Part shown: positions 1-64,000 of the stretch, piece after piece
Layout: every line of letters begins with the position of its first letter
Position numbering within the stretch: the first letter of the stretch is position 1
DNA from: a bacterium
GTDB taxonomy: Bacteria; Verrucomicrobiota; Kiritimatiellia; CAIKKV01; CAITUY01
Length of the DNA: 64,000 nucleotides
Reading direction: 5' to 3'
Assembly: GCA_037132275.1 (NCBI GenBank)
Contig: JBAXPK010000009.1
Coordinates: 1,655-65,654 of the forward strand
Made by a program: the position numbers and the translations under genes
The notes under the pieces: generated by a model
What the model was told of the DNA's origin: nothing
What the model saw: only the letters and a program-made list of their open reading frames with translations
The model's database searches: none

Positions 1-64
1 AAACACCGGCCGCCTCGGCGACATCCCGCAACCGCGTCCCTGATTTAATCCTGGTTTTGTTCAT
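1..64 (-). CDS. 5' end (about 21 codons) of a LacI-family-like HTH regulator; runs off the window
   Basis: Reverse-strand ATG at 62-64 gives MNKTRIKSGTRLRDVAEAAGV. This resembles the N-terminal HTH of LacI/PurR regulators. Only 21 aa are visible. Confidence 0.35.
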   Translation of the reverse strand, partial: MNKTRIKSGTRLRDVAEAAGV

Positions 65-78
65 CTGAAGCGCTTCAG
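65..78. promoter_or_regulatory. Perfect 14-bp palindrome CTGAAGCGCTTCAG with a central CG; candidate LacI-type operator or small terminator stem
   Basis: Read directly. It lies between the trpB2 stop (101) and the start of the LacI-like ORF (64). Confidence 0.25.
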
Positions 79-100
79 ATTGAGAAAATCAGGTTCGGGC

Positions 101-1474
101 TTACTTCAGCGGCGGGGGCTTGGGTAGATCCTTCAGGCAGGCTTGGGCCTTTTCAATTTCGTCATCCGGGAGGACGTAGTCGGTCAACTTGCCGTCGAAG
201 AAAGCCTGATAGCCGCTCAAGTCCATGATGCCGTGGCCGGACCAGTTGAGGACGATGACCTTCTCCTTGCCTTCTTCCTTCGCCTTGTTCGCCTCGCGGA
301 TGGCCATGGCGATGGCATGGGAGGTCTCGGGCGCCGGAATGAATCCTTCCGCCTGGATAAAGGTCATGGCGGCCCGGTAGCATTCCAGTTGGGGTATCGC
401 CTGGGCTTCAATCAGGCCTTCGCGCAGCGCGTGGCTCACCAGCGGCGCCATACCGTGGTAGCGGAGTCCACCGGCGTGGATCGGAGCGGGGACAAAGGTG
501 TGGCCGAGGCTGTGCATCGGCAATAACGGCGTCATCATGGCGACATCGCCGGAATCGTAGGAGAACTTGCCCTTGGTCATCTTGGGGCAGGCGGACGGTT
601 CGACGGCGATGACCTTGGGGTTCTTCGTCCCGGCAATCTTGTCGGCCAGGAACGGAAAGGCCATGCCGCCAAAGTTCGAGCCACCGCCGGCGCAGCCGAT
701 CACCACGTCGGGATAGAGCCCGATCTTGTCGAACTGCTTTTTGGTTTCGAGACCGATGATGGTTTGGTGCAGGAGCACATGGTTCAGCACGCTGCCGAGG
801 GCGTAACGGGTGTCCTTGTGGGTCACACAGTCTTCGATAGCCTCGCTGATGGCGATGGCCAGACTGCCCGGACAGTTGGGGTCGTTTGCTAGAATGGCGC
901 GGCCGGCATTGGTTTCCGTGCTTGGGCTGGCGACGCATTGGGCGCCCCAGGTTCGCATCATGATTTTGCGTAAAGGCTTCTGGTCGAAGCTGATTTTCAC
1001 CATGTACACCTTGCATTCCAAGCCGAACATCTGGCAGGCCATGGCGAGCGAGCTGCCCCATTGCCCGGCGCCGGTTTCGGTGGACAGGCGCTTGATGCCG
1101 AAGACCTTGTTGTAGTAGGCCTGTGGAACAGCGGTGTTAGGCTTGTGGCTGCCGGGCGCCGACACGCCTTCGTTCTTGTAATAGATTTTAGCGGGGGTCT
1201 TGAGCGCCTGCTCAAGCCGGTACGCGCGGCAGAGCGGGCTGGGGCGCCATTGCCAGAGGATCTGCAGGACTTCCTCGGGAATGTCGATCCAGCGCTGGGT
1301 GCTGACTTCCTGCTCGATCAGGTTCATGGGGAAGACCGGCGCCAGCATGTCGGGGGTGAGCGGCTTTCCGTCCGGCGTGACCGGCGGCGGCATGGCATGG
1401 GGAAAATCAGCGGCGATATTGTACCACTGACGGGGCATCTCATCTTCATTCAGGAATATTTTGATTTGCTTCAT
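101..1474 (-). CDS. trpB: TrpB2-type tryptophan synthase beta-like PLP enzyme
   Basis: 457-aa ORF. It has the long N-terminal extension and the GGGSNFGG and HTGAYK-like PLP-fold motifs typical of TrpB2. Confidence 0.85.
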   Translation of the reverse strand: MKQIKIFLNEDEMPRQWYNIAADFPHAMPPPVTPDGKPLTPDMLAPVFPMNLIEQEVSTQRWIDIPEEVLQILWQWRPSPLCRAYRLEQALKTPAKIYYKNEGVSAPGSHKPNTAVPQAYYNKVFGIKRLSTETGAGQWGSSLAMACQMFGLECKVYMVKISFDQKPLRKIMMRTWGAQCVASPSTETNAGRAILANDPNCPGSLAIAISEAIEDCVTHKDTRYALGSVLNHVLLHQTIIGLETKKQFDKIGLYPDVVIGCAGGGSNFGGMAFPFLADKIAGTKNPKVIAVEPSACPKMTKGKFSYDSGDVAMMTPLLPMHSLGHTFVPAPIHAGGLRYHGMAPLVSHALREGLIEAQAIPQLECYRAAMTFIQAEGFIPAPETSHAIAMAIREANKAKEEGKEKVIVLNWSGHGIMDLSGYQAFFDGKLTDYVLPDDEIEKAQACLKDLPKPPPLK

Positions 1475-1489
1475 GGTTGTGTTCCTTAT

Positions 1490-2743
1490 TTACCGTGTAA
1501 TTGGTTCTGTTCCGACAAAGCAGTTTTTTTCCCACAATCCGGAAGTCGTGGCGCCGCCGGATGTGATATAGGTGCCTTCTCCATCCATCATGTCATTCTT
1601 CCAGTCCCCGTTATATTGGTCGCCTTCGCCGAATTTAAACGAGCCGCGCCCGCTGACGAGACTGCCGTTTTTCCATAGGCCGGTAATCTGGCCGCCGTTG
1701 ACAAAGGTGTAGGTTCCTTCCCCGGTCATGGAGTCATTTTTCCACTGGCCGGTATATTTATCGCCATTCGCAAACGTCTCAGTTCCGGTGCCGTTCCGGG
1801 CGTCCTTAGACCAGGCGCCGTCATAGTCGGCGCCGCTGGGGAAACTCAACCGGCCCGGACCGTCTTTCCTGCCGTTGAGCAACTGGCCCGTATATCGTGA
1901 GCCATCGGAAAAGGTGATGTTCGTTGACAGGGTGGGGGTTTCGATTTTCAGCACAACAGGCGTAACAACAGGCGTAACAACGGGCTTTACAACGGGCTTT
2001 ACGACCGGCTGGACCGGCTGAGCGGGTTGGGTAGCAGATTTAGGTGTAGATTTTTCGGCGGGTTTCTTGGTGTGGCCGAAAAGCCTGGCCATGAATGAGG
2101 GTTGGCCGGGTTTCATGGCTGTGATGGCGGACTTGGCATTGCGCTCCTCCGCGATTGCGAGCGGGGTCTGGTTATTCGTGTCGGTAATCGATGGGTCGGC
2201 TCCATGACTCAGGAGCAATGACGCAATGTCGCCTGCGTCCGCATAGCCCGCCCAGTGGAGCGGGGTGAACCCGTTCATCGCCTTCACATTGATGGTGGCG
2301 CCTGACTGGATCAGAAGTTTGCAGAGCGGGAAGTTTTTATTGTAAGCCGCCCAATGGAGCGCGGTGGAACCCTTGGTGGTCACGGCATTGACGTTGGCGC
2401 CCTTCTTGACGAGATAGACCGCCACGTCTTGAAAGTCCTTGTTGACGGCGCAATGCAACGGCGTCAGGCCGCCTTCCGTGGCGAGATTCACCTCGGCACC
2501 GGCGGTTACCAGGGCCTTGACGATCTCCAGGTTGCCCTGAATGGAGGCGAGTATCAGGGGGGTGGTTCCGTCGGCGTCTTTGGCGTTCAGGACATCCGCC
2601 CCGGCGCCGCTGATGATGGTTTTGATTTGCGGAAGATCCTTCTCCTTGATGGCATTGTGAAGCGCCCCGGCATCACAGTTGCGTGCGGTTACCCCAAGGA
2701 ATACGAGGCCGACCAAGAGAGCGATGAAAAAATATTTCAGCAT
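1490..2743 (-). CDS. Secreted ankyrin-repeat / MORN-repeat protein
   Basis: Signal peptide, then about 5 ankyrin repeats (G.TPLH.A, LL..GA..N). A PVVK/PVVT linker follows, then repeated YxGxWxxGxxxGxG MORN units. Confidence 0.8.
   Translation of the reverse strand: MLKYFFIALLVGLVFLGVTARNCDAGALHNAIKEKDLPQIKTIISGAGADVLNAKDADGTTPLILASIQGNLEIVKALVTAGAEVNLATEGGLTPLHCAVNKDFQDVAVYLVKKGANVNAVTTKGSTALHWAAYNKNFPLCKLLIQSGATINVKAMNGFTPLHWAGYADAGDIASLLLSHGADPSITDTNNQTPLAIAEERNAKSAITAMKPGQPSFMARLFGHTKKPAEKSTPKSATQPAQPVQPVVKPVVKPVVTPVVTPVVLKIETPTLSTNITFSDGSRYTGQLLNGRKDGPGRLSFPSGADYDGAWSKDARNGTGTETFANGDKYTGQWKNDSMTGEGTYTFVNGGQITGLWKNGSLVSGRGSFKFGEGDQYNGDWKNDMMDGEGTYITSGGATTSGLWEKNCFVGTEPITR
1955..2020. repeat. 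In-frame tandem repeats encoding the (PVVK)2(PVVT)2 linker
   Basis: Units are AACAGGCGTAAC x2, AACGGGCTTTAC x2 and GACCGGCTG x2, inside the Ank/MORN CDS. Confidence 0.8.
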
Positions 2744-2836
2744 GTATCATTCCTTTTTTTTGAAACTCTTTCTCGACAAGAGCGGGATGTAAGATAAGAC
2801 TATGAACCCCGAAATGCAAGGAGGGGTTGGTGGGAA

Positions 2837-3460
2837 ATGATCGCGATTGTTGACTATAAAGCCGGGAACTTGACCAGTGTGAAACTGGCGTTTGAGGCCA
2901 TTGGAGTGGAGGCGGTCATCACCGACCGGCCGGAGACCATTCTTCAGGCGGATCGGGTGGTATTTCCCGGGGTGGGCGCCGCAGGCGCGTCGATGCGGAA
3001 CCTGTCGGAGTTGAACCTGGTCGATGCGCTTCGAACCGTGGTGGCGAGGGGGACCCCTTTCCTCGGTATTTGCGTTGGGATGCAGGTTTTGTTTGACCGA
3101 TCCGAAGAGGATGGCGGCACGCCGACGTTAGGGTTTATTCCCGGCGAGGTTCGATTGTTTCGTCCCGTAGAGCCCGCCGACAAGGTTCCTCAAATCGGAT
3201 GGAATGCCGTGCGGTTCCGCCGTTCTCACCCGGTGTTTGCCGGGGTTGAGAGTGAAACCGAATTCTATTTTGTGCATAGTTACTACCCGACGGCAAAGAA
3301 TTCGACCGATTGTGTGGGGACGACGGATTATGCGGGGGTGGAGTTCACCTCCGTTGTGGGCCGTGATAATCTTGTGGCGACACAGTTCCACATTGAGAAA
3401 TCGGGGCGCGTCGGGTTGAAGGTGTTTGAAAACTTCAGTCGATGGGATGGACAATGCTGA
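2837..3460 (+). CDS. hisH: Imidazole glycerol phosphate synthase, glutaminase subunit
   Basis: MIAIVDYKAGNL..GVG..FLGICVGMQ..HSY class-I amidotransferase motifs. Its end overlaps the hisF start. Confidence 0.95.
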   Translation: MIAIVDYKAGNLTSVKLAFEAIGVEAVITDRPETILQADRVVFPGVGAAGASMRNLSELNLVDALRTVVARGTPFLGICVGMQVLFDRSEEDGGTPTLGFIPGEVRLFRPVEPADKVPQIGWNAVRFRRSHPVFAGVESETEFYFVHSYYPTAKNSTDCVGTTDYAGVEFTSVVGRDNLVATQFHIEKSGRVGLKVFENFSRWDGQC

Positions 3461-4233
3461 CGAAACGAATCATTCCCTGCCTGGATGTCCGCAACAAGAA
3501 GGTCACCAAAGGCGTCAAATTCCAGAACAACGTGGTTCTGGGCGATGCGGTCGAGCTGGCGACGAAATACTACGACGAAGGCTGCGACGAGTTGGTGTTT
3601 TATGATATCACCGCCTCGGCCGAACGCCGCCCGATTGACATTGAGATGGTGCGCGAGGTGGCGCGGGCCATTCACATTCCTTTTGCGGTGGGCGGCGGGA
3701 TTTCCAATCTGTCCGATATGTCGCGGGTATTGCTGGCCGGTGCGGAGAAGATATCGGTCAATTCCCTGGCGGTGGTGAATCCGCAAATCATTGCGGATGG
3801 AGCCAAGGCCTTTGGATCCCAGTGCATCGTGTTGGGTATGGATCCCGTCCGGGTGGAGAATGATCCGCGGTTTCCGAGTGGATACGAGATTACCACCCGC
3901 GGTTTCCGCGAGCGAACCGGCATGGATGCGCTGGCCTGGGCGCGGCAAGCTGAGGATTTGGGCGTTGGCGAGATCGTCGTCAATTCGGTGGATGCGGATG
4001 GGATGAGAACCGGGTATGAACTTATCCTGACACGCCTGATCGCCGAGGCGGTCCGCATCCCGGTTGTGGCCTCCGGCGGGGCAGGGAAACCGTCTCACCT
4101 GGCCGATGCTTTCACAATAGGCAAGGCCGATGCCGCGATCATTGCCGGCATGATTCACACCGGCGAATACACCATTCCGCAAATCAAAAAAGAGTTGATC
4201 GCGGCCGGTGTTCCTATACGAAAAAGATGGTAA
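3454..4233 (+). CDS. hisF: Imidazole glycerol phosphate synthase, cyclase subunit
   Basis: MLTKRIIPCLDV... is the canonical HisF N-terminus. ATG at 3454 overlaps the hisH stop (ATGCTGA). Confidence 0.95.
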   Translation: MLTKRIIPCLDVRNKKVTKGVKFQNNVVLGDAVELATKYYDEGCDELVFYDITASAERRPIDIEMVREVARAIHIPFAVGGGISNLSDMSRVLLAGAEKISVNSLAVVNPQIIADGAKAFGSQCIVLGMDPVRVENDPRFPSGYEITTRGFRERTGMDALAWARQAEDLGVGEIVVNSVDADGMRTGYELILTRLIAEAVRIPVVASGGAGKPSHLADAFTIGKADAAIIAGMIHTGEYTIPQIKKELIAAGVPIRKRW

Positions 4234-4271
4234 TTCTAAATTAGCTTGATCGTCTAGCTGATTTTGAGATT

Positions 4272-4670
4272 ATGTATCCCATGACAGCGTTACTCCAAAA
4301 CGAGATTCTGGATTTTCTCAAGCAGCGCTTGCTTCCTGAGATTGGCGAGATACGAAAAGATCTGGATGCTTTTCGCGTTCAAACCCAGGCTGATTTCAAA
4401 GTCATCAATGGTCGACTCGATGAGATGGATAAGCGTTTCGAGCAAATGGACAAGCGTTTTGAGCAGGTAGACAAGCGTTTTGAGCAGGTAGACAAGCGTT
4501 TCGAGCAGGTAGACAAGCGGCTCGAGCAGTTGGATAAGCGCATGGACATGATGACTTTTGAGATGCATGAATTGAAGGGTGAAATGCGCGAAGTGCGTTC
4601 CTATGCCTTTACGACACGCATGAGCGAAACTCATTATGCCGTTCGTGACAAACCGAGGCCAAAATCCTGA
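4272..4670 (+). CDS. Small coiled-coil protein with heptad (M/V)DKRFEQ repeats
   Basis: 132-aa ORF. The central region is six consecutive 7-aa units encoded by 21-bp tandem repeats. No family recognised. Confidence 0.55.
   Translation: MYPMTALLQNEILDFLKQRLLPEIGEIRKDLDAFRVQTQADFKVINGRLDEMDKRFEQMDKRFEQVDKRFEQVDKRFEQVDKRLEQLDKRMDMMTFEMHELKGEMREVRSYAFTTRMSETHYAVRDKPRPKS
4425..4550 (+). repeat. Six copies of a 21-bp in-frame tandem repeat (ATG/GTA GAC AAG CGT TTY GAG CAG)
   Basis: Read directly. Units begin at 4425, 4446, 4467, 4488, 4509 and 4530. Confidence 0.9.
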
Positions 4671-5458
4671 TCCCAGAGCCCTTCTGCGTTCCGTTTTGTG
4701 ATTTCCGCCAACTCCTGCCCGGGAACATTCCTGACCTTCGCAACCGCTGTTAAAACGGCTGTCAAATGGGCCGGCTCGTTGATGGGATGACCATCGGTTT
4801 CCCGCAGGATGGTTGTTACAGGAGACAGGGATGGAGTCAGATCCGGGGCATCCGTCTCAATCAGCAGGCGATCTAGCGGAACGGCCGCCATGGCTTCCCG
4901 TCCCTTGCGGTTTTGTTCGAAGGTGATGGCGCCGGAGAAGGAAAAGAAGGCTCCTCGGCGTACCAGCGGCGCCACGAGTTCGCTGGATCCGGAATACGAA
5001 TGAAGCGCAAATCCGTGGGCGGGCCAGCCTTTTGAGTCCAGCAACTCCATCAGTCGGCCCCAGGCGCGGCGGCAATGGATCGAAACCGGCCGTTGCAGTT
5101 CATTGGCGAGATGGATTTGTGCCAGGAAGACGAACTCCTGATCGGCGAAGGTCGACTTGTCCAGCGCGTGATCAAGTCCGATTTCCCCTACAGCGGCTGA
5201 ACTGGCGGTCAGGATGCTGGCAAGGGAATCGAGCCAGTGCTCCGATCGTTCGCCGCTATACCGGGGGTGCAGTCCGTATGAGAGATGAACCCCGGGAAAG
5301 CGCCTGGCAATGTCCGGTAATGAGATCCAGTCCTGCTCGCAACTGCCACAGCACATCAATCCCGCCACGCCGGCGGCCGTGGCGCGCTCCATGGCGGCGT
5401 CAAGGTGCGGGAAGAGGCGTGCATCCTGCAAATGACAATGGGCATCGAAGAGCGGCAT
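4634..5458 (-). CDS. tatD: TatD-family metal-dependent hydrolase/DNase
   Basis: MPLFDAHCHL... is the TatD signature. I chose the internal ATG at 5456-5458. The longer ORF to 5629 reads through intergenic heptamer repeats. Confidence 0.85.
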   Translation of the reverse strand: MPLFDAHCHLQDARLFPHLDAAMERATAAGVAGLMCCGSCEQDWISLPDIARRFPGVHLSYGLHPRYSGERSEHWLDSLASILTASSAAVGEIGLDHALDKSTFADQEFVFLAQIHLANELQRPVSIHCRRAWGRLMELLDSKGWPAHGFALHSYSGSSELVAPLVRRGAFFSFSGAITFEQNRKGREAMAAVPLDRLLIETDAPDLTPSLSPVTTILRETDGHPINEPAHLTAVLTAVAKVRNVPGQELAEITKRNAEGLWDQDFGLGLSRTA

Positions 5459-5470
5459 AAAAGACAGTAT

Positions 5471-5498
5471 CCAGAATTCAGTGTCCAGAATCCAGAAT
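5471..5498. repeat. Three CCAGAAT heptamers in the tatD/lplT divergent intergenic region
   Basis: CCAGAAT at 5471, 5485 and 5492. This is the same heptamer as the 44.1-kb element. A tandem CTTTGCGGG x2 follows. Confidence 0.7.
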
Positions 5499-5546
5499 AT
5501 GTTTCCTTTGCGGGCTTTGCGGGCTTCTGTTAAAAACCGTCCAGCC

Positions 5547-6836
5547 ATGAATGAAGTAACAGACAAAAACAGGGGTTCCGAGGATGATGCCGCGATTCTC
5601 AGGCATGCACGCGGCAAGTTCGCCTGCATGGCGGCTTCCTATGGGCTGGGTGTTTTCAACGATAACTTTTTCAAGCAGGCGGCATTGGTGTTGTTTGTGG
5701 CGACCGGTCACAATGAAATGCAGGGATATGCGTTGAGTGTCTTCACATTGCCCTTCATTTTATTTGCCGCCCCGGCGGGCTGGTGTGCGGACCGCTTTGC
5801 CAAATGTCATGTGGTGATGGCCGCCAAGTGGTTGGAATTATTGGCAATGCTATTCGGCGCCGTGGGCATCTGTATGGGGAATTCGCCACTCATTTTCACC
5901 ATGCTGTTCATCATGGGATTCCAGGCCACCCTGTTCAGCCCGGCCATGAACGGATCCCTGCCCGACCTTTATCCGGAACGCTTTGTCACGCGTGCCAACG
6001 GGATTCTGCGAATGCTGGTGACTTTCGCGATTCTGGGGGGCGTGGCCGTGGCGGGGATGATGTTGGATCGCCAGGGACTGTACCGGGGGATTGATGCGGG
6101 CCGCTTGCTGGTGGCCGGAACGGTGGTGGCCGTGGCGATGGTGGGGGTGATGGTGAGTTACGGTGTGCCGCACCGGCCTGCCGCCAACCCGGCATTGCGG
6201 TTTCCCTGGAGTGGACCCTGGCATACCATTCAGGAACTTTTTGCCACCCGCAAGGATCCGTTATTGGCTACCACGATATTTACAAATGTCTTTGTCTGGT
6301 TGGTCGGGTCACTGGGAATTCTGATCATCAACCCGCTGGGGATTAACCAGTTTCACATGACCAAGACGATGACCAGTTACCTGATTGTGTGTCAGTTGGT
6401 GGGGCTTGCCGCAGGGGGAGTCATCAGCAGTCGCTTGATTCCCATTGGCCGCTGGTACCGGGTGGTCTGGCCGCTTTGTCTGGCCATGTCGCTGGTTATG
6501 GTGGCCATGGCCGGGGTGCCGATTCTGCCTGAAACCCTTCAGCGCCCGGCGCTCTTTGTGCTCATTTTCCTGCTGGGAAGTTTCGGCGGAGGGATTCTTA
6601 TCCCCATGGAAAGCTTTCTGCAGATTCGCCCGCCAATCCATCGCAAAGGCGCCGTGCTGTCGGCTGTGAACTTCATTGTGTTTGCCGGAATTCTCTCGTC
6701 CGGGCTTCTCTCTAATTTCCTGAATGCGCATCTGCCGCCGACCTCTGCCTTTGGGGTGATGGGACTGGCTTCGCTCGTGATTTCCGGGGTGTTGTTTTTC
6801 TTGTTCCGGAAGCAGCAGGAAACGGTGGGGGGATGA
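5547..6836 (+). CDS. lplT: MFS transporter, lysophospholipid transporter LplT-like
   Basis: Multi-TM MFS-like protein. It overlaps the downstream aas homologue by 4 bp (ATGA), as in the aas-lplT pairing of E. coli. The start at 5547 (MNEVTDK) is preferred. Confidence 0.75.
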   Translation: MNEVTDKNRGSEDDAAILRHARGKFACMAASYGLGVFNDNFFKQAALVLFVATGHNEMQGYALSVFTLPFILFAAPAGWCADRFAKCHVVMAAKWLELLAMLFGAVGICMGNSPLIFTMLFIMGFQATLFSPAMNGSLPDLYPERFVTRANGILRMLVTFAILGGVAVAGMMLDRQGLYRGIDAGRLLVAGTVVAVAMVGVMVSYGVPHRPAANPALRFPWSGPWHTIQELFATRKDPLLATTIFTNVFVWLVGSLGILIINPLGINQFHMTKTMTSYLIVCQLVGLAAGGVISSRLIPIGRWYRVVWPLCLAMSLVMVAMAGVPILPETLQRPALFVLIFLLGSFGGGILIPMESFLQIRPPIHRKGAVLSAVNFIVFAGILSSGLLSNFLNAHLPPTSAFGVMGLASLVISGVLFFLFRKQQETVGG

Positions 6837-9472
6837 GGTTGGGGGAAGAGAGCAACCGTCTGATATTTGTCTTGGTCCGAGGGCTTCTCAGGCTTCGGTA
6901 TCATATTCGTGTGCAGGGACTCGATGCGATTGCGGCGCGAGGGCGGACCGGTATTCTGTTTCTGCCGAATCATCCAGCCCTCATCGATCCGGTTATTATG
7001 ATGTCACGGCTCTATCCCCGTTTCCGGCTACGGCCCCTGGCGGATCAGGATCAGGTGAACCGGCCGGGAGTTCGCTGGTTGGCTGAACAGATCAACGTCG
7101 TAACCATTCCTGATCCCGCCGTCTATGGAGGAGCCAGTCGCCAGGCGGTGGAGGAAGGCGTTGAAAAATGTATTGAGGCGCTGAAGTCGGGGAGCAACCT
7201 GTTGCTTTATCCGGCTGGTCACATTGCCCGCCAGCGGTACGAAGACCTGGCCGGCGCCAGCGCGGTGGAGACCATTTTGGAGCGTCTCCCCGGGGTGCGT
7301 GTGGTTCTCGTGCAAACCCGCGGATTGTGGGGAAGCTCATTCAGTCGTGCCTCTGGGATGGCGCCAGCGTTGGGCAAAATATTCAAGAAGGGGATCCGGT
7401 CGCTTCTCGCCAACGGACTCTTCTTCTCGCCGCGTCGAAAGGTTGATATCACGTTGTGCGAGCCCACCGACTTTCCCCGGACTGGTGGCCGGGCGGTGTT
7501 GAACCGGTATCTCGAGACCTTTTATAATCACGATGCCCCGCCTGCATGGTACGTGCCTTATACCCGCTGGGAAAAGGGCGATGCCCATAAATTGCCCGAG
7601 CCGGTGCACGGGGCGACGGCCGGGGATCTCTCCGAAGTTCCGGCTGTTGTTCGGGACCAGGTGATCAAGCATCTGCGGGATCTGACAGGGCGTTCCTCGA
7701 TCCAAGACGCGGATTCCCTGGCCCGGGATTTGAACCTCGACAGTCTTGCCCTGGTTGACTTGGGACTCTGGGTGGAAGCCGAGTTCGGGTTTCCGGTCAG
7801 CGATGGCGCCGGGATGGAAACGGTTGGGGATGTTCTGCTGGCTGCCCGGGGCTTTTCTGCGGCCCCCGTGAAACAGGAACTAAAACCTGTTTCCCCGTCT
7901 TGGTTCCCGGCTCAAGGTCGGAGAGGCGACATTGCGATTCCCGGAGGTGACATGCTGACTTCCGTCTTCCTCGCCCAAGCCCGTCAGGGGCTTGATCGTG
8001 TTGTGCTGGCAGACCAGACCGGCGGGGTGAAGACCTATAGGGATGTGATTACCGGGATTCTGGCGCTCAAGCCGCAGATCGAGCGATTACCCGGCGACAT
8101 GGTCGGTATCATGCTCCCCGCCTCGGCGGGCGCCGGTGTGCTTTATCTCGCCATCTTGTTTGCCGGCAAGACTCCCGTGATGGTGAACTGGACGGTAGGG
8201 GTTCGCAATATGACCCACTCCCTTGATCTTTTGGGTGTGAAGGCCGTGCTTACGGCGGGCCGCGTGGTTCAGAAAATAGAATCCCAGTCCGGCAACTTGG
8301 GGTCGCTCAAAGAGCGGTTTATGCTGGTGGAGGAACTGGCCAAGAGGATGGGAAAAGGGACCAAACTGAGGGCTTGGCTGGCGGCGCGGACGTTCTGGCG
8401 CCGGAGTTTATCTTCGGTGTCGGTTCGGGATACGGCGGTGGTTCTGTTCACGAGCGGTTCCGAGAGTCTGCCCAAGGCCGTGCCGCTGACCCATGCCAAT
8501 CTTCTCGCGAATTTGCGCGACTTCACCAAAGTATTTCATTTTGCCACGGAGGATCGCCTGATCGGCATTCTGCCCCCGTTTCATTCTTTCGGGCTGACCT
8601 GTACCCTGCTGTTGCCCTTGTGCAGCGGCATCCCGGTGGCGTATCACCCCAATCCCACGGAAGGAGCCATGCTGGCGAGGTTGATTGAGGCGTATCGAAT
8701 CACCCTGCTGGTGGGGACGCCCACGTTCCTGGGCGGGATTCTGAGGGCTGTGAAGGGGGCGGAGTTGGATTCCCTCCGTGCTGTCATAACCGGTGCCGAG
8801 AAATGCCCGGAGGCAGTCTTTGACCTGATTCATCGCCAGTGGCCGCAGCTGAAAGTCATTGAGGGCTATGGTATCACCGAGTGTTCGCCGGTCGTGTCAG
8901 CCAACGACGAAGCAAACCCGCAATCGGGCACGATTGGCAGGGCGCTTCCCTCGGTCGAGACGGCGCTGGTGGACGTGGAGACCGGGCGCCGAATCGAACC
9001 GGGTCGCCCGGGAATGCTGCTGGTGCGCGGGCCCAGTATTTTCGGGGGATATCTGAACTATGACGGCGCCTCGCCGTTTGTGGAGTTTGAGGGGAAGTCG
9101 TGGTACAGAACCGGCGACCTGGTGATGCAGCGACCGGATGGGATACTGGTATTTTCCGGGCGGCTGAAGCGGTTCGTCAAACTGGGTGGCGAGATGATTT
9201 CGCTCCCTGCGATTGAGGAGGCGCTGGCGCGTTACTATGTGAAGCCGACCGATGAGGAGCCGGTGATTGCCGTCGAGGCGACGCCCGTTGATCTCAACCC
9301 GGAGCTGGTTCTCTTTACCATCCGGGAGTTGGATCGCGAGGAGGTCAACAACCGGATCAAGGAGGCAGGCCTGTCGCCCTTGCATAACATTCGTTTGATC
9401 CGCCGGGTCGAGAAAATTCCAGTTCTGGGCACGGGTAAAACCGACTACCGGGCGTTGCGGGAACTTAGGTGA
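6833..9472 (+). CDS. aas: Tri-domain Aas-like enzyme: PlsC-type acyltransferase + carrier (PP-binding) domain + acyl-ACP/AMP-forming synthetase
   Basis: NHPALIDP (HX4D-like) acyltransferase block. DLNLDSLALVDL phosphopantetheine-site-like motif. LFTSGSESLPKAV and YGITE..GDL..GRLKRFVKLGGE adenylation motifs. Confidence 0.85.
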   Translation: MRLGEESNRLIFVLVRGLLRLRYHIRVQGLDAIAARGRTGILFLPNHPALIDPVIMMSRLYPRFRLRPLADQDQVNRPGVRWLAEQINVVTIPDPAVYGGASRQAVEEGVEKCIEALKSGSNLLLYPAGHIARQRYEDLAGASAVETILERLPGVRVVLVQTRGLWGSSFSRASGMAPALGKIFKKGIRSLLANGLFFSPRRKVDITLCEPTDFPRTGGRAVLNRYLETFYNHDAPPAWYVPYTRWEKGDAHKLPEPVHGATAGDLSEVPAVVRDQVIKHLRDLTGRSSIQDADSLARDLNLDSLALVDLGLWVEAEFGFPVSDGAGMETVGDVLLAARGFSAAPVKQELKPVSPSWFPAQGRRGDIAIPGGDMLTSVFLAQARQGLDRVVLADQTGGVKTYRDVITGILALKPQIERLPGDMVGIMLPASAGAGVLYLAILFAGKTPVMVNWTVGVRNMTHSLDLLGVKAVLTAGRVVQKIESQSGNLGSLKERFMLVEELAKRMGKGTKLRAWLAARTFWRRSLSSVSVRDTAVVLFTSGSESLPKAVPLTHANLLANLRDFTKVFHFATEDRLIGILPPFHSFGLTCTLLLPLCSGIPVAYHPNPTEGAMLARLIEAYRITLLVGTPTFLGGILRAVKGAELDSLRAVITGAEKCPEAVFDLIHRQWPQLKVIEGYGITECSPVVSANDEANPQSGTIGRALPSVETALVDVETGRRIEPGRPGMLLVRGPSIFGGYLNYDGASPFVEFEGKSWYRTGDLVMQRPDGILVFSGRLKRFVKLGGEMISLPAIEEALARYYVKPTDEEPVIAVEATPVDLNPELVLFTIRELDREEVNNRIKEAGLSPLHNIRLIRRVEKIPVLGTGKTDYRALRELR

Positions 9473-9546
9473 TGCCATGGGCGGTCAGTTAATCCGCGAG
9501 CCTTCGCTCGCCATCAACATCTTTCCGGCCTGACTGTCACCGACCC

Positions 9547-10827
9547 CTACGCCGCTGATTCCGCGACCTCGTCCAGGGTTACCCGTTGTGATGTGACCAT
9601 GGTTTTGGTGACGTGAAATTCGCTGATATTGCCCCGCTTCGGCACCTCGAACATGACTTCCAGCATCAGGTGCTCCAGGATCGCCCTGAGCCCGCGTGCG
9701 CCGGTGCCTTTTTTGGAGGCGATACGGGCCAACTCCTTCAATGCGGCGTCGGCGAAAGTCAACTTCACGTCTTCCATGGCCATGAGCTTCTGATATTGAC
9801 GGATCATCGAGTTCTTCGGTTCCACGAGTACCCGGACCAGATCCTCCTCGGTCAGGGGGTTCAGAATGGTAACAATCGGGAGGCGGCCGACGAATTCAGG
9901 AATCAGGCCATATCGCATCAGGTCTTCCGGCTCAATACGGGCATCAATCAGTTCCGCAGCACTTTTCTTCGCCGGCTCCCCGAAACCGAGGGTTTGTTTG
10001 TGCTTGCGACGCCGGAGAATGTCGTCCAACCCCACAAAGGCGCCGCCACAGATGAAGAGGATGTGATCGGTATTAATCTTGAGATATTCCTGTTGGGGAT
10101 GCTTCCGCCCGCCGCCCGGAGGGACGCTCGCTGTTGTGCCTTCGATGATCTTTAGCAACGCCTGCTGAACGCCTTCCCCTGAAACGTCACGCGTGATGGA
10201 GACATTTTCGGTTTTACGGGCAATCTTGTCGATCTCATCGATATAGATAATACCGCGTTCCGCCTTGGCAACGTCCCCATTTGCCGCCTGTATCAGGCGG
10301 AGAAGCACATTCTCGACATCCTCCCCGACATAGCCCGCCTCGGTCAGGGTGGTGGCGTCGGAGATGCTGAACGGGACATCCAGGCATTTGGCAAGCGTTC
10401 GGGCGAGCAGCGTTTTCCCGGTTCCAGTCGGCCCGATCATCAGGATATTGCTCTTCTCAATCTCCACATCCTTGAACACCCTGTTGGCTTCGGCGTGCAA
10501 CCCTTGTTGATGGCGCTTGTAGTGGTTATGAACCGCCACCGACAGGACTTTTTTGGTCTGCTCCTGACCGATGACGTACTGATTCAGGTAGTCGTAGATT
10601 TCGTGGGGCTTGGGTATCTTTAAGAGGGGCAGCGCTTTTTCCTTCTTAGGCGCTGGCGCTGCGGCAGCGGCCTCCGGCTTACCACCCTTATCAAACATAT
10701 CCTGGCAGAGCTTGGAGCAATTCTTGCAGATAAAGACACCGTCAGGCCCGGCCAATAGGTTTCCCGTCTCCGAGGGGTGCCGTCCACAGAATGAACAACA
10801 GGCTTCAGGCGTTTTGAATTTAGCCAT
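9547..10827 (-). CDS. clpX: ATP-dependent Clp protease ATP-binding subunit ClpX
   Basis: N-terminal C4 zinc finger (CSFCGR..CKNC), Walker A GPTGTGKT and IYIDEIDK. Confidence 0.97.
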
Positions 10828-10848
10828 AGTATCCAGCTTTCTCTATAA

Positions 10849-11472
10849 TCAGCTCTTTTTGGCGCTGGTCTTTTGGTTTTTAACCAGAACCGAATCCACC
10901 AACCCGTAGGCGCAGGCCTCTTCGGCAGACATGAAGAAATCCCGATCGGAATCCTTGGCAATCGCCTCCAGGGATTTTCCGGTATGGAAGGCCAGGATTC
11001 CATTCAGGCGATCCCGCAGTCGCAGGATTTCCTTCGCCTGGATGCTGATGTCTGTGGCCTGGCCTTGGGCGCCCCCCCAAGGCTGATGGATCATGATGCG
11101 GGCGTTGGGCAGCGCAAAGCGCTTTCCCTTGGCGCCCGCAGTCAGCAGCACCGCGCCCATGCTGGCTGCCTGGCCAACACAATAGGTGGCCACATCGCAC
11201 TTTAGAAACTGGATCGTGTCGTAAATGGCCATGCCGGCCGTGACCGAGCCGCCCGGCGAATTGACGTAGAGGCAGATATCCTTCTCGGCGTCCTCGCTCT
11301 GAAGAAAAAGCATCTGGGCGATGATCAGGTTGGCCACATCGTCGTCGATCCCGCTTCCGATAAAGATAATCCGATCCTTCAGGAGGCGTGAATATATGTC
11401 ATAGGCACGTTCGCCGCGGCCTGTCTGTTCGACGACCATGGGTACCAGCATTTGATTATGGGATTGCATCAT
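10849..11472 (-). CDS. clpP: ATP-dependent Clp protease proteolytic subunit
   Basis: [28 protein letters not shown] catalytic triad context. Confidence 0.97.
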
Positions 11473-11482
11473 AAACTCCTTG

Positions 11483-12793
11483 TCATTCCGGTGTGATGGT
11501 TGCCGCGGCGTGCAGGCTGTCCACAGCCTTGTCGAGCCGCAGGTTTCGGCGCAAGCCGTCCAGGGCTTCCCGTTTCTCCAGGTCGGCTTTCAATTGTTCC
11601 GGGCTGCTCCCGGAGCGCATGGCCATCTCGGCAATCCGCTGATTCACATCCGCCTCGGTCACGACAACCTTTTCCTCGTCCGCGATGCGGGTGAGGATGT
11701 AGTTCACCTTGACGCGGTCGGCTGAAGACTGTGCGGCGCGGTTAAAGATATCTTCACGATGCGACTCAATGTCATCCTTGCTGACGCCGCGGCGCATGTT
11801 TTCCTGGACCACGTCCTGGATGATGTGGCGCGCCTCTTCCTCGATGAGCGATTGAGGCAACTCAGTGAGCGGCGTGTGCTCCATCAGCCATTTGACGATC
11901 TCATCTTTCTGGCGCCCGATTTCAGTAAGCTCGCCCGTGGCCTGCAGATTTTCCTTCACCTTGGCGCGGAGATCGGCCAACGATTCGGCGCCGACTCCCT
12001 TGGCGAACTCATCGTTCAACTCGGGTGATTTTCGTTCCCGGATGCCGCGCGCGGTGACGGTATAAACGGCGGACTTTCCGGCGGCGGACTTGGCTCTATA
12101 ATCCTCAGGAAAACTGATGGTTACTTCGCGGGTTTGTCCAATCGCGATGCCTTCCAACTGGGCCTTGATACCCGGCAGGAACTCCGGCATGGCGTCGGAG
12201 AGTAGCACCCAGAAATCCTTGCCTTGGGCCAGTTCGGGGCGATCCGGCGCGACCTCGCTCATCGGGCGGCCATCACAGGCGCCGGCGTAGTCGATTTCCA
12301 CGACATCGTCCTTCTTCGCCACACGGTCAGTGACCGCTTCAAAATGGGCGTTTCGGTCGCGCATCCCGGTCATGACCTTGTCGATATCCTCGTCCTTCAC
12401 CTCCACCTTGCGGCGGGTGATGGCGATGCCCTTGCAGGGGGGCAAGGCGAACTCCGGGGTCAGATCCACGGTGACCTTGAAGGTCAGGGGTAGTTGTTTG
12501 GCCACCGTGACGTCGCTCACGTCCACCACGGCCACCGGTTTGAGGTTTTCCTGCTTGAGAGCCTCATGATAGGCCTTCGGGACGAGGCGCTCACGGGTTT
12601 CCTCAAGGGCATCCTTGGAAAATTTCTTTTCGACAATGGCGGAGGGGGCTTTCCCCTGTCGAAAACCGGGAATGCGTGCATGGGACGCGATTTCCCGGAT
12701 TACTTTCTGGTATTCGACCGTCACCTGTTCCGCCGGGACTTCAATACGCAGGGCCTTGCGGCAGGGACCAATTTGTTCAACGGCAACTTTCAT
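11483..12793 (-). CDS. tig: Trigger factor
   Basis: N-terminal ..[10 protein letters not shown].. ribosome-binding signature. It sits in tig-clpP-clpX synteny. Confidence 0.95.
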
Positions 12794-12812
12794 AAGCGTT
12801 TTGTATTCTCCT

Positions 12813-14363
12813 TTATTCTTTCATCGCCATCAGGAATTCGGCGTTACTCTTTGTTTTCTTCAATCGGTTCACGATCAGTTCCATGGATTCCACCGCCGGA
12901 ACGCCGTTGACCGCACGTCGCAAAATCCAAATCTTACTCAGCTCGTCGGGATGGATCAAGAGTTCCTCTTTGCGGGTGCCCGATTTTTCCACATTGATCG
13001 CCGGGAAAATGCGCTTGTCAACCAGGGCGCGATCCAGGCAAAGCTCCATGTTTCCGGTTCCCTTGAATTCCTCGAAGATCACCTCGTCCATGCGGCTTCC
13101 CGTGTCCACCAGGGCTGTGGCGATGATCGTCAGGCTTCCGCCGTGCTCGATGTTTCGCGCCGCGCCGAAGAAACGCTTGGGTTTGTGCAGGGCATTGGCA
13201 TCCACGCCGCCCGAGAGGATCTTGCCGCTGTGCGGCTGCAGGGTGTTGTAGGCCCGGGCCAGACGCGTGATGCTGTCGAGCAGGATGCAGACATCCTTGC
13301 CGCATTCGACCATGCGCTTGGCCATTTCGATCACCATTTCGGCCACCTGGACATGCCGCTCTGGCGGCTCGTCGAAGGTGGAACTGAGCACATGCGCCTT
13401 GGTCGTGCGCTCCATGTCGGTTACTTCCTCAGGGCGCTCATCAATCAGCAAAACGATCAGGTAGGCCTCGGGATGATTGGCTGAAATGCTGTTCGCAATC
13501 TTCTGCAGGAGAACGGTTTTTCCCGTCCGGGGCGGCGCCACGATCAGGCCGCGTTGTCCCATGCCGATGGGGGTGAAGAGATCCATGACGCGCATGGAGA
13601 CCTCGCTGGGCTCCCGCTCGAGGATGAACCGGCGGTCGGGGAAAAGCGGGGTCAGGTTCTCGAAGGGAACCTTGCCCTTGGCCTTGTCGGGTTCGCCCAG
13701 GTTGATCTTGTCCACCTTGATCAGGGCGAAGAAGCGCTCCTTGTCCTTCGGGGCCCGGATCTCACCTTCCACCAGGTCGCCGGTTCGCAGGGCAAAACGG
13801 CGGATCTGGGACGGGGAGACGTAGATGTCCTCGGGGCAGGGAAGATAGTTGTAATACGGGGATCGGAGAAATCCGAAGCCATCCGGCAGGATTTCCAGGA
13901 CGCCCTTGCCATGCAAGGTGCCGCTCAGGCGGCCGTTGGCCTTCATGATCTCAAAAATCAACTCGTGTTTCCGCAGGGCGCCGAGATCGATGAGCCCGTA
14001 GGTCTCCGCCATGAGGTGGAGTTCGGGAACCGGTTTTAACTGCAGGTCGGATAAATTCAATGATTTTGGCGTGCCCTGCTGCCGCGGAGCTGAAGGCTGT
14101 CCTGCGCCAATATCCGGCATGGGATGGCCCTCCATCGGTTGCGTGGGTGCGCCCATCGGCGGCTGGGCATCCCCGTTAGACAACATCGGTTGCTGTTCGC
14201 CCGTGGCAACCTGCCCATTGTATTCCGGAGGGGGCAGGTGTTGGGGCGGGCGATCTACCATCATGTCCGGTTTTGGGGGACGCCTGTGTTGGGGGCGTCC
14301 ACCTCGGCCGCGATGTCCCCCTCGATGTTCCGGTCTGCCTGAATGATGTTGTCTCTCGTCCAT
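12813..14363 (-). CDS. rho: Transcription termination factor Rho with an Arg/Pro/Gln-rich N-terminal extension of about 120 aa
   Basis: Walker A PPRTGKT and the [15 protein letters not shown]-loop region. The start at 14361-14363 (MDERQ) is chosen because the longer ORF overlaps coaE. Confidence 0.93.
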
Positions 14364-14365
14364 AG

Positions 14366-14956
14366 TTAGTCTCCGCGGATTGACCGCAATACCTGGTTTA
14401 CCTGCTCCTCCAGCAATGCTTTGCCGTCGCAATTATAAATAACATAGTCGGCCCGTTCCATTTTAGCCGACAGGCTCATTTGGGCTCCGATTCTGGCGTG
14501 TGCGTCCTCAGGGGAATGCCCGCGTTCCATCAGCCGGCGCAACTGATCGGTCTCCTGGGCGGCCACGCAAATGACCACATCCCATGCCTTTTCCGCCCCG
14601 ATCTCGTAAAGCAGCGGAATAATGGCGGCCACCCGGTCAGCCGTTGCCGCCTGTGCCGTGACCCATTCTTCGAGACGCCGCAGTATTGCCGGATGAGTCA
14701 GGGCGTTCAGTGTGGCCCGCTTCCCCGGGTCTTCAAAGACCAACTGACCCAGGATCGACCGGTCAATGCCGCCATCCGGACCGATGATTCCGATCCCGAA
14801 GGCCTTCACCAACGACGTTTTGACAGAGGCATCCTGCTCCATCACCGCATGCCCGATGTCGTCGGTCTCACAAATCGGAATTCCAGCCCGCGCCATGATT
14901 TCCCCAACCAAGCTTTTTCCGCAGGCGATACCGCCGGTTAATGCAATTTTGATCAT
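14366..14956 (-). CDS. coaE: Dephospho-CoA kinase
   Basis: [16 protein letters not shown]-loop at the N-terminus and typical length. Confidence 0.9.
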
Positions 14957-15204
14957 GGTTGAGACAAGAAGGATGTGGGCAACAGCATACCTCTAGCTGC
15001 GCTGGACCGTGTTGAAATAATAGAAGGCTGAATTCAAATGGAGTAGGTTGTGCTGACACAAGGGAATCGGTTAGGATTCAGAAAAGTGTTGATGTTCTAT
15101 GCTATTAGCGGGGGGCCGTCAATACAATAGTTGTGCCCAACAGTAATTAACGCAGTCCTGTTTCCTGTTTATTACCGGCTTGCCGATGTGCTAGCATTCC
15201 GGCC

Positions 15205-15816
15205 ATGAACAAAGATCTTGAGGAAGTATTGGTGGTGGAACGGGCGTTGATTGAACGGATCGGTATGTTCCAGGGGCTTACCTTGGATACTCAACGGTAT
15301 CTTCCAGAATTGTTGAATCCGCGGAACTATCGTTTTGTGGCGCGTCACAAGGCGGAGCAAGACGATTCGCTGAAGCAGTTGATTCCGTATTTTCTGATTT
15401 GTCACGAGGATAAACTCTGGTGTTATGTCCGCGGGAAAAAATCCGGCGAAGAGCGCCTGGTGGCCAAGGCGTCCCTGGGTATCGGCGGTCATATGAACAA
15501 TCATGACCTGGATTTATTTGATCATATCTATGACCGCGCCGCGATCCGGGAACTGGAAGAGGAAGTGACGCTTCCTGCCGGCTATACACACAAGGCGGTG
15601 GCCTTATTGAACGACGATCTGACGCCGGTGGGCCGTGTCCATCTGGGCGTTATTCATGTTTTGCGATCCCCCACTCCCGACGTGCGAAAACGCGAAGGCG
15701 TGATCACGGAATCAGGGTTCCGCACCGTGGACGAACTCAGGGCGATGTATGACCGCTTGGAAACCTGGTCGCAAATTTGCATAGACCAGATTGACGGCTT
15801 GCTGGCGCGCGGGTAA
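15205..15816 (+). CDS. NUDIX-fold hydrolase-like protein
   Basis: GIGGH..x..AAIRELEEEV resembles the Nudix box GX5EX7REUXEEXGU. Exact substrate unknown. Confidence 0.6.
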   Translation: MNKDLEEVLVVERALIERIGMFQGLTLDTQRYLPELLNPRNYRFVARHKAEQDDSLKQLIPYFLICHEDKLWCYVRGKKSGEERLVAKASLGIGGHMNNHDLDLFDHIYDRAAIRELEEEVTLPAGYTHKAVALLNDDLTPVGRVHLGVIHVLRSPTPDVRKREGVITESGFRTVDELRAMYDRLETWSQICIDQIDGLLARG

Positions 15817-15822
15817 GGCGCT

Positions 15823-16788
15823 CTATTTCAGGCAGCCGGCCCGTCGTAGATTATTGGCGATCCGCTCGGCCACCGGCTCATCGGTAACCGTGAATGTGAG
15901 GCCGGTAACCTGCTCGTAGGCTTGAATATAGCGTTTGGCGGCCTCAATGCGGATCTCTTCCGGCAGTTCGGGAGGAGGGCCGTCACCCCGGAAATCCTTG
16001 GACACCAGCCATTCCCGGACATATTCCTTGTCGATTTTTCGCTGATCCTTCCCGGCCTTAAAAAGGGAGTCATAGGTGTCGGAAAACCAGTATCGCGATG
16101 AGTCCGGCGTATGGATCTCATCCGACACCACGAGTTTTCCGTTTAGCCGGCCGATTTCATATTTTGTATCCACCAGAATGAGCCCCTGTGCTGCGGCATG
16201 GTTGACGCCGGCATCGAAAAGCTTGAAGCAGAGGGCGGCGGCCGCATCATAGGTTTCCGCGTCGATCAACCCCTCCTGGATGGCTTCCTCCCGGGAGATG
16301 GGGCGGTCATGCTTCTCATGTTTTGTGGTGGGAGTGAGAATGGGGCACTCCAGTTTCTGGTCTTTCTTCATCCCTTCCGGGAGGGTATTGCCGCAGAAAT
16401 AACGCACGCCGCGCTCGTAGTTGTACCAGGCGGATGTTTTCGTGACCCCGGTGATATAACCACGGACAATGAATTCGAGCGGGAGTTGCTCGCACTCATG
16501 CACCACCATGACATTGGGATCCGGAATGGAGATCAGATGGTTGGGAACGATTTCCCGGGTCTTTTCAAACCAGAACGCGGCGAGTTGATTCAGGACCTGG
16601 CCCTTGAAGGGGATCGTGCCGATGATGCAGTCGAACGCCGAAACACGGTCCGTTGTAACGATGATTCTCTGATCCTTCTGGATATAACTCTCCCGCACCT
16701 TGCCCTGGAGCCGTTCGCCCAGTCCTGGAAAGTAGGTTTCGTTCAACGTGTTCTTCTGCTCGGCTCGGATGCGGTCTTCTGAAATCAT
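15823..16788 (-). CDS. purC: SAICAR synthetase (long form)
   Basis: GKVRESY..DRVSAFD..LVDTKYEIG motifs. Confidence 0.93.
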   Translation of the reverse strand: MISEDRIRAEQKNTLNETYFPGLGERLQGKVRESYIQKDQRIIVTTDRVSAFDCIIGTIPFKGQVLNQLAAFWFEKTREIVPNHLISIPDPNVMVVHECEQLPLEFIVRGYITGVTKTSAWYNYERGVRYFCGNTLPEGMKKDQKLECPILTPTTKHEKHDRPISREEAIQEGLIDAETYDAAAALCFKLFDAGVNHAAAQGLILVDTKYEIGRLNGKLVVSDEIHTPDSSRYWFSDTYDSLFKAGKDQRKIDKEYVREWLVSKDFRGDGPPPELPEEIRIEAAKRYIQAYEQVTGLTFTVTDEPVAERIANNLRRAGCLK

Positions 16789-16834
16789 AGTTGCTCTTTC
16801 CTCTTAATTACAGTGACTATTCTGTCATCCACCC

Positions 16835-17458
16835 TCATGAAAGCAATGTAATGCGCGTGGGGGTCATGGTCCATCCCCGTTGATTTTGAAAATGATCAAG
16901 GTGCCGACCGGCAAGGTTCCGGATTTCGAGGGTGAGTTCCCGGACTGACCGCTCGGACGCACTTTCTCCCAGAACGCTGGCGGCGGTCACCGCCAGCCCC
17001 TTGAGCCCCAGAAATCCCTGCCCGGAGGTCGCGTCCCAGACATCAGCGAAGGTAGCCAGGACAATCCGGATCCGTTCAAAGAGAATCAGTTCCATCCCGG
17101 CATCACGGGAGGTGATCAGGTGCCGGGTGTCGAGTACCCAAACGATTTCACGCCCGCAGGCGATCCAGGAGGCCGGATAGATGACCCGGTTTCCAAACAG
17201 CCGGATTCGCCGGGCCAGAACTCCTTCACCGGCAGCGTCCAGCGCATGCGCCAGCAATTCGCGGGACTGGCGCGGATCCATCTCTTCCGGGATGACTTCA
17301 ATCTGGTCGAGGTAAAGCGCCACGCCCTGGGCCGCTTCCGTCAGCGGAGGGTGCGACCCCAGCGCCGGGTTTCCGCAAAGCGCGGGGACATCGCTCAGCA
17401 GATAATCTGCAATTCGTTCGCGCACGGTTCCGGCGAGAGTGGTGTCCTGCCAGATCAT
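16835..17458 (-). CDS. Hypothetical protein, translationally coupled to nrdR
   Basis: 207-aa ORF. Its start overlaps the nrdR stop (ATGA at 17458). No recognisable motif. Confidence 0.45.
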   Translation of the reverse strand: MIWQDTTLAGTVRERIADYLLSDVPALCGNPALGSHPPLTEAAQGVALYLDQIEVIPEEMDPRQSRELLAHALDAAGEGVLARRIRLFGNRVIYPASWIACGREIVWVLDTRHLITSRDAGMELILFERIRIVLATFADVWDATSGQGFLGLKGLAVTAASVLGESASERSVRELTLEIRNLAGRHLDHFQNQRGWTMTPTRITLLS

Positions 17459-17910
17459 CAGTGGGTTACCATTCCTTGGATTGCATTGATAAACTGATTC
17501 ACGTCTTTGAATCGCCGGTAAACGGAGGCAAACCGGACATAGGCCACCTCGTCAATTTTCTCCAGACGCTCCATTACTTTTTCGCCGATGATGTCGCTGG
17601 TGACCTCGCGCTCAAAATCATTCCCCAATTCCGTGATAATATTATCCACCAGAACTTCGATCTCTTCCATTCCGACGGGACGCTTCTCGCAGGCGCGGGC
17701 AATGCCGTTGATTAGTTTTTCGCGGGACAATTCCTCGTGGCGCCCATCGCGCTTGATGATATGGAGCGCCACCTTGACGACCTCTTCACGGGTAGTGAAA
17801 CGATGCTCGCAATTGACGCACACCCGGCGTCGGCGAATAACGTCCCCGGAGCGGGACGCCCGGCTGTCTATCACTTTATCCTCGTTATGACCGCATCGCG
17901 GACAACGCAT
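17458..17910 (-). CDS. nrdR: Transcriptional repressor NrdR
   Basis: MRCPRCGHNEDKVIDSR..C.NC zinc ribbon plus ATP-cone. Confidence 0.95.
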   Translation of the reverse strand: MRCPRCGHNEDKVIDSRASRSGDVIRRRRVCVNCEHRFTTREEVVKVALHIIKRDGRHEELSREKLINGIARACEKRPVGMEEIEVLVDNIITELGNDFEREVTSDIIGEKVMERLEKIDEVAYVRFASVYRRFKDVNQFINAIQGMVTH

Positions 17911-18047
17911 GGTTCACCTTGGCTTGTTGTTTGACTTCGAATTGTAGGAGAAAAACAGGTTTCGGTCAATAAGTCGAGATTTCAGGTTGAAGATTTATGC
18001 GTAGCGATTACACTGACGCCATTATTTGTAAAGAAAGAAGGTTAATT

Positions 18048-19124
18048 ATGGCGCGTGTATTTAACTTTGGTGCGGGTCCTGCAGTGCTTCCGGTTGAGGT
18101 TCTTGAAGAGGCCCAGAAGGAACTTCTGGATTTCAAGGGTTCCGGCATGTCTATCATGGAGCACAGTCATCGGGGCAAAGAGTATGATGCCGTACATCAG
18201 GAGGCGATAGAGAATGTCAGCAAACTTCTGAAGTTGTCGGATGATTACTCCGTCCTGTTTGTCCAGGGCGGCGCCAGCATGCAGTTTGCCATGGTGCCCC
18301 TGAATCTGTTGGGAGCCGGCCAATCTGCCGATTATGTCAATTCCGGCGCCTGGGCGGACAAGGCCGTCAAAGAGGCGAAGCTATGTGGGACCGTGAACGT
18401 CATTGCCAATACAGGCAAGGATATCCCGACCCGCATGCCCAAGAACGAAGACCTTAAATTTACCCCGGGCGCGGCGTATGTGCACATCACCTCAAATGAG
18501 ACGATTGCCGGTTCGCAGTGGAAAGTGTTTCCCAAGACGGAAGCGCCGCTGGTTGCCGATATGTCCTCGGATATTCTGTCCCGTCCCTTTGATGCCGGCC
18601 AATTTGGCGTGATCTATGCCGGCGCCCAGAAAAATCTTGGTCCCTCGGGATTGGCTCTGGTGGTGATGCGGAAGGAGCTGGCGGAACGGGTTCCGGCCAA
18701 TGCGCCCACGATGCTCAAATACAAGACGTATATTGAGGAGAACTCCCTGTACAATACTCCCCCGACATTCGGCATCTATATCCTGGCGCTGGTCACACGC
18801 TGGATGCTCAAATTGGGGCCTGAGGTCCTGTACAAGCAGAATGTTGACAAGGCCGCCAAGATCTATGCCGCCCTCGACGGCAGCACATTCTACAAGGGGA
18901 CGGCGGTCAAGGAATTCCGTTCCGATATGAACCTCACCTTCCGATTGCCCACCGAGGCCCTGGAAGAGACCTTTATCAAGGAAGCTTCCAAGCAGGGGAT
19001 GAAGGGCTTGAAGGGGCATCGCTCCGTAGGCGGCATCCGCGCCTCGATCTACAATGCCTTCCCGGTGGCCGGGGTGGATACCCTGGTGGCCTTCATGAAG
19101 GAATTTGAGAAGAAGAACGGTTAA
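18048..19124 (+). CDS. serC: Phosphoserine aminotransferase
   Basis: MARVFNFGAGPAVLP..SHRGKE..GAQKNLGPSG motifs. ATG at 18048 is preferred over the upstream start. Confidence 0.95.
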   Translation: MARVFNFGAGPAVLPVEVLEEAQKELLDFKGSGMSIMEHSHRGKEYDAVHQEAIENVSKLLKLSDDYSVLFVQGGASMQFAMVPLNLLGAGQSADYVNSGAWADKAVKEAKLCGTVNVIANTGKDIPTRMPKNEDLKFTPGAAYVHITSNETIAGSQWKVFPKTEAPLVADMSSDILSRPFDAGQFGVIYAGAQKNLGPSGLALVVMRKELAERVPANAPTMLKYKTYIEENSLYNTPPTFGIYILALVTRWMLKLGPEVLYKQNVDKAAKIYAALDGSTFYKGTAVKEFRSDMNLTFRLPTEALEETFIKEASKQGMKGLKGHRSVGGIRASIYNAFPVAGVDTLVAFMKEFEKKNG

Positions 19125-19126
19125 TG

Positions 19127-19196
19127 GTTATCAGTTATTTGGTGTTGGTTATTAGGGCTTGTTCCAACAACCATTAACTGATAACGATTAACGACT
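19127..19196 (+). terminator. Long imperfect hairpin downstream of serC
   Basis: AATGGTTATCAGTTA..TGGTGTTGG pairs with CCAACAACCA..TAACTGATAACGATT. There is no clear U-tract. Confidence 0.35.
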
Positions 19197-19200
19197 TCCC

Positions 19201-19277
19201 GCGCCTGTAGCTCAATTGGATAGAGCGTCAGCCTCCGAAGCTGAAGGTTGTGAGTTCGATCCTCGCCAGGCGCACCA
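19201..19277 (+). tRNA. tRNA-Arg (anticodon CCG), CCA encoded
   Basis: Acceptor GCGCCTG/CAGGCGC. Anticodon stem-loop CAGCC-TCCGAAG-GCTG with loop CTCCGAA. T-arm GTGAGTTCGATCCTCGC. Confidence 0.9.
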
Positions 19278-19300
19278 TACAACATCGGAACTTTTCCGAA

Positions 19301-20353
19301 TCATTTTATCCCGATTCCCAGATTGGGATCGGCATCGAGTTCCATGGCCTCGCCGAGTGGGCGCGTTGCCTCCAGCTTATGGAAAGCCAGGCCGGCGACC
19401 ATGGCGGCGTTATCGGTGCAATACCGGGAATCGGCGAGTACCAGTCGGATCCGTTTTTTATCCGCCATGACGCCGAGTTTCTCGCGCAGGCGTTTGTTCA
19501 GGGAAACCCCGCCGACCACGGCCATGGTTTGGGCCGATTCCGCCGCATGGGAGGAGCGCTGCACCAGGGTATCCACAATCGCTTCCTGATAACTGGCCGC
19601 AAGGTTGTTGATGTCCGCATCCGGACCGCTGCCGAGGGGATGATCCTTGATGTGATAGAGCAGGGCGGTTTTCAACCCGCTGAAACTGACGCAATATTTA
19701 GGGATGAGATCCGGCGTGCGGGCATGGAGTTTTCGTACAAAGCCGCGCGGGAACGTGACAAACTCCAGACTGCCGGTGCGGGCGGCCTTGTCAATGGCCG
19801 GTCCGCCGGGATACCCGAGCCCGAGGAGATTGGAGCCCTTGTCGAACGCTTCGCCGGCGGCATCGTCCACGGTGCGCCCGAGTTGATGATAATCGCCGAT
19901 GCTGTTCACCTGGATGAAGCAGGTGTGGCCGCCGGAGACAATCAGGGCTAGAAAGGGACAGAGAGAAGCGGGCGGCATCTCCGGATGTCCCAGAAAAATG
20001 GAGTAGATATGGGCTTCAAGATGATTGATGCCGATCAGCGGCTTGGCGAGGCGCAGGGCCAGCCCCTTCGCTCCCGAGAGTCCCACGAGCAGGGAACTCG
20101 TCAGCCCGGGCCCATGGGTGACGGCAATGGCGTCAATCTCCGGCCAGGAAAGGCCGGAAGCGCTGATTGCCTCGGCAATCACCCCGGGAAGGTGTTCAAC
20201 ATGCATGCGCGAGGCGATTTCCGGAACCACGCCGCCATAGGGTTTGTGATGGGCAATCTGGGTGTAAACGATGTTCGAGAGCACCGTGTGACCATCGCGG
20301 ACGACGGCGGCCGATGTCTCGTCGCAGGAGGTCTCTATGCCGAGGATGTTCAT
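19301..20353 (-). CDS. tsaD: tRNA N6-adenosine threonylcarbamoyltransferase
   Basis: MNILGIETSCDETSAAVV..HLEAH..SGGHT motifs. Confidence 0.95.
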   Translation of the reverse strand: MNILGIETSCDETSAAVVRDGHTVLSNIVYTQIAHHKPYGGVVPEIASRMHVEHLPGVIAEAISASGLSWPEIDAIAVTHGPGLTSSLLVGLSGAKGLALRLAKPLIGINHLEAHIYSIFLGHPEMPPASLCPFLALIVSGGHTCFIQVNSIGDYHQLGRTVDDAAGEAFDKGSNLLGLGYPGGPAIDKAARTGSLEFVTFPRGFVRKLHARTPDLIPKYCVSFSGLKTALLYHIKDHPLGSGPDADINNLAASYQEAIVDTLVQRSSHAAESAQTMAVVGGVSLNKRLREKLGVMADKKRIRLVLADSRYCTDNAAMVAGLAFHKLEATRPLGEAMELDADPNLGIGIK

Positions 20354-20368
20354 GTTATCTTTTGCGCC

Positions 20369-21661
20369 TCACATTGCCTTGAAAATCAGGAGCCCCTTGA
20401 GCAAATCAACCGCGCGGTCAAGCTGCCGGTCCGTCACCTTATCGAGATCGGGTGGCTTGGTTTTGGGGTCAATCAGGCCTGGGGTCTCGGTGTCTATCCG
20501 CTTGAGCTGAACTTTCTGCCATTCCTCGGGCGACATGGGCACGGATATGTCGGGTTCAATGCCCTTCTCGTGGATGCAGCGTCCACTGGGCGTGTAATAG
20601 CGGGCGGTGGTGATGCGCGCAGCGGTGCCGTCCTCGATGGGGATGATGTTCTGTACGGATCCTTTTCCGAAAGTGGTTTCGCCCACGAGTACCGCCCGTT
20701 TATTGTCATGCAAGGCCCCTGAAACAATTTCAGCGGCGCTGGCGGAGCCTCCGTTGACCAGAACAACGATCGGGAAACCGGTAAAATGGATCGGTCCACC
20801 GGCATAAGCCGACGGTTGGCGGGAAGACGGGCCCCGGCCCTTGGTGGAAACGATCAAGGTTCCTTGGGGGAGAAACAGTTCGCTCACCTCGACGGACGAG
20901 GATAGCAATCCGCCGGGATTATTCCGCTGATCGAGCACCAGCGCTTTCATGTTTTTGGCAAGAAGATCCTCCACCGCTTTCCGGAGGGCCGGGCCGGTGG
21001 GGATGCTGAACTCGGTGATGCGGATGTAGCCGATGTCCTTGTCCAGCATCCGGGTTCCCTTGATTGTGGAAACCTTGATTTCCTCCCGGATCAGGGAGAA
21101 GTTTTTAAACTCCCCTCCGCGCAGGATCTTGAGCGAGACCGGGGTGCCGGGGATGCCCCGAAGCTTGGAGACCGCCTCGGGTATGTCAAGGGCCTCGGTT
21201 TTGTTGCTGTTGATTTCAATAATCTTGTCGCCGGAGAGAATACCTGCCCGGTATGCCGGGGTATCTTCCATCGGGGCAATGACTGTTAGCGCGCCTTCCT
21301 TGACACTGATCTGGATCCCGAGGCCGCCGAATTTCCCCTGGGTTTCCTCCCTGAGTTCCTTGTAGGCGGGCGCCTCCATGTACTGGCTGAACGGGTCCAG
21401 CGACTGAAGCATTCCCTTCAAGGCGGAAGTGACTAGGTTTGAATAGCTGACCTTGGTCTCGTCCACATAATTCTGGCGGACGAGCAACATGGTTTTGGTG
21501 AGAATTCGGACCTGCCGATAGGCCTCGTCCTCGGCGGCGGCGGATACCGTTGTGGTTAGGGAGGATGTGGCAGGCGCATCCCCGGAGGGCTGAAGATGCC
21601 GACAACCGGCCAGAAGGATGATGGCGAGACATGGTGCCGAAATCATGAAACGTGTCTTCAT
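20369..21661 (-). CDS. Carboxy-terminal processing (S41) peptidase with PDZ domain
   Basis: Signal peptide or lipobox-like N-terminus. PDZ (GILSGDKIIEIN). GGLLSS..TFGKGSVQ catalytic region. Confidence 0.9.
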   Translation of the reverse strand: MKTRFMISAPCLAIILLAGCRHLQPSGDAPATSSLTTTVSAAAEDEAYRQVRILTKTMLLVRQNYVDETKVSYSNLVTSALKGMLQSLDPFSQYMEAPAYKELREETQGKFGGLGIQISVKEGALTVIAPMEDTPAYRAGILSGDKIIEINSNKTEALDIPEAVSKLRGIPGTPVSLKILRGGEFKNFSLIREEIKVSTIKGTRMLDKDIGYIRITEFSIPTGPALRKAVEDLLAKNMKALVLDQRNNPGGLLSSSVEVSELFLPQGTLIVSTKGRGPSSRQPSAYAGGPIHFTGFPIVVLVNGGSASAAEIVSGALHDNKRAVLVGETTFGKGSVQNIIPIEDGTAARITTARYYTPSGRCIHEKGIEPDISVPMSPEEWQKVQLKRIDTETPGLIDPKTKPPDLDKVTDRQLDRAVDLLKGLLIFKAM

Positions 21662-21669
21662 GCGTCCTC

Positions 21670-22539
21670 TTAGTCCTCTTCAGAAAGGCGGATGAGATAT
21701 TGTCCGTACTCGTTTTTGGCCAATTCCTGACCCAGTGCCCGAAGTTCTTTCCGCGTGATGTAACCCAGCGAGTAGGCAATTTCTTCAAGACACGCCATTT
21801 TGAACCCCTGGCGGGATTGAACGGTATGAACGAAACTTGCGGCCTGGAACATCGAGTCATGCGTGCCGGTATCCAGCCAGGCAAACCCGCGGCCGAGCGA
21901 ATGAACGCGCAGGGCCCCCCGCCGCAGATAATCGAGATTCACATCCGTGATCTCCAATTCGCCGCGCGGGGAGGGCTTGAGGTTGGCCGCCACGTCAAGG
22001 ACGTGGTTGTCGTAAAAATAGAGGCCGGGCACGGCAAATTTTGATTTGGGTTTTGCCGGTTTTTCCTCCAGCGACAGGGCGCGCCCGGCGGCATCGAAGG
22101 CCACCACCCCGTAACGCTCGGGATCGGCGACGGGATAGGCGAAGACCATGGCTCCGCTTTGCAGCTGGCTGGCCTCGCGTAGACACGCGGAAAAGTTGTG
22201 CCCATAGAAAATGTTATCCCCCAGAATCAGCGCCACCGAATCCTGGCCCACAAAGTCACGTCCGATAATGAAGGCTTGGGCCAGTCCTTCCGGTTTGGGT
22301 TGCTCGGCGTACTGGAGGGTGATGCCCAGTTGGCGGCCATCCCCCAACAAGGTGCGGAACAGGGGTAAATCGTGGGGGGTACTGATCAGGAGAATATCCC
22401 GGATGCCGGCCAGCATGAGCACCGACAGCGGATAATAGATCATCGGTTTGTCATATACCGGAAGCAACTGCTTGCTCACCGCCTTGGTCAGTGGAAACAT
22501 GCGCGTCCCCGACCCGCCTGCCAAAACAATACCTTTCAT
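21670..22539 (-). CDS. rfbA: Glucose-1-phosphate thymidylyltransferase
   Basis: [24 protein letters not shown] motifs. Confidence 0.95.
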
Positions 22540-22677
22540 GAGCCTTTCTCCCTCTCGATGGTTATCGCATTTGATTCAGCCCCTGTATTCTGGGGAACTG
22601 TAGCCTAATGTCCAGCGGTTATTATTCGTTCAGATGGAATTGGGATCATCTGCGATCAGGTGCAACCGCGTAAAAGA

Positions 22678-22746
22678 TCCGAACCACCGGCCGCACTGTA
22701 CGCCTCGCCCTGTCGGGCTCGTCACCAGTGAGCCGGAACGTTCGCC
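22678..22746 (+). repeat. attC-like site A
   Basis: R'' TCCGAAC, arm CCGGC(CG)CACTG, loop, arm CAGTG(A)GCCGG, spacer AAC, R' GTTCGCC. Confidence 0.55.
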
Positions 22747-22758
22747 CCGAAAAGATGA

Positions 22759-22786
22759 TTGACGTAAGTATAACTTCGGTTATACT
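22759..22786 (+). promoter_or_regulatory. Candidate promoter/operator of cassette 1
   Basis: TTGACG (22759-22764), 16-nt spacer, TATACT (22781-22786). A perfect 8-bp inverted repeat AGTATAAC-TTCG-GTTATACT (22767-22786) overlaps the -10. Confidence 0.4.
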
Positions 22787-22794
22787 ATTTGATT

Positions 22795-23031
22795 ATGAAA
22801 ACGGCTATATCAATACCGGATGACATCTTCAGCGCGGCGGAGAATTTCGCCCATCAAAGTCACTTGAGCCGAAGCGCTCTGTTTACTCGCGCTTTGGTGG
22901 AATTCCTGTCTCGTCGGCGGAATGAAGGGGTGACGGAACGGCTCAATCGACTGTACAGCAGTGAAGAGTCTCACCTTGATGAAACCCTTTTGAAAATGCA
23001 GGCTTCCGTGGTTTCCAAGGAGAAATGGTAA
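22795..23031 (+). CDS. Ribbon-helix-helix (CopG-like) antitoxin
   Basis: MKTAISIPDDIFSAAE..SRSALFTRAL RHH pattern. It overlaps the downstream MazF-like gene. Confidence 0.75.
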   Translation: MKTAISIPDDIFSAAENFAHQSHLSRSALFTRALVEFLSRRRNEGVTERLNRLYSSEESHLDETLLKMQASVVSKEKW

Positions 23032-23369
23032 TGCACCGGGGCGAGATCTGGTGGGCATCTCTGGGTGAACCTGAAGGGTCAGGGCCGGGCTATCGGCGCC
23101 CCGTACTGATCGTGCAATCGGATGAATTTAATCGTAGCCGGATCAGCACCGTCATAGTTGTGGTTCTCACGTCCAATGTTGCCCTGGCTCAAGCACCGGG
23201 TAATGTTCTGCTCAAAGCGCGGCATGCGGGACTTGCCAAGGACTCCGTAGTCAATGTCTCGCAGGTGATCACAGTGGACAAGCAATGTCTGACCGAAAAG
23301 GTAAAGAAGCTGGAATCATCCGCGATGGCGGAAATCGATAATGGGCTGCGGCTTGTTTTAGCCATTTGA
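23025..23369 (+). CDS. mazF: MazF/PemK-family toxin (endoribonuclease)
   Basis: RGEIWWASLGEPEGSGPGYRRPVLIVQSDEFN..VVVLTS is the PemK signature. Confidence 0.85.
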   Translation: MVMHRGEIWWASLGEPEGSGPGYRRPVLIVQSDEFNRSRISTVIVVVLTSNVALAQAPGNVLLKARHAGLAKDSVVNVSQVITVDKQCLTEKVKKLESSAMAEIDNGLRLVLAI

Positions 23370-23374
23370 AACTC

Positions 23375-23435
23375 GGCGAACAACACCTCGGAGTTTACGT
23401 CGCTGACGCGCCGAAACTCAAGGTGAGCGTTCGCC
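23375..23435 (+). repeat. attC-like site B
   Basis: R'' GGCGAAC, AA, CACCTCGGAGTTT, loop ACGTCGCTGACGCGCCG, AAACTCAAGGTG, AGC, R' GTTCGCC. Confidence 0.6.
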
Positions 23436-23475
23436 ATATATAAGACGGACAGGAAAAATGTTTGTATGCACGCCA

Positions 23476-23496
23476 GGTATGATATATAGTCATACC
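23476..23496 (+). promoter_or_regulatory. Candidate operator of cassette 2
   Basis: Perfect inverted repeat GGTATGA-TATATAG-TCATACC. It ends 20 nt upstream of the ATG at 23517 and is followed by AAAAGAGG. Confidence 0.35.
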
Positions 23497-23516
23497 ATAA
23501 CTTAAAAGAGGCATAT

Positions 23517-23759
23517 ATGGCTGTCGCAAAAATTGCTATTTCACTGGAAGAGGACATTCTTGTTGAGCTCGACCGACTTGTGCGGCGGCATATTTTCCCC
23601 AATCGAAGCCGCGCCATTCAGGAGGCGGTAATGGAAAAGGTGACGCGTCTCTCCGCCAACCGTCTTGCGACTGAGTGCGCAAAACTCGATCCCAAGGCGG
23701 AACAGGCCTTGGCTGAGGAAGGAATGTCCAAGGAGGTCGCCTCATGGCCAGAATATTGA
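23517..23759 (+). CDS. Ribbon-helix-helix (CopG-like) antitoxin
   Basis: [35 protein letters not shown] pattern. It overlaps the downstream toxin gene. Confidence 0.75.
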
Positions 23760-24106
23760 GGGGCGACCTCGTCTGGGCTGACCTGAACCCGGTAAAGGGG
23801 CATGAACAGGCCGGGCTCCGCCCGGCACTGATCCTCAGCCCGGAGATATTCAATGATCGCTCCGGAACGGTGATTGCCATGGCGCTCACAAGTCAACCGC
23901 AGAGGGCGGGATTCCCGCTCACCATGGAAATCACAAGCGTTTCCCTCCCGAAGCCGACCTGGGTGAAGATCAGCCAGATCAGAACGCTTTCCGTTGAGCG
24001 ATTGGGCAAGCGAATGGGACATGTTTCTGATGCCGAGATGAGCCAAATCATCGAAGGACTGAATGAAATCATCGGCGAACAAGCAAATTCAGGCTATCGC
24101 CGCTGA
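23744..24106 (+). CDS. mazF: MazF/PemK-family toxin
   Basis: [34 protein letters not shown]. The 3' end lies inside attC-like site C. Confidence 0.85.
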
Positions 24107-24137
24107 GCGCGGCTCAGCCTGATTTGCACCGTTGGGC
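24074..24137 (+). repeat. attC-like site C
   Basis: R'' GGCGAAC, AA, GCAAATTCAGGCT, loop, AGCCTGATTTGC (one T bulged), ACC, R' GTTGGGC (fits GTTRRRY). Confidence 0.6.
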
Positions 24138-24161
24138 CGATCAATGAAAATTGAACACCAC

Positions 24162-24190
24162 TTGACGTAGATACTTAATGTATATACATT
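24162..24190 (+). promoter_or_regulatory. Candidate sigma70-type promoter of the brnTA cassette
   Basis: TTGACG (24162-24167), 17-nt spacer, TACATT (24185-24190). The -10 ends 7 nt before the brnT ATG. Confidence 0.35.
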
Positions 24191-24197
24191 GCTGCCA

Positions 24198-24476
24198 ATG
24201 AAGTTCACATGGGATGAGGAAAAGAATGCGATCAACCGGCAATAACACGGGATCGATTTTGATGACGTCTCGACTGTTTTCGAGAAGCCCATGGTGACGT
24301 TCCTTGACCAGAGGAAAGAGTATGGTGAGGACAGATGGGTGGGAATTGGATGGCTTAGCGACATTCTGGCGGTGATTGTGTTTACCGAGCCCGATGACGA
24401 GACCATCCGGGTTATCTCCGCCCGAAAGGCAAAACGACATGAAGCACACATCTACAAACAAGAAATCAGGAACTGA
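24198..24476 (+). pseudogene. brnT: BrnT (DUF497) toxin gene interrupted by an in-frame TAA at 24243-24245
   Basis: The frame reads MKFTWDEEKNAINRQ*HGIDFDDVSTVFEKPMVTF...IRVISARKAKRHE. The stop replaces the conserved Lys of the N..KHG motif. Confidence 0.75.
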
Positions 24477-24705
24477 CTGGACCCGCCTTCGCGAGATGAA
24501 GGACGAGGACATTGATGTCTCCGATATTCCCGTGATTGACCGATCCATGTTGAAGAAAATGGTCATTCGGATGCCGGAGAAAAAGTCCCCGGTTTCAATC
24601 CGTCTCGATCCCGGTGTGATTGAATGGTTCCGGCGGCAGGGGCAAGGATACCAGACGCGAATCAATGCAGTTCTTAAATCCTATGTTGAGGCGCATTCGC
24701 ATTGA
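24439..24705 (+). CDS. brnA: BrnA-type antitoxin
   Basis: MKHTSTNKKSGTDWTRL..DEDIDVSDIP..VSIRLDPGVIEWFRRQGQGYQTRINAVLKSYV is the BrnA pattern. It overlaps the brnT 3' end. Confidence 0.8.
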   Translation: MKHTSTNKKSGTDWTRLREMKDEDIDVSDIPVIDRSMLKKMVIRMPEKKSPVSIRLDPGVIEWFRRQGQGYQTRINAVLKSYVEAHSH

Positions 24706-24723
24706 TCATCAGATGATGAACCC

Positions 24724-24787
24724 GCCCAACAACTCCTCGGAGAGTTTACGTCGCTAATCGCGCCGAAACTCAAGGTCACCGTTCGGT
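24724..24787 (+). repeat. attC-like site D
   Basis: R'' GCCCAAC (fits RYYYAAC), AA, CTCCTCGGAGAGTTT, loop ACGTCGCTAATCGCGCCG, AAACTCAAGGTCAC, R' GTTCGGT. It is a paralogue of site B. Confidence 0.6.
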
Positions 24788-24806
24788 CTCGCAAATTATG
24801 ATTGAT

Positions 24807-24838
24807 CCACACATGAGAGTGTGTGATGATGTGTGTGG
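24807..24838 (+). promoter_or_regulatory. Inverted-repeat-rich candidate operator upstream of vapB
   Basis: CCACACAT..CACACA-TGAGAG-TGTGTG..ATGTGTGTGG, followed by GGAGGA and the ATG at 24849. Confidence 0.3.
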
Positions 24839-24848
24839 AGGAAATGAT

Positions 24849-25049
24849 ATGGCAACAAACCTACAACTCGATGACAAGCTGATCAAGCAAGCCGTCGCAC
24901 TTGGTTGTCACCGCACAAAGAGGGCGGCGGTGACACAGGCGTTGTCTGACTACATTCGCAACCTTCAGCAGGAGAAGATTCTTGATCTGTTTGGGAAGGT
25001 CGACTTCACCCAGGGATATGACTATAAACGGCAGCGGGCTAAAGCATGA
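24849..25049 (+). CDS. vapB: VapB-family antitoxin
   Basis: MATNLQLDDKLIKQAVALG..TKRAAVTQAL pattern. ATGA overlap with the PIN gene. Confidence 0.75.
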   Translation: MATNLQLDDKLIKQAVALGCHRTKRAAVTQALSDYIRNLQQEKILDLFGKVDFTQGYDYKRQRAKA

Positions 25050-25507
25050 GAGTACTCGTTGATACGAGTATTTGGTCGCTCGCTCTACGCCGGTCAGGGC
25101 ATGTCCAGAATCCGGAAGCTGAGGAGTTGAAGCGCCTGATTGGTTTGCATGTGGTGGAAATCATTGGGCCCATCCGTCAGGAGATCCTCTCTGGGGTGAG
25201 GGAGCAGTCGCAGTTTAATCAACTGGAATCACAACTCGCTGTATTTCCTGATCTGCCACTGCATTCCGAGGACTTCGCGACAGCAGCCAAAATGTTCAAT
25301 GTATGCCGTTCAAAGGGCATTCAGGGTTCAAATACTGATTTCCTGATCTGCGCGGTTGCTGTGCGGTACGATTTTGCAGTCTTCACGACGGATGCCGACT
25401 TTCGTCTTTTCGCCAAGTGCCTGCCCATCGTCATTCATGAATTCAAAACAATGGCCGAACCACACCGTGTTCCGTACGGCTCGCAAGCTCGCCGCCGGAA
25501 ACGGTGA
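25046..25507 (+). CDS. vapC: PIN-domain VapC toxin
   Basis: MRVLVDTSIW..E..TDFLICAVA..FTTDADF acidic PIN residues. The C-terminal tail is encoded inside attC-like site E. Confidence 0.8.
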   Translation: MRVLVDTSIWSLALRRSGHVQNPEAEELKRLIGLHVVEIIGPIRQEILSGVREQSQFNQLESQLAVFPDLPLHSEDFATAAKMFNVCRSKGIQGSNTDFLICAVAVRYDFAVFTTDADFRLFAKCLPIVIHEFKTMAEPHRVPYGSQARRRKR

Positions 25508-25516
25508 CCGTTCGCT
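25454..25516 (+). repeat. attC-like site E
   Basis: R'' GCCGAAC, CAC, ACCGTGTTCCG, loop TACGGCTCGCAAGCTCGCCG, CGGAAACGGT (one G bulged), GAC, R' GTTCGCT. Confidence 0.6.
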
Positions 25517-25576
25517 CAATAAAAGAGGGATTGATAAAATGGGCTAATTTAGAGATAGTACTCGAAGGTGACAAAC

Positions 25577-25783
25577 ATGGTTATGATACATCCAGAATAT
25601 GTGGTTGACGCGCAACAGCATCGAAAGGCTGTCTTATTGCCTGTGGTCGAATGGGAACAGATCGTTGATGAGCTCGAGGAGCTGGATGATATACGAGCTT
25701 ATGACCAGGCGAAGGCTTCCTCTCAGGAAAAGATTCCCTTTGAGCAGGCCGTCCGGGAGATCCGCCTCGGAATCGGCGCATGA
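25577..25783 (+). CDS. Antitoxin partnered with the RelE/ParE toxin (Phd/RelB-like, unclassified)
   Basis: Small acidic protein (..VVEWEQIVDELEELDDIRAYDQAK..). SD GAAGGTG lies upstream of the ATG at 25577. ATGA overlap with the toxin. Confidence 0.65.
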   Translation: MVMIHPEYVVDAQQHRKAVLLPVVEWEQIVDELEELDDIRAYDQAKASSQEKIPFEQAVREIRLGIGA

Positions 25784-26034
25784 GTTACGGGCTTGAAATC
25801 TTACGTGCAGCCCAAAAGCAACTCGCTCAAATTACACCGGTTGATCGAGATCGAATTGTCTCTGCTATCAAGGATTTGGCGGATGCCCCTCGTCCCGCCG
25901 GGTGCAAAAAGCTTTCAGGCCGTCCCGGCTGGCGTATCCGAATAGGCTCTTACCGGGTCATCTATGAGATCCATGATGACAAGTTGATGATACTTGTCGT
26001 CACTGTTGGCCACCGAAGAGAAATATACCGATAG
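25780..26034 (+). CDS. relE: RelE/ParE-family toxin
   Basis: ..KKLSGRPGWRIRIGSYRVIYEIHDDKLMILVVTVGHRREIY is the classic RelE/StbE C-terminus. Confidence 0.85.
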   Translation: MSYGLEILRAAQKQLAQITPVDRDRIVSAIKDLADAPRPAGCKKLSGRPGWRIRIGSYRVIYEIHDDKLMILVVTVGHRREIYR

Positions 26035-26208
26035 CGAACCAGCTCTTACCACGACGGCTCGCATGCTCGCCGCAGGTCAAGAGTCACGTGTGCGCCCGGC
26101 ATGGCGCACGACTAGTGGGTGAAAGACCCATACGGAGCCGTACGTCCGGTGGTGCGAGAGCTGGGGGAGGGAACCCTCCCCTGGCTACTCGATTGGGGAA
26201 TGAGATTA
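26033..26208 (+). repeat. attC-like site F, split by a 114-bp insertion at the crossover point
   Basis: R'' AGCGAAC, CAG, CTCTTACC, loop ACGACGGCTCGCATGCTCGCCGCA, GGTCAAGAG, TCAC, G(26088) then the insertion, then TTGGGG (26203-26208). Confidence 0.5.
26089..26202 (+). other. 114-bp hairpin-dense insertion inside attC-like site F
   Basis: Terminal hairpin GTGCGCC-CGGCAT-GGCGCAC (26090-26109). GGGT-GAAAG-ACCC (26117-26129). GGGGAGGG-AA-CCCTCCCC (26164-26181). Deleting it restores GTTGGGG. Confidence 0.5.
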
Positions 26209-26235
26209 TAAAGATGATGGATAGGAATTAATTCA

Positions 26236-26310
26236 ATGTGGGAGGGGCACTCCGTGCCGCGACAGGTTCAAGAGAGAGTCTGAACGAGACAAGAATCGCG
26301 CCTCCCACAT
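26236..26310 (+). ncRNA. Candidate structured element (three-way junction) in an ORF-less cassette
   Basis: Perfect 10-bp closing stem ATGTGGGAGG/CCTCCCACAT. It encloses GGCAC-TCC-GTGCC and GCGA..GTTCA-AGAGAGAGTC-TGAAC..TCGC. Function and strand unknown. Confidence 0.3.
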
Positions 26311-26343
26311 GGGGTGAACTCAGGGTGATCAAAACGAGGACGA

Positions 26344-26407
26344 CCCCAACAACACACTCGTGCCTACCGTCGCTAAACGCTCCGGCGGCACAGTGTGAAC
26401 GTTCGGT
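26344..26407 (+). repeat. attC-like site G
   Basis: R'' CCCCAAC, AA, CACACTCGTGCC, loop TACCGTCGCTAAACGCTCCGGC, GGCACAGTGTG (one C bulged), AAC, R' GTTCGGT. Confidence 0.6.
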
Positions 26408-26422
26408 GTGAGGAATGACAAT

Positions 26423-26689
26423 ATGTGGGAAGTGATTTCGAAATACTATTGTATTGACTGGATTGCATTGGTGCTGAATGCAGTTGCAATTTTTCTTCTC
26501 GGGAAGAAACGAAAGGCGGGTTGGTCGCTGGGTGTTGTAGCCAACATTTTCTGGATTGTATTCGGCATCCTTGCGCACAGCGTGGCGACAATGGTTGCCT
26601 GCAGCATTTTCGTCGCTCTGAATGTGAAGGGTTGGTGGAACTGGAGCAAAGAGCAAGCACCGCCCCAGCAGGATGCAGGCGACGCTTAA
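26423..26689 (+). CDS. 88-aa three-TM membrane protein with possible PnuC-like half-transporter resemblance
   Basis: MWEVISKYYCIDWIALVLNAVAIFLLGKKRKAGW..NIFWIVFGI..ACSIFVALNVKGWWNW. Three hydrophobic helices and Trp-rich motifs reminiscent of PnuC. This is a weak call. Confidence 0.4.
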   Translation: MWEVISKYYCIDWIALVLNAVAIFLLGKKRKAGWSLGVVANIFWIVFGILAHSVATMVACSIFVALNVKGWWNWSKEQAPPQQDAGDA

Positions 26690-27336
26690 CCACGGGCCTG
26701 ATCCGCATGGTTCTTGGGTTGGTTCACCCTGCGAATGCAGAGGGTATCATCTCTTGAGCGATATTTTTCGAGTACCCGTGTGAGCCTCTTCATGGGCAGG
26801 CCGATGACGGGGGCGATGTCGCCGTCGATGCGTTCAACAATAGCGGCGGAATAGGGATCCTGAATCGCATAAGCGCCTGCCCAACCGAGTGGGTGGGTGA
26901 GGGTCACATAGCGTCGGATTCGGTCAGGCGACCACTTCCTCAGAGTGACGGTTGCCGACTCCACCCATCTGACCACCCTGATTTTTCCGCCTTTTGCGGT
27001 CGGGGGAATGATGACGCAGGCCGCGCTGCTAATCCGGTGCGGCCGCCGGCCCAACTGGGTGAGCATGCGCCGGGCGGCGGCGAGGGAAGCGGGTTTCCCA
27101 ATGATTTTGCCGTCGAGGATCAGGGCCGTATCGGCTCCGATCACGATGGCGCGGGGATATCGACGGGCCACGGCCCTGGCCTTTAGTAGCGCAAGGGCGA
27201 GTACATGGCGTTTCAGGTTTTCGCCCTTGGCCGGCGCGGGTTCCACCTCATGAGAAGGGATTTGGAGGAAACGGTATCCCGCCCCCCTCAAGAGGGACGC
27301 TCGACCTTTGGATTGTGATGCCAGAATCAGTTTCAT
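26686..27336 (-). CDS. maf: Maf-like nucleoside triphosphate pyrophosphatase
   Basis: MKLILASQSKGRASLL..GADT..GAYAIQ motifs. ATG at 27334-27336 is preferred. The C-terminal tail of about 25 aa has no Maf counterpart. Confidence 0.85.
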   Translation of the reverse strand: MKLILASQSKGRASLLRGAGYRFLQIPSHEVEPAPAKGENLKRHVLALALLKARAVARRYPRAIVIGADTALILDGKIIGKPASLAAARRMLTQLGRRPHRISSAACVIIPPTAKGGKIRVVRWVESATVTLRKWSPDRIRRYVTLTHPLGWAGAYAIQDPYSAAIVERIDGDIAPVIGLPMKRLTRVLEKYRSRDDTLCIRRVNQPKNHADQARG

Positions 27337-27440
27337 GAGCGGACAGCCAGCGTTTTGAAAGCCTACCAGTCCACCCCCCGCAACACCTAATAAAAAAAAC
27401 CGTTTTGAAAATATCGGTCTCACACCTATAATGCCCAGCT

Positions 27441-28835
27441 ATGACTGAACCGGTGTCCGAAAACAAAGAGCAACTTGTCATTGATTTAAATTTTATTCCC
27501 GGATGGGCGCGACGACCGCCCGACGCACGGCCAGCGGGAGGAATGGATAGATTTAATTCCTCCCAGGAGAGCCGGGGCGGCGATTCCAGGAGGCGTGACC
27601 GTCCTGAGCGGTCTGAGCGGCGTTCAGGTGGTGGTGCAAAAAGGCCCGAATTCCGGGATCGCCCGCGCAGCGATTTTGCTCTCCCCGCGCCGAAGCCCGA
27701 TCCTATGGATGAACGTCTGGCCCTGCTGGACGTGACCTTTCTTCCCGAGCGCCGCGGTCTGACACCATTGGCCCATCGGCTGGGGAAATCGGGACGGGCC
27801 TACTCGTTGTTTGAGGTGGCTGCCCTTTTTCTAAGCAAACCGGATTTTTACCTCATCAAGATCGAGGCACCGGCTACCCTTGAAAACTTTTCATTTTGTC
27901 AGTGTGCGGATTGCAAGGCCATCTTCCTTGGCAAAGAGGCTGCCGCCGCCCATGTTTTCGCCAAGCATTTCGAAAAGTTCTGCAAAAAAGAGGATCAGGA
28001 GGCTGAACCTCCGAAGGGAAACTTTGTCTGTATTGCCAAATGCGGCCTGTCGGGTGTCCTGCTAGGCCCGCCGAATTACCATGGCTACAATGACAAGGTG
28101 GCAGAGGTGCATCGTGCCCGATATCCGGATATGCCGATAGAGGCTTACCGGAAACGTATTGAGACGATTCATGATGCGGCCGTGATTGAGCAATGGAAGG
28201 CCGAGATGTGCAAGCAGGCCATTTACCGGTTCGGGGAGGGCGAGAAGGCTGTGACGTTCAGCCGGTTTACCGAGGCCGAGGCTTATTTTCGGGATCACTG
28301 CCTGCCGGGAACGGTCAAGGAGTCGAGGAATGTGGTTGTGCCCGGTGTGATTGCCCATGCGATGGAGCCGGGACCGCTACGCCGGGTAATCGAGGATGTC
28401 TGGCAAAAGGAAAGCCGGTTCCCACTGAAACTTTCGGTCACGCTTCGGTTGGCCTTCCGCCATCTGGGGCTGCACACGTTCAAGGCGGCGGGCGGCTTTA
28501 CGTTTGTCACCTCGGTGGCGCCGAACGCAATTGATCCTGCGCATGCAGTGGAAGGGATCCGGGATATCCTGGATTTTGTTGCCGCCAATCCGGGTTGCTC
28601 GCGGGCAAATCTGCTGTCAAAACTGGTGCCCGAGGCATCCCCCGTGGCCGGGGAGGCTGAGTCGCCGGTAGCGGTAACCATGCCTCCGCGCGAGTCTGAA
28701 CTGCGGCGGCAATTGCAGTGGCTGGTTGAAAAAGGGCATGTGATTGAATTTTCCGACGGGAGCATGGCGGTGCCTGCCACCGCCGTGGCGAGAGTGCAGA
28801 TGGCCCGGCCCAAGGGGAAAAGCCGACGGGAATGA
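27441..28835 (+). CDS. Hypothetical protein with an Arg-rich disordered N-terminus and a C2H2-spaced Cys/His motif
   Basis: 464-aa ORF. It contains RRRDRPERSERRSGGGAKRPEFRDRPR and C-X2-C-X12-H-X4-H at aa 155-176. Confidence 0.6.
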   Translation: MTEPVSENKEQLVIDLNFIPGWARRPPDARPAGGMDRFNSSQESRGGDSRRRDRPERSERRSGGGAKRPEFRDRPRSDFALPAPKPDPMDERLALLDVTFLPERRGLTPLAHRLGKSGRAYSLFEVAALFLSKPDFYLIKIEAPATLENFSFCQCADCKAIFLGKEAAAAHVFAKHFEKFCKKEDQEAEPPKGNFVCIAKCGLSGVLLGPPNYHGYNDKVAEVHRARYPDMPIEAYRKRIETIHDAAVIEQWKAEMCKQAIYRFGEGEKAVTFSRFTEAEAYFRDHCLPGTVKESRNVVVPGVIAHAMEPGPLRRVIEDVWQKESRFPLKLSVTLRLAFRHLGLHTFKAAGGFTFVTSVAPNAIDPAHAVEGIRDILDFVAANPGCSRANLLSKLVPEASPVAGEAESPVAVTMPPRESELRRQLQWLVEKGHVIEFSDGSMAVPATAVARVQMARPKGKSRRE

Positions 28836-28875
28836 CGTATTGTAGCCGCCGATTAAGGAAGGACCCAGTACTATA

Positions 28876-29664
28876 ATGATCGTGAGCAAGAGTCTTCTGG
28901 CGGGAGTGTGTGTGGGAGTTGTGGGCGGGTTGGCCCTGCCGGTGTTAGCGGCTAATGTTATCACCCTGAAAAACGGGCGGGTCATATCGGCCCCAACCAT
29001 CGAATGGCGCAGTAGTACCGGGGATTATATCGTTGCCGCCGAGGGGGGGGCTGTGCCGATTCCTTTGGCACAGGTGGCTCGTCTGAATATCGAAAGGCCT
29101 GCTGAGTTCGATCAAGCTATTGGACTGGTCAAATCCCGTCTTTTTAGGCAGGCGGTTCCGTTGCTGGAGGGGATTGTCTCAAAGTACAAAATGCTGAATT
29201 GGGACGTGGATGCGGGAAAATGGCTGGTGCAGTGCTATCTGGAGATAAATGATCCCAAGAAACTCGCCACCGCCATGGATGCCTTGGTTGCGGCAGGCGG
29301 CACAGTGCCCAATAATACGCTAATGATGTATTGGAAGATGTTGCAAAAGGCCGGCGATGTTAAAAGGCTCAACCGGGAGATAACCCGAACCCTCGGGACC
29401 GGATCCCCTGATTTTGTCGCTACGGCGTATATGATGAGAGGAAATGCCTACCTGAAAGACGGGGACGAAGCCTCGGCGCTGGCTGACTTTCTGAAAGTGG
29501 TCACCCTGTTCAAGAACGAGAAGGCTGTTCAGCCTGAAGCGTTATTCACTGCGGCTGATTTGTTGGACAAGGCCAAGGATCCGCGTGGCGCAGACCTGCG
29601 AAAGGTGCTCATGCAGGAATACAAGAACAGCGAGTATGCCACCAAGGCAGCGGCCGTGAAGTAA
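28876..29664 (+). CDS. Secreted protein with a helical-repeat (TPR-like) C-terminal domain; paralogue of 33318-34106
   Basis: Signal peptide ..LALPVLAAN. Shared blocks with the paralogue are V(A)R(L/I).I.(R/K)P.EFD.A and QPEAL..A..LLD...DPR...L. Confidence 0.65.
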   Translation: MIVSKSLLAGVCVGVVGGLALPVLAANVITLKNGRVISAPTIEWRSSTGDYIVAAEGGAVPIPLAQVARLNIERPAEFDQAIGLVKSRLFRQAVPLLEGIVSKYKMLNWDVDAGKWLVQCYLEINDPKKLATAMDALVAAGGTVPNNTLMMYWKMLQKAGDVKRLNREITRTLGTGSPDFVATAYMMRGNAYLKDGDEASALADFLKVVTLFKNEKAVQPEALFTAADLLDKAKDPRGADLRKVLMQEYKNSEYATKAAAVK

Positions 29665-29702
29665 GGATTGGCAGGGCGCTCTCACCGTCGAGCGCCGCTA
29701 CG

Positions 29703-30341
29703 TCAGTCGTGGGCGCCGCTCGGTTTATCCTTCGCCAGGCGCTTCATCAGGGCTTTGTAATCCGCCGGCGGGGCAAAGATATCGTCGGGTGTCCCCGGTT
29801 TTGCATCCGGTCCCATGGAGGAGAGCCAGATGGCATCGCTGGTGTTGGAGTACTGGAATGGGTGGCCCCATAAATCGGGGGGCAAGGATTCAAGATAGTA
29901 GCCTTGCCAGCCCTGAACCCCCGGGTTTTGCACCAGTGCCTTGAGCCCTTCCCCGGTGGTGGGGTATCGTCTGCAATGAACCCGGAACCATTCCAGGGCG
30001 GTGTGGATGACCGTAAGTTCCTTCCGGGTTTGAACTATTTTAGTGGGAGGTTGGTAGGGAACCGTGACGGTATTATTACTGCTCAGAACGACTCCGCCCA
30101 CCAGGATGCAGCCGCCCAGAACCCAAACCGCGATACGGGGGTGGCTCATGAAGATCATCCAGATGGGCTTTCGCAATTGATGGGATGCGGGGAGACGCTG
30201 CTGGATGCCTTCCCTTCGGGTTTTGTCCACCTTGAGTGTCTTCCATTTCTCAGGGTGTCGCAGCCCCTTTTTACAACTCGGGCACTGGGATTTCTGAAGG
30301 GCTTCAAAAATGTGATGGCAATGGGGACAGCGATATTTCAT
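29703..30341 (-). CDS. Zinc-ribbon / single-TM protein with a C-terminal GspG-like (type II secretion pseudopilin) domain
   Basis: MKYRCPHCHH..CPSCKK zinc ribbon and TM (IAVWVLGGCILVGGVVL). Then ..YPTTGEGLKALVQNP..WQGYYLESLPPDLWGHPFQY..LSSMGPDAKPGTPDDI, the GspG C-domain pattern. No prepilin leader. Confidence 0.65.
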   Translation of the reverse strand: MKYRCPHCHHIFEALQKSQCPSCKKGLRHPEKWKTLKVDKTRREGIQQRLPASHQLRKPIWMIFMSHPRIAVWVLGGCILVGGVVLSSNNTVTVPYQPPTKIVQTRKELTVIHTALEWFRVHCRRYPTTGEGLKALVQNPGVQGWQGYYLESLPPDLWGHPFQYSNTSDAIWLSSMGPDAKPGTPDDIFAPPADYKALMKRLAKDKPSGAHD

Positions 30342-30463
30342 TTTTTTGCAAATTAAAGAATCAACGGGACTATAGAGTAAGAACACAAGGCAGACAAATC
30401 GAAAGATCAGCAGGGCAGGGTTCTCTTGACGTGACCAAACCTGTTTGATAACAAGGTAAGACC

Positions 30464-33304
30464 ATGGTGACAAATAAGCTCTGCATGTCGGGCCTTCGGG
30501 TGATACGCCGGTTTCTGGCGGGTGCTGTTTTCCTTTTATCCGTATCATCCATTCTGGCCGGGGACGAACAAACCGAGATCCAGAACGAGCTCAAATTTGC
30601 CTCCGAACTGATCAAGGCGAAGTTCCCTGACTATGCCCAGAAGTCCGTGGACAAACTACTCATCAAGTATCCCGCCGCCAAGGCGGAAGCCTCCAGGGTC
30701 CGGATCGAAGTGCTGACATCCCGCGGTAAGTTTGATGAGGCGGAAGCCGTGTTAAAGACCATGCCCCCGGGCACCCCGGAAACCATCGTCATGTATCTGG
30801 CCGTTGGCGACCAGTATTATGCCTTTTCGCGCATGAAGGATGCCCAGAGGATTTATGAGGGGTTCTTTAAGCAATTTCCCAAGGGGCCGCCGGCGGAAGT
30901 GGCTCGGCTCTATGGTGAATCGGCCTACAAATTTTCCCAGATGCTGTTGTTGGTCGGCGATTTGCCTGCCGCGCTGGAGGCTTATCGCCGGGTGTTGACC
31001 TGCCCGTTGAATTCTTCCGAGATCGAGCGCCGGGTAAAAACAGAGATCGCTGAGCTTTGTCTTCGCGTGGCGCAGCTTAATGAGACCCCCGCAGCCAAGA
31101 AGAAGGATCTTCTGGCCGAAGCCTTGAAACTGTGCAATGAGGTTCAGTGGTCGGGAACGGATCTCTGGTTTGCCAAGACCCTGGTGATTATGGCCCATAT
31201 CCACATGGTGAACGGCGATCCGTCCCGTGCCCGCAAGGTGCTTACGGATTACATGGGCATGTTGAGCGATGTTGACAAGATGCTGCGGGAATCCAAGGAG
31301 TCGAGCAAACTCAGTCCGATGGCCGAGTGCAAGTTCCTGCTTGGAACCCTGTGCGAGGATGAGGCGAGGGCGCTGATGAGCGACAAAACAAAGGATCCTG
31401 AAACCATCAAGCTCTTCGCCCAGGCCATGAGTCAGTTCTATACCGTTGCCCAGAACTATCCTGGTAGCACATGGGCGCCGGAAGCTCGCCGTCGTGCCGA
31501 TGGCATCGCCGATATGCTCGAGACTGATTATGGGAAAACCGTGAAGCGTCCGGAACGTAATAACACCCAGATGGTCTCCGAGCAGTTGAAGGAGGCGCGG
31601 GTGCTTTTCCAGAATCAGGAATTCAAGGCGTCTGCGGAAAAATATATCGAAGTTCTGAACATGGCGGATGATTTCAAGGGGGCTCCCTGGGCGGTCAGCG
31701 AATTGGCGCGCAGTTATATTGAGCTCAACGATGCTCCTTATGCGCAGGCGATGACCGGATTTCTTGCGGAACGTTACAGCCAGACCACCAATCGTTATGA
31801 AGAAGGAGGGAATGCGCTGCTGGCGGTCGCCGTCGCCTATGATGAGCGTAAGGCCCAGCCGAAGGCGGATGCCGTGTATGATCTGTTTTTTGCCAATTAT
31901 CCCGACCATTCCAAAGCCCCCGCCATTCTGTTCCGCCAGGGGGAGGTGGCGCTCCGGCTGACCAACTACGTCGCCGCCCTGAAGAACTATCAGAGAATTG
32001 TGGAGACGTATCCCCGGAACCGGGCCTATCCTGATGCGCTGAGCCGGGCGGGTTATTGCCTGTCCATGCTGGGCGATCACACGAATGCCATCCCGATGTT
32101 GACTAATTATATCGCCCAGGTTTTCTCAGGCGCCGAAATGGTCACCTCAAGGCTGAGATTGGCTGACGAATATCGGCAGGCGAATATGATCGTTCCCGCG
32201 CTGAATGAATATGCCCGGCTCCTCAAGCTCATCGCGCAGGATTCTGCCAAGTATTCCGAGACCCCGGAGGATGTGGCGCGGGTTAAACGCGCCACTGAGT
32301 TTGCGCTTTATTCCAAGGCCCAGTGCTATTCCCGGTTGCGCGACCCGGCCGATCAGATCCCGTCTTATCAACAGAAAGCTGTTGAGGGCTACGAACTCTT
32401 TATGAAGGACTTTCCCAAATCAGAACTGGCTCCAGCGGCCCTGGGCGCCATGGGAACGCTGAATTATCTGATGAATAAGGCGGATGTGGCGGGGAAGTGT
32501 TTTGAACGCCTGAAGGCCGATTATCCCAATAGCGTACAAGCTTTGGATACGGTGTTTGTCCGGGCGGATGCGCTGATGTCGATGGGCGACGTGCAAAAGG
32601 CCGTTGTGGTGTTTGGCGAGATGCTGAAGAGCCCCCAATCGTTTAAGCCCACCCAGTTCCTGCGTGCCGGCCGGGTGTTATTGGAGGCTCAGGAATATGA
32701 TGTCGCCAAGGGGCTTTTTGCCGAGGCGATAAAAACGCAGGATGTGCCGCTCTGGCAGGCGGCGTCGCTGGGTTATGGACAGGCGCTCGTCGGAGCGGCT
32801 GACTATGAGGCGGCGATCGGGGTGTATACAAACTTTTTAGGTAAGTACGCGAAATCCGGGTATGTGATTGAAGTCAATCTGTCCTTGAGCCGGGCATACG
32901 CCGAGATGGGTAAGAAGATGCCCGAGGCCCAGAAGGCAAAACCTTATTTTGACAAGGCGTATGGGGCCATGGGCAAAGTGCGCCAATATGCCCGGGATCC
33001 GGAATTGCTGGTCAGGGCGGACCTTGAAATGGCGGCAATTCAACTCCTGCAGGGCGACAAAATGGGCGCCATGGCGTCCTACATGAAGATTCTTCTGTTC
33101 ACGGATCCTTCCAATCAGAAAGTGCGTCCCCTTGTGGAGCAGGCCTTTGACAATGCACTGCCTTTGATGAAGGATCTGGGCCGATATCAGGATATGGTGG
33201 AAGCGTGCGAAACCTACCTGAAACAGTTCCCGACAGGGCGGCTTGTGATCAAGGCGCGGCAGGGGCGAGATGAGGCAAAGGCCCGGCTGGCAACCGGAAG
33301 GTAA
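30464..33304 (+). CDS. Large secreted tetratricopeptide-repeat protein (946 aa)
   Basis: N-terminal hydrophobic signal. TPR-like A..Y..A......P..A motifs recur throughout. Confidence 0.75.
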   Translation: MVTNKLCMSGLRVIRRFLAGAVFLLSVSSILAGDEQTEIQNELKFASELIKAKFPDYAQKSVDKLLIKYPAAKAEASRVRIEVLTSRGKFDEAEAVLKTMPPGTPETIVMYLAVGDQYYAFSRMKDAQRIYEGFFKQFPKGPPAEVARLYGESAYKFSQMLLLVGDLPAALEAYRRVLTCPLNSSEIERRVKTEIAELCLRVAQLNETPAAKKKDLLAEALKLCNEVQWSGTDLWFAKTLVIMAHIHMVNGDPSRARKVLTDYMGMLSDVDKMLRESKESSKLSPMAECKFLLGTLCEDEARALMSDKTKDPETIKLFAQAMSQFYTVAQNYPGSTWAPEARRRADGIADMLETDYGKTVKRPERNNTQMVSEQLKEARVLFQNQEFKASAEKYIEVLNMADDFKGAPWAVSELARSYIELNDAPYAQAMTGFLAERYSQTTNRYEEGGNALLAVAVAYDERKAQPKADAVYDLFFANYPDHSKAPAILFRQGEVALRLTNYVAALKNYQRIVETYPRNRAYPDALSRAGYCLSMLGDHTNAIPMLTNYIAQVFSGAEMVTSRLRLADEYRQANMIVPALNEYARLLKLIAQDSAKYSETPEDVARVKRATEFALYSKAQCYSRLRDPADQIPSYQQKAVEGYELFMKDFPKSELAPAALGAMGTLNYLMNKADVAGKCFERLKADYPNSVQALDTVFVRADALMSMGDVQKAVVVFGEMLKSPQSFKPTQFLRAGRVLLEAQEYDVAKGLFAEAIKTQDVPLWQAASLGYGQALVGAADYEAAIGVYTNFLGKYAKSGYVIEVNLSLSRAYAEMGKKMPEAQKAKPYFDKAYGAMGKVRQYARDPELLVRADLEMAAIQLLQGDKMGAMASYMKILLFTDPSNQKVRPLVEQAFDNALPLMKDLGRYQDMVEACETYLKQFPTGRLVIKARQGRDEAKARLATGR

Positions 33305-33317
33305 GGATCGGGATATC

Positions 33318-34106
33318 ATGAAGCACAAGTTCATAGTGATGGGGGTTGGCGTGCTGGGTGTTATCTTGGCGACTGCCGGATTCGCAAAGGCGGAGTCGGT
33401 AAACAAGCACGATGGAACGGAAGTCCGCGGCAATAAAGTCAAGTGGTTCGCGGTTCGCCAGGAGTATCAGGTTGAAGATGCCGAAGGGTCCATCATTACC
33501 ATTCCCGTCGATGACGTGGCCTCGGTTCGGATTACCAAGCCGGTTGAGTTTGACAAGGCGGCACAGGCCTGCGACGCCAAGCAGTATGATGTGGCGATTC
33601 CGATCCTGGAGGATCTGATCAGCCGTTACAAGAGACTGGAGTGGGATGGTAAGGCCAGTGAACTGCTGGCCAAGGCCTGTTTCGGGAAAGGGGATTATAA
33701 AAAGGCGGCCCAGGTCATGGGGGGGATCATTGAGGGAACCCCGAAATCGTTGGTTACCGATGATCAGAATGCCCTTTACTGGAGTGCCCTGTTGAACGCT
33801 CAGATGATGGCGGTACTGAAGAAAAATCTCAACGAAGCGATTGCCGGCGAGTCGAGATCCCTCGCGGCCCTGGCCTTGATCCGGCGCGGTGAGATGAATA
33901 AGGAGGATGGCAAACGGGAGGATGCGGTGCTGGATTTTCTTCGCGTTATCCTGGTGTACGACGATATCCTCCAGGTACAACCGGAAGCCCTCTATAAAGG
34001 GGCCAAGTTACTCGATGAGATGCGGGATCCCCGGGCAGATGAATTGAAGAAGAGGTTGACGTCACGCTATTCCGACAGCCCCTATGCGAGGAAGCTGGGC
34101 GGATGA
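33318..34106 (+). CDS. Secreted protein, paralogue of 28876-29664
   Basis: Signal peptide MKHKFIVMGVGVLGVILATAGFAKA and the same conserved blocks as 28876-29664. Confidence 0.65.
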   Translation: MKHKFIVMGVGVLGVILATAGFAKAESVNKHDGTEVRGNKVKWFAVRQEYQVEDAEGSIITIPVDDVASVRITKPVEFDKAAQACDAKQYDVAIPILEDLISRYKRLEWDGKASELLAKACFGKGDYKKAAQVMGGIIEGTPKSLVTDDQNALYWSALLNAQMMAVLKKNLNEAIAGESRSLAALALIRRGEMNKEDGKREDAVLDFLRVILVYDDILQVQPEALYKGAKLLDEMRDPRADELKKRLTSRYSDSPYARKLGG

Positions 34107-34148
34107 GATTGGGAATTGGGTAGCTAACTTAGCAAGGAGAACAAAACG

Positions 34149-34991
34149 ATGAAAAAAGCGGTATGGTTGGGTCTGGCAATGGCGGTTTTTGGTGTGTTTG
34201 TTTCGACGCAGTGGGCCAAGGCCCAGGGCGCGGCGGCGGGCGGTGGGGCGGCTCCAGCTGCAGCCGTTGCGGCGACTCCGGCAACAGCGGCTCCTTCGGG
34301 TATGGTGGTGACGGATGAAGGCGCCACAAAACCGGAGAAGCATAGCAGTGGCGGATTCATCGAAATCGTCACCCGTGCCGGTTGGTTCGGTATGGTGATC
34401 TGGCTTATGCTGATCGTGTGTTCCATCATCAGTGTGGCCTTGATTGTAGACTCATTCGTCAATATCAAGGACGTCAAAATCATGCCTCCCCATCTGATTG
34501 ATAATGTTCGGACGGCCATGGAGCAGGGCGACCTGTTGAAGGCGATCCAGCATTGCGACGGCGCCCCGGGGGCGCTGGCCAACATTCTGAAGGCGGGATT
34601 TGCCCAGGTTGAGGAAGGGTATGAAGTCGTTCAAGACGCCGTGGGCGTTGCAGCGGATCTGGAAAGCGAAAAATTGCTCAGCCGCGTGACCTATCTCAGC
34701 GTGATTTCAAATACCACTCCGATGCTGGGACTGATCGGTACGGTTCAAGGAATGATCATGGCGTTTTATACGATGGGCACCATGGAGGCGGGCGCCGCCC
34801 AGCAGTCCATGCTCGCGGTGAACATCTCGCACGGGTTGTGGGCGACGGCCGTCGGTCTGGGAACCGCCGTGCCGGCGACGATTTTCTTCTACTATTTCAA
34901 GAATCGTGCCATGAACAGCATTTTGCGCATGGAAGCCCTGACGCTGGACCTGATCAAGGCCCTCCGCAATGTCGAAGTGGTGTCGGAGTAA
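34149..34991 (+). CDS. exbB: MotA/TolQ/ExbB-family proton channel with an Ala-rich N-terminal periplasmic extension
   Basis: Signal peptide plus Ala/Pro-rich segment, then three TM helices with ..TPMLGLIGTVQGMIMAF... Confidence 0.85.
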   Translation: MKKAVWLGLAMAVFGVFVSTQWAKAQGAAAGGGAAPAAAVAATPATAAPSGMVVTDEGATKPEKHSSGGFIEIVTRAGWFGMVIWLMLIVCSIISVALIVDSFVNIKDVKIMPPHLIDNVRTAMEQGDLLKAIQHCDGAPGALANILKAGFAQVEEGYEVVQDAVGVAADLESEKLLSRVTYLSVISNTTPMLGLIGTVQGMIMAFYTMGTMEAGAAQQSMLAVNISHGLWATAVGLGTAVPATIFFYYFKNRAMNSILRMEALTLDLIKALRNVEVVSE

Positions 34992-35014
34992 GCCGGTATT
35001 AGAGGTGACAACCT

Positions 35015-35434
35015 ATGCGTCAGAAACGAGAGGAAGAATATCTTAACGGCAACTTGACGGCCATGATTGACGTGGTCTTTCAGTTGATCATTTTCTTTGT
35101 CTGCACCACCAACCTTCAGGATAAGGCCATTGACGACCGGATCAAACTCGCCATGGCCCCCAATGGAAAAGTGGAAACGAGGAAGAATCCCTACGAGGTA
35201 AAGGTCTATGTCGCCGAAAAGGGAGGGCTTTCTATAGCCCGTACGCCCCTGTCGGCCGACATGCTGACGATCATCCTGAAGAAATCCAGGGCGGACGCGA
35301 GAGGCAATGAGGTTCCTGTACTGATTATGGCGGATGCCCGGGCGAAACATAGCGCTGTCAAAAAGGCCATGGATGCCTGTACAGCGGCCGGTATCTGGAA
35401 AATCAAATTTACCGCACTTAAAGAAAAGGCCTGA
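35015..35434 (+). CDS. exbD: ExbD/TolR-family protein
   Basis: ..LNGNLTAMIDVVFQLIIFFV.. is the conserved Asp-containing TM helix. Confidence 0.85.
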   Translation: MRQKREEEYLNGNLTAMIDVVFQLIIFFVCTTNLQDKAIDDRIKLAMAPNGKVETRKNPYEVKVYVAEKGGLSIARTPLSADMLTIILKKSRADARGNEVPVLIMADARAKHSAVKKAMDACTAAGIWKIKFTALKEKA

Positions 35435-35450
35435 TTGGCTGAAGGGTGTT

Positions 35451-35864
35451 ATGGCTAGAAAACGAAGACGAAATTCATTTCAGGCGGGTGAATTGAACCT
35501 GACCGCCATGATTGATGTGGCCTTCCAGTTGCTGGCGTTCTTCATCCTCACGGCGAAGCCGGTGGATGTGATCACCAATCTGGATGTCTTTCGCCCCATG
35601 GCGGAGAAGGCGTCACAGGAACAATCCCCGGCCAAGGTGATCCGGGTAACAGTGTTCCCCGATGGGTTTACGATTAACGATCGGGCTGTGGACAGCAAAG
35701 GGTTGAGCGCACTTCTTGGAAAACTGGCTGATTTGGACAAAACTCAGACCGTTCTCATCCAGTGCCTCAATGAGTCCCCGCACGGCAAGTTGATTGAGTT
35801 ATTGGATCTCTGCGCGAAGCTGAAGCTGACCAATCTTTCTGTGATCAGTTCTGGTGGAGCCTGA
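35451..35864 (+). CDS. exbD: ExbD/TolR-family protein (second copy)
   Basis: ..ELNLTAMIDVAFQLLAFFIL... ATG at 35451 is preferred over the upstream overlapping start. Confidence 0.85.
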   Translation: MARKRRRNSFQAGELNLTAMIDVAFQLLAFFILTAKPVDVITNLDVFRPMAEKASQEQSPAKVIRVTVFPDGFTINDRAVDSKGLSALLGKLADLDKTQTVLIQCLNESPHGKLIELLDLCAKLKLTNLSVISSGGA

Positions 35865-35959
35865 CGGAAGGATTACTTCCGGTTTTTTTGTAATGTTTTG
35901 CTATTTGCAGGTAATAGGCCATAGGTGAGACTAACCCGGTTTTCAGGAGTGCTATAAAC

Positions 35960-37465
35960 ATGGATGTAAACCACATCAAGAGGCTGATCAAGGAGCATGT
36001 CTGGGGCCCCGTGGGGTCAGTCATCGTGCATGTTGTCATTGTGACGATGCTGGTGGTATTTGCGGTGGCACCGCAGTCCCAGGTGGCGCCGGAAGTTGAA
36101 GTCAACATGATGGAAACCAAGGCCGATGTGTTGGAGGAGGTGTTGAAGACTGAGGTTAAGCCTGAAACCCCGCCTCCTGAAAAGGATGTCGATGTGGATC
36201 GGCCGGATTCGGCGACGACCAGCACGATGGATGTTCCTTCCGATGCCCCCGGCAGCGGGATGGGCAATGCCGAGGGAGCAGGGATTGGTAGCGGGGATCC
36301 TTCCCTGGCAGCCGGTTTTGAGGTGGCTATGGCCAAGAGCCCCCTCGTCATGAGGGGTTTATATGCCACACGGACGGCGGGCGGACGGGGTGGGGCGCTC
36401 AGTGCCTTTGGTGGAACCAAACGCGGCGAAGATGCTGTGATGCGCGCCTTGCGTTGGTTAAAGGCCAAGCAGGACGAGGACGGATCATGGAAGACTGTGG
36501 ATCAAGCGTATCCGGATCACGCGCCCGCGATGGCCGGCCTGGCCCTTTTGTGTTTTCTGGCCCATGGGGAAACGCCGGCTTCGCCGGAGTTCGGTCAGAC
36601 GGTCGAAAGAGCCATGAAATATATTGTCAGCAAGCAGGGTCCGAACGGCGGGTTCGGTGAAAAGCCATTCAGCGACCATGGGACCTATGAACATGGCATC
36701 TGCACATATGCCATCGCGGAAGGCTTTGGTCTAACCAAAATCATGGCGTTGAAGGAGGCCATGGACAAGGGAATCCAGATAATCATCAACGGGCAGCAGG
36801 CCTGTGGCGGGTATGACTATGCCTACAAGGCAGAGCCGCGCTGGGATATGTCTGTGACGGGTTGGCAGTTGCAAGCCATGAAGGCGGCCAAAATGGCGGG
36901 TTGTTCCAACGAAAAACTGGAAGAGTCCATTACCAAGGCGATCGATTTTCTTCGTAAGATCAATATTCCCGGTCAGGGAGGGTTTGGGTATAGCGGAAAT
37001 AATGGTGCTCCGGACTCGAAATCGACGCCTTCCATGACCGGCGCCGCCACATTGTGTCTTCAGTTGTTGGGCAAACCTGATTGCAAGGAGGTCAAGAACG
37101 GCTTGAAATGGCTCAATGACAATCCTGTTACCGTGGAGTGGGAGAAAGGCGACGGCGGCAAGCATGCTGTGTATGCTTGGTACTATATCACGCAGGCCAA
37201 GTTCCAAAAGGGCGGTCCTGACTGGAAGGCGTGGAACACCATGTTTTCCACAGCCCTGATCAAGGGGCAGATCATTGAGGGGAAGTTGGGGCACTGGGAG
37301 GGTGGCGATAGCGGGTGGGCCTCGGGGATCGTCTATACCACCACGCTGAGCTGCCTGATGCTGGAAGTCTACTATCGCTATCTGCCTACCTTCCAACATG
37401 TTGAAAACGCTCCGGATGCCCCCGTCGCCGCTAAGTCGGATGACGTGGTGGTGGAAGTGAAGTAA
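35960..37465 (+). CDS. Membrane-anchored protein with a prenyltransferase/squalene-cyclase-type alpha/alpha-toroid repeat domain, at the tonB position
   Basis: One N-terminal TM, then an acidic Pro-containing linker. Repeats follow: ALRWLKAKQDEDGSW, AMKYIVSKQGPNGGFG, NGQQACGGYDY, AIDFLRKINIPGQGGFGY. Confidence 0.65.
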   Translation: MDVNHIKRLIKEHVWGPVGSVIVHVVIVTMLVVFAVAPQSQVAPEVEVNMMETKADVLEEVLKTEVKPETPPPEKDVDVDRPDSATTSTMDVPSDAPGSGMGNAEGAGIGSGDPSLAAGFEVAMAKSPLVMRGLYATRTAGGRGGALSAFGGTKRGEDAVMRALRWLKAKQDEDGSWKTVDQAYPDHAPAMAGLALLCFLAHGETPASPEFGQTVERAMKYIVSKQGPNGGFGEKPFSDHGTYEHGICTYAIAEGFGLTKIMALKEAMDKGIQIIINGQQACGGYDYAYKAEPRWDMSVTGWQLQAMKAAKMAGCSNEKLEESITKAIDFLRKINIPGQGGFGYSGNNGAPDSKSTPSMTGAATLCLQLLGKPDCKEVKNGLKWLNDNPVTVEWEKGDGGKHAVYAWYYITQAKFQKGGPDWKAWNTMFSTALIKGQIIEGKLGHWEGGDSGWASGIVYTTTLSCLMLEVYYRYLPTFQHVENAPDAPVAAKSDDVVVEVK

Positions 37466-37471
37466 TCGCGG

Positions 37472-39259
37472 ATGAGCGAAGGCGGGCACATACGGCTTCT
37501 TCCCACCGATGTGGCTAATAAAATCGCGGCGGGAGAGGTCGTTGAGCGTCCTGCCTCCGTTCTCAAGGAAGTCCTCGAAAACGCCATTGATGCCGGCGCC
37601 ACTCAAATTGATGTCGAGATTGTAGCTGGCGGAACCCGCCTTGTTTCGGTGGCCGACAACGGATCCGGCATGAATCGCGATGACGCCCTTCTCGCCATTG
37701 AGAGGCATGCCACCAGTAAAATCTACACGGTGGCGGACATTGAGCACATTCACACCCTGGGTTTCCGCGGGGAGGCGCTTGCCGCCATCTCCTCGGTTTC
37801 ACGCTTCCGTTTTCAAACCCGGCGGCATGATGAGTTGGCCGGGACGGAATTGGTCGTCAGCGGAGGAAAACTGCTCGACGTGAAGGATGCCGGCTGTCCG
37901 CCCGGCACCCTCTTTGAGGTTCGCGACCTTTTTTTTAATATTCCCGTGCGCCGGAAATTCCTGAGGTCCCCCCAGACAGAAACCGTGCATGTGAGGCAGA
38001 TGTTTCTACTGCAAGCATTGGCGTGGCCGGCGGTGGGGATGAGTTTGACTCTGGATGGCCGGCGCGCCTGGTCCTTGGCTTCCGGCTCTACCCCGCTGGA
38101 ACGGATTCGTGAACTGTTCGGGAAGGATCTCGTGGAAAAGTTGTGCCCGGTGACGAAGCCTTCCGGAGAAGTTAGGATTTCGGGCTTTGTCAGCCTCCCA
38201 GAGCTGACCCGTGGCGACAGGACGGAGCAGTATGTTTTTGTAAACGGACGCCCTGCCACGGCCCCCGTGGTAAATTATGCCCTTGGTGAAGCCTTTCATG
38301 CCTTGATTGCCGAGGGGCGGCATCCTTATGTTTTTTTGTATCTGGAGACGGATCCGGAACTAGTTGATGTGAACGTACATCCCACCAAGAAGGAAGTCCG
38401 CTTCCGGAATCCCTCCGAGGTGCGGGATGCGATTATTGGCGCGATCCGCTCGGCTTTGTCGGGTGCGGGATCCGCATTTGTGGCAGGGCAGGGATCGGGG
38501 CCTGAGGGTCCCTTGGACGGAGATCAAAAGGTCATCCTGCCCACCCTTCAAATTGATGATCTTCCCGTGTCACGCGTGTTTTCGTATCCACGCCTGCCGC
38601 CTCAGGAAGTGAGGCCTATCGTGATGCCGGGCAGGGCCACGCCCGACCTTTTGGCGGCCGCTCCCGTGCAGAAGGGACCGTGGACATGGTGTCGTGTGAT
38701 CGGGCAAATAGGCGGGCTCTATGTGCTGCTCGAAACCGGGGATGGTTACGTCGTCATGGATCCCCACGCGGCCCACGAGCGGGTCTTGTTTGAAAAAATC
38801 CTGAACTCACTGGAGCATGGGCGTGTGGAAAGTCAGGGACTACTGGCGCCGACGACGGTTGAGTTGCAGCCCCGTGATGCGCTCTTCGTTCGCAAGAATC
38901 TAGATGTGATCAAGAAGATGGGGATTGGAGTGGCGGAGTTTGGGGGCGATACCTTTGTTGTGGATGCGTTGCCGCAAGGGATGGAAGAATTGGATATCAA
39001 GGAGTTGCTGATTGATATGGCGCATCATCTTGAAACCCTTGGCGAGCGGGGTAGTCATACCCGCTGGCGTGAAGAGGCCATTGCGCAGGCAGCCTGTAAG
39101 GCGGCCGTGAAGGCCCGTGACCGGTTGAGCCTGCTGGAAGTGGAACAACTGGTTATTGACCTGGCCTCGGCCGAGATGCCCTATACCTGCCCCCATGGCC
39201 GCCCGACTTTAATCTATACCTCATTCAAGGAACTTGCCCGCAAGTTCGGACGGGAATAA
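37472..39259 (+). CDS. mutL: DNA mismatch repair protein MutL
   Basis: [35 protein letters not shown] and the GFRGEAL motif. Confidence 0.95.
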   Translation: [595 protein letters not shown]

Positions 39260-39392
39260 CTGGGGATTGACGGAGCCGTCGCTGATGTCCATAGATCGCC
39301 ACTTGCTATATCAGTCCTTCGGCGTACCATTCTGCCCCATGGATCACGTCGATAGACCCCGATTCTCAAATCGCCGGAACCGGCGGCATGCC

Positions 39393-39962
39393 ATGCAGTC
39401 ACAAACGCACAGAAAGACGCGAAACGGTGTGGCTGTAATTCTCTGTTTCGTGGTTCTGGCCTTGACGGCCATGCCGTCACTCGGGCAGCAGAAAACGCGG
39501 GAGGCTCCCGCGAGGACGAATGCCCCACCCACCCATATCCTGTTTGTGTGCACGGGCAACTTCTACCGAAGCCGCTTCGCCGAGGAGTATTTCAACTACA
39601 AGGCGAAACAGCTTGGCCTCGCGTGTCGCGCCGAGTCACGCGGGACCATAGTTGTGCCAGGAGCCGATCCGGGGCCTCCGGGAATGTCTCCCACGACCCT
39701 GGTGAAGTTGGAAGAGCGTGGCATCAAACCAGCCGGAACAAACCGTTGCCGCATGGCGCTTTCGACCAATGACATTTCCCGATTTGATGTCTTCGTCGCC
39801 CTCAACGGGGCAGAGCAGCTCGAGGCCATGAAGCGCGTGGGCTATCCCGCTCAACGCACCATTTCATGGGATATCCAGGACGGTGTCGAGAACGTCGATC
39901 GCGAATTCTCGCGTCTGGTGGCCGACCTGGATGCACTGCTCAAAGATTGTATCGTTCCCTGA
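39393..39962 (+). CDS. Low-molecular-weight phosphotyrosine phosphatase / ArsC-like protein with an N-terminal signal or anchor
   Basis: ILFVCTGNFYRSR is the CX5R(S/T) P-loop. It is preceded by the hydrophobic segment VAVILCFVVLALTAMPSLG. The start is uncertain (39234, 39285 or 39393). Confidence 0.65.
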   Translation: MQSQTHRKTRNGVAVILCFVVLALTAMPSLGQQKTREAPARTNAPPTHILFVCTGNFYRSRFAEEYFNYKAKQLGLACRAESRGTIVVPGADPGPPGMSPTTLVKLEERGIKPAGTNRCRMALSTNDISRFDVFVALNGAEQLEAMKRVGYPAQRTISWDIQDGVENVDREFSRLVADLDALLKDCIVP

Positions 39963-40072
39963 ACCGTTCTGTTAACAACCGCCCTCCTACGCCCTGCGGC
40001 GGGTAAGCCTTGCGCGGCAATTGTTTTGGTCGCAGACCATCCGTAGCTCAAGCGTTAGCACCGGGCGAAGGA

Positions 40073-40166
40073 TGGCGGAGAGGGAGGGATTTGAACCCTC
40101 GGTACCGGTTGTTACCAGTACGGCGGTTTAGCAAACCGCTGCTTTCGACCACTCAGCCACCTCTCC
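40073..40166 (-). tRNA. tRNA-Ser (anticodon GCT), long variable arm, CCA encoded
   Basis: The reverse complement reads GGAGAGGTGGCTGAGTGGTCGAAAGCAGCGGTTTGCTAAACCGC..GAGGGTTCAAATCCCTCCCTCTCCGCCA. Confidence 0.9.
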
Positions 40167-40381
40167 AGGAAAAGAAATAACGACTCCAAACAGGTGAGTA
40201 ATCGCGGCTAAAGCTAGGGAAGGAGCCTTGAAAAGTCAAGGGCGGGTTTACTCGGGGCTAGGGTGCCATCGATAAACATTTGCTCACCCGTGGGCAAGTC
40301 GTGCAGGCAAAAGCCATTGCATTTCCAGCCTGCTTCAGGCACCGTACCCACTAGACATCGCAATCTCAGGTGGCACCAGGC

Positions 40382-42223
40382 ATGCTTATCATTGTTGAAT
40401 CGCCGACCAAGGCAAAAAAAATACAATCCCTTCTCCGGGTCAAGGCCATGTCGACCGTGGGTCACTTCAAAGACCTTCCCGATGCCGTCCTCGGGGTTGA
40501 CCTCAAAACTTACGAGCCAACTTTTGTCTATCACGAGAAGAAGGCTCATCTTCCTGAGGCCTTGCGGGCGGCCGCCAAAGGGGAAACCGTGATGCTGGCC
40601 GGCGACCCGGACCGCGAGGGTTATGCCATCAGTTGTCACATTTTCGACGAGGTCAAGTCCGTTGCCAAGGAATGCCTCCGCATGGAGATTTACGAGGTCA
40701 CCGAAAAGGGGCTCAAGGAAGCCCTGGCCAAGGCGGTTCCTTTCGCGCAGACCAATACCGGACTGTACAATGCGTTCCTCGGGCGCAGGGTTGGCGACCG
40801 GTTGGTCGGGTATATCCTTTCCCCGATCGCCAGCAGAAGCCTCCACAATAAATTCAGCGTCGGGCGGGTGCAGTCACCTGCGGTCCGATTGGTGGTGGAT
40901 CGCGAGCGGGAGATTAGGAATTTCACGTCATCTTTATACTGGATCTTAAGCATTCAACTCAATAAGGAGGGCGCCCTGTTTTCGGCATCGCATGTCAAAG
41001 GCAAGTTCGAGAATCTGGCCGATGCCAAGGGAATAATCGCCGCCATCCAGGGGGAAACCCATGCACGGGCCGAAAAAGTTGACCAGAAGGAAACCCGCCA
41101 ATCGCCGAAGCCGCCGTTCACGACGGTGGATCTGCAAGCGGCGGCCGCCGCCCGGTTGAAATTTACCCCGGAATTGACGATGAAACTCGCCCAAGCCCTC
41201 TTTGACCATGGTTTGACGACCTATCACCGCACCGATTCCGTCCGGATGGACGAGGCGTTTATCGCCGAGATCCGCGGGTTTCTAGAGAAGACGCTCGGCG
41301 CCGGCTATCTTCCGGCCAAGCCCAACCAGTATAAGTCGAAAAACTCGCAGGCGGAGGCTCATGAAGGCATTCGTCCCACCCATATGCATTCCGTCTCTGA
41401 GATCGACGCCCTGATGGCCAGGGAGCAACTCACCTCGGAACACGCCAAGCTTTACGACCTGATTTTCCGGCGGGCTGTGGCGAGCCAAATGGCGCCGGCA
41501 CGCTACGACGCCACGATGTTGCTTTTCGATGTGGCCGGTGAAAAATTCAAGGCCACCGGCCGGGTTCTTAAATTTGACGGGTTTCTCAAGGTGTACGCCG
41601 AGGCTGATGAGGAGAAGGAGCGCAAGGCGGAGGAGGAACGCAAGGGGGAGGAAGAGAAAACGCAGACGCTTCCCCCCGTGGCCCTGGGCGAGCGGGTACT
41701 GAAAGACAAGGAGACCCTGGAGGAGAAAAAGACCAAGCCGCCGGGCCGGTTTACGCTGGGCTCGCTTGTGAAGGAACTGGAGCGGCTCGGTATCGGGCGC
41801 CCCTCGACCTACGCAACCATTACCAAGAATATTACCGACCGCGGTTATGTGAGTGTGGAAAAAGGAAAGGTGGTTCCCCTGCCGCCCGGCGAAGCCCTGA
41901 TCGATTTTCTGAGGGCGAAGCATTCCTGGGTGATTGATTACGAACTGACCAGCAAGATGGAGGCTGTTCTTGACCGTGTGGTTGAGAATACAGAAACCTG
42001 GCAACGTTTTTGCAAAGGCGTTCACAACAAGATGGGGTATGCGGTTCCCCCGGCGCGAGCCGTTGGGGGCGGCCCGAGCGAGGCGCAACTCAAGTACGCC
42101 GCAGCCCTGGCGGCTCAACACCATCTTTCGATACCCGAAGAAACCCTGAAGACCGGCAAGGCGCTTTCGGAATGGATCGCGGAGAGGGTTGGAAAGAAGG
42201 GCCCAGCGCATTCTTCCGGATGA
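40382..42223 (+). CDS. Short type IA DNA topoisomerase (Toprim + topoisomerase core, no Zn-finger tail)
   Basis: MLIIVESPTKAKKI..GDPDREGYAIS Toprim motifs. ..TYHRTDS.. is the active-site Tyr context. There is a Glu/Lys-rich insertion at aa ~405-425. Confidence 0.8.
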   Translation: MLIIVESPTKAKKIQSLLRVKAMSTVGHFKDLPDAVLGVDLKTYEPTFVYHEKKAHLPEALRAAAKGETVMLAGDPDREGYAISCHIFDEVKSVAKECLRMEIYEVTEKGLKEALAKAVPFAQTNTGLYNAFLGRRVGDRLVGYILSPIASRSLHNKFSVGRVQSPAVRLVVDREREIRNFTSSLYWILSIQLNKEGALFSASHVKGKFENLADAKGIIAAIQGETHARAEKVDQKETRQSPKPPFTTVDLQAAAAARLKFTPELTMKLAQALFDHGLTTYHRTDSVRMDEAFIAEIRGFLEKTLGAGYLPAKPNQYKSKNSQAEAHEGIRPTHMHSVSEIDALMAREQLTSEHAKLYDLIFRRAVASQMAPARYDATMLLFDVAGEKFKATGRVLKFDGFLKVYAEADEEKERKAEEERKGEEEKTQTLPPVALGERVLKDKETLEEKKTKPPGRFTLGSLVKELERLGIGRPSTYATITKNITDRGYVSVEKGKVVPLPPGEALIDFLRAKHSWVIDYELTSKMEAVLDRVVENTETWQRFCKGVHNKMGYAVPPARAVGGGPSEAQLKYAAALAAQHHLSIPEETLKTGKALSEWIAERVGKKGPAHSSG

Positions 42224-42259
42224 TGAGCCTGCAAAACAGTGAAGAATAATGGCTGCGGA

Positions 42260-42802
42260 TCAGCAAGGCAGCAGAAGGCCGGAGTCGGAATGCAGTCTGT
42301 CGCGTAGGTCGGCCATGGAATCAAACGTTAAATCCGCCACGTCCCTGGGGGCGGAAGGATGAACAAGGATGGTGCGGCATCCGGCAGTTCGCCCGGCTTC
42401 CGCATCCTTGGGTGAATCGCCGATCATCCATGATTTTGAGAGGTCGATGGAATGGGCTTTTGCCGCCGCTAAAATCATGCCGGGTTTGGGTTTGCGGCAC
42501 GTGCACCCCGCGTCATTATCATGGGGGCAGTAATAAATGTCCAGTAGGGCGAGGCCGTGCCGCTCTTTCAGGGCCGCGCGCAACCGGTGATGGATGTCTT
42601 CCACGGTTGCCGCCGTCATGATGCCGCGGGCCACGCCGCGCTGGTTGGTTACGATCACGGCAGCATAGCCAAGGCCGGTGACGTTCCGGAGAATATCAAC
42701 GAACTCCGGCAGAATGTGGAAATCTTCCCAGCGTTCAACGTAACCCGGTCCGGGAGATTGGTTCACAATCCCATCCCGGTCAAAAAAGATGCACTTGATC
42801 AT
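42260..42802 (-). CDS. gmhB: HAD-IIIA phosphatase, D,D-heptose 1,7-bisphosphate phosphatase-like
   Basis: IFFDRDGIVN..VTNQ..C.CRKPKPGM..GDS motifs. Confidence 0.85.
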   Translation of the reverse strand: MIKCIFFDRDGIVNQSPGPGYVERWEDFHILPEFVDILRNVTGLGYAAVIVTNQRGVARGIMTAATVEDIHHRLRAALKERHGLALLDIYYCPHDNDAGCTCRKPKPGMILAAAKAHSIDLSKSWMIGDSPKDAEAGRTAGCRTILVHPSAPRDVADLTFDSMADLRDRLHSDSGLLLPC

Positions 42803-44136
42803 GGGACCTTCACTTTCACTTCAAACGAAGTTTCCGCAAATATCTGGGATCGTACCGAACCGACCTTGTAGGCGACAACCCGTAATGTATGGGGGCCTTG
42901 GGTGAGGGTGGCTGGATCCAGGATCGTTTCCGGGTTATTCCCCACGGCCTGCAGGGTTCTTCCGTCGAGCAGGAACATGAACCGGTTAAACACCTCGTTG
43001 CGACGGGATTGGATTACAGCGGTAACAGGTTTGCGTTTTGCAAAGGATCCGTCCTCAAGGCCGCGAATCACCAGTGTTGACAACGGGGACCAGGGACTGG
43101 CGAGGGGTTCGCCCAGCAGCAGGATCTGGAGGGGGCAGCGGATGGATTGTGTAAGGCTTTCGAGGATGGTGCAGCCTGCCGCCTGGAGGGAAAAGACCCG
43201 CGCATGCGGGAACTTCATCCATATTGAGCGCGGCTCAACCACGGTTCCGGCCGATGCCGTGGCGCCGGCCCGGATCCATTCGGTGATTTTGGTTTGGCTG
43301 TTGCTGTCGAAAACCGCCCCGAAACTGGTCAAATGTTCGGCGATGGCCCCGGGTAGGAAATTGAACGGTCGGGTGGAGATTCCGGGTACATCCGCGATCC
43401 CGGACATGAGTCCGATTTGTCCGTCAGGATTTGACGGGAATGCGTTGGTTATGACGGTGGCGATACCCTGGGCTTTCAAGTCGCGAATGACGGGGGCGAA
43501 TTCCCAGGTCCGGCAGAGGGTTCGTACGTCATTGTTTGTTACGAGGGTGATCGTGCCGTCCGGCCAGGTCCGGTCGGACTTTACGCCAGCCCGCAGGCAG
43601 GCCATGATTTCCTCGCGAGTATTGCCGTTGGGCCCCATATAGCCCAGCATCATGCTCGGAACGGGCATGTCCTGTCCGAGCCAGGCGTTCAGAACATCCA
43701 GCGACTGGGCGGGAAACCCGTGTGTTTGTCCGGCGCCCGGCCCGGCGAAAAGAGGGGAGGCGTAGGTTCCTTTTTCAGTCCATTCCTTCTCCGGTAACCG
43801 GCCTTTCAGGAAGGTGATGCCATGGAGGGAAAGGGCCGGGGTGGAGGTGATGCGGATGGGGAAGTCCACGGAATAGATCCAGGCGAGGATATGGTCGCCG
43901 ATGCCGCGTTCCCGTATGGCGAGGCACGCCGGCGCCCAGATTGTTTTGGTGAACTCATCCGGCGTCATCTCCAGCGCCGGATTTTCCGGGAGGTCGAGTT
44001 CCACCAGGTTGACCCCGGGGACATTCCGCAACGCGGCATATTCCCGTGCTATTTCCAGGGATCGCGGGGAGTGGCGGTTAGCGAGCAGCAATACCTCATG
44101 GGGACCCAGCGCGAAGGCGGTGGAAGCCAGTCCCAA
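42799..44136 (-). CDS. Conserved hypothetical, probably exported protein (recalled as TIGR03790-like; unverified)
   Basis: 445-aa ORF coupled (4-bp overlap) to gmhB. The only available start is TTG at 44136, leaving a truncated signal-peptide-like N-terminus directly abutting the heptamer palindrome. Confidence 0.55.
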   Translation of the reverse strand: MGLASTAFALGPHEVLLLANRHSPRSLEIAREYAALRNVPGVNLVELDLPENPALEMTPDEFTKTIWAPACLAIRERGIGDHILAWIYSVDFPIRITSTPALSLHGITFLKGRLPEKEWTEKGTYASPLFAGPGAGQTHGFPAQSLDVLNAWLGQDMPVPSMMLGYMGPNGNTREEIMACLRAGVKSDRTWPDGTITLVTNNDVRTLCRTWEFAPVIRDLKAQGIATVITNAFPSNPDGQIGLMSGIADVPGISTRPFNFLPGAIAEHLTSFGAVFDSNSQTKITEWIRAGATASAGTVVEPRSIWMKFPHARVFSLQAAGCTILESLTQSIRCPLQILLLGEPLASPWSPLSTLVIRGLEDGSFAKRKPVTAVIQSRRNEVFNRFMFLLDGRTLQAVGNNPETILDPATLTQGPHTLRVVAYKVGSVRSQIFAETSFEVKVKVP

Positions 44137-44140
44137 AAAA

Positions 44141-44272
44141 GAAATCAGAATCCAGAATCCAGAATCCAGAATCCAGAAAACTGAAGTTGAAAAGAAAGAG
44201 GCCGGATTCAGAACGATGTTCTTCTGAATTTCGGTTTCAACATTCTGGATTCTGGATTCTGGATTCTGGATA
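44141..44272. repeat. ~130-bp imperfect palindrome built from (CCAGAAT)n arms
   Basis: Left arm TCAGAAT(CCAGAAT)3CCAGAA at 44145-44178. Right arm (TTCTGGA)n at 44243-44269. Inner perfect inverted repeat ATTCAGAA (44206-44213) / TTCTGAAT (44222-44229). Confidence 0.85.
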
Positions 44273-44284
44273 CCGTCCCTTCCT

Positions 44285-46834
44285 TTACCCGCCGTTTCTG
44301 GGCAATTCGATCGGGCAGGGCTTCAGGTTCCAGACCTCGCGCGAATATTCCATGATGGTCCGGTCGGAACTGAACTTGCCCATGTTGGCGATATTCATCA
44401 CGACCATGCTGCCCCATTTGTCCTGGTCGCGATAGGTCTCGTCCACCACTGTTTGGGTTTGGACGTAGGACTGAAAATCAGCCAAATGCATGTAATAGTC
44501 GCCATGCTCCAGCAGGGCTTCCCGGATAGACCGGAATAACCCGGGCTGTTCCAGGTTGATGAAGTCGCCGGACAGGCAGTCAATGATCGTCCGGATGGAT
44601 TCATCGGTGTTGTAATAGTCCCAGGGATTATAGCCGGCGGCGCGGAGGTCGTTGACCTCTTCGATGGTTTTGCCGAAGAGGAAGAAGTTATCGGCACCCA
44701 CTTCCTCCCGGATCTCGATGTTCGCGCCGTCGAGCGTGCCGATCGTCAGCGCGCCGTTCAGGGCAAACTTCATGTTGCCGGTGCCGCTGGCCTCGGTTCC
44801 AGCGGTGCTGATCTGCTCGCTCAGGTCGCTGGCCGGGATGATGCGCTCGGCGAGAGAGACGCGGTAATCGCTCAGGAAGACCACCTTCATGCGGCCCCGC
44901 ACATCGGGATCGGTGTTGATCACGGAGGAGAGGTCATTGATGAGCTTGATGATCAACTTGGCCATGGCGTACCCCGGGGCCGCCTTGCCGCCGAAGATGA
45001 AGGTCCGGGGCTGGACGAACATGTTGGGATCCTTCTTGATCTGCGTATAGCGGTGCAGGATGTGCAGGCAGTTGAGAAGCTGGCGCTTGTATTCGTGCAT
45101 GCGCTTGACCTGGACGTCAAAAAGGGAGTTGGGATCCACATCCACGCCGTGAGCGACCCGGATATAGTCCGCCAGGCGAACCTTGTTATCCAGTTTGATG
45201 CGGCGCAGATCGGCCTTGAATTCCGCCTCCTTGGCGTAGCGCTCGAGTTTCTTGAGATCGTAGAGGTTCTTGATCCAGCCGTCGCCGATTCTTTTGGTGA
45301 TCAGGGACGCCAGGGCGGGATTGCTCTTGAGCAGCCAGCGGCGCTGGGTGATGCCGTTGGTCATATTGGTGAATTTCTGCGGCCACAACTCGAAGAAATC
45401 CTTGAACAGGGTTTCCTTGAGCAACTGGGAGTGCAGCGCGGCCACGCCATTGACTTTGTGGCTGCCCACCACGGCGAGGTTCGCCATGCGGAGCTGTTTT
45501 TCATGGCCTTCCTCAACGAGCGACATGCGACCGAGGCGCTCGTGGTCGTTCGGAAACTTGTTCATGACCTGTCGCAGGAAGCGGCGATTAATTTCGTAAA
45601 TGATGGTCAGATGTCGCGGCAGCAGATCCTCGAAAAGCCGGACGGGCCATTTCTCCAGTGCCTCGGGCATGATGGTGTGGTTCGTGTAGCCGAATACGCG
45701 CGTGGTCAGATCCCACGCCAGATCCCAGTCCAGGCCGTTTGTGTCAATCAAAAGGCGCATCATCTCGGCAATACCCATGGCGGGATGGGTGTCGTTCAAC
45801 TGGATCGCGACCTTATCGGGCAGTACGCGCCAATCGGTATTGTTGACCCGGAAGCGGCGCAGGATATCCTGAAGCGAACAGGAGACGAAGAAGTACTGTT
45901 GCTTGAAGCGGAGTTCGCGGCCCTGCTCGATGCGGTCATTGGGGTACAGGATCTTGGTGATGTTCTCGCGCAGGATCTTCTGTTCATAGGCGCGGATGTA
46001 ATCGCCATTGTTGAAGAACGAGAGGTCGAACTCTTCCGAGGCCTTGGCCGTCCAGAGGCGCAGGTTGTTCACCGTGTTGTTGCCGTAACCGGCGACGGGG
46101 AAATCGTAGGGCATGCCGATGATCGTATCGTGATTGACCCAGCGCGAGGTATGGCGCCCCTGGTCGTCGCGCTCATCCTTGACTTCGCCGCCGAAATGGA
46201 CGGGATACTGGTATTCGGGCCGCTCAATGTCCCACGGGGTTCCATCACGGAGCCAGTTGTCGGGCTCCTCAACCTGGTTCCCGTTGCGGAGCGCCTGACG
46301 GAAGATACCGTAGTCGTAGCGGATGCCGTAGCCGTAGCCGGGGAGTTCGAGTGTGGCCAGCGAGTCGATAAAGCAGGCGGCCAGACGGCCGAGACCGCCG
46401 TTGCCGAGGGCGGCATCGCGCTCCAGATCGCGCAGATAGTTCCAGTCGAGGCCCAGTTCGGCCATGGCTTTGGCGACAATCTGGTCAAGCCCGAGGTTGA
46501 TCACATTGTTCCCCATGGCCCGGCCGATGAGATACTCCAGGGACAGATAATAAACGCGTTTGACGTTGCGCGAGACGTAGGTCTGGCTGGTTTGGATCCA
46601 TCGGCCGATCAGGCGGTCGCGGACAGACATGGCGAGGGCGATGTAGCGGTCATGGTCGGTCGCCGAGTACTGGTCGCGGGCCAGCGTGTATCGCAAATGG
46701 TTCTCGAAGCTTAATTTGATGGCTTCGACGGTGTCGAGGGTGCGGTATTGACGCAAATCATCACAGGGCGCCACTCCGTTATTAGTGCTGTCGGATGGGC
46801 GTTTCTTTTTCATGGTTGTCGTCGTCTTGGCCAT
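44285..46834 (-). CDS. glgP: Glycogen/alpha-glucan phosphorylase
   Basis: 849 aa with ..GNGGLGRLAACF.. and the EASGTGNMKFALNG PLP-Lys motif. Confidence 0.95.
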   Translation of the reverse strand: MAKTTTTMKKKRPSDSTNNGVAPCDDLRQYRTLDTVEAIKLSFENHLRYTLARDQYSATDHDRYIALAMSVRDRLIGRWIQTSQTYVSRNVKRVYYLSLEYLIGRAMGNNVINLGLDQIVAKAMAELGLDWNYLRDLERDAALGNGGLGRLAACFIDSLATLELPGYGYGIRYDYGIFRQALRNGNQVEEPDNWLRDGTPWDIERPEYQYPVHFGGEVKDERDDQGRHTSRWVNHDTIIGMPYDFPVAGYGNNTVNNLRLWTAKASEEFDLSFFNNGDYIRAYEQKILRENITKILYPNDRIEQGRELRFKQQYFFVSCSLQDILRRFRVNNTDWRVLPDKVAIQLNDTHPAMGIAEMMRLLIDTNGLDWDLAWDLTTRVFGYTNHTIMPEALEKWPVRLFEDLLPRHLTIIYEINRRFLRQVMNKFPNDHERLGRMSLVEEGHEKQLRMANLAVVGSHKVNGVAALHSQLLKETLFKDFFELWPQKFTNMTNGITQRRWLLKSNPALASLITKRIGDGWIKNLYDLKKLERYAKEAEFKADLRRIKLDNKVRLADYIRVAHGVDVDPNSLFDVQVKRMHEYKRQLLNCLHILHRYTQIKKDPNMFVQPRTFIFGGKAAPGYAMAKLIIKLINDLSSVINTDPDVRGRMKVVFLSDYRVSLAERIIPASDLSEQISTAGTEASGTGNMKFALNGALTIGTLDGANIEIREEVGADNFFLFGKTIEEVNDLRAAGYNPWDYYNTDESIRTIIDCLSGDFINLEQPGLFRSIREALLEHGDYYMHLADFQSYVQTQTVVDETYRDQDKWGSMVVMNIANMGKFSSDRTIMEYSREVWNLKPCPIELPRNGG

Positions 46835-46971
46835 AGTCTACCCCAGTTTGTTGTCATGCATCGAAACAAGCAGGAAGTATAGAGTAAATTGGGCGGAATG
46901 GCAAATAGCATGCCGCGTTTAGGGTGCAGGTTATGATTGACTCAGAAGGCGGGTTGATTGAAGCTTGCCGC

Positions 46972-47379
46972 ATGAAAACATCGACAACATTAGTTTCCTC
47001 AAAGGTTAGGGTTTGGAAATTTGGTCGTTTGGGAATTGGGGGCGTCGTGCTCCTGACGGCCGCTGCGGCGGTGTTGGCGGCGGAAAGCCCCCCGCCAAAA
47101 GACCTGGGCTTGTTCTTTCAGCAAAATTGCGCCCGCTGCCACGGGGCGAACGGGGATGGGCGTGATGCGACAGGCAAGCACCTTCGTGGAGCGGTTTTTA
47201 CCACTCCACAATGGCAGCAGAATAACAATGATACGGCCATGGCCAAGGTCATCCTCAAGGGTAAGTTCTTCGGACTGGCAATGCCCGCTTTCAAGGATTC
47301 GCTCAGCCAGGATGAGGCCCTTCGCCTGGTCAGGGATATCCTTCATAAGCAATTGGGCGCACCCAAGCCTCGTCCGTGA
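46972..47379 (+). CDS. Small exported c-type cytochrome
   Basis: Signal or TM segment, CARCH haem-binding motif, distal ..GLAMPAF.. Met. Confidence 0.8.
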   Translation: MKTSTTLVSSKVRVWKFGRLGIGGVVLLTAAAAVLAAESPPPKDLGLFFQQNCARCHGANGDGRDATGKHLRGAVFTTPQWQQNNNDTAMAKVILKGKFFGLAMPAFKDSLSQDEALRLVRDILHKQLGAPKPRP

Positions 47380-47822
47380 TACGATTCGATCGCCATCATA
47401 TGAAAACTTGTTCCCTGCGCGAATCTGAAGCCGTCGAGCCGAAACAGCTTGCCGCCCTGCTCGAGTTTATTCCCGTCTTTGAGGATCCGACTTTCTGTCC
47501 CGAACGGATAATACCGGTTGATGAATCCGAACTGCCTGATGTGGATTTCATGAAGGTGGTATCGCGTTTCATGGATGCCTGCTACAAGAACGGGTTCGTG
47601 GTCCGCTTTGACTGGGAAGCGTGGGAGGCTGAGGGAATGGGCTACGTCAGGACGCCGGAATTATTAAAGGAGGCCGATCTGAATGGATTGCGTCGGTTGC
47701 TCACCTGGCATGTCCGGCAAAACCGGTTTGTCAGGCTCCACGTCGCCACCATGATCGCCACGGGACATATTTTGCAAGTGTTGAAACGCTTGAACGAGCT
47801 GGTTATCCCAGAATGTCCTTGA
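47376..47822 (+). CDS. Hypothetical protein coupled to the cytochrome c gene
   Basis: GTG at 47376 overlaps the upstream stop; an alternative ATG is at 47400. No motif recognised. Confidence 0.5.
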   Translation: MIRFDRHHMKTCSLRESEAVEPKQLAALLEFIPVFEDPTFCPERIIPVDESELPDVDFMKVVSRFMDACYKNGFVVRFDWEAWEAEGMGYVRTPELLKEADLNGLRRLLTWHVRQNRFVRLHVATMIATGHILQVLKRLNELVIPECP

Positions 47823-49017
47823 GCCCCTCGATCAGGCGGTCAATGTCGGCATGGGTGTTGAAAACATGGGTCGAGGCCCGTATCGTTCCCTCCAGTTTTA
47901 ACCGATGGTGAAGAATGTGGGCGCAATGATAGCCGCCGCTTACCAGAATCTGGTGCCGGTCAAACAATTGACGGGCCACGGCATCGGCGCTGAGCCCGCT
48001 GGTTTCCACTTTGAAGGTTGCCAGTCCGATCCGATGAGTTAAGGGAACGCTGCCGGCAAGAACGTTTACTTCCGGGATGGCACCCAGTGCTTCCACAAGA
48101 TGCCTGCCCAGGTCAAACGAGTGGCTGGCAACCGCCTCCATACCGATGGCGCGAAGATAAGCCACTGCGGCGCCAAGCCCGATCACTCCCTCGATATTGG
48201 GCGTTCCCGCCTCGAAACGGAGAGGAAGTGCGTGAGCGACAAACCGGTCATCGCTATGGAATTTCACCATTCCGCCGCCAGTTTGATACAAGGACAGCGC
48301 GTCCAGCCGTTCCCGTTTCCCATACAAAATTCCGACGCCGGACGGGCCCAGCAATTTGTGCCCCGAGGTCGCCAGGAAATCGCAATCAAGCGCCTTGACG
48401 TCGATGGGAATATGACTGGCACTCTGGGAGGCATCAAGGAACACGGGCACATTCCGGGCATGGGCTGCGGCAATCCACGGCTCCACCGGCGCCAGCACCC
48501 CCAGTGTGTTTGAAACCTGGGCTATTGTCGCCAGCCGAGTTCGGGGCGACAGGAGCGAATCGATTTGGTCGTAAAGGGGAACCCCTTCGGAATCAAGGTC
48601 GACAGGCATCACCCTGGCATGAACCCGCCAGGGCATGAAGTTGGAGTGATGTTCGGAAGGAGCCAGGATCACCTCGTCATCAGACTTCAAGACAAGCCCG
48701 TGCGCCACGAGGTTAATGGCTTCCGTGGTGTTGCGCGTAAAGATAATCTCATCCGGCGAGGCGTTCAGGAATGAGGCCACCTCATGGCGGGCCCGCTCGA
48801 ATAAATCGGTCGCTTCCTCCGAGAGGCCATGGACACCCCGGTGGACATTGGCGGTGTGGTTTTCGTAAAACCGGGTGACCGCATCGATGACGCACCGGGG
48901 TTTGGGAGCCGTGGACGCACTGTCGAGGTGCGTGATGGTGTGGCCATCAACCTGTCTCTTGAGCAGGGGAAAATCCGCCCGGGTCCAGGCTAGCGGATCG
49001 GTTCGAGGTGAATTCAT
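47803..49017 (-). CDS. Class V aminotransferase, SufS/CsdA-like cysteine desulfurase
   Basis: ..ANVHRGVH..TSGHKLLGPSGVGILYG.. (PLP-Lys) and ..GGYHCAH.. active-site Cys context. Confidence 0.85.
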   Translation of the reverse strand: MNSPRTDPLAWTRADFPLLKRQVDGHTITHLDSASTAPKPRCVIDAVTRFYENHTANVHRGVHGLSEEATDLFERARHEVASFLNASPDEIIFTRNTTEAINLVAHGLVLKSDDEVILAPSEHHSNFMPWRVHARVMPVDLDSEGVPLYDQIDSLLSPRTRLATIAQVSNTLGVLAPVEPWIAAAHARNVPVFLDASQSASHIPIDVKALDCDFLATSGHKLLGPSGVGILYGKRERLDALSLYQTGGGMVKFHSDDRFVAHALPLRFEAGTPNIEGVIGLGAAVAYLRAIGMEAVASHSFDLGRHLVEALGAIPEVNVLAGSVPLTHRIGLATFKVETSGLSADAVARQLFDRHQILVSGGYHCAHILHHRLKLEGTIRASTHVFNTHADIDRLIEGLKDILG

Positions 49018-50333
49018 CGGGACTCCTCTCCTGTCATGAACAGGGCTTCATGGTTCCATGCCCCCGAAGTCCGGGCAAGGCGGAATTTTCCGGATGGTTC
49101 CGTGGGTATGGCGGCCTCAGGTCGCATGATGATGCAGGCGCCCGGCCCATAAATCGACTGTAGGCCGGCTTGGAGTACCAACTTCGGCTCGGCCTGACCC
49201 GTTGAGGCGACGTAGTGGAAAATATAATCACAGGCGCCTGTTTGCTCCATCTGGTAGGACACAAGGGCATCCATTTCGCCCACCGTTCGGTCAAGGTCAT
49301 CCACCGTGACGGCCCGGCCGGTTTCCGTAAACGTCAAATCCCTCGTTCGCCCTAGGATACGGGCTGCCGTCAGACCCCTTGAGCGGCCGCAGGGACAGGC
49401 ACCGGTTTCAAGCCGGATCAGATCGCCGATATCAAAACGAAGGAGGCAGACCCATGGATTCCCGAGCGTGGTGACCAGAATCCGGCCGACACGCGGATCG
49501 CCGAGGGAGGGGGTCAAGGGCTGGAAGTCCAAATGGCAGTACTCCGTGTTCTGGTGGAAGCGTCCGTGCTCGCATTCGGTGAGGATATGTCCCGTCTCCG
49601 TGGATCCATAAGAACTCAGGATCGGGGTGCGGGGGAAGACGGGCTTGATATGCCGATAATGGAGGCGAGAGGGGAACTCATAGGTCAGGGAGACAAACCG
49701 GGGTTGATACAGGGCGCGGCCCTGTTCCCGGGCATAGCGGCACAGAATGGCCAGATAGGCGGGGTCGGCCTCAAGCAGGTCCGGTTGGAACTGGTCCAGT
49801 TCGTGGATCATCCGGTCCATGTCATGCGGCAGCCAGCGGGTCGGATCCGTCTGCTGGTTGAGAAACAAAAGGCGTCCCAAGGTACGCTCCTCGAGAGATA
49901 ATTCGCCGATATGGCAAACAGTTCCGGCGCATAGCGGCGTGGTGAGGACCGCCTCGCGTTGACGCCCGGTGATGACGCGGTCGAGACCGGTGTGAAGAGA
50001 TGCGGCGGCCTGTTCGGAAGCATCCCACCAGGGTTGATACCAGACGATGGACGAACGATCCTCGGTGGTGCCACTGGTGGTGACCCATTCCACTTCGCCC
50101 GATACCAGACCGGCTTTTAAGTTTCGATCCCGGGGCACAAACCCCTTTGGCATGTGCGCCCGGATATCACGTTTGGTCAAAACGGGAAGGGCGGCGTATC
50201 GTTGTTCCAGGGGGCATTCCGACCCCGGGTCAAACGCTCGCCAGCTCTCGTAGAAAGGGACATTTGCGAGCGCATGATCCAATGCATTCGGGTTCACTAG
50301 TGGATGTTCCGGGAATTGTATTGTTTTGGGCAT
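49014..50333 (-). CDS. Adenylate-forming enzyme of the phenylacetate-CoA ligase / F390-synthetase (CapK-like) family
   Basis: TSGTTEDRS and YGSTETG ANL-superfamily motifs, with PaaK-like length. Confidence 0.7.
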   Translation of the reverse strand: MPKTIQFPEHPLVNPNALDHALANVPFYESWRAFDPGSECPLEQRYAALPVLTKRDIRAHMPKGFVPRDRNLKAGLVSGEVEWVTTSGTTEDRSSIVWYQPWWDASEQAAASLHTGLDRVITGRQREAVLTTPLCAGTVCHIGELSLEERTLGRLLFLNQQTDPTRWLPHDMDRMIHELDQFQPDLLEADPAYLAILCRYAREQGRALYQPRFVSLTYEFPSRLHYRHIKPVFPRTPILSSYGSTETGHILTECEHGRFHQNTEYCHLDFQPLTPSLGDPRVGRILVTTLGNPWVCLLRFDIGDLIRLETGACPCGRSRGLTAARILGRTRDLTFTETGRAVTVDDLDRTVGEMDALVSYQMEQTGACDYIFHYVASTGQAEPKLVLQAGLQSIYGPGACIIMRPEAAIPTEPSGKFRLARTSGAWNHEALFMTGEESR

Positions 50334-51115
50334 CAGCCGATCCTAAAGCCGCGCATGGAGATGGATCCGAGGACGACCTCTTCCGTGAAAAACGATAGCG
50401 CCTCATTCTTCTCCTGGAGCGCCAGCGCGTAGAGCATTGGTAGATAATGTTCGTTTGTGGGGATGGCCAGCGCTGCCGTGGCCCCTAGCCGGGCATAATG
50501 AACCAATGCGTCATGGTCGCGTGTCTCGATAAGCGTTTTCAATTTTGCGTCAAATTCCGACGCCCACTCGAAAGGCTTGTTTGTCCATTCCATCAGGCCA
50601 AGGTTGTGAACCATGTTGCCGCTTCCAACGATCAGCAGGCCCCGTTCTCGCAAAGGGGCTAGTTCGCGGCCGATCTCGTAATGGCGGTGCGGCGGCAACG
50701 CACGATTAAGGCTCAGTTGGAAAACGGGCACGTTCGCCTTTGGATACATGCGGCAGAGGACGGACCATGTGCCGTGATCCAAACCCCAGTTCATATCCGG
50801 TTTGACCGTTATAGAATGGATGATTTCGCAGGTTGTCCGTACCCATTCCGGTGATCCGTCGGTCGGATACTGTTTCATAAACAGTTCCGGTGGAAAGCCC
50901 CCAAAGTCGTGAATGGTCTTTGGTTTCGGCATGGCCGTCACCCATGTCCCGTCGGTTTCCCAGTGTGCGGAGATGCAGAGTATGGCTTGTGGATGGGGCA
51001 GAGCCGCCCCCAATGCCGCCCAGGTGCGGCTGAATTTATTATCCTCGAGTGCATTCATGGGGCTGCCATGGCCGACGAAAAGCACTGGCATTTTTGTCGT
51101 GGTTCCCGTGGTCAT
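50333..51115 (-). CDS. ygiD: Class III extradiol dioxygenase, 4,5-DOPA dioxygenase (YgiD)-like
   Basis: MPVLFVGHGSPMNA..ISAHWE..DHG..VGSGNMVHNL motifs. Confidence 0.85.
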   Translation of the reverse strand: MTTGTTTKMPVLFVGHGSPMNALEDNKFSRTWAALGAALPHPQAILCISAHWETDGTWVTAMPKPKTIHDFGGFPPELFMKQYPTDGSPEWVRTTCEIIHSITVKPDMNWGLDHGTWSVLCRMYPKANVPVFQLSLNRALPPHRHYEIGRELAPLRERGLLIVGSGNMVHNLGLMEWTNKPFEWASEFDAKLKTLIETRDHDALVHYARLGATAALAIPTNEHYLPMLYALALQEKNEALSFFTEEVVLGSISMRGFRIG

Positions 51116-51441
51116 CGTGCCGAACCCTCCAGCGATACGATTGTCACCCCGCTGCCGCCGGGGGTTTGGCCGGCTTCGCCCAGCCTGAAGTGAGTGATCC
51201 CCAGGGCCTTCAAACGCTGGTGAATGGCCTTGCGCAACGCACCGGTGCCGTGCCCGTGAATAAGGCGGACTTCCAGAAACCCCTCCAGCATAGCGTCGCT
51301 CAGGAACAGGTCGAGGCGGGGCAGCATGTCCTCCACTCTCAGCCCATGCATGTCGATTTCACTTGCCGCCCCGGGCCGCCGCGCGGAACGGCGGATCAAA
51401 ACCCGGTTCCTCATTGTATTGCCGGACGCTTGTTTTTTCAT
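51112..51441 (-). CDS. Smr-domain protein
   Basis: ..IDMHGLRVEDMLPRLDLFL..VRLIHGHGTGALR.. Smr signature. 4-bp overlap with ygiD. Confidence 0.8.
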   Translation of the reverse strand: MKKQASGNTMRNRVLIRRSARRPGAASEIDMHGLRVEDMLPRLDLFLSDAMLEGFLEVRLIHGHGTGALRKAIHQRLKALGITHFRLGEAGQTPGGSGVTIVSLEGSAR

Positions 51442-51599
51442 GTGATGTTTTTAATAGAACGGAACAAGGAGATATTGCTTTGTTTAATAAGTTGTGACAA
51501 GCACAGTTGCCTGCTGCTTGTTATGTGCGGAACGATATGGTCTACTTTCAGCAGTAATGGCGGTATTCTGTAAATAAGTAGGGCGAGGTTAACACAAAG

Positions 51600-52874
51600 A
51601 TGGGCGATTTTTTGCATTCTGCGGCTATTGGTTCCACAACGCTTGTTGCGGTCATGGTGATGTACCAGTTCGTCCTGGCGATTGCGGCCTATTTTCACAG
51701 GCGTCGGGCGGTCAGGGAAATGGGGCGAGCCATGCCTGGCTTGGAGCAATACCCGCCGATTACCATTTTGGTGCCCGCCCACAATGAAGAGGTGGTGATC
51801 GAGCGTACGGTGAGAACCTTGCTGGCGTTGCGGTATCCCGAAACCAAACTGACGTTGCTGGTCATCGATGACGCCTCGACAGACGGCACCGCAGCGATCC
51901 TGGACCGCCTGCACAGGGAAAACCCGCGCGTTCAGGTTTACCACCGCCAAAAACCGGACGGCGGGCTTGGCAAAGCGGCCGCCCTTAACGCCGCCACTCT
52001 GCGCGTTACGGACGATTATATCGCCGTCTACGACGCGGACAACTGCCCCGAGCCGGATTCGTTATTGCGGTTGATGGCGCGTTTCATCGAAAACCCGTCG
52101 TTGGCGGCGGCGGTTGGAAAGTTTCGCTGCGGCAACAAACGCCAGAACTTTCTCACCCGTTGCGTCAACATTGAGGGCCTGTGTTTCCAGGACATTGTAC
52201 AGGCCGGCCGCCATATGATCTTTGGCATCGCCTTTTTAACCGGTACCAACTACGTGATTAAAAAGAGTGTCCTTTTGGAGGTCGGCGGGTGGGACGAAGA
52301 GGCGCTGGCGGAGGATAGCGAACTTTCCACTCGCTTATACATGGGACAATACCGCGTTGACTATGTGCCCTGTTCACAGACCTGGGAGCAGGAGCCGGAG
52401 ACCATGAGGGTATGGATGAAGCAACGCACCCGCTGGGCGCGTGGCAACAACTATGCCATCATGAAAATCATCCGTACCTTTGCGATGTCGAAAGACAAGT
52501 GGCGCACCTTCGAGAATCTACTCATGTTGGCGATGAGTTATCTCTTTCTGATGGCCATTGTCATCTCTCAAACCATCTTGATCCTGTCGTTATGTGGATT
52601 CAATCACATCGGCCACGATGCCGGGTGGATCTTCGGATTCTGGAAGTTAGCTGCCTTTATGTACGTTGCGCAAGTCTGGTACACCCTCGCCCTTGAGCGG
52701 GAAGCGCAGCCGGTGAACGTGCTGGTTGGCCTGTTGATGTACTTCTTCTATGGTTACCTCTGGATGGCCGCCATTGTCCGCGCCCTCTATCACGACGTGG
52801 TCGTAAGGAAGGAGCGCATCTGGGACAAGACGGCGCGTTTCGAGACTGAACTGGAGGTCGGCGACCAGGCGTAG
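51600..52874 (+). CDS. Family 2 glycosyltransferase, processive (PgaC/NodC/cellulose-synthase-like)
   Basis: DDASTDGT, YDADN, ..GT(N).., QRTRWARG (QxxRW) motifs, plus N- and C-terminal TM helices. Confidence 0.85.
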   Translation: MGDFLHSAAIGSTTLVAVMVMYQFVLAIAAYFHRRRAVREMGRAMPGLEQYPPITILVPAHNEEVVIERTVRTLLALRYPETKLTLLVIDDASTDGTAAILDRLHRENPRVQVYHRQKPDGGLGKAAALNAATLRVTDDYIAVYDADNCPEPDSLLRLMARFIENPSLAAAVGKFRCGNKRQNFLTRCVNIEGLCFQDIVQAGRHMIFGIAFLTGTNYVIKKSVLLEVGGWDEEALAEDSELSTRLYMGQYRVDYVPCSQTWEQEPETMRVWMKQRTRWARGNNYAIMKIIRTFAMSKDKWRTFENLLMLAMSYLFLMAIVISQTILILSLCGFNHIGHDAGWIFGFWKLAAFMYVAQVWYTLALEREAQPVNVLVGLLMYFFYGYLWMAAIVRALYHDVVVRKERIWDKTARFETELEVGDQA

Positions 52875-52965
52875 TCACCCCTTTGACACCTCCAGGCGCT
52901 GTCTGCCTGATGATTCAATCCGGGAATTGCTGGGCTTCAGGAGGTCGCGCTGGTATAAAGGCGGC

Positions 52966-53535
52966 ATGAGCGACCGGCGTGAGTTGGATCAGGAGTTGGT
53001 GGCCCGATCCCGGGAGGGTGACCACGCGGCGTATACGCAACTCATGGATTACTATCAGGCTCCCATTCTGAACTTCGTTTATCGTATGGTGGGCAACCGG
53101 GAAGAGGCGGAAGATATCGCCCAGGATGTGTTTGTCAGGGCCTATCGAAAACTTGGCTCGTTTGCCTTTCGCTCGTCACGCGATCGGTTTTCGACATGGC
53201 TGTTTCAGTTGGCCCGAAATGCGACAGTAGATGTTTTGAGACGGCGGCAACGGCGTCCCGTTCAGTCGCTTGATGAATTCCCGCTGCTGGCGCCCGTGAC
53301 CGTTGGTGACCCCGCCCTGGACGCCGGTGACAGGGAACAGGAACGGGCGATTGCCGCCGCCATCGCCGAACTTCCCGAAGACCAGCGCATCGCCCTGGTG
53401 CTTTCAGTCTATGAGGGGCAGCCTTATGCCGATATTGCCGTGATTATGAATGCCTCCGTGAAATCGGTGGAGGCGAGAATTTACCGCGCCCGTCAGTTCT
53501 TGCGGCAGCGGTTGGCGCTTTTTTTGTCGCAATAA
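52966..53535 (+). CDS. ECF-type RNA polymerase sigma factor
   Basis: ..AEDIAQDVFVRAY.. (region 2) and ..LPEDQRIALVLSVYEGQPYADIAVIM.. (region 4). Confidence 0.9.
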   Translation: MSDRRELDQELVARSREGDHAAYTQLMDYYQAPILNFVYRMVGNREEAEDIAQDVFVRAYRKLGSFAFRSSRDRFSTWLFQLARNATVDVLRRRQRRPVQSLDEFPLLAPVTVGDPALDAGDREQERAIAAAIAELPEDQRIALVLSVYEGQPYADIAVIMNASVKSVEARIYRARQFLRQRLALFLSQ

Positions 53536-53590
53536 TATTTCTGCGAGGGTTTTTGCTTCCGCCAGCGTTTTAAGAAGTAGAGGGAGAGGA

Positions 53591-53947
53591 ATGTTGAGTG
53601 TGAAAAGTAATTATTCATACAGTGGCTTGCCTGAGGACGAGAAACTTGATGCGTTGCTGAAAACGTATGGGGGCATTACCCCTGCGCCAGATTTCAATGA
53701 GGCGGTTTGGCAGCGATTAAGTATAGATAAATCCCGGAATAAGGCGCAGCCTGTCCTGACATGGGTCAGGGTTAATGTGAAACCCTTCGATGCGGTTGCG
53801 GCTTTGGCGGGCGTGGCGGCTGGGTTTATCCTGTCCCTGCAAGTCCTATCCCACGGGGTAGCGCCGGCGGATCCGCGTTTTCAAATACTCAATTCCGCGA
53901 GTTTGACGGGGGGCTATATGCAGTTGGCTTCACAGGGGGTGAAATGA
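53591..53947 (+). CDS. Putative anti-sigma factor (single TM)
   Basis: Position immediately after the ECF sigma gene. One TM (AALAGVAAGFILSLQVL). 4-bp overlap with the next gene. The call rests on position, not on a motif. Confidence 0.5.
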   Translation: MLSVKSNYSYSGLPEDEKLDALLKTYGGITPAPDFNEAVWQRLSIDKSRNKAQPVLTWVRVNVKPFDAVAALAGVAAGFILSLQVLSHGVAPADPRFQILNSASLTGGYMQLASQGVK

Positions 53948-54420
53948 ACTATAAACGATTAACGTTATTGCTGGCAGGGGTATTGGTGACGTTGGTTGCG
54001 CTTCTGCTCATTCGCCCGATGATGGAGTGTACGGTTCCTTCAATTGAATCGATCAACGACAGCCGCTGGCTTAAAAAAACATTGAAGTTAACCCCGGCAC
54101 AGGCGGCGGAAATCCAGAGCCTTCACCAGGAGTTGGGGAAGACGCTGGCCGGGTGTTGCGGTCGGCATTGCCGGGCACGGGCCTCCCTGATGGAGGCGCT
54201 GTTTGCCTCGACGAATGGGTTGGAGCGGTCACAGGCGCTTATTGATGAGATGTGCCGGGCACAGGCTGCGAGCGAGCTGGCGACGCTGACTAATATTTAT
54301 CGTGTGCGCGAGGTGCTGACCCCAAAACAGAGGGAGCTATACGAGCGCCAGGTGAAATCCATGGATTGTATGAGCGGAACGGCGGGTGGCGGGGCTACCT
54401 GTGGATGTATGGGTAAGTGA
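53944..54420 (+). CDS. Periplasmic CpxP/Spy/ZraP-like heavy-metal sensor protein with a Cys-rich C-terminus
   Basis: LTPAQ and LTPKQ (LTXXQ) motifs. C-terminal CMSGTAGGGATCGCMGK. Confidence 0.65.
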   Translation: MNYKRLTLLLAGVLVTLVALLLIRPMMECTVPSIESINDSRWLKKTLKLTPAQAAEIQSLHQELGKTLAGCCGRHCRARASLMEALFASTNGLERSQALIDEMCRAQAASELATLTNIYRVREVLTPKQRELYERQVKSMDCMSGTAGGGATCGCMGK

Positions 54421-54452
54421 TAAAACAGAAAGAAGTGAGAAAGGAAAAGAAG

Positions 54453-54731
54453 ATGAAAGCATTACTATTAGTGGGAGTGTTGCTGGCGTCGGTGTCCATG
54501 GCGTTCGCCGGGTCAACCGATGGGGTTGCGGCAAAGGCGCAAACGGCTTGCCCGATCATGGGCGAAGCCGTTAACTCGAAGGTCTTCGTGGATTATCAGG
54601 GGCAGCGCATCTATTTCTGCTGCAACCATTGCCCGGCGATCTTCAATAAAGATCCGGAAAAGTACATCAAGAAGATGAAAGACCAGGGAGTGACGTTGGA
54701 GAAGACTCCCGTCGCGGCGGATAAAAAGTAG
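54453..54731 (+). CDS. Secreted YHS/TRASH-type metal-binding protein
   Basis: Signal peptide MKALLLVGVLLASVSMAFA, then CPIMGE..YQGQRIYFCCNHC..F..DPEKY. Confidence 0.7.
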   Translation: MKALLLVGVLLASVSMAFAGSTDGVAAKAQTACPIMGEAVNSKVFVDYQGQRIYFCCNHCPAIFNKDPEKYIKKMKDQGVTLEKTPVAADKK

Positions 54732-54753
54732 GAACTCAGGCTTCGGAGAGGAA

Positions 54754-54862
54754 AAGAATTTGAACAGAAGCACACGAAGACCGCAAAGGTAATGGGTTTT
54801 CCGCCGGAGGCGGGGAAGAAAATTCTTCTTCGCGATCTTCGCGAACTTCTGTTCAAATTCTT
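54754..54862. repeat. Palindromic intergenic repeat, copy 1 (immediately upstream of cusC)
   Basis: Perfect 17-bp arms AAGAATTTGAACAGAAG (54754-54770) / CTTCTGTTCAAATTCTT (54846-54862). Central CCGCC-GGA-GGCGG (54801-54813). Confidence 0.85.
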
Positions 54863-54873
54863 CGTTTTGGTTT

Positions 54874-56133
54874 ATGAACTTGAAAGCCCATTTTATCGGT
54901 TGCTTGCTACTTCTCACGGCTTTACCAACCCTGGCCGGGGATACCAATTCCCTTACGCTCCAGCAGGTGATGGCGGCATCACGGGCCGATAACGCCACGC
55001 TTCGTGCCCTCGCGCAGAAAGCCGGAGCCATGGGCGAACGGTCGCGACAGGCGGGCTCCCTGGCCAATCCCATGCTGACCTATCGCGGTATGAATTCCAC
55101 CAGCGGGGGACAGTGGCCTAACTCGGATGAGAAACGACTCGAAATCGAGCAGGCCTTTCCCTGGCCGGGCAAACGGGGACTGACGCAGGTGATGGCCGAG
55201 AAGGAAGCGGATGCCATGCAGTCCGAGGCCCGGGCTATGGAGCTTGATGTGGAAATGCTGGCCGCCGAAACCTTTTATGCGTTATATGCCGTCCAGCAAT
55301 CGCTGGCGATCACCCGTTCCGAGGAAGCCCTGTTGCGCCGTATCGAAGACCTGGCTACCACCCGCTATGCCACGGGCGCTGTCGGCCAACAGGATGTCTT
55401 GAAGGCTCAAACCGAAATCACCCTGCTTCATCAAAAGCAAATTGATCTCGAAGTCCGCGAGTTCATGCTGAAAACCAAACTCAATACCCTCATGAATCGG
55501 CCCGTCACCGCGCCGATGGGGCAGGTCGTCGCGCCCCTGCAAAAGGGATCCATTGATGATGCGGAACGGATTGCCGCCCAAGCGCTTGCGCGCCGCCCGG
55601 AAATCAAACTGGCGCAGGCGCGGATTGAGCGGGCGCAGGCGGGGCAGGCCTTCATGAAGAAAGAGGGGTTGCCCGATTACAAGGTTGGACTGGAATACCG
55701 GAGCATGCCGGCTGATGACCAGGTGATGTTCATGGTGGGAATCGAACTTCCCCTCTGGCGAAGCAAGATCGGTGCCGGTGTGCGCGAAGCGGGGCTCACG
55801 CTTCAGTCGGAACAGGCGGCCCGTGAGGCGGCGGAGCGGCAGGTGGCCCGGGAGGTTCAGGATGCCTTGACGCAAGTTCGGGCGGCACAACGGACGCTGA
55901 CGCTTACCCGCAAGGAACTGATTCCCCAGGCTGAACTGCGGTTCGCCGCCAGCGAGGCGGCCTATCGGGGCGGCGGCAAGGGCGACTTTATGGATCTTTT
56001 GGAGAGTCAGCGGTTTCTGCTGAATGCGCGGGTGATGGCGGTGACGGCCGAGGGCGAGTTGGGCATGCAGTGGGTCCGGTTGGCGAGGGCTGCAGGACTG
56101 GGAGTTCTGGAAATCAGAGAAGAGGTAAAATGA
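54874..56133 (+). CDS. cusC: TolC-family outer-membrane efflux protein (CusC-like)
   Basis: Signal peptide, two-repeat OEP architecture, operon with the RND pump. Confidence 0.85.
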   Translation: MNLKAHFIGCLLLLTALPTLAGDTNSLTLQQVMAASRADNATLRALAQKAGAMGERSRQAGSLANPMLTYRGMNSTSGGQWPNSDEKRLEIEQAFPWPGKRGLTQVMAEKEADAMQSEARAMELDVEMLAAETFYALYAVQQSLAITRSEEALLRRIEDLATTRYATGAVGQQDVLKAQTEITLLHQKQIDLEVREFMLKTKLNTLMNRPVTAPMGQVVAPLQKGSIDDAERIAAQALARRPEIKLAQARIERAQAGQAFMKKEGLPDYKVGLEYRSMPADDQVMFMVGIELPLWRSKIGAGVREAGLTLQSEQAAREAAERQVAREVQDALTQVRAAQRTLTLTRKELIPQAELRFAASEAAYRGGGKGDFMDLLESQRFLLNARVMAVTAEGELGMQWVRLARAAGLGVLEIREEVK

Positions 56134-57368
56134 AAATGCGAGCCATGATAGTTGTCATGTTGTGCATCCTGGGCGCAGGGCTCATGACATTGCCGATGGG
56201 CTGCCGTGATCAGAACCATTCGCGCGGTACCGCCAAGGTCGCGCAGTATCATTGCCCCATGCATCCCACGGTGGTTGACAACAAGCCCAGTGACTGCCCG
56301 ATTTGCGGGATGAAACTGGTGCTGATCGACGAACCAGCGGCAAAGTCGGGTGCGGGGTCGGTTGCCGGACAGGTCGCGGGGTTGGCGGCCGTCACCATTT
56401 CCCTGGAGGCGCGTGAGCGCATGGGGCTCACGTTGGGTACGGTTGAACCGCGCGTCTTTACGCGATCCCTTCGAACCTCGGCGCGGATCGTGCCTGATGA
56501 GACCCGTCAGTACCGGGTGACGACGAAGGTGGAGGGATGGGTGGAGTCGCTGTCCGTGGGAGCCACCGGTCAGGCGGTGAAGAAAGGCGAGCCGCTTCTC
56601 TCTCTTTACAGCCCGGAACTGGTGTCGGCCCAGCAGGAGTATTTGATTGCCATCCACTCCAAAATGCTGGCGGGTGAGGGGGGCGATGCGTTATTGGCGG
56701 CGGCCCGGCGTCGGCTTCAGTTGCGGGATATCACCGATGAGCAAATCGCCCAGTTGGAAAAACGGGGTGAACCCCTGAAGGCTCTGACCCTTTTTGCCCC
56801 GGCCTCGGGGCGGATCACGGAAAAGAGCGTCCTGGCGGGCCAGAAAATCATGCCGGGCGAGTCCTTGATGGTGGTGAGCGACTTCTCCGTGGTGTGGGGA
56901 GATGCCGATATCTATGAATCGGATCTGCCGTTCGTGCATGAGGGCCTGCCAATGGAGATATCCTTGCCATTCTGGCCCGGGAAGAATTTCCAGGGTGTGA
57001 TCAGCTATGTGGCGCCCAGTCTCGATCCTGTGAGCCGGACGGTAAAAGCGCGGTTGGTCATTCCGAATCCGGAGTTGCTTCTCAAGCCTGAAATGTATGC
57101 CGAGGCCCGGCTATCCTATTCTTTGGGAGAGCGGCTTGCCGTGCCAGAGGCGGCGGTGATGCGTACGGGTGAACGGGGTTATGCCTTCCGGGATGGCGGC
57201 GATGGCCAATTGGTTCCGGTTGAGGTGGAACTGGGCGCGCACATGGATGGCTTTTACGAAGTGCTGTCAGGGTTGAAAGCCGGTGAGCGGGTGGTCACGT
57301 CCGCGAATTTTCTGGTGGATTCAGAATCTTCAATGCGGGCCGCGCTGGAGGCGGTTTCGGGGAAATAA
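56130..57368 (+). CDS. cusB: RND efflux periplasmic adaptor (CusB-like) with an N-terminal CxxxH..CPICGM metal-binding domain
   Basis: YHCPMHPTVV..DCPICGMKL motif, then HlyD/MFP barrel-sandwich repeats. ATGA overlap with cusC. Confidence 0.85.
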   Translation: MKMRAMIVVMLCILGAGLMTLPMGCRDQNHSRGTAKVAQYHCPMHPTVVDNKPSDCPICGMKLVLIDEPAAKSGAGSVAGQVAGLAAVTISLEARERMGLTLGTVEPRVFTRSLRTSARIVPDETRQYRVTTKVEGWVESLSVGATGQAVKKGEPLLSLYSPELVSAQQEYLIAIHSKMLAGEGGDALLAAARRRLQLRDITDEQIAQLEKRGEPLKALTLFAPASGRITEKSVLAGQKIMPGESLMVVSDFSVVWGDADIYESDLPFVHEGLPMEISLPFWPGKNFQGVISYVAPSLDPVSRTVKARLVIPNPELLLKPEMYAEARLSYSLGERLAVPEAAVMRTGERGYAFRDGGDGQLVPVEVELGAHMDGFYEVLSGLKAGERVVTSANFLVDSESSMRAALEAVSGK

Positions 57369-57371
57369 TCC

Positions 57372-60300
57372 ATGATCAAGCGCATTATTGAATTTAGCGC
57401 GCGCAACCGGGTGCTGGTCATTATGCTGGTGGTGGCCGCCATGGCCTACGCCATGCATGCGCTCCGGAATATCAACCTGGACGCGATTCCCGACCTGAGC
57501 GATACCCAGGTGATTGTCCAGTCCCGCTGGGATCGCAGTCCCGATATCATTGAAGACCAGATTACCTATCCGGTCATCACAGCTTTGCTGGGCGCGCCGA
57601 AGGTCAAGGCGATCCGCGGCTTCAGCGATTTTGGGTTCTCCTACGTGTATGTCATCTTTCAGGACGGAACCGATATCTACTGGGCGCGCAGTCGTGTGGT
57701 GGAATATTTGTCCAAACTTCAAGGCGCCCTGCCCGCCGGGGTGACTCCCCAGCTCGGACCGGATGCGACGGGGGTAGGGTGGGTCTATCAGTATGCCCTG
57801 GTTGACAAGAGCGGCACACACAATCTGGCCGACCTGCGCAGTTTTCAGGATTGGACGCTGCGCTATGCCCTGCAAAGTGTGCCGGGTGTGGCCGAGGTGG
57901 CGGGAATTGGCGGCTTCCAAAAGCAGTATCAGGTCACGGTGGATCCGGCCCGGTTGCAGAGTTATGGCGTTTCAATGATGGATGTCGCCGGCGCGGTGAA
58001 ACGCAGTAACAACGAAGTCGGCGGCCGGTTATTGGAGTGGAGCGGCCGGGAATACATGGTGCGCGGGCGGGGCTATGTGACGTCCACGGAGGATATCGGC
58101 AAGGCCGTGGTCAGGGCGGGAAACACCGGCACGCCGGTGTTGCTGCGCGATGTCGCGACCGTTGCCCTGGGATCCCAGATCCGGCGCGGGGTTTCCGATT
58201 TGGACGGCAATGGCGATACGGTGGGCGGCATTGTGGTCATGCGGCACGGTGAAAATGCCTTGAACGTCATTGAGCGGGTGAAGGCGAAACTCGACGAACT
58301 CAAGCCGTCGCTGCCCAAGGGCGTGGAGGTGGTGACGACCTATGACCGATCCGGCCTGATTAAGCGGGCGATTGCCAGTCTCAAGGATGACCTGGTGATG
58401 GAAATGATCATCGTCAGTCTGGTCATTTTGTTTTTCCTGTGGCATCTTCCCTCTGCCATGGTGCCGATCCTGACCATTCCGGTCTCGGTGCTGTTATGTT
58501 TCATCCCACTGTATTTGATGGGGATCAGCTCCAACATCATGAGTCTCTCCGGGCTTGCCATATCAATCGGTGTGCTGGTGGATGGCGCGATTGTTGAAGT
58601 CGAAAATGCGTACCGGAAACTTGAACTCTGGAAACGGTCGGGTGGCAAGGGGGACTGTCATGCGATCCGGCTGGAGGCGCTCATTGAGGTCGCGCCCTCG
58701 GTCTTTTTCTCGTTGCTGGTGGTGGCGGTCTCCTTTCTGCCGGTGTTTACGCTGGTGGATCAGGAGGGGCGGCTCTTTACGCCGCTGGCCTACACCAAGA
58801 CGCTGGCCATCGCCATGGCGGCGCTGCTGGCGGTGACGCTCGATCCGGCCGTGCGCATGTTGTTCACCCGCATGGATGACTATAAATTCCGCTGGAAACC
58901 GTTGTCGGGAGTATTAAACGCCCTGTTGGTAGGGCGCTATGTCCGCGAAGATAAGCATCCGGTCAGCCGGTTGCTGTTTGCGCTTTATGAGCGGCCCTGT
59001 CGCTGGGTTCTGCGTCATCCCAGGACGGTGATTACGCTCGCCGTCGCGATTGTGGCGAGCACGGTGCCGGTGTATCTGAAATTGGGCAGCGAGTTCATGC
59101 CGCCCCTGGATGAAGGCACGATTCTCTATATGCCCACCACGATGCCCGGTATCTCGGTGACCGAGGCCCAGCGGTTGATGGAGACGCAGGACCGGATACT
59201 GCACACCTTCCCTGAGGTTGTCTCGGTCTTTGGCAAAGCCGGCCGCTCGGATACGTCCACCGATCCCGCCCCGTTCTCGATGATGGAGACCACGGTGGCG
59301 CTGAAACCGATGGCCGAATGGCGTGCGAAACCTTGCTGGTATTCAAATTTTGCCCCTCCGTGGCTGCGCTCTGTGCTGGGCCATATCTGGCCGGAACATA
59401 TCTCGCGGGAGGAACTGATCGCCGAGTTGGATCGCGCCCTCAAGATCCCCGGCTCGGTCAACGCCTGGACCATGCCGATCAAGGGTCGGATCGATATGCT
59501 TACCACCGGGGTGCGCACCCCCGTCGGAATCAAGGTGTTTGGCAAAGACCTCGCCGAGATTCAGCACGTGGGGGAGTCGATTGAAGGGGTTCTGCAAAAG
59601 GTGCCCGGAACACGCAGCGTGTTTGCCGAGCGCGCCTCCGGCGGGTTCTTTGTGGATATTGTACCCAGGCGTGAGGCCTTGGCCCGCTATGGGCTGACCG
59701 TGGATGACCTGCAGGCGGTGGTCATGTCCGCCATTGGCGGCGAAACCGTTTCGACCACGATTGAAGGCCGCGAGCGTTACAGCATCAACGTGCGCTACCC
59801 GCGTGATCTGCGCAGTCACCTGGATGAACTGCAGCGGGTTCTGGTGACGGCCCGTATGGGCGACGTGCAGGTCCCGTTGTCCGAGGTGGCCGATCTCGCG
59901 CTGGTCAACGGGCCCGCCATGATCCGCGACGAAAACGGAATGCTGGCGGGTTACGTCTATGTGGATATCGCCGGGCGTGACCTGGGCGGCTATGTGGAGG
60001 AGGCCAAGCGGGTGGTGGGCGAAAAGGTGTCGCTCCCGACGGGTTATTCACTGGTCTGGAGCGGGCAATACGAGAACATGATGCGGGTACGGGAACGAAT
60101 GAAGGTGGTGGTGCCGCTGACCATCGGGTTGATCTTCCTGCTGCTCTATATGAACACCAAGTCCGCGTTCAAGACGCTGGTGGTGATGCTGGCCGTGCCG
60201 TTTTCGCTGGTGGGCGCCGTGTGGCTGCTCTATCTGCTTGGCTACAACATGTCCGTGGCCGTCTGGGTGGGCATGATTGCCTTGATGGGGCTGGATGCCG

Positions 60301-60614
60301 AGACCGGGGTGTTTATGCTGCTGTTTCTTGATTTGTCGTATGCCGAGGCCAAACGGGAAGGACGTCTGCGAACCCTGGCCGACTTGCATGAGGCCATCGT
60401 GCATGGCGCGGTCAAGCGTATCCGGCCCAAACTAATGACCGTGGCTGCCGCCTCCATGGGTTTGATGCCGATCATGTGGTCCATCGGAACAGGGTCAGAC
60501 CTGATGAAGCGGGTGGCCGCCCCCATGGTCGGTGGGCTGTTTACCTCGTTCCTGATGGAGTTGCTTGTCTACCCCGCCATCTATCTCCTATGGAAACGCC
60601 GCGCCACTACATAG
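57372..60614 (+). CDS. cusA: Heavy-metal efflux RND transporter (CusA/CzcA family)
   Basis: 1080 aa with MIKRIIEFSARNRVLV.. N-terminus, 12-TM RND architecture and CusA/CzcA-like conserved blocks. Confidence 0.93.
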   Translation: MIKRIIEFSARNRVLVIMLVVAAMAYAMHALRNINLDAIPDLSDTQVIVQSRWDRSPDIIEDQITYPVITALLGAPKVKAIRGFSDFGFSYVYVIFQDGTDIYWARSRVVEYLSKLQGALPAGVTPQLGPDATGVGWVYQYALVDKSGTHNLADLRSFQDWTLRYALQSVPGVAEVAGIGGFQKQYQVTVDPARLQSYGVSMMDVAGAVKRSNNEVGGRLLEWSGREYMVRGRGYVTSTEDIGKAVVRAGNTGTPVLLRDVATVALGSQIRRGVSDLDGNGDTVGGIVVMRHGENALNVIERVKAKLDELKPSLPKGVEVVTTYDRSGLIKRAIASLKDDLVMEMIIVSLVILFFLWHLPSAMVPILTIPVSVLLCFIPLYLMGISSNIMSLSGLAISIGVLVDGAIVEVENAYRKLELWKRSGGKGDCHAIRLEALIEVAPSVFFSLLVVAVSFLPVFTLVDQEGRLFTPLAYTKTLAIAMAALLAVTLDPAVRMLFTRMDDYKFRWKPLSGVLNALLVGRYVREDKHPVSRLLFALYERPCRWVLRHPRTVITLAVAIVASTVPVYLKLGSEFMPPLDEGTILYMPTTMPGISVTEAQRLMETQDRILHTFPEVVSVFGKAGRSDTSTDPAPFSMMETTVALKPMAEWRAKPCWYSNFAPPWLRSVLGHIWPEHISREELIAELDRALKIPGSVNAWTMPIKGRIDMLTTGVRTPVGIKVFGKDLAEIQHVGESIEGVLQKVPGTRSVFAERASGGFFVDIVPRREALARYGLTVDDLQAVVMSAIGGETVSTTIEGRERYSINVRYPRDLRSHLDELQRVLVTARMGDVQVPLSEVADLALVNGPAMIRDENGMLAGYVYVDIAGRDLGGYVEEAKRVVGEKVSLPTGYSLVWSGQYENMMRVRERMKVVVPLTIGLIFLLLYMNTKSAFKTLVVMLAVPFSLVGAVWLLYLLGYNMSVAVWVGMIALMGLDAETGVFMLLFLDLSYAEAKREGRLRTLADLHEAIVHGAVKRIRPKLMTVAAASMGLMPIMWSIGTGSDLMKRVAAPMVGGLFTSFLMELLVYPAIYLLWKRRATT

Positions 60615-60662
60615 GGCACATGTCACGTCCGTAGGGGTTCTATTTGGTACTCAAGAGAAGAG

Positions 60663-60764
60663 TTTGAACAGAAGCACACAAAGATCACGAAGAATAAGAA
60701 TTATTATTACCGCCGGAGGCGGAAATAACAATTCCTTTGCGAGCTTCGTGGCCTTCTGTTCAAA
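60663..60764. repeat. Palindromic intergenic repeat, copy 2 (immediately downstream of cusA)
   Basis: TTTGAACAGAAGCACAC.. (60663-) / CTTCTGTTCAAA (60753-60764). Central CCGCC-GGA-GGCGG (60710-60722). The left arm matches copy 1 in the same orientation. Confidence 0.85.
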
Positions 60765-60883
60765 ATTATTGCCGGATTATAGGGGGCAAATACAAGTCCG
60801 ACGGGAGTGACATGCTCCCCACAGTCGCCCGGTAAGCCAAACTGGCTTGACGGGGGGAGCCCCATACATAAAACTCATCCGCT

Positions 60884-63346
60884 ATGTCTTTGGGCGAATC
60901 ATGCGATGTGGCTGTGATTGGGGGCGGGATCGGCGGATTGACTGCCGCCGCCCTTCTTTCCAAAGCCGGCCTCAAGGTCTCGGTGTTTGAAGCCCAGGGT
61001 CAGCCCGGCGGCTATCTTTGCGGCTTCGACCGCAACGGCTTTGCCTTCGATACGGCGATCCAATGGCTCAATCAGTGCCATTCCGGCGGGTTCGTCCACC
61101 GTCTGTTCAACACCCTCGGCGATGATTATCCCCGCTGTAAACCGCTCACGCGCATCAGCCGAACGCGGGGCGCCGCGTTCGATTACCTGCTCACCACCAA
61201 TCCCCTGGCCTTGCGGGATCGCCTGATTCAGGATTTCCCGGGCGACGAGAAAGGCATCCGCGCATTTTTCCGTGATGCGCAGGCGCTCGGCCTGCGGTGG
61301 GAACGCCTGAATGACTGTATCCGCACCAGCGAGACCATGGCCATTGCCGAGAAGTTCAGTCACGGGGGCCGGATGCTGGGATGGTGCCTCCCCATCATGA
61401 AGCATATCCGGGTCTCGGTTGATAAGGGTGTGGAGCGATATTTCCAAAATCCGGAACTGAAAAAACTCTTCGCCTGGCAGGAAAGTTTCATCGCCATGTT
61501 GATGCCGGTCGCCTGGGCCTTTACCGGAAATTTTCATGCGCCGCCGCGCGGCGGCAGCCGCGCCCTGGTGGCCTGGCTCTGTAAAAATATCGAGTCCACC
61601 GGTTCGGCGGTGTACCTGAATCAACGGGTCGCCCGCGTGTTGTTGAATGATCACAAACAGGCCGTTGGCGTATCCCTGGCCGATGGACGGGTGGTGCAGG
61701 CCGGGCAGGTTGTGTCGGCCGGCGATCTAAGGACGCTCTACGACGAGATGCTGCCCGCAGGATGCGTCTCCAACAGACTGCGGACTGCCGTGCGTACGGC
61801 CGACCTGTACTACTCGAATTTCTCCGTGTTCCTGGGCCTGGATTGCGACCCCGCCACGCTCGGATTCGGCGAGGAAATGCTTTACCTGACCAAAGATGGC
61901 GTCTCGCGTGAAGAGCAGTATGGCGGGGATCCGGAGAAAACCGCGCTGACGATCATGGCCCCGTCGGTTCGTGATCCTTCCGTGGCGCCGCCGGGGAAGG
62001 GGACGCTGACCATTCATTGCCCGGCCATTCTGAGCCGTTATGACACCTGGCACACCGAAGAAGGCAGGAAACGCGGCGCAGACTACAAGGCGTTCAAGAC
62101 GCAATTCGCCGAGACGTTGATCCGCCGTGTGGAGGAGGAGTTCGCGCCCGGGCTCCGCAGCCACATCGAAGTCATGGAAGCCGCGACCCCCGTGACGTAC
62201 TGGCGGTACACCGGCAATGCGGAGGGAAGCATCATGGGAACCCGGCCGACCGGCAAAAATATCCGCGCCCTGGTGTCCCGCTGCAAAACCCCTGTGAAAA
62301 ATCTCTTCGTGGCCGGGCATTGGGCGGATTATGGCGGAGGCGTTCCCGTCGCCATGCAGACCGGTGCCAATGCCGCCTTATTAATTCTGAATGAGCGCAA
62401 ACACCCCGCTCGCCAGGCGCTAAAAGCCTTGCTGGACGGGAAGGCGCGGGAACGGCTCACCATTGGGATCCCCCGGGCGCTTACCCATTACCTTTATCCT
62501 GAACTCTGGGAAACCTTCCTGACCGAACTGGGTATGAAGGTCGTCCTCTCCGCCCCAACCACCCGGAAGACCATCGAGCAAGCCGGTCTGGTTTCCGAGA
62601 CGGAACACTGCCTGCCCTTTAAGTTATTTGATGCCCATCTCGCCGAACTGGTCGGCAAGGTGGATATGATTTTTGTGCCGCGCCTCCTGTCGACACGCCG
62701 CAGGCATATTGCCTGCCCGAAACTCGGGGTGATGCCGGACAGCGCCCGCGCCCAGTTCCCGCAGGGCGTGAAGATCCTCACGCTGGATATCAATGAGGCC
62801 CTGACGCCGCTGGTCGACTCCCTGGCGCAACTGGGGCGTATGCTGAACGCGGACGAGGCGGTCATTGCGACGGCGACGTGCAGCGCGATGGCCGCCCTGC
62901 AGGCCGCCCGGAATAAAAGCGCCCCCCCGCGACAGCCGGACACGCTGTGTTTTCTCATGATCGGCCATCCCTACAACCTTCACGACCCGTATCTATCCGA
63001 ACTGATCCTCGGCAAACTCGACAGGTTGGGTGTCAGGGTGGAAACGGTTTCCTTTGCCGCGCAGGACATCGACTCGGAACCGATCAAGTGGGATATGTGC
63101 AGTGTCATCTACGATCAGTTGAACCGGCTGGAGCCTGCGGACTGTGACGGGGTGATTCAACTTAGTTCGTTCAATTGCGGCTGTGATTCGATTGTCAGCG
63201 TTCTGTTCCGTGAGATTTTGGAGGGGAAGAAGATTCCCCTCATGACGCTGGTGTTGGATGAACATGCCGGCCAGGCCGGTGTGGATACGCGGCTGGAAGC
63301 GTTTGTCGATTCCATAAAGGAGCAACATGCCGTCGCTGGCCATTGA
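60884..63346 (+). CDS. Fusion protein: CrtI/phytoene-desaturase-family FAD oxidoreductase (N) + acyl-CoA dehydratase activase-related (DUF2229-like) domain (C)
   Basis: CDVAVIGGGIGGLTAA Rossmann motif and CrtI-like C-terminal ..GHWADYGGGVP... From about aa 510: IGIPRALTHYLYPELWETFLTELGMKVVLS..CLPFKL..IFVPRL. Confidence 0.7.
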   Translation: MSLGESCDVAVIGGGIGGLTAAALLSKAGLKVSVFEAQGQPGGYLCGFDRNGFAFDTAIQWLNQCHSGGFVHRLFNTLGDDYPRCKPLTRISRTRGAAFDYLLTTNPLALRDRLIQDFPGDEKGIRAFFRDAQALGLRWERLNDCIRTSETMAIAEKFSHGGRMLGWCLPIMKHIRVSVDKGVERYFQNPELKKLFAWQESFIAMLMPVAWAFTGNFHAPPRGGSRALVAWLCKNIESTGSAVYLNQRVARVLLNDHKQAVGVSLADGRVVQAGQVVSAGDLRTLYDEMLPAGCVSNRLRTAVRTADLYYSNFSVFLGLDCDPATLGFGEEMLYLTKDGVSREEQYGGDPEKTALTIMAPSVRDPSVAPPGKGTLTIHCPAILSRYDTWHTEEGRKRGADYKAFKTQFAETLIRRVEEEFAPGLRSHIEVMEAATPVTYWRYTGNAEGSIMGTRPTGKNIRALVSRCKTPVKNLFVAGHWADYGGGVPVAMQTGANAALLILNERKHPARQALKALLDGKARERLTIGIPRALTHYLYPELWETFLTELGMKVVLSAPTTRKTIEQAGLVSETEHCLPFKLFDAHLAELVGKVDMIFVPRLLSTRRRHIACPKLGVMPDSARAQFPQGVKILTLDINEALTPLVDSLAQLGRMLNADEAVIATATCSAMAALQAARNKSAPPRQPDTLCFLMIGHPYNLHDPYLSELILGKLDRLGVRVETVSFAAQDIDSEPIKWDMCSVIYDQLNRLEPADCDGVIQLSSFNCGCDSIVSVLFREILEGKKIPLMTLVLDEHAGQAGVDTRLEAFVDSIKEQHAVAGH

Positions 63347-64000
63347 ACCCTGGGGTAATTACTCGCTGGCGCTGGGAGCGTCGGTGGAATGCCTGCGCGT
63401 CACGCCCTGGACCCGCACCTGCACCACGCCGGAAATCCTGCAATTGGGCGTGGAAGCCGCGCCGGAGTTCAGTTGCATTTCCTTCAAGGCCGCTACCGGG
63501 CATTTCATCAAGGCCGCCATGGAAGGGGTGGAATACGGCGTGATGGTCAACAGCCAGGGCACCTGCCGGTTGCGCTACTACCGCATGCTTCAACAGAAAC
63601 TGCTGAAGGAGCGCGGCTTCAACCTGTTTATCTTTGGCCTCGGCTACGATGGCTTCAAGCCACCGATCATCCGGTATTTCAATCCCACCGTCTCATCCTT
63701 TCTGCGCTGCTGCTTCCGGGCGCGGTTGAAAACCCTCACCATTGATGACCTGGAAGTGGCCGCCTGGACACGGCGGGCGGTAGAGTTGAATCCGGGCGAC
63801 ACGACGCGCGTGATGAATGTCTGCCTCAAGGATCTGGACCAGGCCCGGACGCTGCCCGAGATCAGGGCGTTCCGGAATTCCATCGCGGGGCGATTCCGCC
63901 ATGTCCCCGTGCACACCGGGCGGCGACCGCTTAAGATCGGCCTGATCGGCGAGGCCACGGTGTTGCGGGACCGGTGTATCAATCATGACCTCGAGGAAAC
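63327..64000 (+). CDS. Activase-related / 2-hydroxyacyl-CoA dehydratase-like protein, 3'-truncated by the window end
   Basis: Open frame from ATG 63327 to the window end. It is absent from the supplied ORF track because it has no stop. It reads MPSLAIEPWGNYSLALG..CISFKAATGHF..GTCRLRYY... It overlaps the upstream gene by 20 bp. Confidence 0.6.
   Translation, partial: MPSLAIEPWGNYSLALGASVECLRVTPWTRTCTTPEILQLGVEAAPEFSCISFKAATGHFIKAAMEGVEYGVMVNSQGTCRLRYYRMLQQKLLKERGFNLFIFGLGYDGFKPPIIRYFNPTVSSFLRCCFRARLKTLTIDDLEVAAWTRRAVELNPGDTTRVMNVCLKDLDQARTLPEIRAFRNSIAGRFRHVPVHTGRRPLKIGLIGEATVLRDRCINHDLEE

Follow-up and report, generated by a model that had tools for sequence, protein, structure and literature searches.

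What assembled the run of toxin-antitoxin operons that lies between an rfbA-like gene and maf at positions 22678-26407 (+) of the window, i.e., of the whole stretch of 64,000 nucleotides that was analysed? A preliminary description had pointed to a recombination footprint at this locus, in which one end of each palindromic repeat matches the next repeat rather than its own other end. The best explanation, and in our view a very probable one, is a chromosomal integron-type cassette array without a nearby integrase, i.e., a CALIN (cluster of attC sites lacking an integron integrase), a class for which several possible origins, including rearrangement and integrase loss, have been put forward (PMC4889954). 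The array is correctly recognised but ordinary: the complementarity at its junctions is what cassette-by-cassette recombination is well known to leave behind, and the phenomenon is long-established integron biology with nothing new in kind.

Layout and Gene Content of the Array

The array comprises seven attC-like sites (A to G) of 61-69 nt, all in one orientation, which delimit five toxin-antitoxin cassettes and one ORF-less cassette; such a site stands 3' of each operon and points the same way as the genes. When the 64 kb were searched with a covariance model derived from the seven sites, it recovered exactly these, each on the + strand, and the next best match had E = 0.26. The G+C content is 0.50-0.55 within the array, compared with 0.57-0.61 in the flanks. 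The leftmost site, A (22678..22746, +; 69 nt; 61.4 bits with the covariance model), is located 138 nt from the start codon of a divergent housekeeping gene, an rfbA-like nucleotidyltransferase (21670..22539, -; Pfam NTP_transferase, E = 3.3e-74). The right flank is formed by maf (26686..27423, -; Pfam Maf, E = 7.7e-44), to the right of which the gene order is common to relatives with a 71-76% identical Maf (L104-L107).

Each unit would begin with the TT of one R' box and end with the G of the following R' box; it would hold a toxin-antitoxin operon with its own promoter, or else no ORF, and then an attC site. Cassette 1 (22741..23429, +; 689 nt), closed by site B (23375-23435), starts with a promoter-like site found by a promoter scan at 22759-22786 (TTGACG and TATACT with a 16-nt spacer) and encodes a PemK/MazF toxin (23025-23369; Pfam PemK_toxin, E = 9.7e-28), preceded by a 78-aa protein (22795-23031) without a Pfam match that, by inspection, is a putative ribbon-helix-helix antitoxin. 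Cassette 2 (23430..24131, +; 702 nt), closed by site C (24074-24137; 59.8 bits), combines a CopG-type ribbon-helix-helix antitoxin (23517-23759; Pfam RHH_1, E = 3.6e-4) with a PemK/MazF toxin (23744-24106; Pfam PemK_toxin, E = 4e-30). Cassette 3 (24132..24781, +; 650 nt), closed by site D (24724-24787), carries a BrnT toxin gene (24198-24476; Pfam BrnT_toxin, E = 3.9e-24 with the stop masked), which is interrupted by an in-frame TAA at 24243-24245 read directly from the sequence, and a BrnA antitoxin gene (24439-24705; Pfam BrnA_antitoxin, E = 2.7e-16). Cassette 4 (24782..25510, +; 729 nt), closed by site E (25454-25516), encodes VapB (24849-25049; Pfam VapB_antitoxin, E = 7.6e-15) and a PIN/VapC toxin (25046-25507; Pfam PIN, E = 4.2e-9), and cassette 5 (25511..26088, +; 578 nt) a RelB-like antitoxin (25577-25783; Pfam RelB-like, E = 3.5e-6) and a ParE/RelE toxin (25780-26034; Pfam ParE_toxin, E = 4.4e-13); the attC of the latter cassette is site F, which starts at 26033 and whose R' is split. 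Cassette 6 (26194..26401, +; 209 nt counting T26089), closed by site G (26344-26407; 61.8 bits), contains no credible ORF, its 57-aa ORF lacking a Pfam match, and includes a hairpin element at 26212-26299; an 88-nt segment of the cassette is 79.5% identical to L104 11618-11705.

The segment 3' of the last R' (26402..26689, +) may be a truncated final cassette or else belong to the native flank. Its 88-aa ORF (26423-26689) corresponds to the N-terminal third only of a PnuC/NMN transporter (positions 3-70 of 175 of Pfam NMN_transporter) and overlaps the stop of the convergent maf by 4 nt; no attC follows it, as judged from the lack of a downstream covariance-model match, and the arrangement is identical in a contig of the same organism (L103/L110).

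A complete integron would include intI, an adjacent attI and a Pc promoter 5' of the first cassette, none of which is present at the locus. The stretch from the rfbA-like gene to site A contains neither integrase nor attI, tblastn with IntI1 yielded no match to an IntI-like tyrosine recombinase in the 64 kb window, and the Phage_integrase domain is absent from the 40 window proteins scanned with Pfam (29 of these being ORFs outside the cassette array). Over 231 fetched loci, the same tblastn search gave a single weak match, to a generic tyrosine recombinase in L127. Since the 64 kb window is devoid of an integrase, the locus is a CALIN and not a complete integron.

With published CALINs (Cury et al. 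2016, PMC4889954), it shares two or more equally oriented attC sites, each with a single ORF or operon, the lack of intI within reach, non-resistance cargo, and a G/TTNNNN junction whose TTNNNN complements the downstream cassette's R''. Nothing essential is different, although the R' boxes are mostly GTTCGNN instead of GTTRRRY and the host is an unclassified bacterium seen in lake metagenomes only. Sedentary chromosomal integrons with many toxin-antitoxin cassettes, such as the Vibrio superintegron, and the CALIN of Halorhodospira halochloris, which holds six toxin-antitoxin systems (PMC7923331), likewise have self-promoted toxin-antitoxin operons as cassettes, attC sites that are alike within the array, and representatives of the BrnT/BrnA, ParE/RelE, PIN and MazF families; in contrast, the array described here is far smaller (6-7 cassettes), consists almost entirely of toxin-antitoxin modules and has no integrase.

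Anatomy of the Attachment Sites

Membership in attC was judged by inspection of site features. All seven sites fall within the attC length range of 57-141 nt, with R'' ending in AAC and R' starting with GTT, and these triplets are the same throughout, apart from the GTT of site F, which an intron divides. The sites are conserved in structure and variable in sequence, displaying an R box, a spacer and a covarying L-box helix. Across 36 distinct sites, compensatory changes affect 5/5 pairs of this helix, and its pairing amounts to 93.6%, compared with 66% in shuffled sequences and 21-36% with the partner slid; the 36-site alignment was fitted to the model, and an alignment obtained with MAFFT only (A1) yields the same helix. 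Bottom-strand folds of 6/7 sites leave a base unpaired at position 15/16 and another at 22-25, i.e., 5-7 bp further in, on the L'' arm (G15/C16 and A22/T23 in site A), while in site F the bulge is on the opposite arm. Canonical attC sites have extrahelical bases at G16 and T23/24 with a 6-bp stem between them, i.e., T-N6-G (PMC5027507, PMC3518468), and the coincidence with these positions constitutes a structural hallmark of attC.

The extended consensus RYYYAAC/GTTRRRY is not followed: just one of the seven R' boxes, that of site C (GTTGGGC), fits GTTRRRY, the others being GTTCGCC, GTTCGGT, GTTCGCT and GTTGGGG. This misfit to a consensus of class-1/mobile integrons does not exclude membership, because the AAC triplet is the sole conservation common to all attC sites (PMC5027507).

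Complementarity Across the Junctions

The R'' boxes read TCCGAAC (A, 22678), GGCGAAC (B, 23375; C, 24074), GCCCAAC (D, 24724), GCCGAAC (E, 25454), AGCGAAC (F, 26033) and CCCCAAC (G, 26344), and the R' boxes GTTCGCC (A, 22740; B, 23429), GTTGGGC (C, 24131), GTTCGGT (D, 24781; G, 26401) and GTTCGCT (E, 25510). In site F, the R' is split into G26088/T26089 and T26194-GGGG. Restoring it to GTTGGGG is legitimate, since a 95%-identical cassette in L092/L093 carries an uninterrupted site (...GAGTCAC-GTTGGCC). All ten heptamers of the preliminary description are present where it had placed them, and the boxes, whose mis-assignment it had named as a point at which its reading could fail, are correctly assigned.

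From A to G, each R' matches the R'' of the following site at 7, 7, 7, 6, 7 and 7 of 7 positions (41/42 in total). Pairing with the R'' of the own site gives 36/49 (a mean of 5.1/7), and other registers (shifts of -2, -1, +2 and +3) give 5.0-5.6, upholding the proposal that each R' complements the next R'' and not its own. In the permutation test that had been suggested, adjacent pairing proved exceptional: upon exact permutation of the R'' boxes, the observed sum was reached by 2/720 arrangements only (p = 2/720), namely by two because B and C have identical R'' boxes, and about three positions per box are informative given that GTT is invariant and R' position 5 is almost always G. When pooled with 13 adjacent pairs from related arrays, the adjacent mean was 6.37 against 5.03 for shuffled pairs, a value attained in 0/100,000 shuffles (p < 1e-5). 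The shift-by-one complementarity is thus real and non-random; at the left end, the R'' of site A has no recognisable partner.

Cassette Modules in Other Contigs

The VapBC (24782-25510) and RelB/ParE (25511-26088) cassettes recur in metagenomic arrays at 77-95% nucleotide identity beside different cassettes, as a search proposed in the preliminary description was meant to reveal. Each of the two is found in at least four foreign contexts, and homology begins and ends at the GTT of the R' boxes on either side. VapBC homologues of 729-730 nt (L082, L083, L087, L089) have differing neighbours and the same boundaries: in ungapped comparison with the window, identity is 6-12/30 outside the junctions and 19-28/30 inside, with a right-inside value of 8/30 for L087/L089 that results solely from a 1-nt indel. 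The BLAST alignments of this cassette run from 24780/81 to 25512/13 in L082-L086, extend to 25524 in L087-L089 and begin at 24787 in L091. Moreover, the upstream TTNNNN covaries with the cassette's own R'' (GCCGAAC/GTTCGGC in L087, ACCGAAC/GTTCGGT in L083), and one and the same BrnT cassette has GTTGGCC behind it in L089 and GTTCGGC in L090. The RelB/ParE homologues in L092, L093, L101 and L102 have an intact attC, while the operon also occurs at 79% nucleotide identity without any attC in L095-L100, so the genes themselves are not confined to cassettes.

Modular reuse with boundaries inside GTT is established behaviour of integron cassettes. The preliminary description had set the boundary at G/TT; the switch of homology inside GTT bears it out in part, with the exchange point lying somewhere within this triplet, where the sequence fits G/TT and GT/T equally well.

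Assembly of the Array and Alternative Explanations

In established integron biology, the substrate of the integron integrase is the bottom strand of attC in folded form, and strand exchange takes place in AAC, i.e., at G/TT on the top strand. The crossover has been placed at G/TT (PMC3518468) and, on the bottom strand, at A/C (PMC5027507). A free circular cassette would carry one complete attC with R' paired with its own R''; insertion would open the circle at G/TT, so that TTNNNN would become the 5' end of the cassette, fused to the G of the upstream cassette's attC, and R'' would be kept at the 3' end. Linearisation of the circle at G/TT would explain why each R' complements the R'' of the next site and not its own. 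Read in this way, the footprint records each module as a once independent circular cassette and not its capture at this locus. The earlier proposal that the modules were individually captured by an IntI-type recombinase thus stands with regard to their former independence, without capture here being implied; an IntI enzyme as the agent, as well as the place and time of its action, we infer from site anatomy, as the window lacks an integrase. Assembly of the array at a secondary GTT site is one possibility; others are its separation from the integrase by rearrangement and an integrase located elsewhere in the genome.

The footprint could be genuine and yet inherited, the array or blocks of it having arrived or descended whole, as a piece broken off a larger integron or by block transfer, with no capture taking place between rfbA and maf. 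We consider this to have slightly less than an even chance of being correct. L101 keeps the VapBC cassette with its attC and then the RelB/ParE cassette in the order of the window, at 84-93% identity, and this common adjacency predates the divergence of both sequences; the lack of integrase and attI at the locus, and the rearrangement and integrase loss among the described origins of CALINs (PMC4889954), point in the same direction. Against it, L101 has one whole additional cassette, 211 nt long and GTT-bounded, between the shared pair, and the other neighbours of the VapBC cassette vary in L082, L083, L087 and L089, both of which imply that cassette-level turnover is ongoing in the gene pool. 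Inheritance of this kind refines the main explanation with regard to place and time; the two are compatible.

The typical cargo of pdif modules, which are flanked by 28-bp XerC-spacer-XerD sites in alternating orientation, includes toxin-antitoxin modules. Together with the lack of a nearby IntI, this cargo would suit another site-specific system, either Xer acting at dif-like sites, as for the pdif modules of Acinetobacter, or a novel recombinase with attC-like hairpins as its substrate; we regard such a system as very improbable, because the sites here are 61-69 nt hairpins in a single orientation, with AAC/GTT ends and extrahelical bases at canonical attC positions. Hardly credible at all are REP-like elements or terminators between the operons whose boxes match by accident, for while the hairpins are G+C-rich, imperfect and directly 3' of stop codons, and members of one repeat family would have similar ends, no site has a T-tract or scores terminator-like on the + strand, which is evidence against terminators, the complementarity is a property of the next-site pairing and not of the own-site pairing or any other register, the variable TTNNNN move with the downstream module in other contexts, and copies are confined to the array with none dispersed over the 64 kb, all in agreement with the preliminary dismissal of this option.

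An Intron Remnant in Site F

The cassette array contains a single mildly unusual feature. Site F is interrupted by an internally deleted group II (IIC-like) intron of 104 nt (26090..26193, +), present in one copy in the window and inserted on the top strand at GT/T of R' (CACGT/T) and oriented like the cassettes. Its ends, 5' GUGCG and 3' ...CUACUCGAU, conform to GUGYG/AY termini. About 41 nt of the 5' end are retained, followed by the distal part of domain V and by a domain VI helix of 16 bp, in which an A bulges out 7 nt before the 3' end; everything from approximately position 42 of domain I up to and including the 5' arm of domain V is missing, as is any ORF. With neither an intact catalytic domain V nor an intron-encoded reverse transcriptase, and specifically because the 5' arm of domain V is lost, the element is not a working ribozyme. 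In blastn, it matches the 5' ends of plasmid introns approximately 400 nt upstream of ltrA genes, and both of its ends align to L108 and L109; the Rfam match is weak (group-II-D1D4-4, E = 0.69), and the fold has -57.6 kcal/mol (z = -5.1).

After assembly of the array, a group IIC-like intron would have entered the hairpin formed by the top strand of site F by retrohoming at GT/T and later lost its interior, the insertion probably having fused cassettes 5 and 6 into a single immobile unit. Group IIC-attC introns (S.ma.I2 and relatives) share with it a IIC-like intron at an attC hairpin, and GT/T within GTT takes the relative position of their published TTGT/T target; these introns, however, encode a reverse transcriptase and target the bottom-strand R'' (TTGT/T), where they run counter to cassette transcription (PMC3001079, PMC7923331). 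The intron of the window instead occupies the top strand at R' in cassette orientation, and not the bottom-strand R'', and is a deletion derivative of 104 nt without an ORF and with a truncated domain V. Its insertion is the mirror image of the known ones; a top-strand IIC insertion appears in one report, from Enterobacter cloacae, as cited in PMC7923331.

Complementarity between Neighbouring attC-Like Sites

The array comprises seven attC-like sites, each extending from an R'' box that ends in AAC to an R' box that begins with GTT, all of them located on the + strand: site A (22678–22746), site B (23375–23435), site C (24074–24137), site D (24724–24787), site E (25454–25516), site F (26033–26089 plus 26194–26198), and site G (26344–26407). 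Direct reading of positions 22000–27500 placed every heptamer quoted in the preliminary description, where it had been noticed that the R' box of each site is complementary to the R'' box of the following site, and where individual capture of the modules by a recombinase of the integron integrase (IntI) type had been proposed. Both the observation and its interpretation hold. Complementarity of R' to the next R'' amounts to 7, 7, 7, 6, 7, and 7 out of 7 positions, vs. a mean of 5.1/7 for the R'' of the same site and 5.0–5.6 in all other registers. In the permutation test proposed earlier, which is exact, only 2 of the 720 orderings reach the observed total, and there are two of them only because sites B and C have identical R'' boxes. 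The triplets GTT and AAC never vary, and a G occupies position 5 of R' in nearly all sites; therefore, the signal is carried by approximately three bases per box. With 13 further pairs of neighbours from related arrays pooled in, adjacent boxes score 6.37 on average vs. 5.03 upon shuffling, and not one of 100,000 shuffles attained 6.37; support is thereby raised. The sole mismatch in the window, at D/E, is a hybrid of two R'/R'' states found with homologous cassettes in other contigs (GTTCGGC/GCCGAAC in L087 and GTTCGGT/ACCGAAC in L083).

The junction pattern is fully accounted for by established integron knowledge, according to which an inserted cassette has, at its 5' end, the TTNNNN of what was once its own R' box and, at its 3' end, the G of its own attC. 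The exchange point is resolved no finer than the invariant GTT; G|TT as the exact crossover is taken from the literature, since the window data fix the exchange to GTT only. We infer that IntI was the enzyme and that it acted at this locus. The pattern repeats the classical logic that originally defined cassette boundaries. The locus adds one more example to a known kind of element, and nothing about it is out of the ordinary except for a top-strand intron remnant. Its significance reaches little beyond annotation; reading of the sequence alone recovers the classical cassette-junction rule.

The heptamer GTTCAGA (22628–22634), 44 nt 5' of site A, is complementary to the R'' box of site A (TCCGAAC) in 6/7 positions; a 112-nt empty first cassette, inserted into a secondary GTT site, could have its left junction there. 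As the leftmost junction it is not significant, the three GTTs in the spacer giving a chance expectation of ~0.14.

Site Structure and Specificity

A covariance model trained on the seven sites recovers just these seven in the 64 kb, with the next match at E = 0.26. It was used instead of a string scan (AAC...GTT plus a short stem), because the latter is non-specific, yielding 103 matches vs. 51–93 in shuffled sequence. Alignment of 45 covariance matches, drawn from the window and from related contigs and comprising 36 distinct sequences, revealed compensatory changes in 5/5 L-box pairs across these 36, and L-box pairing of 93.6%, vs. 66% when shuffled and 21–36% with the partner column slid. 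In the predicted bottom-strand folds, six of the seven sites carry an unpaired base on the L'' arm, at position 15/16 counted from the 3' end, and a second one 5–7 bp deeper. In the published geometry of the extrahelical bases, a 6-bp stem separates G16 from T23/24 (also denoted T-N6-G), and the placement in these six sites follows it (PMC5027507, PMC3518468). In site F and its intact homologue (comparison contig L092, 1900–1961), the single-base bulge of the bottom strand is on the R'-L' arm instead of the L'' arm; judging from the predicted fold, site F may be an atypical substrate for recombination, or a poor one.

None of the + strand sites is followed by a T-tract. The mobile-integron consensus GTTRRRY is matched by site C only; the universally conserved part of attC is the AAC triplet only (PMC5027507). 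Rfam holds no family for these sites and returned, at gathering threshold, two tRNAs only; its matches in the array region are at chance level, except for a weak group II one.

Array Content and Absence of an Integrase

The cassettes, running from the TT of one R' to the G of the next, encode a putative ribbon-helix-helix antitoxin with PemK/MazF (cassette 1), a CopG-type ribbon-helix-helix antitoxin with PemK/MazF (cassette 2), BrnT with BrnA (cassette 3), VapB with PIN/VapC (cassette 4), and a RelB-like protein with ParE/RelE (cassette 5), while cassette 6 (209 nt) is without a credible open reading frame (ORF). Promoter-like sites are found upstream of three operons, and an exact look-up of the window MazF gave no identical record. 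The G+C content is 0.50–0.55 in the array vs. 0.57–0.61 in the flanks. In cassette 3, the BrnT toxin gene contains an in-frame TAA at 24243–24245 (MKFTWDEEKNAINRQ*HGIDF...) and is probably an inactivated pseudogene; the BrnA antitoxin is intact.

Pfam scans of 40 window proteins revealed no tyrosine recombinase, and tblastn with IntI1 gave no match in the window. Since no integrase was found in the window, the locus fits the definition of a CALIN—a cluster of attC sites lacking an integron integrase (PMC4889954)—and not that of a complete integron. Toxin-antitoxin modules make up nearly all of this CALIN, which belongs to an uncultured lineage. A metagenome scan with the attC loop motif gave mostly chance matches, together with only eight loci with attC sites, none of them with an integrase.

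Recurrence of Cassettes in Other Contigs

VapC homologues of 78–94% identity occur in many metagenomic contigs, and, as the cassette interpretation had predicted, the whole 729–730-nt VapBC cassette recurs with other neighbours (L082, L083, L087/L088, L089/L090). In the alignments, similarity starts directly past the upstream R' GTT and stops at the GTT in the attC that belongs to the cassette; the BLAST alignments of L082–L086 extend from 24780/81 to 25512/13, and ungapped identity to the window at the junctions is 6–12/30 outside vs. 19–28/30 inside. The six bases past the G vary with the downstream neighbour (TTCGCT, TTCCCC, TTAACC, TTGGAG), those ahead of the cassette change in step with its own R'', and one and the same BrnT cassette is followed by GTTGGCC in L089 and GTTCGGC in L090.

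The RelB/ParE cassette behaves likewise in L092/L093 and L101/L102. In L101, the VapBC attC and the RelB/ParE cassette stand in the window order, separated by an extra 211-nt cassette with GTT at both ends; given this adjacency common to L101 and the window, the array order is inherited at least in part. The comparative set is, in effect, a natural illustration of cassette shuffling, with other neighbours and an extra cassette inside a conserved pair.

Copies of the operons without a complete attC were also encountered. In L095–L100 (e.g., L096, 2436–2893), a RelB-like/ParE operon of 79% nucleotide identity to cassette 5 has unrelated flanks and no attC, adjoining an IS110-family transposase in L096. 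In a 6.1-Mb genome (L091, OW818680.1), the homologous VapBC module at 9741–10469 is without the upstream GTT, has an attC minus R' (...GGTGAAC-TCATG), and bears the look of a fossilised cassette. Neither the L095–L100 operon nor this VapBC module shows a boundary shifted away from GTT; both can be reconciled with genes that exist outside cassettes and with the fossilisation of cassettes. Cassette and non-cassette forms of one operon, RelB/ParE, could bear on models of cassette origin.

An Intron Remnant in Site F

In L092, the homologue of site F is uninterrupted (...GAGTCAC-GTTGGCC), and the window matches it up to T26089. The earlier restoration of site F was, as this intact site shows, right, the insertion lying one base right of G|TT. 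It is an internally deleted group II (IIC-like) intron of 104 nt (26090–26193; top strand, cassette orientation), present as a single copy in the window, with the ends 5' GUGCG and 3' CUACUCGAU. Over its first ~41 nt, it aligns with the 5' ends that group II introns of Cupriavidus and Pediococcus plasmids have ~400 nt upstream of ltrA genes, and its last ~60 nt match the distal domain V, domain VI, and 3' terminus of those introns. Because the domain V 5' arm and the whole interior are missing, the remnant is a dead deletion derivative; its fold is very stable (z = -5.1). A metagenome scan with its 5' end gave no matches.

The remnant splits the R' box of site F at GT|T, on the top strand and in sense orientation. 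Published group IIC-attC introns show the mirror image, being found at TTGT/T of R'', on the bottom strand and in antisense orientation (PMC3001079, PMC7923331); one reported case of top-strand IIC insertion is cited in PMC7923331. It is conceivable, if rather improbable, that the remnant records a IIC lineage that used the attC top-strand hairpin and inserted in sense orientation at GT|T of R'. Alternatively, an ordinary terminator-seeking IIC intron would have been mis-targeted a single time; the plasmid introns are placed directly after T-rich stretches, as terminator-targeting IIC introns are. If a top-strand lineage did exist, its introns would be co-transcribed with the cassettes and, sitting one base from the integrase crossover, would break the GTT and weld two cassettes together. 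Both the remnant and the attC-less RelB/ParE copy might merit the attention of integron specialists.

Flanks and Relatives of the Locus

Housekeeping genes flank the array: an rfbA-like gene to the left, maf to the right. In the segment past the last R' (26402–26760), an 88-aa ORF matches the N-terminal third of PnuC only, with a 4-nt overlap at the maf stop codon and no attC downstream. The C-terminus of the window Maf is ~20–25 aa longer than in relatives of 71–76% identity. This arrangement suggests that the right end of the array was made by a deletion or junction.

These Maf relatives come from the group of lake metagenomes to which SRR7053541 belongs, with gene order kept on the right side only. 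At the array position, contig L105 has unrelated genes and contig L104 has toxin-antitoxin genes, with no sites of the window attC family in L104. A genome-collection scan with Maf among species representatives returned relatives of ≤40% identity only, with no empty site or close genome among them. A 1.7-kb contig from SRR7053541 stops inside site G, its overlap being identical to the window save for one base in maf.

Beside maf in L104, at about 12450–12560, lies a long palindromic element (GTTTAACATGGATATACAGGAT...ATCCTGTATATCCATGTTAAA), of which a diverged, incomplete copy (CATGGATAGACAGGAT...ATCCTGTACATCCATGTTAAAC; L101, 179–383) fills the extra small cassette; this palindrome may belong to a second attC family or be some other mobile repeat. 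Cassette 6 contains a hairpin element at 26212–26299 (ATGTGGGAGG...CCTCCCACAT), which has no Rfam match; a small RNA and a repeat element are both conceivable. In L104, a minus-strand segment (11618–11705), ~1 kb from a maf gene whose product is 75% identical to the window Maf, shares 79.5% identity with this hairpin element, and the L104 copy has 37 additional nt in the loop, with the stems conserved.

What the first reader, a model, noticed from the sequence alone, without database searches (positions are those of the whole stretch)
26089..26202. 114-bp hairpin-dense element inserted exactly at the G|TT crossover point of attC-like site F
Seen in sequence:
- Site F has normal R'', L'', loop and L'. 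After the spacer TCAC and G26088 it continues TGTGCGCC... instead of TTRRRY.
- Deleting 26089-26202 joins G26088 to TTGGGG (26203-26208). This recreates GTTGGGG, the perfect complement of the next site's R'' CCCCAAC.
- The inserted 114 bp has no ORF.
- It consists of stacked hairpins: GTGCGCC-CGGCAT-GGCGCAC at its left end, GGGT-GAAAG-ACCC in the middle, and GGGGAGGG..CCCTCCCC near its right end.

Inference:
- It may be a miniature ssDNA-hairpin-dependent mobile element, PATE or IS200/IS605-derived-like, which would insert without target duplication next to a short motif such as ..TCAC(G).
- It may otherwise be a remnant of an element that targets folded attC DNA.
- Either way it would inactivate this recombination site.
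Basis: partly seen in the sequence, partly recalled or inferred. Interest (0 to 1): 0.7.

Follow-up and report, generated by a model that had tools for sequence, protein, structure and literature searches.

The report
Gutted group II intron inside attC
The hairpin-rich insert is the 104-bp dead remnant of a self-splicing retroelement (a class C group II intron) that once jumped into an integron recombination site. It is a fossil, and its main interest is that its living relatives enter the opposite DNA strand from the textbook attC-targeting introns.

Summary
The insertion is real, but it is 104 bp, not 114. It spans 26090-26193, and TTGGGG lies at 26193-26198.

- **Empty site.** Three metagenome contigs carry the same relBE/parE cassette (95% identical) with the same attC uninterrupted (...GAGTCACGT|TGGCC). 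This proves a precise insertion with no target duplication.
- **Identity.** The insert is the two ends of a class C (IIC) group II intron fused together. Nt 1-43 (42/43 identical) and nt 1873-1936 (59/64) of a 1,936-nt full-length intron found in metagenomes (L111) are joined at an ATA microhomology.
- **What is missing.** About 1.83 kb is gone: most of domain I, domains II-IV, the reverse-transcriptase gene, and the 5' strand of catalytic domain V. It cannot splice or move, and no other copy of this junction exists in the collections searched.
- **IS200/IS605-PATE idea.** Not supported.
- **Strand.** About 20 relatives, mostly in PVC bacteria, sit at the same GT|T position of R'. They lie on the attC top strand, sense to the cassettes. 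Canonical IIC-attC introns use the bottom strand at R'' and are antisense.
- **Lineage.** A small RT tree does not group these relatives with a canonical IIC-attC intron.

The parts
25512..26088 (+). Integron-type cassette F: own promoter, relB-like antitoxin (25568-25783), parE/relE toxin (25780-26034) and its attC. It runs from the TT of the preceding R' to the G of its own R'.
   Evidence: Pfam RelB-like and ParE_toxin. Promoter-like site at 25531-25559. Window 25517-26089 is 95% identical to L095 1384-1956, with unrelated DNA on both sides, so gene and attC travel together.
26033..26089 (+). attC site F, 5' exon side: R'' AGCGAAC, L'', loop, L', spacer TCAC, then GT of R'. The last 3-4 nt (ACGT/CGT) are the presumed IBS1.
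   Evidence: Sequence, fold, and uninterrupted alleles on L095-L097 and L103/L104.
26090..26132 (+). Intron 5' segment, matching nt 1-43 of the parent: GUGCG 5' splice consensus, first domain I hairpin GTGCGCC-CGGCAT-GGCGCAC, and second hairpin GGGT-GAAAG-ACCC.
   Evidence: 42/43 identical to full-length intron L111 and 43/43 to L112. Same 5' end in ltrA-carrying plasmid introns. Alignment A1.
26130..26152 (+). Domain V remnant: distal helix, loop and 3' strand only (ATACGGAGCCGTACGTCCGGTGG). The 5' strand AACCGCCGA with the catalytic triad position is deleted. ATA (26130-26132) is the junction microhomology shared with the 5' segment.
   Evidence: Alignment A2 against six relatives and a Cupriavidus intron. 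Rfam Intron_gpII alignment of L111 shows the complete domain V. For the window the same model reaches only 15.1 bits.
26155..26193 (+). Domain VI hairpin (26155-26191) with bulged branch-point A at 26187, and the 3' terminal ..CGAT (intron ends AT).
   Evidence: Fold, alignment A2. 59/64 identity of 26130-26193 to L111 nt 1873-1936, E = 1e-20.
26194..26198 (+). Displaced remainder of R' (T-GGGG). T26194 is the presumed IBS3. It also starts the next, ORF-less cassette (26194-26343 plus attC G at 26344-26408).
   Evidence: Sequence. The 3' exon begins with T in all 10 relatives with a known 3' junction.
22679..26408 (+). Array of seven attC-like sites: A 22679-22746, B 23375-23435, C 24074-24138, D 24724-24788, E 25454-25517, F (split), G 26344-26408. 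They separate toxin-antitoxin cassettes, all on the + strand. No integrase is adjacent or anywhere in the window (CALIN-like).
   Evidence: Coordinates and folds. Pfam MazF x2, VapB, PIN, RelB, ParE. Flanks are an NTP-transferase gene and maf. tblastn with IntI1 against the window gives no hit.

Best explanation
The insert at 26090-26193 is an internally deleted, non-functional relic of a class C (IIC) group II intron.

**Proposed history (inferred)**
1. A full-length intron of about 1.9 kb, acting as an RNA-protein particle, recognised the hairpin formed by the top (coding) strand of attC site F.
2. It paired its EBS1/EBS3 with ..CGT / T and reverse-spliced between GT and T of the R' box. It was then copied into DNA. 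As usual for retrohoming, no target duplication resulted.
3. Later, about 1,832 bp were lost between two ATA triplets. This removed most of domain I (with the exon-binding sites), domains II-IV, the RT/maturase gene and the 5' strand of domain V. The loss could instead have happened during cDNA synthesis, by template switching.

**What remains**
- The 5' 43 nt, the distal half of domain V, and domain VI.
- The relic can neither splice nor move.

**Likely consequence (inferred)**
- It separates GT from TGGGG in R', 1 nt from the integrase crossover point. This probably welds the relBE/parE cassette to the following ORF-less cassette.

**Family context**
- The parent belongs to a family, mostly from PVC-group bacteria, that sits in attC top strands, sense to the cassettes. 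This is the mirror image of canonical IIC-attC introns.
For: **Shown**
1. Exact 104-nt insertion. The same cassette and attC occur uninterrupted on L095-L097 (95% identity) and L103/L104.
2. Homology to intron termini.
   - The plasmid BLAST hits examined (H1, H9) are the 5' ends of introns with ltrA about 400 nt downstream.
   - The full-length 1,936-nt intron L111 passes the Rfam gathering scores for group-II-D1D4-3 and Intron_gpII.
   - L111 encodes an RVT_1 + GIIM protein without an endonuclease domain.
   - L111 matches the window at nt 1-43 (97.7%, E = 1e-14) and nt 1873-1936 (92.2%, E = 1e-20), 98/104 overall, with ATA at both breakpoints.
3. Anatomy. GUGCG start, AT end, domain VI with a bulged A 7 nt from the end, and domain V lacking its 5' strand.
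4. Weak direct Rfam hits on the same strand: D1D4-4 at E = 0.087 and Intron_gpII at E = 2.3.
5. Same target position in relatives. About 20 distinct sites have hairpin + ..CGT|intron|T.
6. A decay series exists elsewhere: 1,936-1,948 nt full-length, 615-796 nt ORF-less, a 302-nt relic without domain V, and 44-45-nt 5' stubs.
7. The + strand is the attC top strand.
   - The cassette homology boundaries show it.
   - Upstream genes of 14 relatives are co-oriented with the intron and end at the hairpin.
   - Hairpin bulges lie on the 5' arm, as in the aadA1 attC top strand of R100.
   - A canonical IIC-attC intron in a class 1 integron (L121) is antisense, has its bulges on the 3' arm, and has the junction GAATTGT|TAGAT.
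8. The literature states that IIC-attC introns use the bottom strand at R'' with TTGT/T (PMC3001079; PMC7923331).
Against: - The element itself is below every Rfam gathering score. Identification rests on similarity to full-length relatives, not on a model hit.
- No full-length copy or RT gene is in the 64-kb window, and the rest of the source genome could not be examined.
- When and how the deletion arose is not determinable. It could be DNA deletion after insertion or RT template switching during insertion.
- Loss of recombination at site F is not tested.
- Site F has an atypical bulge pattern, with one extra base on the 3' arm. The bulge argument therefore applies to the relatives more cleanly than to F itself. 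For F, the strand call rests on cassette homology.
Confidence: 0.93

Rival explanations
1. It is a miniature ssDNA-hairpin-dependent transposon (PATE or an IS200/IS605 derivative), mobilised in trans by a Y1 transposase and inserted 3' of a short motif.
For: Insertion without target duplication next to a short motif, in DNA that folds as a hairpin, and dense internal hairpins.
Against: - Both ends are homologous to group II intron termini, E = 1e-14 and 1e-20.
- The hairpins map to domain I, V and VI elements.
- The junction has no other copy in metagenome or viral collections, and there is only one copy in the window.
- Full-length relatives at the same target position carry an RT/maturase, not a transposase.
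Confidence: 0.01
2. The 104 nt are an integral part of a long attC, or a tiny ORF-less cassette inserted by the integron integrase at G|TT.
For: In one register the boundaries coincide with the G|TT crossover point.
Against: - The same attC exists without the 104 nt in three contigs, plus a diverged pair.
- The insert has no R''/R' boxes or attC-type bulged hairpin of its own.
- It is homologous to intron ends.
Confidence: 0.01
3. The relic is still used. It might be a group III-like mini-intron, with a 5' GUGCG end and domain VI branch site, spliced with help in trans from a full-length copy elsewhere in the genome. Or it might be a 3'-UTR structure that stabilises or terminates the relBE/parE transcript.
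For: - It keeps an intact 5' splice consensus, a well-paired domain VI with bulged A, and the 3' AT.
- Its size is like the Euglena group III introns described in PMC4424553.
- It lies sense to, and just downstream of, a promoter-bearing operon.
Against: - It has no exon-binding sites, no domains II/III, and half of domain V missing.
- The 3' segment has accumulated 5 of 64 differences from L111.
- There is no second copy and no conservation of the junction anywhere.
- No terminator-like site lies at its end.
- Trans-complementation of domain I plus domain V together has not been reported for bacterial IIC introns (my knowledge).
Confidence: 0.04
4. Same identity, a IIC intron relic, but the internal deletion arose during insertion. 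The reverse transcriptase would have switched template from domain V to nt about 43 of the intron RNA, so a full-length copy never resided at this site.
For: - Both termini and both exon junctions are precise.
- A 3-nt microhomology (ATA) lies at the junction, which is compatible with template switching.
- Several independent relics break at nt 43-46, which hints at a structural hot spot just after the second hairpin.
Against: - Microhomology-mediated DNA deletion explains the junction equally well.
- Other relics (L114, L053) keep only the 5' 44-45 nt. That cannot come from a cDNA started at the 3' end, so DNA-level deletion does occur in this family.
- Nothing here discriminates the two routes for this copy.
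Confidence: 0.25

Closest known systems
Group IIC-attC introns (S.ma.I2, Sh.ba.I2, N.e.I1; Quiroga, Leon, Roy, Centron 2008-2010)
   Same: - Class C ribozyme termini and an En-minus RT/maturase in the full-length relatives.
- The target is a folded attC hairpin followed by a short IBS1, with insertion between GT and T of a GTTRRRY box.
- Canonical junctions are TTGT/T (PMC7923331), GAATTGT|TAGAT in L121, and GCCTA|ACAATTC on the top strand from the primers in PMC3001079. Here the junction is CACGT|TGGGG.
   Different: - Canonical members enter the bottom strand at R'', between a gene and its attC, antisense to the cassettes. This relic and about 20 relatives are in the top strand at R', after the whole attC, and sense.
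- In an 11-sequence NJ tree the relatives' RTs are monophyletic (100/100) and never sister to the canonical L121 RT (0/100).
- IBS1 is CGT rather than TGT.
Group IIC intron with unusual top-strand attC target in Enterobacter cloacae (Rodriguez-Martinez, Nordmann, Poirel, J Bacteriol 2012; known here only through PMC7923331)
   Same: A IIC intron that is not of the IIC-attC lineage, in the same orientation as the cassettes, inserted in the attC top strand.
   Different: - It is a single clinical case. The paper was not available, so position and sequence could not be compared.
- No plasmid-borne intron RT is more than about 52% identical to the relatives' RT.
Truncated group II introns in integrons and CALINs (UHB.F1, H.ha.F1, H.ha.F2; PMC7923331)
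   Same: Degenerate, immobile intron fragments lodged in cassette arrays that lack a neighbouring integrase.
   Different: Those are 5'-truncated (H.ha.F1/F2, class IIB) or cut off at one end (UHB.F1) and keep part of the RT gene. This one is an internal deletion that keeps both exact termini and no ORF.
Terminator-targeting class C introns (B.h.I1, O.i.I1 type; here the Cupriavidus plasmid intron L001 and many loci)
   Same: - The same 5' 20-mer, GTGCGCCCGGCATGGCGCAC or 1 nt different.
- The same domain V/VI layout.
- Insertion a few nt after a stem-loop, sense to the upstream gene.
   Different: Their hairpins are GC stems followed by T-runs. Here the hairpin is an attC with R''/R' boxes, and the site is GT|T.
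Euglena chloroplast group III introns
   Same: About 100 nt, retaining a group II-like 5' end and a domain VI-like hairpin (PMC4424553).
   Different: Those are spliced and numerous. This is a single decayed copy with no evidence of splicing.
IS1111-attC insertion sequences (ISPa21, ISPst6) and IS200/IS605 PATEs
   Same: Mobile elements that use attC sites or DNA hairpins as targets (PMC3001079).
   Different: No sequence or structural similarity to them, and no transposase. The relic's ends are intron ends.

Membership tests
Group II intron, class C (IIC) | 5' GUGYG and 3' AY termini | tested here: met
   GTGCG at 26090-26094 and ..CGAT ending at 26193.
Group II intron, class C (IIC) | Domain VI hairpin with bulged branch-point A near the 3' end | tested here: met
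   Hairpin 26155-26191, unpaired A at 26187, 7 nt from the end. It aligns with domain VI of relatives.
Group II intron, class C (IIC) | Complete catalytic domain V | tested here: not met
   Only the distal helix and 3' strand are present. AACCGCCGA is missing, and Intron_gpII reaches 15.1 bits against a gathering score of 40. The element is therefore a fragment of a member, not a functional member.
Group II intron, class C (IIC) | Domains I-IV with EBS1/EBS3 and an intron-encoded RT/maturase lacking an endonuclease domain | tested here: not met
   - These parts are absent from the relic. It corresponds to nt 1-43 and 1873-1936 of L111.
- They are present in relatives: D1D4-3 at 131 bits, TIGR04416 at 396 bits, and RVT_1 + GIIM only.
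Group II intron, class C (IIC) | Insertion shortly downstream of a DNA stem-loop with a 3-4 nt IBS1 and a 1-nt IBS3, without target duplication | tested here: met
   attC hairpin + TCACGT | T. The empty site shows no duplication. Relatives share ..CGT | T. The EBS-IBS pairing itself was not examined.
IIC-attC lineage (sensu Quiroga and Centron; Leon and Roy) | Insertion into the attC bottom strand at R'' (TTGT/T), antisense to cassette transcription | tested here: not met
   The relic is in the top strand at R', sense to relBE/parE. The control canonical intron L121 behaves as described in the literature.
IIC-attC lineage (sensu Quiroga and Centron; Leon and Roy) | IEP falls in the monophyletic IIC-attC clade | tested here: inconclusive
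   The relic has no IEP. The relatives' IEPs did not group with one canonical representative, L121, in 0 of 100 bootstraps. That tree has only 11 sequences, uses NJ, and includes one canonical member.
IS200/IS605-derived PATE or miniature element | Multiple copies with conserved subterminal hairpins recognised by TnpA(Y1), and a cognate tnpA in the genome | tested here: not met
   Single copy in the window. The junction is absent from metagenome and viral collections. The rest of the source genome could not be searched.
Integron attC site (site F as host) | R''/R' boxes flanking an imperfect hairpin that moves together with the upstream gene as a cassette | tested here: met
   Fold. The same gene + attC occurs in different contexts, with homology ending at the R' boxes. 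Integrase-mediated recombination was not tested.

The most novel reading that the evidence does not exclude
The relic marks an undescribed lineage of class C group II introns, mainly in PVC-group bacteria (Kiritimatiellia, Lentisphaerae, Verrucomicrobiota).
- This lineage acquired attC targeting independently of the known IIC-attC clade.
- It does so on the opposite (top) strand, at GT|T of R', so the intron lies sense to the cassettes. It can therefore be transcribed and spliced from cassette mRNAs.
- The lineage sheds ORF-less 0.6-0.8-kb derivatives, possibly mobilised in trans, and dead stubs that weld neighbouring cassettes together in integrase-less arrays.
Probability: 0.45. Interest if true: 0.6.

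Novelty: new member of a known kind. Interest (0 to 1): 0.35.

Why it matters
**For annotation.** Short, hairpin-dense insertions in attC sites can be gutted group II introns. RT-based and covariance-model screens both miss them, because this one is below every Rfam threshold.

**For integron biology.**
- The relic sits 1 nt from the crossover point. It probably freezes a toxin-antitoxin cassette and its neighbour in place.
- Its relatives suggest that attC hairpins are exploited by group II introns on both strands.
- The sense-strand variant is known so far from a single clinical case, yet it appears to be the rule in one environmental lineage. If confirmed, this bears on models in which IIC introns help to build cassettes.

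The relic itself has no activity, so the practical weight of this one locus is small.

Tried and rejected
- **Rfam at gathering thresholds on the window.** Only two tRNAs were found.
- **Exact-protein lookup of the window's ParE.** Not on record. The empty site was reached through homologues instead.
- **Deletion junction searched in metagenome and viral contigs.** Nothing found.
- **Three key papers were not held** (Leon and Roy 2009, two papers; Rodriguez-Martinez 2012). The canonical target was reconstructed from PMC3001079 primers and from a real example, L121.
- **Plasmid RT hits that were not in integrons.** Several best hits were checked as controls and rejected: IncC backbone, P. putida, P. 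aeruginosa and E. coli plasmids. L121 was then found.
- **A home-made attC scanner was too strict and was abandoned**. A breakpoint heuristic misbehaved, so those results were read by eye.
- **Integrase-mediated deletion as a cause of the nt 43-46 breakpoints.** Considered and rejected. The intron top strand has no GTT there, and the three breakpoints are not at one position.
- **ORF-less cassette downstream (26194-26343).** Its fold is not significant (z = -1.4), and it has no Rfam hit.

Full report
**1. Observation**

The sequence around the finding reads ...TAG CGAACCAGCTCTTACCACGACGGCTCGCATGCTCGCCGCAGGTCAAGAGTCACGT | GTGCGCCCGGCATGGCGCAC...GGCTACTCGAT | TGGGGAATGAG.
- The insert is 104 nt, not 114. 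GTGCG starts at 26090 and ...CGAT ends at 26193. TTGGGG is at 26193-26198, not 26203-26208.
- T26089 and T26193 are the same base, so the boundaries can be written G|TT (26089-26192) or GT|T (26090-26193).
- The element folds into four hairpins at -57.6 kcal/mol, z = -5.07 against shuffles.
- It carries no meaningful ORF.

**2. It is a true, precise insertion**

The ParE toxin upstream (25780-26034) has a 95%-identical homologue, P0001.
- P0001 is encoded on three metagenome contigs, L095, L096 and L097.
- There the same attC follows uninterrupted: CGAACCAGCTCTTACCACGACGGCTCACACGCTCGCCGCGGGTCAAGAGTCACGTTGGCC.
- A more diverged pair (toxin 89% identical, cassette DNA about 84%) on L103/L104 also has an intact attC.
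- Window 25517-26089 aligns to L095 1384-1956 at 95%, and the sequences are unrelated on both sides.
- So the relBE/parE genes and attC F form one mobile cassette. Its ends lie in the R' boxes of site E and site F.
- This shows that the + strand is the attC top strand, and that exactly 104 nt were added with no target duplication.

**3. What the 104 nt are**

The start resembles the 5' end of bacterial class C group II introns. The end resembles half of domain V plus domain VI.

*First leads*
- Rfam gives only sub-threshold hits on the + strand: group-II-D1D4-4 at E = 0.087 and Intron_gpII at E = 2.3.
- BLAST against plasmids hits 17 records with the first roughly 50 nt. The hits inspected that carry an annotated gene there (Cupriavidus H9, Pediococcus H1) have ltrA, the group II RT/maturase, about 400 nt downstream. 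Rfam finds D1-D4 at all three inspected loci and domain V/VI at two.

*Wider scans*
- A scan of one genome per species with the first 20 nt found 91 loci.
- A metagenome scan with nt 18-43 found 10 more.
- Among these, L111 and L109 hold a 1,936-nt intron that passes both Rfam gathering scores.
- That intron encodes a 437-aa RVT_1 + GIIM protein without an endonuclease domain.

*Match to the window*
- The window element equals L111 nt 1-43 (42/43, E = 1e-14) fused to nt 1873-1936 (59/64, E = 1e-20).
- ATA is present at both breakpoints. The loss is therefore 1,832 nt across a 3-nt microhomology.
- Alignments A1 and A2 show what was lost: everything after the second domain I hairpin, domains II-IV, the RT gene, and the 5' strand of domain V (AACCGCCGA).
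- Domain VI is intact, with its bulged A at 26187.
- The hairpin density therefore has an ordinary explanation, and the element cannot be a ribozyme.
- No RT gene and no second copy of either end is in the window.
- The junction sequence occurs nowhere in 241 million metagenome records or in viral contigs.

**4. Target site and strand**

*Two kinds of target among the loci*
- Introns whose sequence after the first hairpin reads TCACTTGGAGG... sit after GC hairpins followed by T-runs, which are terminators.
- Those reading GACTnnnGGGTGAAAGTCCC, like the window, sit after hairpins flanked by RYYYAAC ... GT|T RRRY. Their 5' exons end in CGT. Examples are L010, L027, L035/L054, L057, L047, L022, L053, L077, L044, L013, L043/L118, L081, L111/L113/L115, L112/L116, L114 and L117.
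- All ten known 3' exons begin with T.

*Canonical behaviour*
- The literature puts canonical IIC-attC introns in the bottom strand at R'' (TTGT/T), antisense to the cassettes (PMC3001079; PMC7923331).
- The deletion primers in PMC3001079 place S.ma.I2 at GCCTA|ACAATTC on the top strand.
- I verified this on a real case, L121, a class 1 integron on Providencia plasmid pCAVP450-238. Its intron starts with the published Sh.ba.I2 20-mer. It is antisense between qacE and qacEdelta1, with junction GAATTGT|TAGAT.
- The L121 5'-exon hairpin has its single-base bulges on the 3' arm, as does the aadA1 attC bottom strand.
- The aadA1 top strand, confirmed to follow aadA1 on its coding strand in R100, has the bulges on the 5' arm.

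*The window's relatives*
- They show the top-strand pattern. Bulges are on the 5' arm of the intron-bearing strand in L010, L057, L035, L047, L013, L043, L022, L111, L112 and L117.
- In 14 loci the upstream gene runs in the same direction as the intron and ends at the hairpin.
- For the window itself, the cassette homology of section 2 settles the strand.
- So this family uses the same GT|T step of a GTTRRRY box as the canonical lineage, but in R' on the top strand, sense to the cassettes.
- One such case, in E. cloacae, has been published (PMC7923331). I could not read that paper.

**5. Lineage**

An NJ tree was built from 11 RTs taken from the fetched loci.
- It puts the four full-length attC-top introns (L024, L027, L057, L109) in one clade, 100/100.
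- That clade is next to terminator-targeting introns. It is never sister to the canonical L121 RT (0/100).
- This suggests an independent origin of attC targeting, but sampling is thin.
- The best plasmid-borne RTs are only about 50% identical.
- The window's host is an uncultured PVC-like bacterium. Its TsaD has 83% unnamed matches, and its best named matches, at about 60%, are Verrucomicrobia and Kiritimatiellia.
- This agrees with the hosts of the relatives.

**6. Decay series**

The same family shows several stages of decay:
- full-length copies of 1,936-1,948 nt;
- ORF-less forms of 615-796 nt that keep roughly the first 260-590 nt of the ribozyme and domains V-VI (L010, L110, L035, L047);
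- a 302-nt relic without domain V (L112/L116);
- 5' stubs of 44-45 nt (L114, L053).

The window's element is the smallest two-ended relic seen.

**7. Mechanism and consequences**

*Shown:* identity, exact insertion, and strand.

*Inferred:*
- The parent entered by reverse splicing into the folded top strand.
- The deletion was microhomology-mediated, or alternatively an RT template switch.
- The split R' box now reads GTGTGCG instead of GTTGGGG, with TGGGG moved 104 nt away. This impairs integrase action, so the relBE/parE cassette and the following ORF-less cassette are fused.

The array has seven attC sites between an NTP-transferase gene and maf. It has no integrase next to it or anywhere in the window.

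**8. Verdict**

- The PATE/IS200 reading is wrong. The remnant-of-an-attC-targeting-element reading is right.
- The element is an ordinary kind of object, a degenerate group II intron.
- Its family context, sense-strand attC targeting, is moderately interesting and would need a proper phylogeny and mobility assays to establish.

Noticed in passing
window 26130-26132; L114 (oriented +) nt 2066-2109; L053 (oriented -) from 7003; L094 from 258: Independent relics of this intron family break at almost the same place, nt 43-46, just after the second domain I hairpin. The window breaks at 43. L114 keeps 44 nt and L053 keeps 45 nt before unrelated DNA, and L094 probably does the same. No explanation was found. 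It may be a structural hot spot for deletion or template switching.
   Followed up: partly
L010 1497-2224; L110 (rc) 1-796; L035 (rc) 1752-2366; L047 (rc) 793-1527: These are ORF-less derivatives of 615-796 nt. They keep much of the 5' ribozyme region (about the first 260-590 nt) and domains V-VI but lack the RT gene, and each sits in an attC top strand. ORF-less bacterial group II introns are said to be rare (PMC4424553). These might be mobilised in trans.
   Followed up: partly
L112 3412-3713 and L116 (rc) 8610-8911: A 302-nt relic of the same intron, matching nt 1-136, 265-370 and 1901-1936 of L111 and lacking domain V. It sits in the same attC in two different metagenome samples.
   Followed up: partly
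window 26194-26343: An ORF-less cassette lies between the relic and attC G. It contains a long imperfect hairpin (TGTGGGAGGGGCACTCCGTGCC...CGCGCCTCCCACA, about 26236-26312). It has no Rfam hit, and its fold is not better than shuffles (z = -1.4).
   Followed up: partly
window 24198-24476: The cassette between sites C and D starts with an ORF reading MKFTWDEEKNAINRQ followed by TAA at 24243-24245. After that the same frame continues (HGIDFDDV...). From memory it looks like a BrnT-type toxin with a premature stop. This was not tested.
   Followed up: no
window 26408-26689: After the last attC (G) comes a 93-aa ORF that matches only positions 3-70 of the 175-position NMN_transporter (PnuC) Pfam model. 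No attC was noticed between it and maf, though this stretch was not searched. It may be a truncated gene marking the end of the array.
   Followed up: no
L103 1-960: L103 carries a related array. Its nt 1-177 match window 25339-25515 (the end of the PIN gene plus attC E) at 93%. An extra cassette of about 200 nt with its own attC follows, and then the relBE/parE cassette with an intact attC. This is cassette gain or loss between related arrays.
   Followed up: partly
L098-L102: An 85%-identical ParE homologue (P0007) lies in a non-cassette context. No attC follows it, a convergent nucleotidyltransferase gene overlaps its stop codon, and an IS110-family transposase gene lies upstream.
   Followed up: no
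L024 (oriented -) 935-2872: One full-length relative, in a Kiritimatiellia MAG, sits after ...GCAGCACGT|T but without a convincing attC-like hairpin. It appears to lie inside or against an antisense ORF. It may be an ectopic insertion.
   Followed up: no

Follow-up and report, generated by a model that had tools for sequence, protein, structure and literature searches.

In the REPIN/RAYT systems described from proteobacteria, REP units, which are short palindromes sharing a conserved head, are arranged as inverted doublets around a variable spacer, so that each doublet (REPIN) can fold into one long hairpin (Bertels and Rainey 2011, PMC3116915; TnpA(REP), PMC8266576). The units are recognized as folded single-stranded DNA by REP-associated tyrosine transposases, or RAYTs (PMC8266576). 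Two large superfamilies of REPs, tagged GTAG or CGTC, have been surveyed together with their RAYTs, and that survey already reports REPs in the PVC superphylum, in Opitutus terrae (Di Nocera et al. 2013, PMC3733652). Two further systems are relevant to the locus studied here. ORF-less integron cassettes have been described as carriers of promoters (Treponema) or of regulatory RNAs (Xanthomonas) (PMC8876359), and group IIC-attC introns have been described at the R' end of attC hairpins, on the bottom strand and opposite to cassette transcription (PMC3001079).

The element examined here belongs to a freshwater Kiritimatiellia lineage and lies in a 64-kb window, that is, the whole stretch of DNA that was analyzed. 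The original prediction had described it as an ORF-less micro-cassette built around a three-way junction, possibly a new structured RNA. Comparison with related genomes shows it in a different light: the element is very probably a REPIN, with two inverted REP units around a short variable spacer, which rides as a selfish hitchhiker and is the sole cargo of an ORF-less integron cassette.

Results

Cassette array and limits of the micro-cassette

The window contains a toxin-antitoxin cassette array on the + strand (22540-26690), flanked by an rfbA-like gene on one side and by maf on the other. Its cassettes carry two MazEF-type pairs, BrnT/BrnA, VapBC, and RelB/ParE, and behind each comes an attC-type site whose R'' ends in GAAC or CAAC and whose R' has the form GTTCGNN. 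No intI lies adjacent to the array, which is therefore CALIN-like; an integron integrase is encoded on contig C31 of the source genome (TIGR02249, 390 bits for a cutoff of 265). The end of the array has the following features.

26033-26089, + strand: 5' part of attC F, with R'' AGCGAAC at 26033-26039, followed by its arms and loop and, from the R' core GTT, by G26088 and T26089
26090-26193, + strand: internally deleted group IIC intron relic, lying between GT and T of the attC F R' and not cassette cargo
26194-26401, + strand: ORF-less micro-cassette, from the TT of the G|TT crossover (T26089 being counted as the first T) to G26401 of the attC G R'
26194-26234, + strand: AT-rich leader TGGGGAATGAGATT...GGAATTAATTC, kept in all cassette copies
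26235-26265, + strand: REP arm a, with head AATGTGGGAGG, hairpin GGCAC-TCC-GTGCC, and tail GCGACAG
26266-26289, + strand: REPIN spacer, which holds the GTTCA..TGAAC helix and varies in sequence among copies
26290-26311, - strand: REP arm b, inverted and truncated, with tail CAAGAATCGC (as read on the + strand) and head CCTCCCACATG kept and the 13-nt hairpin segment between them absent
26312-26343, + strand: trailer from the REPIN to attC G, conserved among cassette copies
26344-26407, + strand: attC G, with R'' CCCCAAC (26344-26350), R' GTTCGGT (26401-26407), and the crossover between G26401 and T26402
26402-26689, + strand: next, independent cassette, encoding a 3-TM PnuC-like mini-protein (ORF 26408/26423-26689)

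When related genomes were searched with 25540-26700, positions 26193-26406 were found to recur as a unit in seven homologous copies of 84 to 88% identity, five on G007:C59, one on G007:C22, and one on G006:C138. In the alignment of these copies, which occupy seven array contexts, every copy opens at GTTGGGG straight after a differing and unrelated upstream attC end and closes at ..GTGTGAAC|GTT, beyond which the flanks diverge. Upon circularization, the R' GTTGGGG of the cassette exactly complements its own R'' CCCCAAC, at 7 of 7 positions. Because of these boundaries, together with the integrase on C31 and an intI located 4 kb from the G007:C22 copy, 26194-26401 is a genuine integron cassette with the REPIN as its sole cargo. 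The prediction that a folded element is all that the cassette carries was thus borne out in seven contexts, although some of its details moved. The restored attC F crossover had been placed at 26203, and TTGGGG in fact occupies 26193-26198 and not 26203-26208, a shift of 10 nt; the cargo, counted from the crossover to the R'' at 26344, measures about 150 nt and not the roughly 140 bp given.

The cassette is not restricted to these close copies. Diverged copies, whose leader and arm a are about 81% identical and whose attC is of other types, were found in five further genomes (G002, G008, G011, G015, and G027). The sister genome G007 holds at least six cassette copies, and 11 of the 27 REP hits in that genome fall within them. 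Both attC sites around the cassette are of kinds found elsewhere: attC F is 89 to 91% identical to attC sites on G007:C59 that run straight into the cassette start, and attC G, which resembles attC B and attC D of the same array in its central part, is of a type that also terminates a different cassette on G007:C59. The cassette that follows is a unit of its own, since homology to its PnuC-like ORF (Pfam PF04973, E value of 3.4e-9) in G033:C65 and G038:C435 begins at or just past the crossover.

The absence of a credible ORF from the cassette was confirmed. A small conserved peptide had been named as what might otherwise explain the conservation, and none was found: open stretches exist in every frame, and indels of 13, 3, and 1 nt shift the frame between copies. 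A mini-frame of 5 to 6 codons in the leader (ATG..TAA/TGA, MMDRN-like) is present in several copies, missing from others, and has no ribosome-binding site. The leader and trailer are about as strongly conserved as the arms. A degenerate leader also stands beside arm a, and a GGGGRAAMTC.. tail related to the trailer follows arm b, in several copies where neither leader nor attC had been detected. The mobile unit may therefore be longer than a minimal REPIN, or the leader and trailer may be functional.

A dispersed family of REP units

The source assembly (2.67 Mb in 116 contigs) was searched with 26080-26345. Positions 26231-26266 of the window recur on C9 (upstream of the window, at C9:532-626), C36, C74, and C92, mostly as inverted pairs 50 to 70 nt apart, giving about 12 units with the arm a head at five loci. 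Two unit types share this head. Type a carries the hairpin GGCAC-TCC-GTGCC and the tail GCGACAG, and type b carries the hairpin CGCG-CTCCGT-CGCG and the tail GCGATTCTTG. On C74 and C92, the units form doublets of 83 to 90 nt, in the order a, spacer, inverted b, and the window element is built in precisely this way. Seventeen more complete inverted doublets of about 90 nt were found in other genomes. A short imperfect palindrome of 20 to 40 nt with a conserved flank, repeated over the genome, is what characterizes a REP.

The distribution of the family was assessed with the pattern AATGTGGGAGGSGCNNTCC, allowing at most one mismatch, and with the reversed pattern as a control. The pattern occurs in 27 of 61 related Kiritimatiellia/Verrucomicrobiota genomes, and the control gave approximately no hits. 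It was found in 22 of the 27 genomes of the family to which the source genome belongs, as well as in 2 of 2 genomes from one sister family, with 1 to 30 hits per genome; in some genomes, the head takes the forms CTGTGGGAGG or TTGTGGGAGG. GTDB contigs that bear the unit come from lake MAGs of Kiritimatiellia/Verrucomicrobiota. The copies are dispersed, in both orientations, as tandem arrays, beside a transposase gene, and with nested insertions in arm b. The direct repeats on C36 were also considered as a CRISPR or tandem-repeat array, and this was rejected, as they are a 52-nt tandem duplication of arm b. The copy number is low for a REPIN family, at about five loci in the source genome and 1 to 30 pattern hits per relative, as counted in fragmented and incomplete MAGs, in which repeats assemble poorly.

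A RAYT gene bracketed by the units

The transposase gene on C36 (C36:4218-4742) encodes 174 amino acids and is bracketed by a unit a on the + strand and two b units on the - strand. Its product passes the cutoff of the REP-associated tyrosine transposase equivalog model (NCBIfam NF047646, 84.1 bits for a cutoff of 80), matches Pfam Y1_Tnp with an E value of 1.9e-10, and contains an HWH motif (HUH) and the tyrosine motif YIENNP. Orthologues were found in G015, of the same genus (72% identity), and in G018, of another genus of the family (54% identity). In all three genomes (G000:C36, the source genome; G015:C18; G018:C81), the gene is flanked by unit a upstream and by one or more complete b units downstream. 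Complete REPINs adjoin it in G015 and G018, and the G015 locus is syntenic with that of the source genome, with an upstream gene 74% identical.

The doublets are REPINs because a RAYT gene is flanked by inverted REP units, the defining arrangement of REP/RAYT systems (PMC3116915, PMC3337134, PMC8266576). Of the 27 REP-bearing genomes, all of them incomplete MAGs, only 3 yielded a close orthologue of the gene. The link between the REPs and the RAYT is direct in these three genomes, and we infer it for the remainder.

Fold of the window copy

The helices on which the original prediction was built are all present. The 10-bp stem ATGTGGGAGG (26236-26245)/CCTCCCACAT (26301-26310) encloses GGCAC-TCC-GTGCC (26246-26258) and GCGA..GTTCA..TGAAC..TCGC. 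Folded as RNA, the 87-nt stretch reaches -35.3 kcal/mol on both strands (z scores of -3.4 and -3.7), and none of 200 dinucleotide shuffles was as good; folded as DNA, it reaches -18.5 kcal/mol (z score of -3.6). The fold of the window copy thus exceeds chance. An intact copy folds nearly twice as stably as DNA, at -34.5 kcal/mol (z score of -7.1).

The junction itself is not a conserved feature. When 20 doublets drawn from at least 12 genomes were aligned, arm b proved intact in 19 of them, which read ..AAGAATCGCCGCG(A)CGGAGCGCGCCTCCCACATT; the window copy alone is missing 13 nt (CGCCGCG.CGGAG) and therefore has no b hairpin. The RNAalifold consensus of the 20 copies is one long hairpin in which arm a pairs with arm b. 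Pairs were also counted on a structure that included the predicted helices. Over all cells, 90.7% are paired, and sliding the partners lowers this to 46.5% or less. Hardly any variation is seen in the terminal helix, and the two REP hairpins (helices 2 and 5) are paired in 94% and 99% of cells, with compensatory changes from A-U to G-C in 4 cells and from G-C to A-U in 5. The inner GTTCA/TGAAC helix is paired in just 58%. The three-way junction is therefore a peculiarity of the window copy, created by the 13-nt deletion, and not a property of the family: the copy looks like a junction because the hairpin of arm b has been lost.

The window copy probably no longer serves as a transposase substrate and appears to be a decaying member of the family. 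The 13-nt gap is possibly an assembly collapse within the palindrome, since no Logan contig of the probable source metagenome covers 26301-26339.

The intron relic at attC F

The 104 nt that interrupt the R' of attC F consist of the first approximately 40 nt of an intron (GTGCG...GGGTGAAAGACCC) joined to the last approximately 64 nt, which comprise the 3' half of domain 5 and a domain 6 with a bulged A and end in CTCGAT. A full-length relative of about 727 nt, without an ORF, was found in the same kind of site in another attC (G024:C112; L043 1498-2224). It opens with GTGCGCCCGGCATGG, ends with CTACTCGAT, and scores 86.5 bits with RF02001 and 44.6 bits with RF00029, beyond the gathering threshold in each case; it is therefore an ORF-less group II intron of the class C type. 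The two halves of the window relic match this intron at 90 to 91%. A group II intron has domains 1 to 6 with a catalytic domain 5, and 26090-26193 retains the two ends only. A second 5' intron fragment, after an attC, lies on contig C61 of the source genome.

An empty site, in which an F-type attC passes straight into the cassette start, is present at G007:C59:2-132. One contig from an RNA library joins 26088 to 26193 and most likely derives from a relative without the insert.

Discussion

The reading as a REPIN was weighed against an RNA product, one of the uses first imagined for the folded element. It could be that the cassette encodes a small regulatory RNA or a cis-acting RNA signal, with the palindrome as its structural core and the likeness to REPs a result of exaptation. 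Such a function has precedents in ORF-less cassettes with regulatory RNAs or promoters (PMC8876359), and it would agree with a leader and trailer conserved at the level of the arms. Parts of the cassette are also present in contigs from metatranscriptomic libraries (X13, 26297-26403; X21, 26193-26259), one of which carries an intact arm b; these data are contigs without strand, ends, or expression level and are unable to show transcription. Against this, the element, which had not been matched to a known RNA class by eye, matched none in Rfam either: a scan of 25000-27500 with permissive filters gave no match within 26194-26407 at an E value of 10 or below, and a scan of the whole window at gathering thresholds gave nothing in the element, the nearest match being the intron relic (RF02003, 18 bits). 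On the + strand of the cassette, neither a sigma-70-like promoter nor an intrinsic terminator was detected; a weak terminator-like site on the - strand (26348-26335) is no better than shuffles. The helix in the spacer is not conserved, the spacer itself is variable, the junction is specific to one copy, and unrelated cassettes follow in every other context. A lack of homologues had been named in advance as grounds for giving up the RNA. Homologues proved abundant, and what they show is a mobile DNA repeat rather than an RNA gene. Since the doublet is dispersed, in both orientations, in tandem, and around a transposase gene, a mobile DNA repeat suffices without an RNA product, and we regard an sRNA, ribozyme, or riboswitch-like RNA as unlikely. 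The third option first offered, a protein-binding DNA site, came closest, as the arms are of the REP type and the units flank the RAYT gene; recognition by that enzyme would follow by analogy with characterized systems.

A REPIN could instead have been exapted as a module of the array, its stem-loop stabilizing the upstream relB/parE transcript, attenuating read-through, or modulating the folding of the neighboring attC. This would explain the presence of several copies per array, as in G007, where at least six are spread across its arrays, and the intact hairpin is indeed very stable; REPs have been proposed to act in transcription termination, mRNA stabilization, and DNA supercoiling (PMC3733652). 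However, no U-tract follows the hairpin, the neighbors differ in every context, and multiplicity is equally expected of a selfish cassette. The damaged window copy moreover argues against purifying selection at this locus, and we find such a role decidedly unlikely.

The mobile DNA could also be of another kind, namely, a MITE or PATE-type derivative of an IS200/IS605-family insertion sequence moved by an ordinary multicopy TnpA, and not a REPIN with a domesticated RAYT. The match of the flanked gene to Pfam Y1_Tnp and, weakly, to the IS200 equivalog model (31.8 bits) points in this direction, as do the other Y1_Tnp genes of the source genome and the extended leader and trailer, which recall longer terminal inverted repeats. 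The IS200 score is, however, far under the cutoff of 55, whereas that of the RAYT equivalog is passed; the source genome has one orthologue-grade match, in a position syntenic between two species of the genus; and no tnpB partner is found in the 525-nt interval. The other Y1 transposases examined as a cognate enzyme (source genome, G007, G008, G019, G033, and G037) were rejected, as none is flanked by the REP repeat; the Y1 gene on G037:C3 is flanked by a different palindrome. We judge this derivation very unlikely.

PnuC-family transporter genes are commonly riboswitch controlled, and an ORF of that family begins about 100 nt downstream of the element, but a riboswitch or leader for that gene was rejected as contradicted by the comparative data: a complete attC and crossover separate the two, homologous cassettes precede six unrelated sequences, no such element precedes the PnuC-like homologues of G033 and G038 (the G038 assembly has no pattern match at all with up to one mismatch), and the junction is not conserved.

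With the REPIN as the preferred reading, the RAYT would recognize its REP hairpins in the form of folded single-stranded DNA, in the manner of the characterized TnpA(REP). The REPIN may have entered an ancestral cassette, or may have been captured along with it, and the cassette would then have been copied and shuffled by the integron integrase, which could account for the copies in the sister genome G007. No dedicated RNA product would be expected, and any effect on the array would be that of a generic strong stem-loop in a read-through transcript.

A further step can be proposed only tentatively and is perhaps the less probable outcome: the REPIN-bearing cassettes may be a distinct chimeric mobile unit, in which the REPIN is copied and moved by IntI and not by the RAYT and is able to cross between genomes with the cassette pool. 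If so, this would contradict the current view of REPINs as solely vertically inherited, and it would tie together three systems based on folded single-stranded hairpins, namely, IntI/attC, RAYT/REP, and a top-strand group IIC intron at the same attC. Should the integrase spread cassette-borne REPINs, integrons would be a route for their RAYT-independent amplification and horizontal transfer, and some of the gene-less cassettes of environmental integrons that still lack an explanation could be accounted for in this way as well.

What had been a candidate new structured RNA thus receives a concrete and testable identity, and the 400-bp stretch becomes a compact natural case of three nested mobile systems that target hairpins. 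The analysis documents a REP/RAYT system in Kiritimatiellia with two arm types and an 11-nt head, one lineage of which is packaged as an ORF-less cassette and multiplied within arrays. In the collection of papers searched for REP, REPIN, or RAYT together with integron, cassette, or attC, no account of a REPIN carried by a cassette was encountered. Set against earlier work, the REP/RAYT family is a new one, in a PVC lineage, a group from which REPs had already been noted (PMC3733652), and its REPIN is a cargo of a new kind among ORF-less cassettes (PMC8876359).

The family shares with the described REPINs and RAYTs (PMC3116915, PMC8266576) the short palindromic units with a conserved head, the inverted doublets around a variable spacer that form one long hairpin, the dispersed multicopy population, and a Y1/HUH transposase gene bracketed by two inverted units, which here is apparently single copy and is syntenic between two species. 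It differs in its host, a freshwater Kiritimatiellia lineage and not a proteobacterium, in having two distinct arm types, in its apparently low copy number, and in the presence of one of its sub-lineages inside integron cassettes. As in the GTAG- and CGTC-tagged superfamilies, its stem-loops are of the REP type and are associated with RAYTs. In contrast to those two superfamilies (PMC3733652), its head AATGTGGGAGG contains neither GTAG nor CGTC: next to the stem stand ..GGGAGG on one side and GCGAC.. on the other, and the conserved flank is the 11-nt head.

The cassette resembles the described ORF-less cassettes (PMC8876359) in being short and gene-less, in ending with a classical 3' attC, and in its presence at several array positions and in several genomes; in place of promoters or regulatory RNAs, it carries a transposase-associated DNA repeat. 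The intron relic agrees with the described group IIC-attC introns (PMC3001079) in its IIC-type ribozyme at the R' end of an attC hairpin and in the occurrence of ORF-less or truncated derivatives. Unlike them, the relic keeps the two ends alone, and both it and its full-length relative are inserted on the top strand, between GT and T.

REP units in the genome, its relatives and the community

In run X1, the likely source metagenome, contig depth summed across REP arm a of the cassette (26223-26261) is approximately 60 times that of flanking single-copy sequence. This value is a ratio of depths and not a copy number, and it indicates that the REP unit is very abundant in this community. Further REP units, and more elaborate REPINs, were found at the following loci:

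C9:532-626 of the same genome (L007), two outward-facing REP units, located approximately 1 kb upstream of where the window begins
L058-L060, L076 and L093 (G014, G016 and related MAGs) and L057/L092 (G006:C67), composite REPINs of 114 to 120 nt
L077 and L094 (ELA110 MAG), complete REPINs arrayed in tandem, head to tail, with a period of approximately 117 nt from start to start

The two units on C9 are in frame with a 563-aa LacI-family ORF and lie within its proline-rich C-terminal extension, where the repeat appears either to have been tolerated in the coding region or to have lengthened it. In the composite REPINs, arm b holds a nested extra palindrome of approximately 30 nt, which was inserted secondarily in the REP hairpin; this composite form is kept in several genomes.

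The cassette array and its intron lineage

The cassette leader (26200-26234) contains a mini-frame of 5 to 6 codons (ATGATGGATAGGAATTAA, MMDRN-like) that is repeated in many homologous cassette copies. Its stop falls within the GGAATTRATTC motif, no ribosome-binding site for it is evident, and the mini-frame may be a chance by-product of the GATGATGGAT motif.

The remaining integron features are as follows:

26402-26689, last cassette of the array, encoding a PnuC-like mini-protein (three TM segments, 88 to 93 aa)
C31:30036-30980 of the same genome, integron integrase gene (TIGR02249, 390 bits)
26090-26193, top strand, 104-nt intron relic with an internal deletion
C61:74-120 of the same genome, intron fragment, 5' part only
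1498-2224 of L043 (G024:C112), top strand, full ORF-less intron copy of approximately 727 nt

The mini-protein matches PF04973 (3.4e-9) at approximately half the length of a normal PnuC, and homologues are present in the related genomes G033 (C65) and G038 (C435). The 3' end of its cassette overlaps the maf stop, and no clear terminal attC was seen there. The integrase gene lies close to a contig end and shows that, in addition to the window's integrase-less array, this genome carries at least one complete integron.

The intron lineage is group IIC and targets GT|T of attC R' cores. It is a top-strand lineage, with members in the window, G024 and C61, in contrast with the known IIC-attC introns, which occupy the bottom strand.
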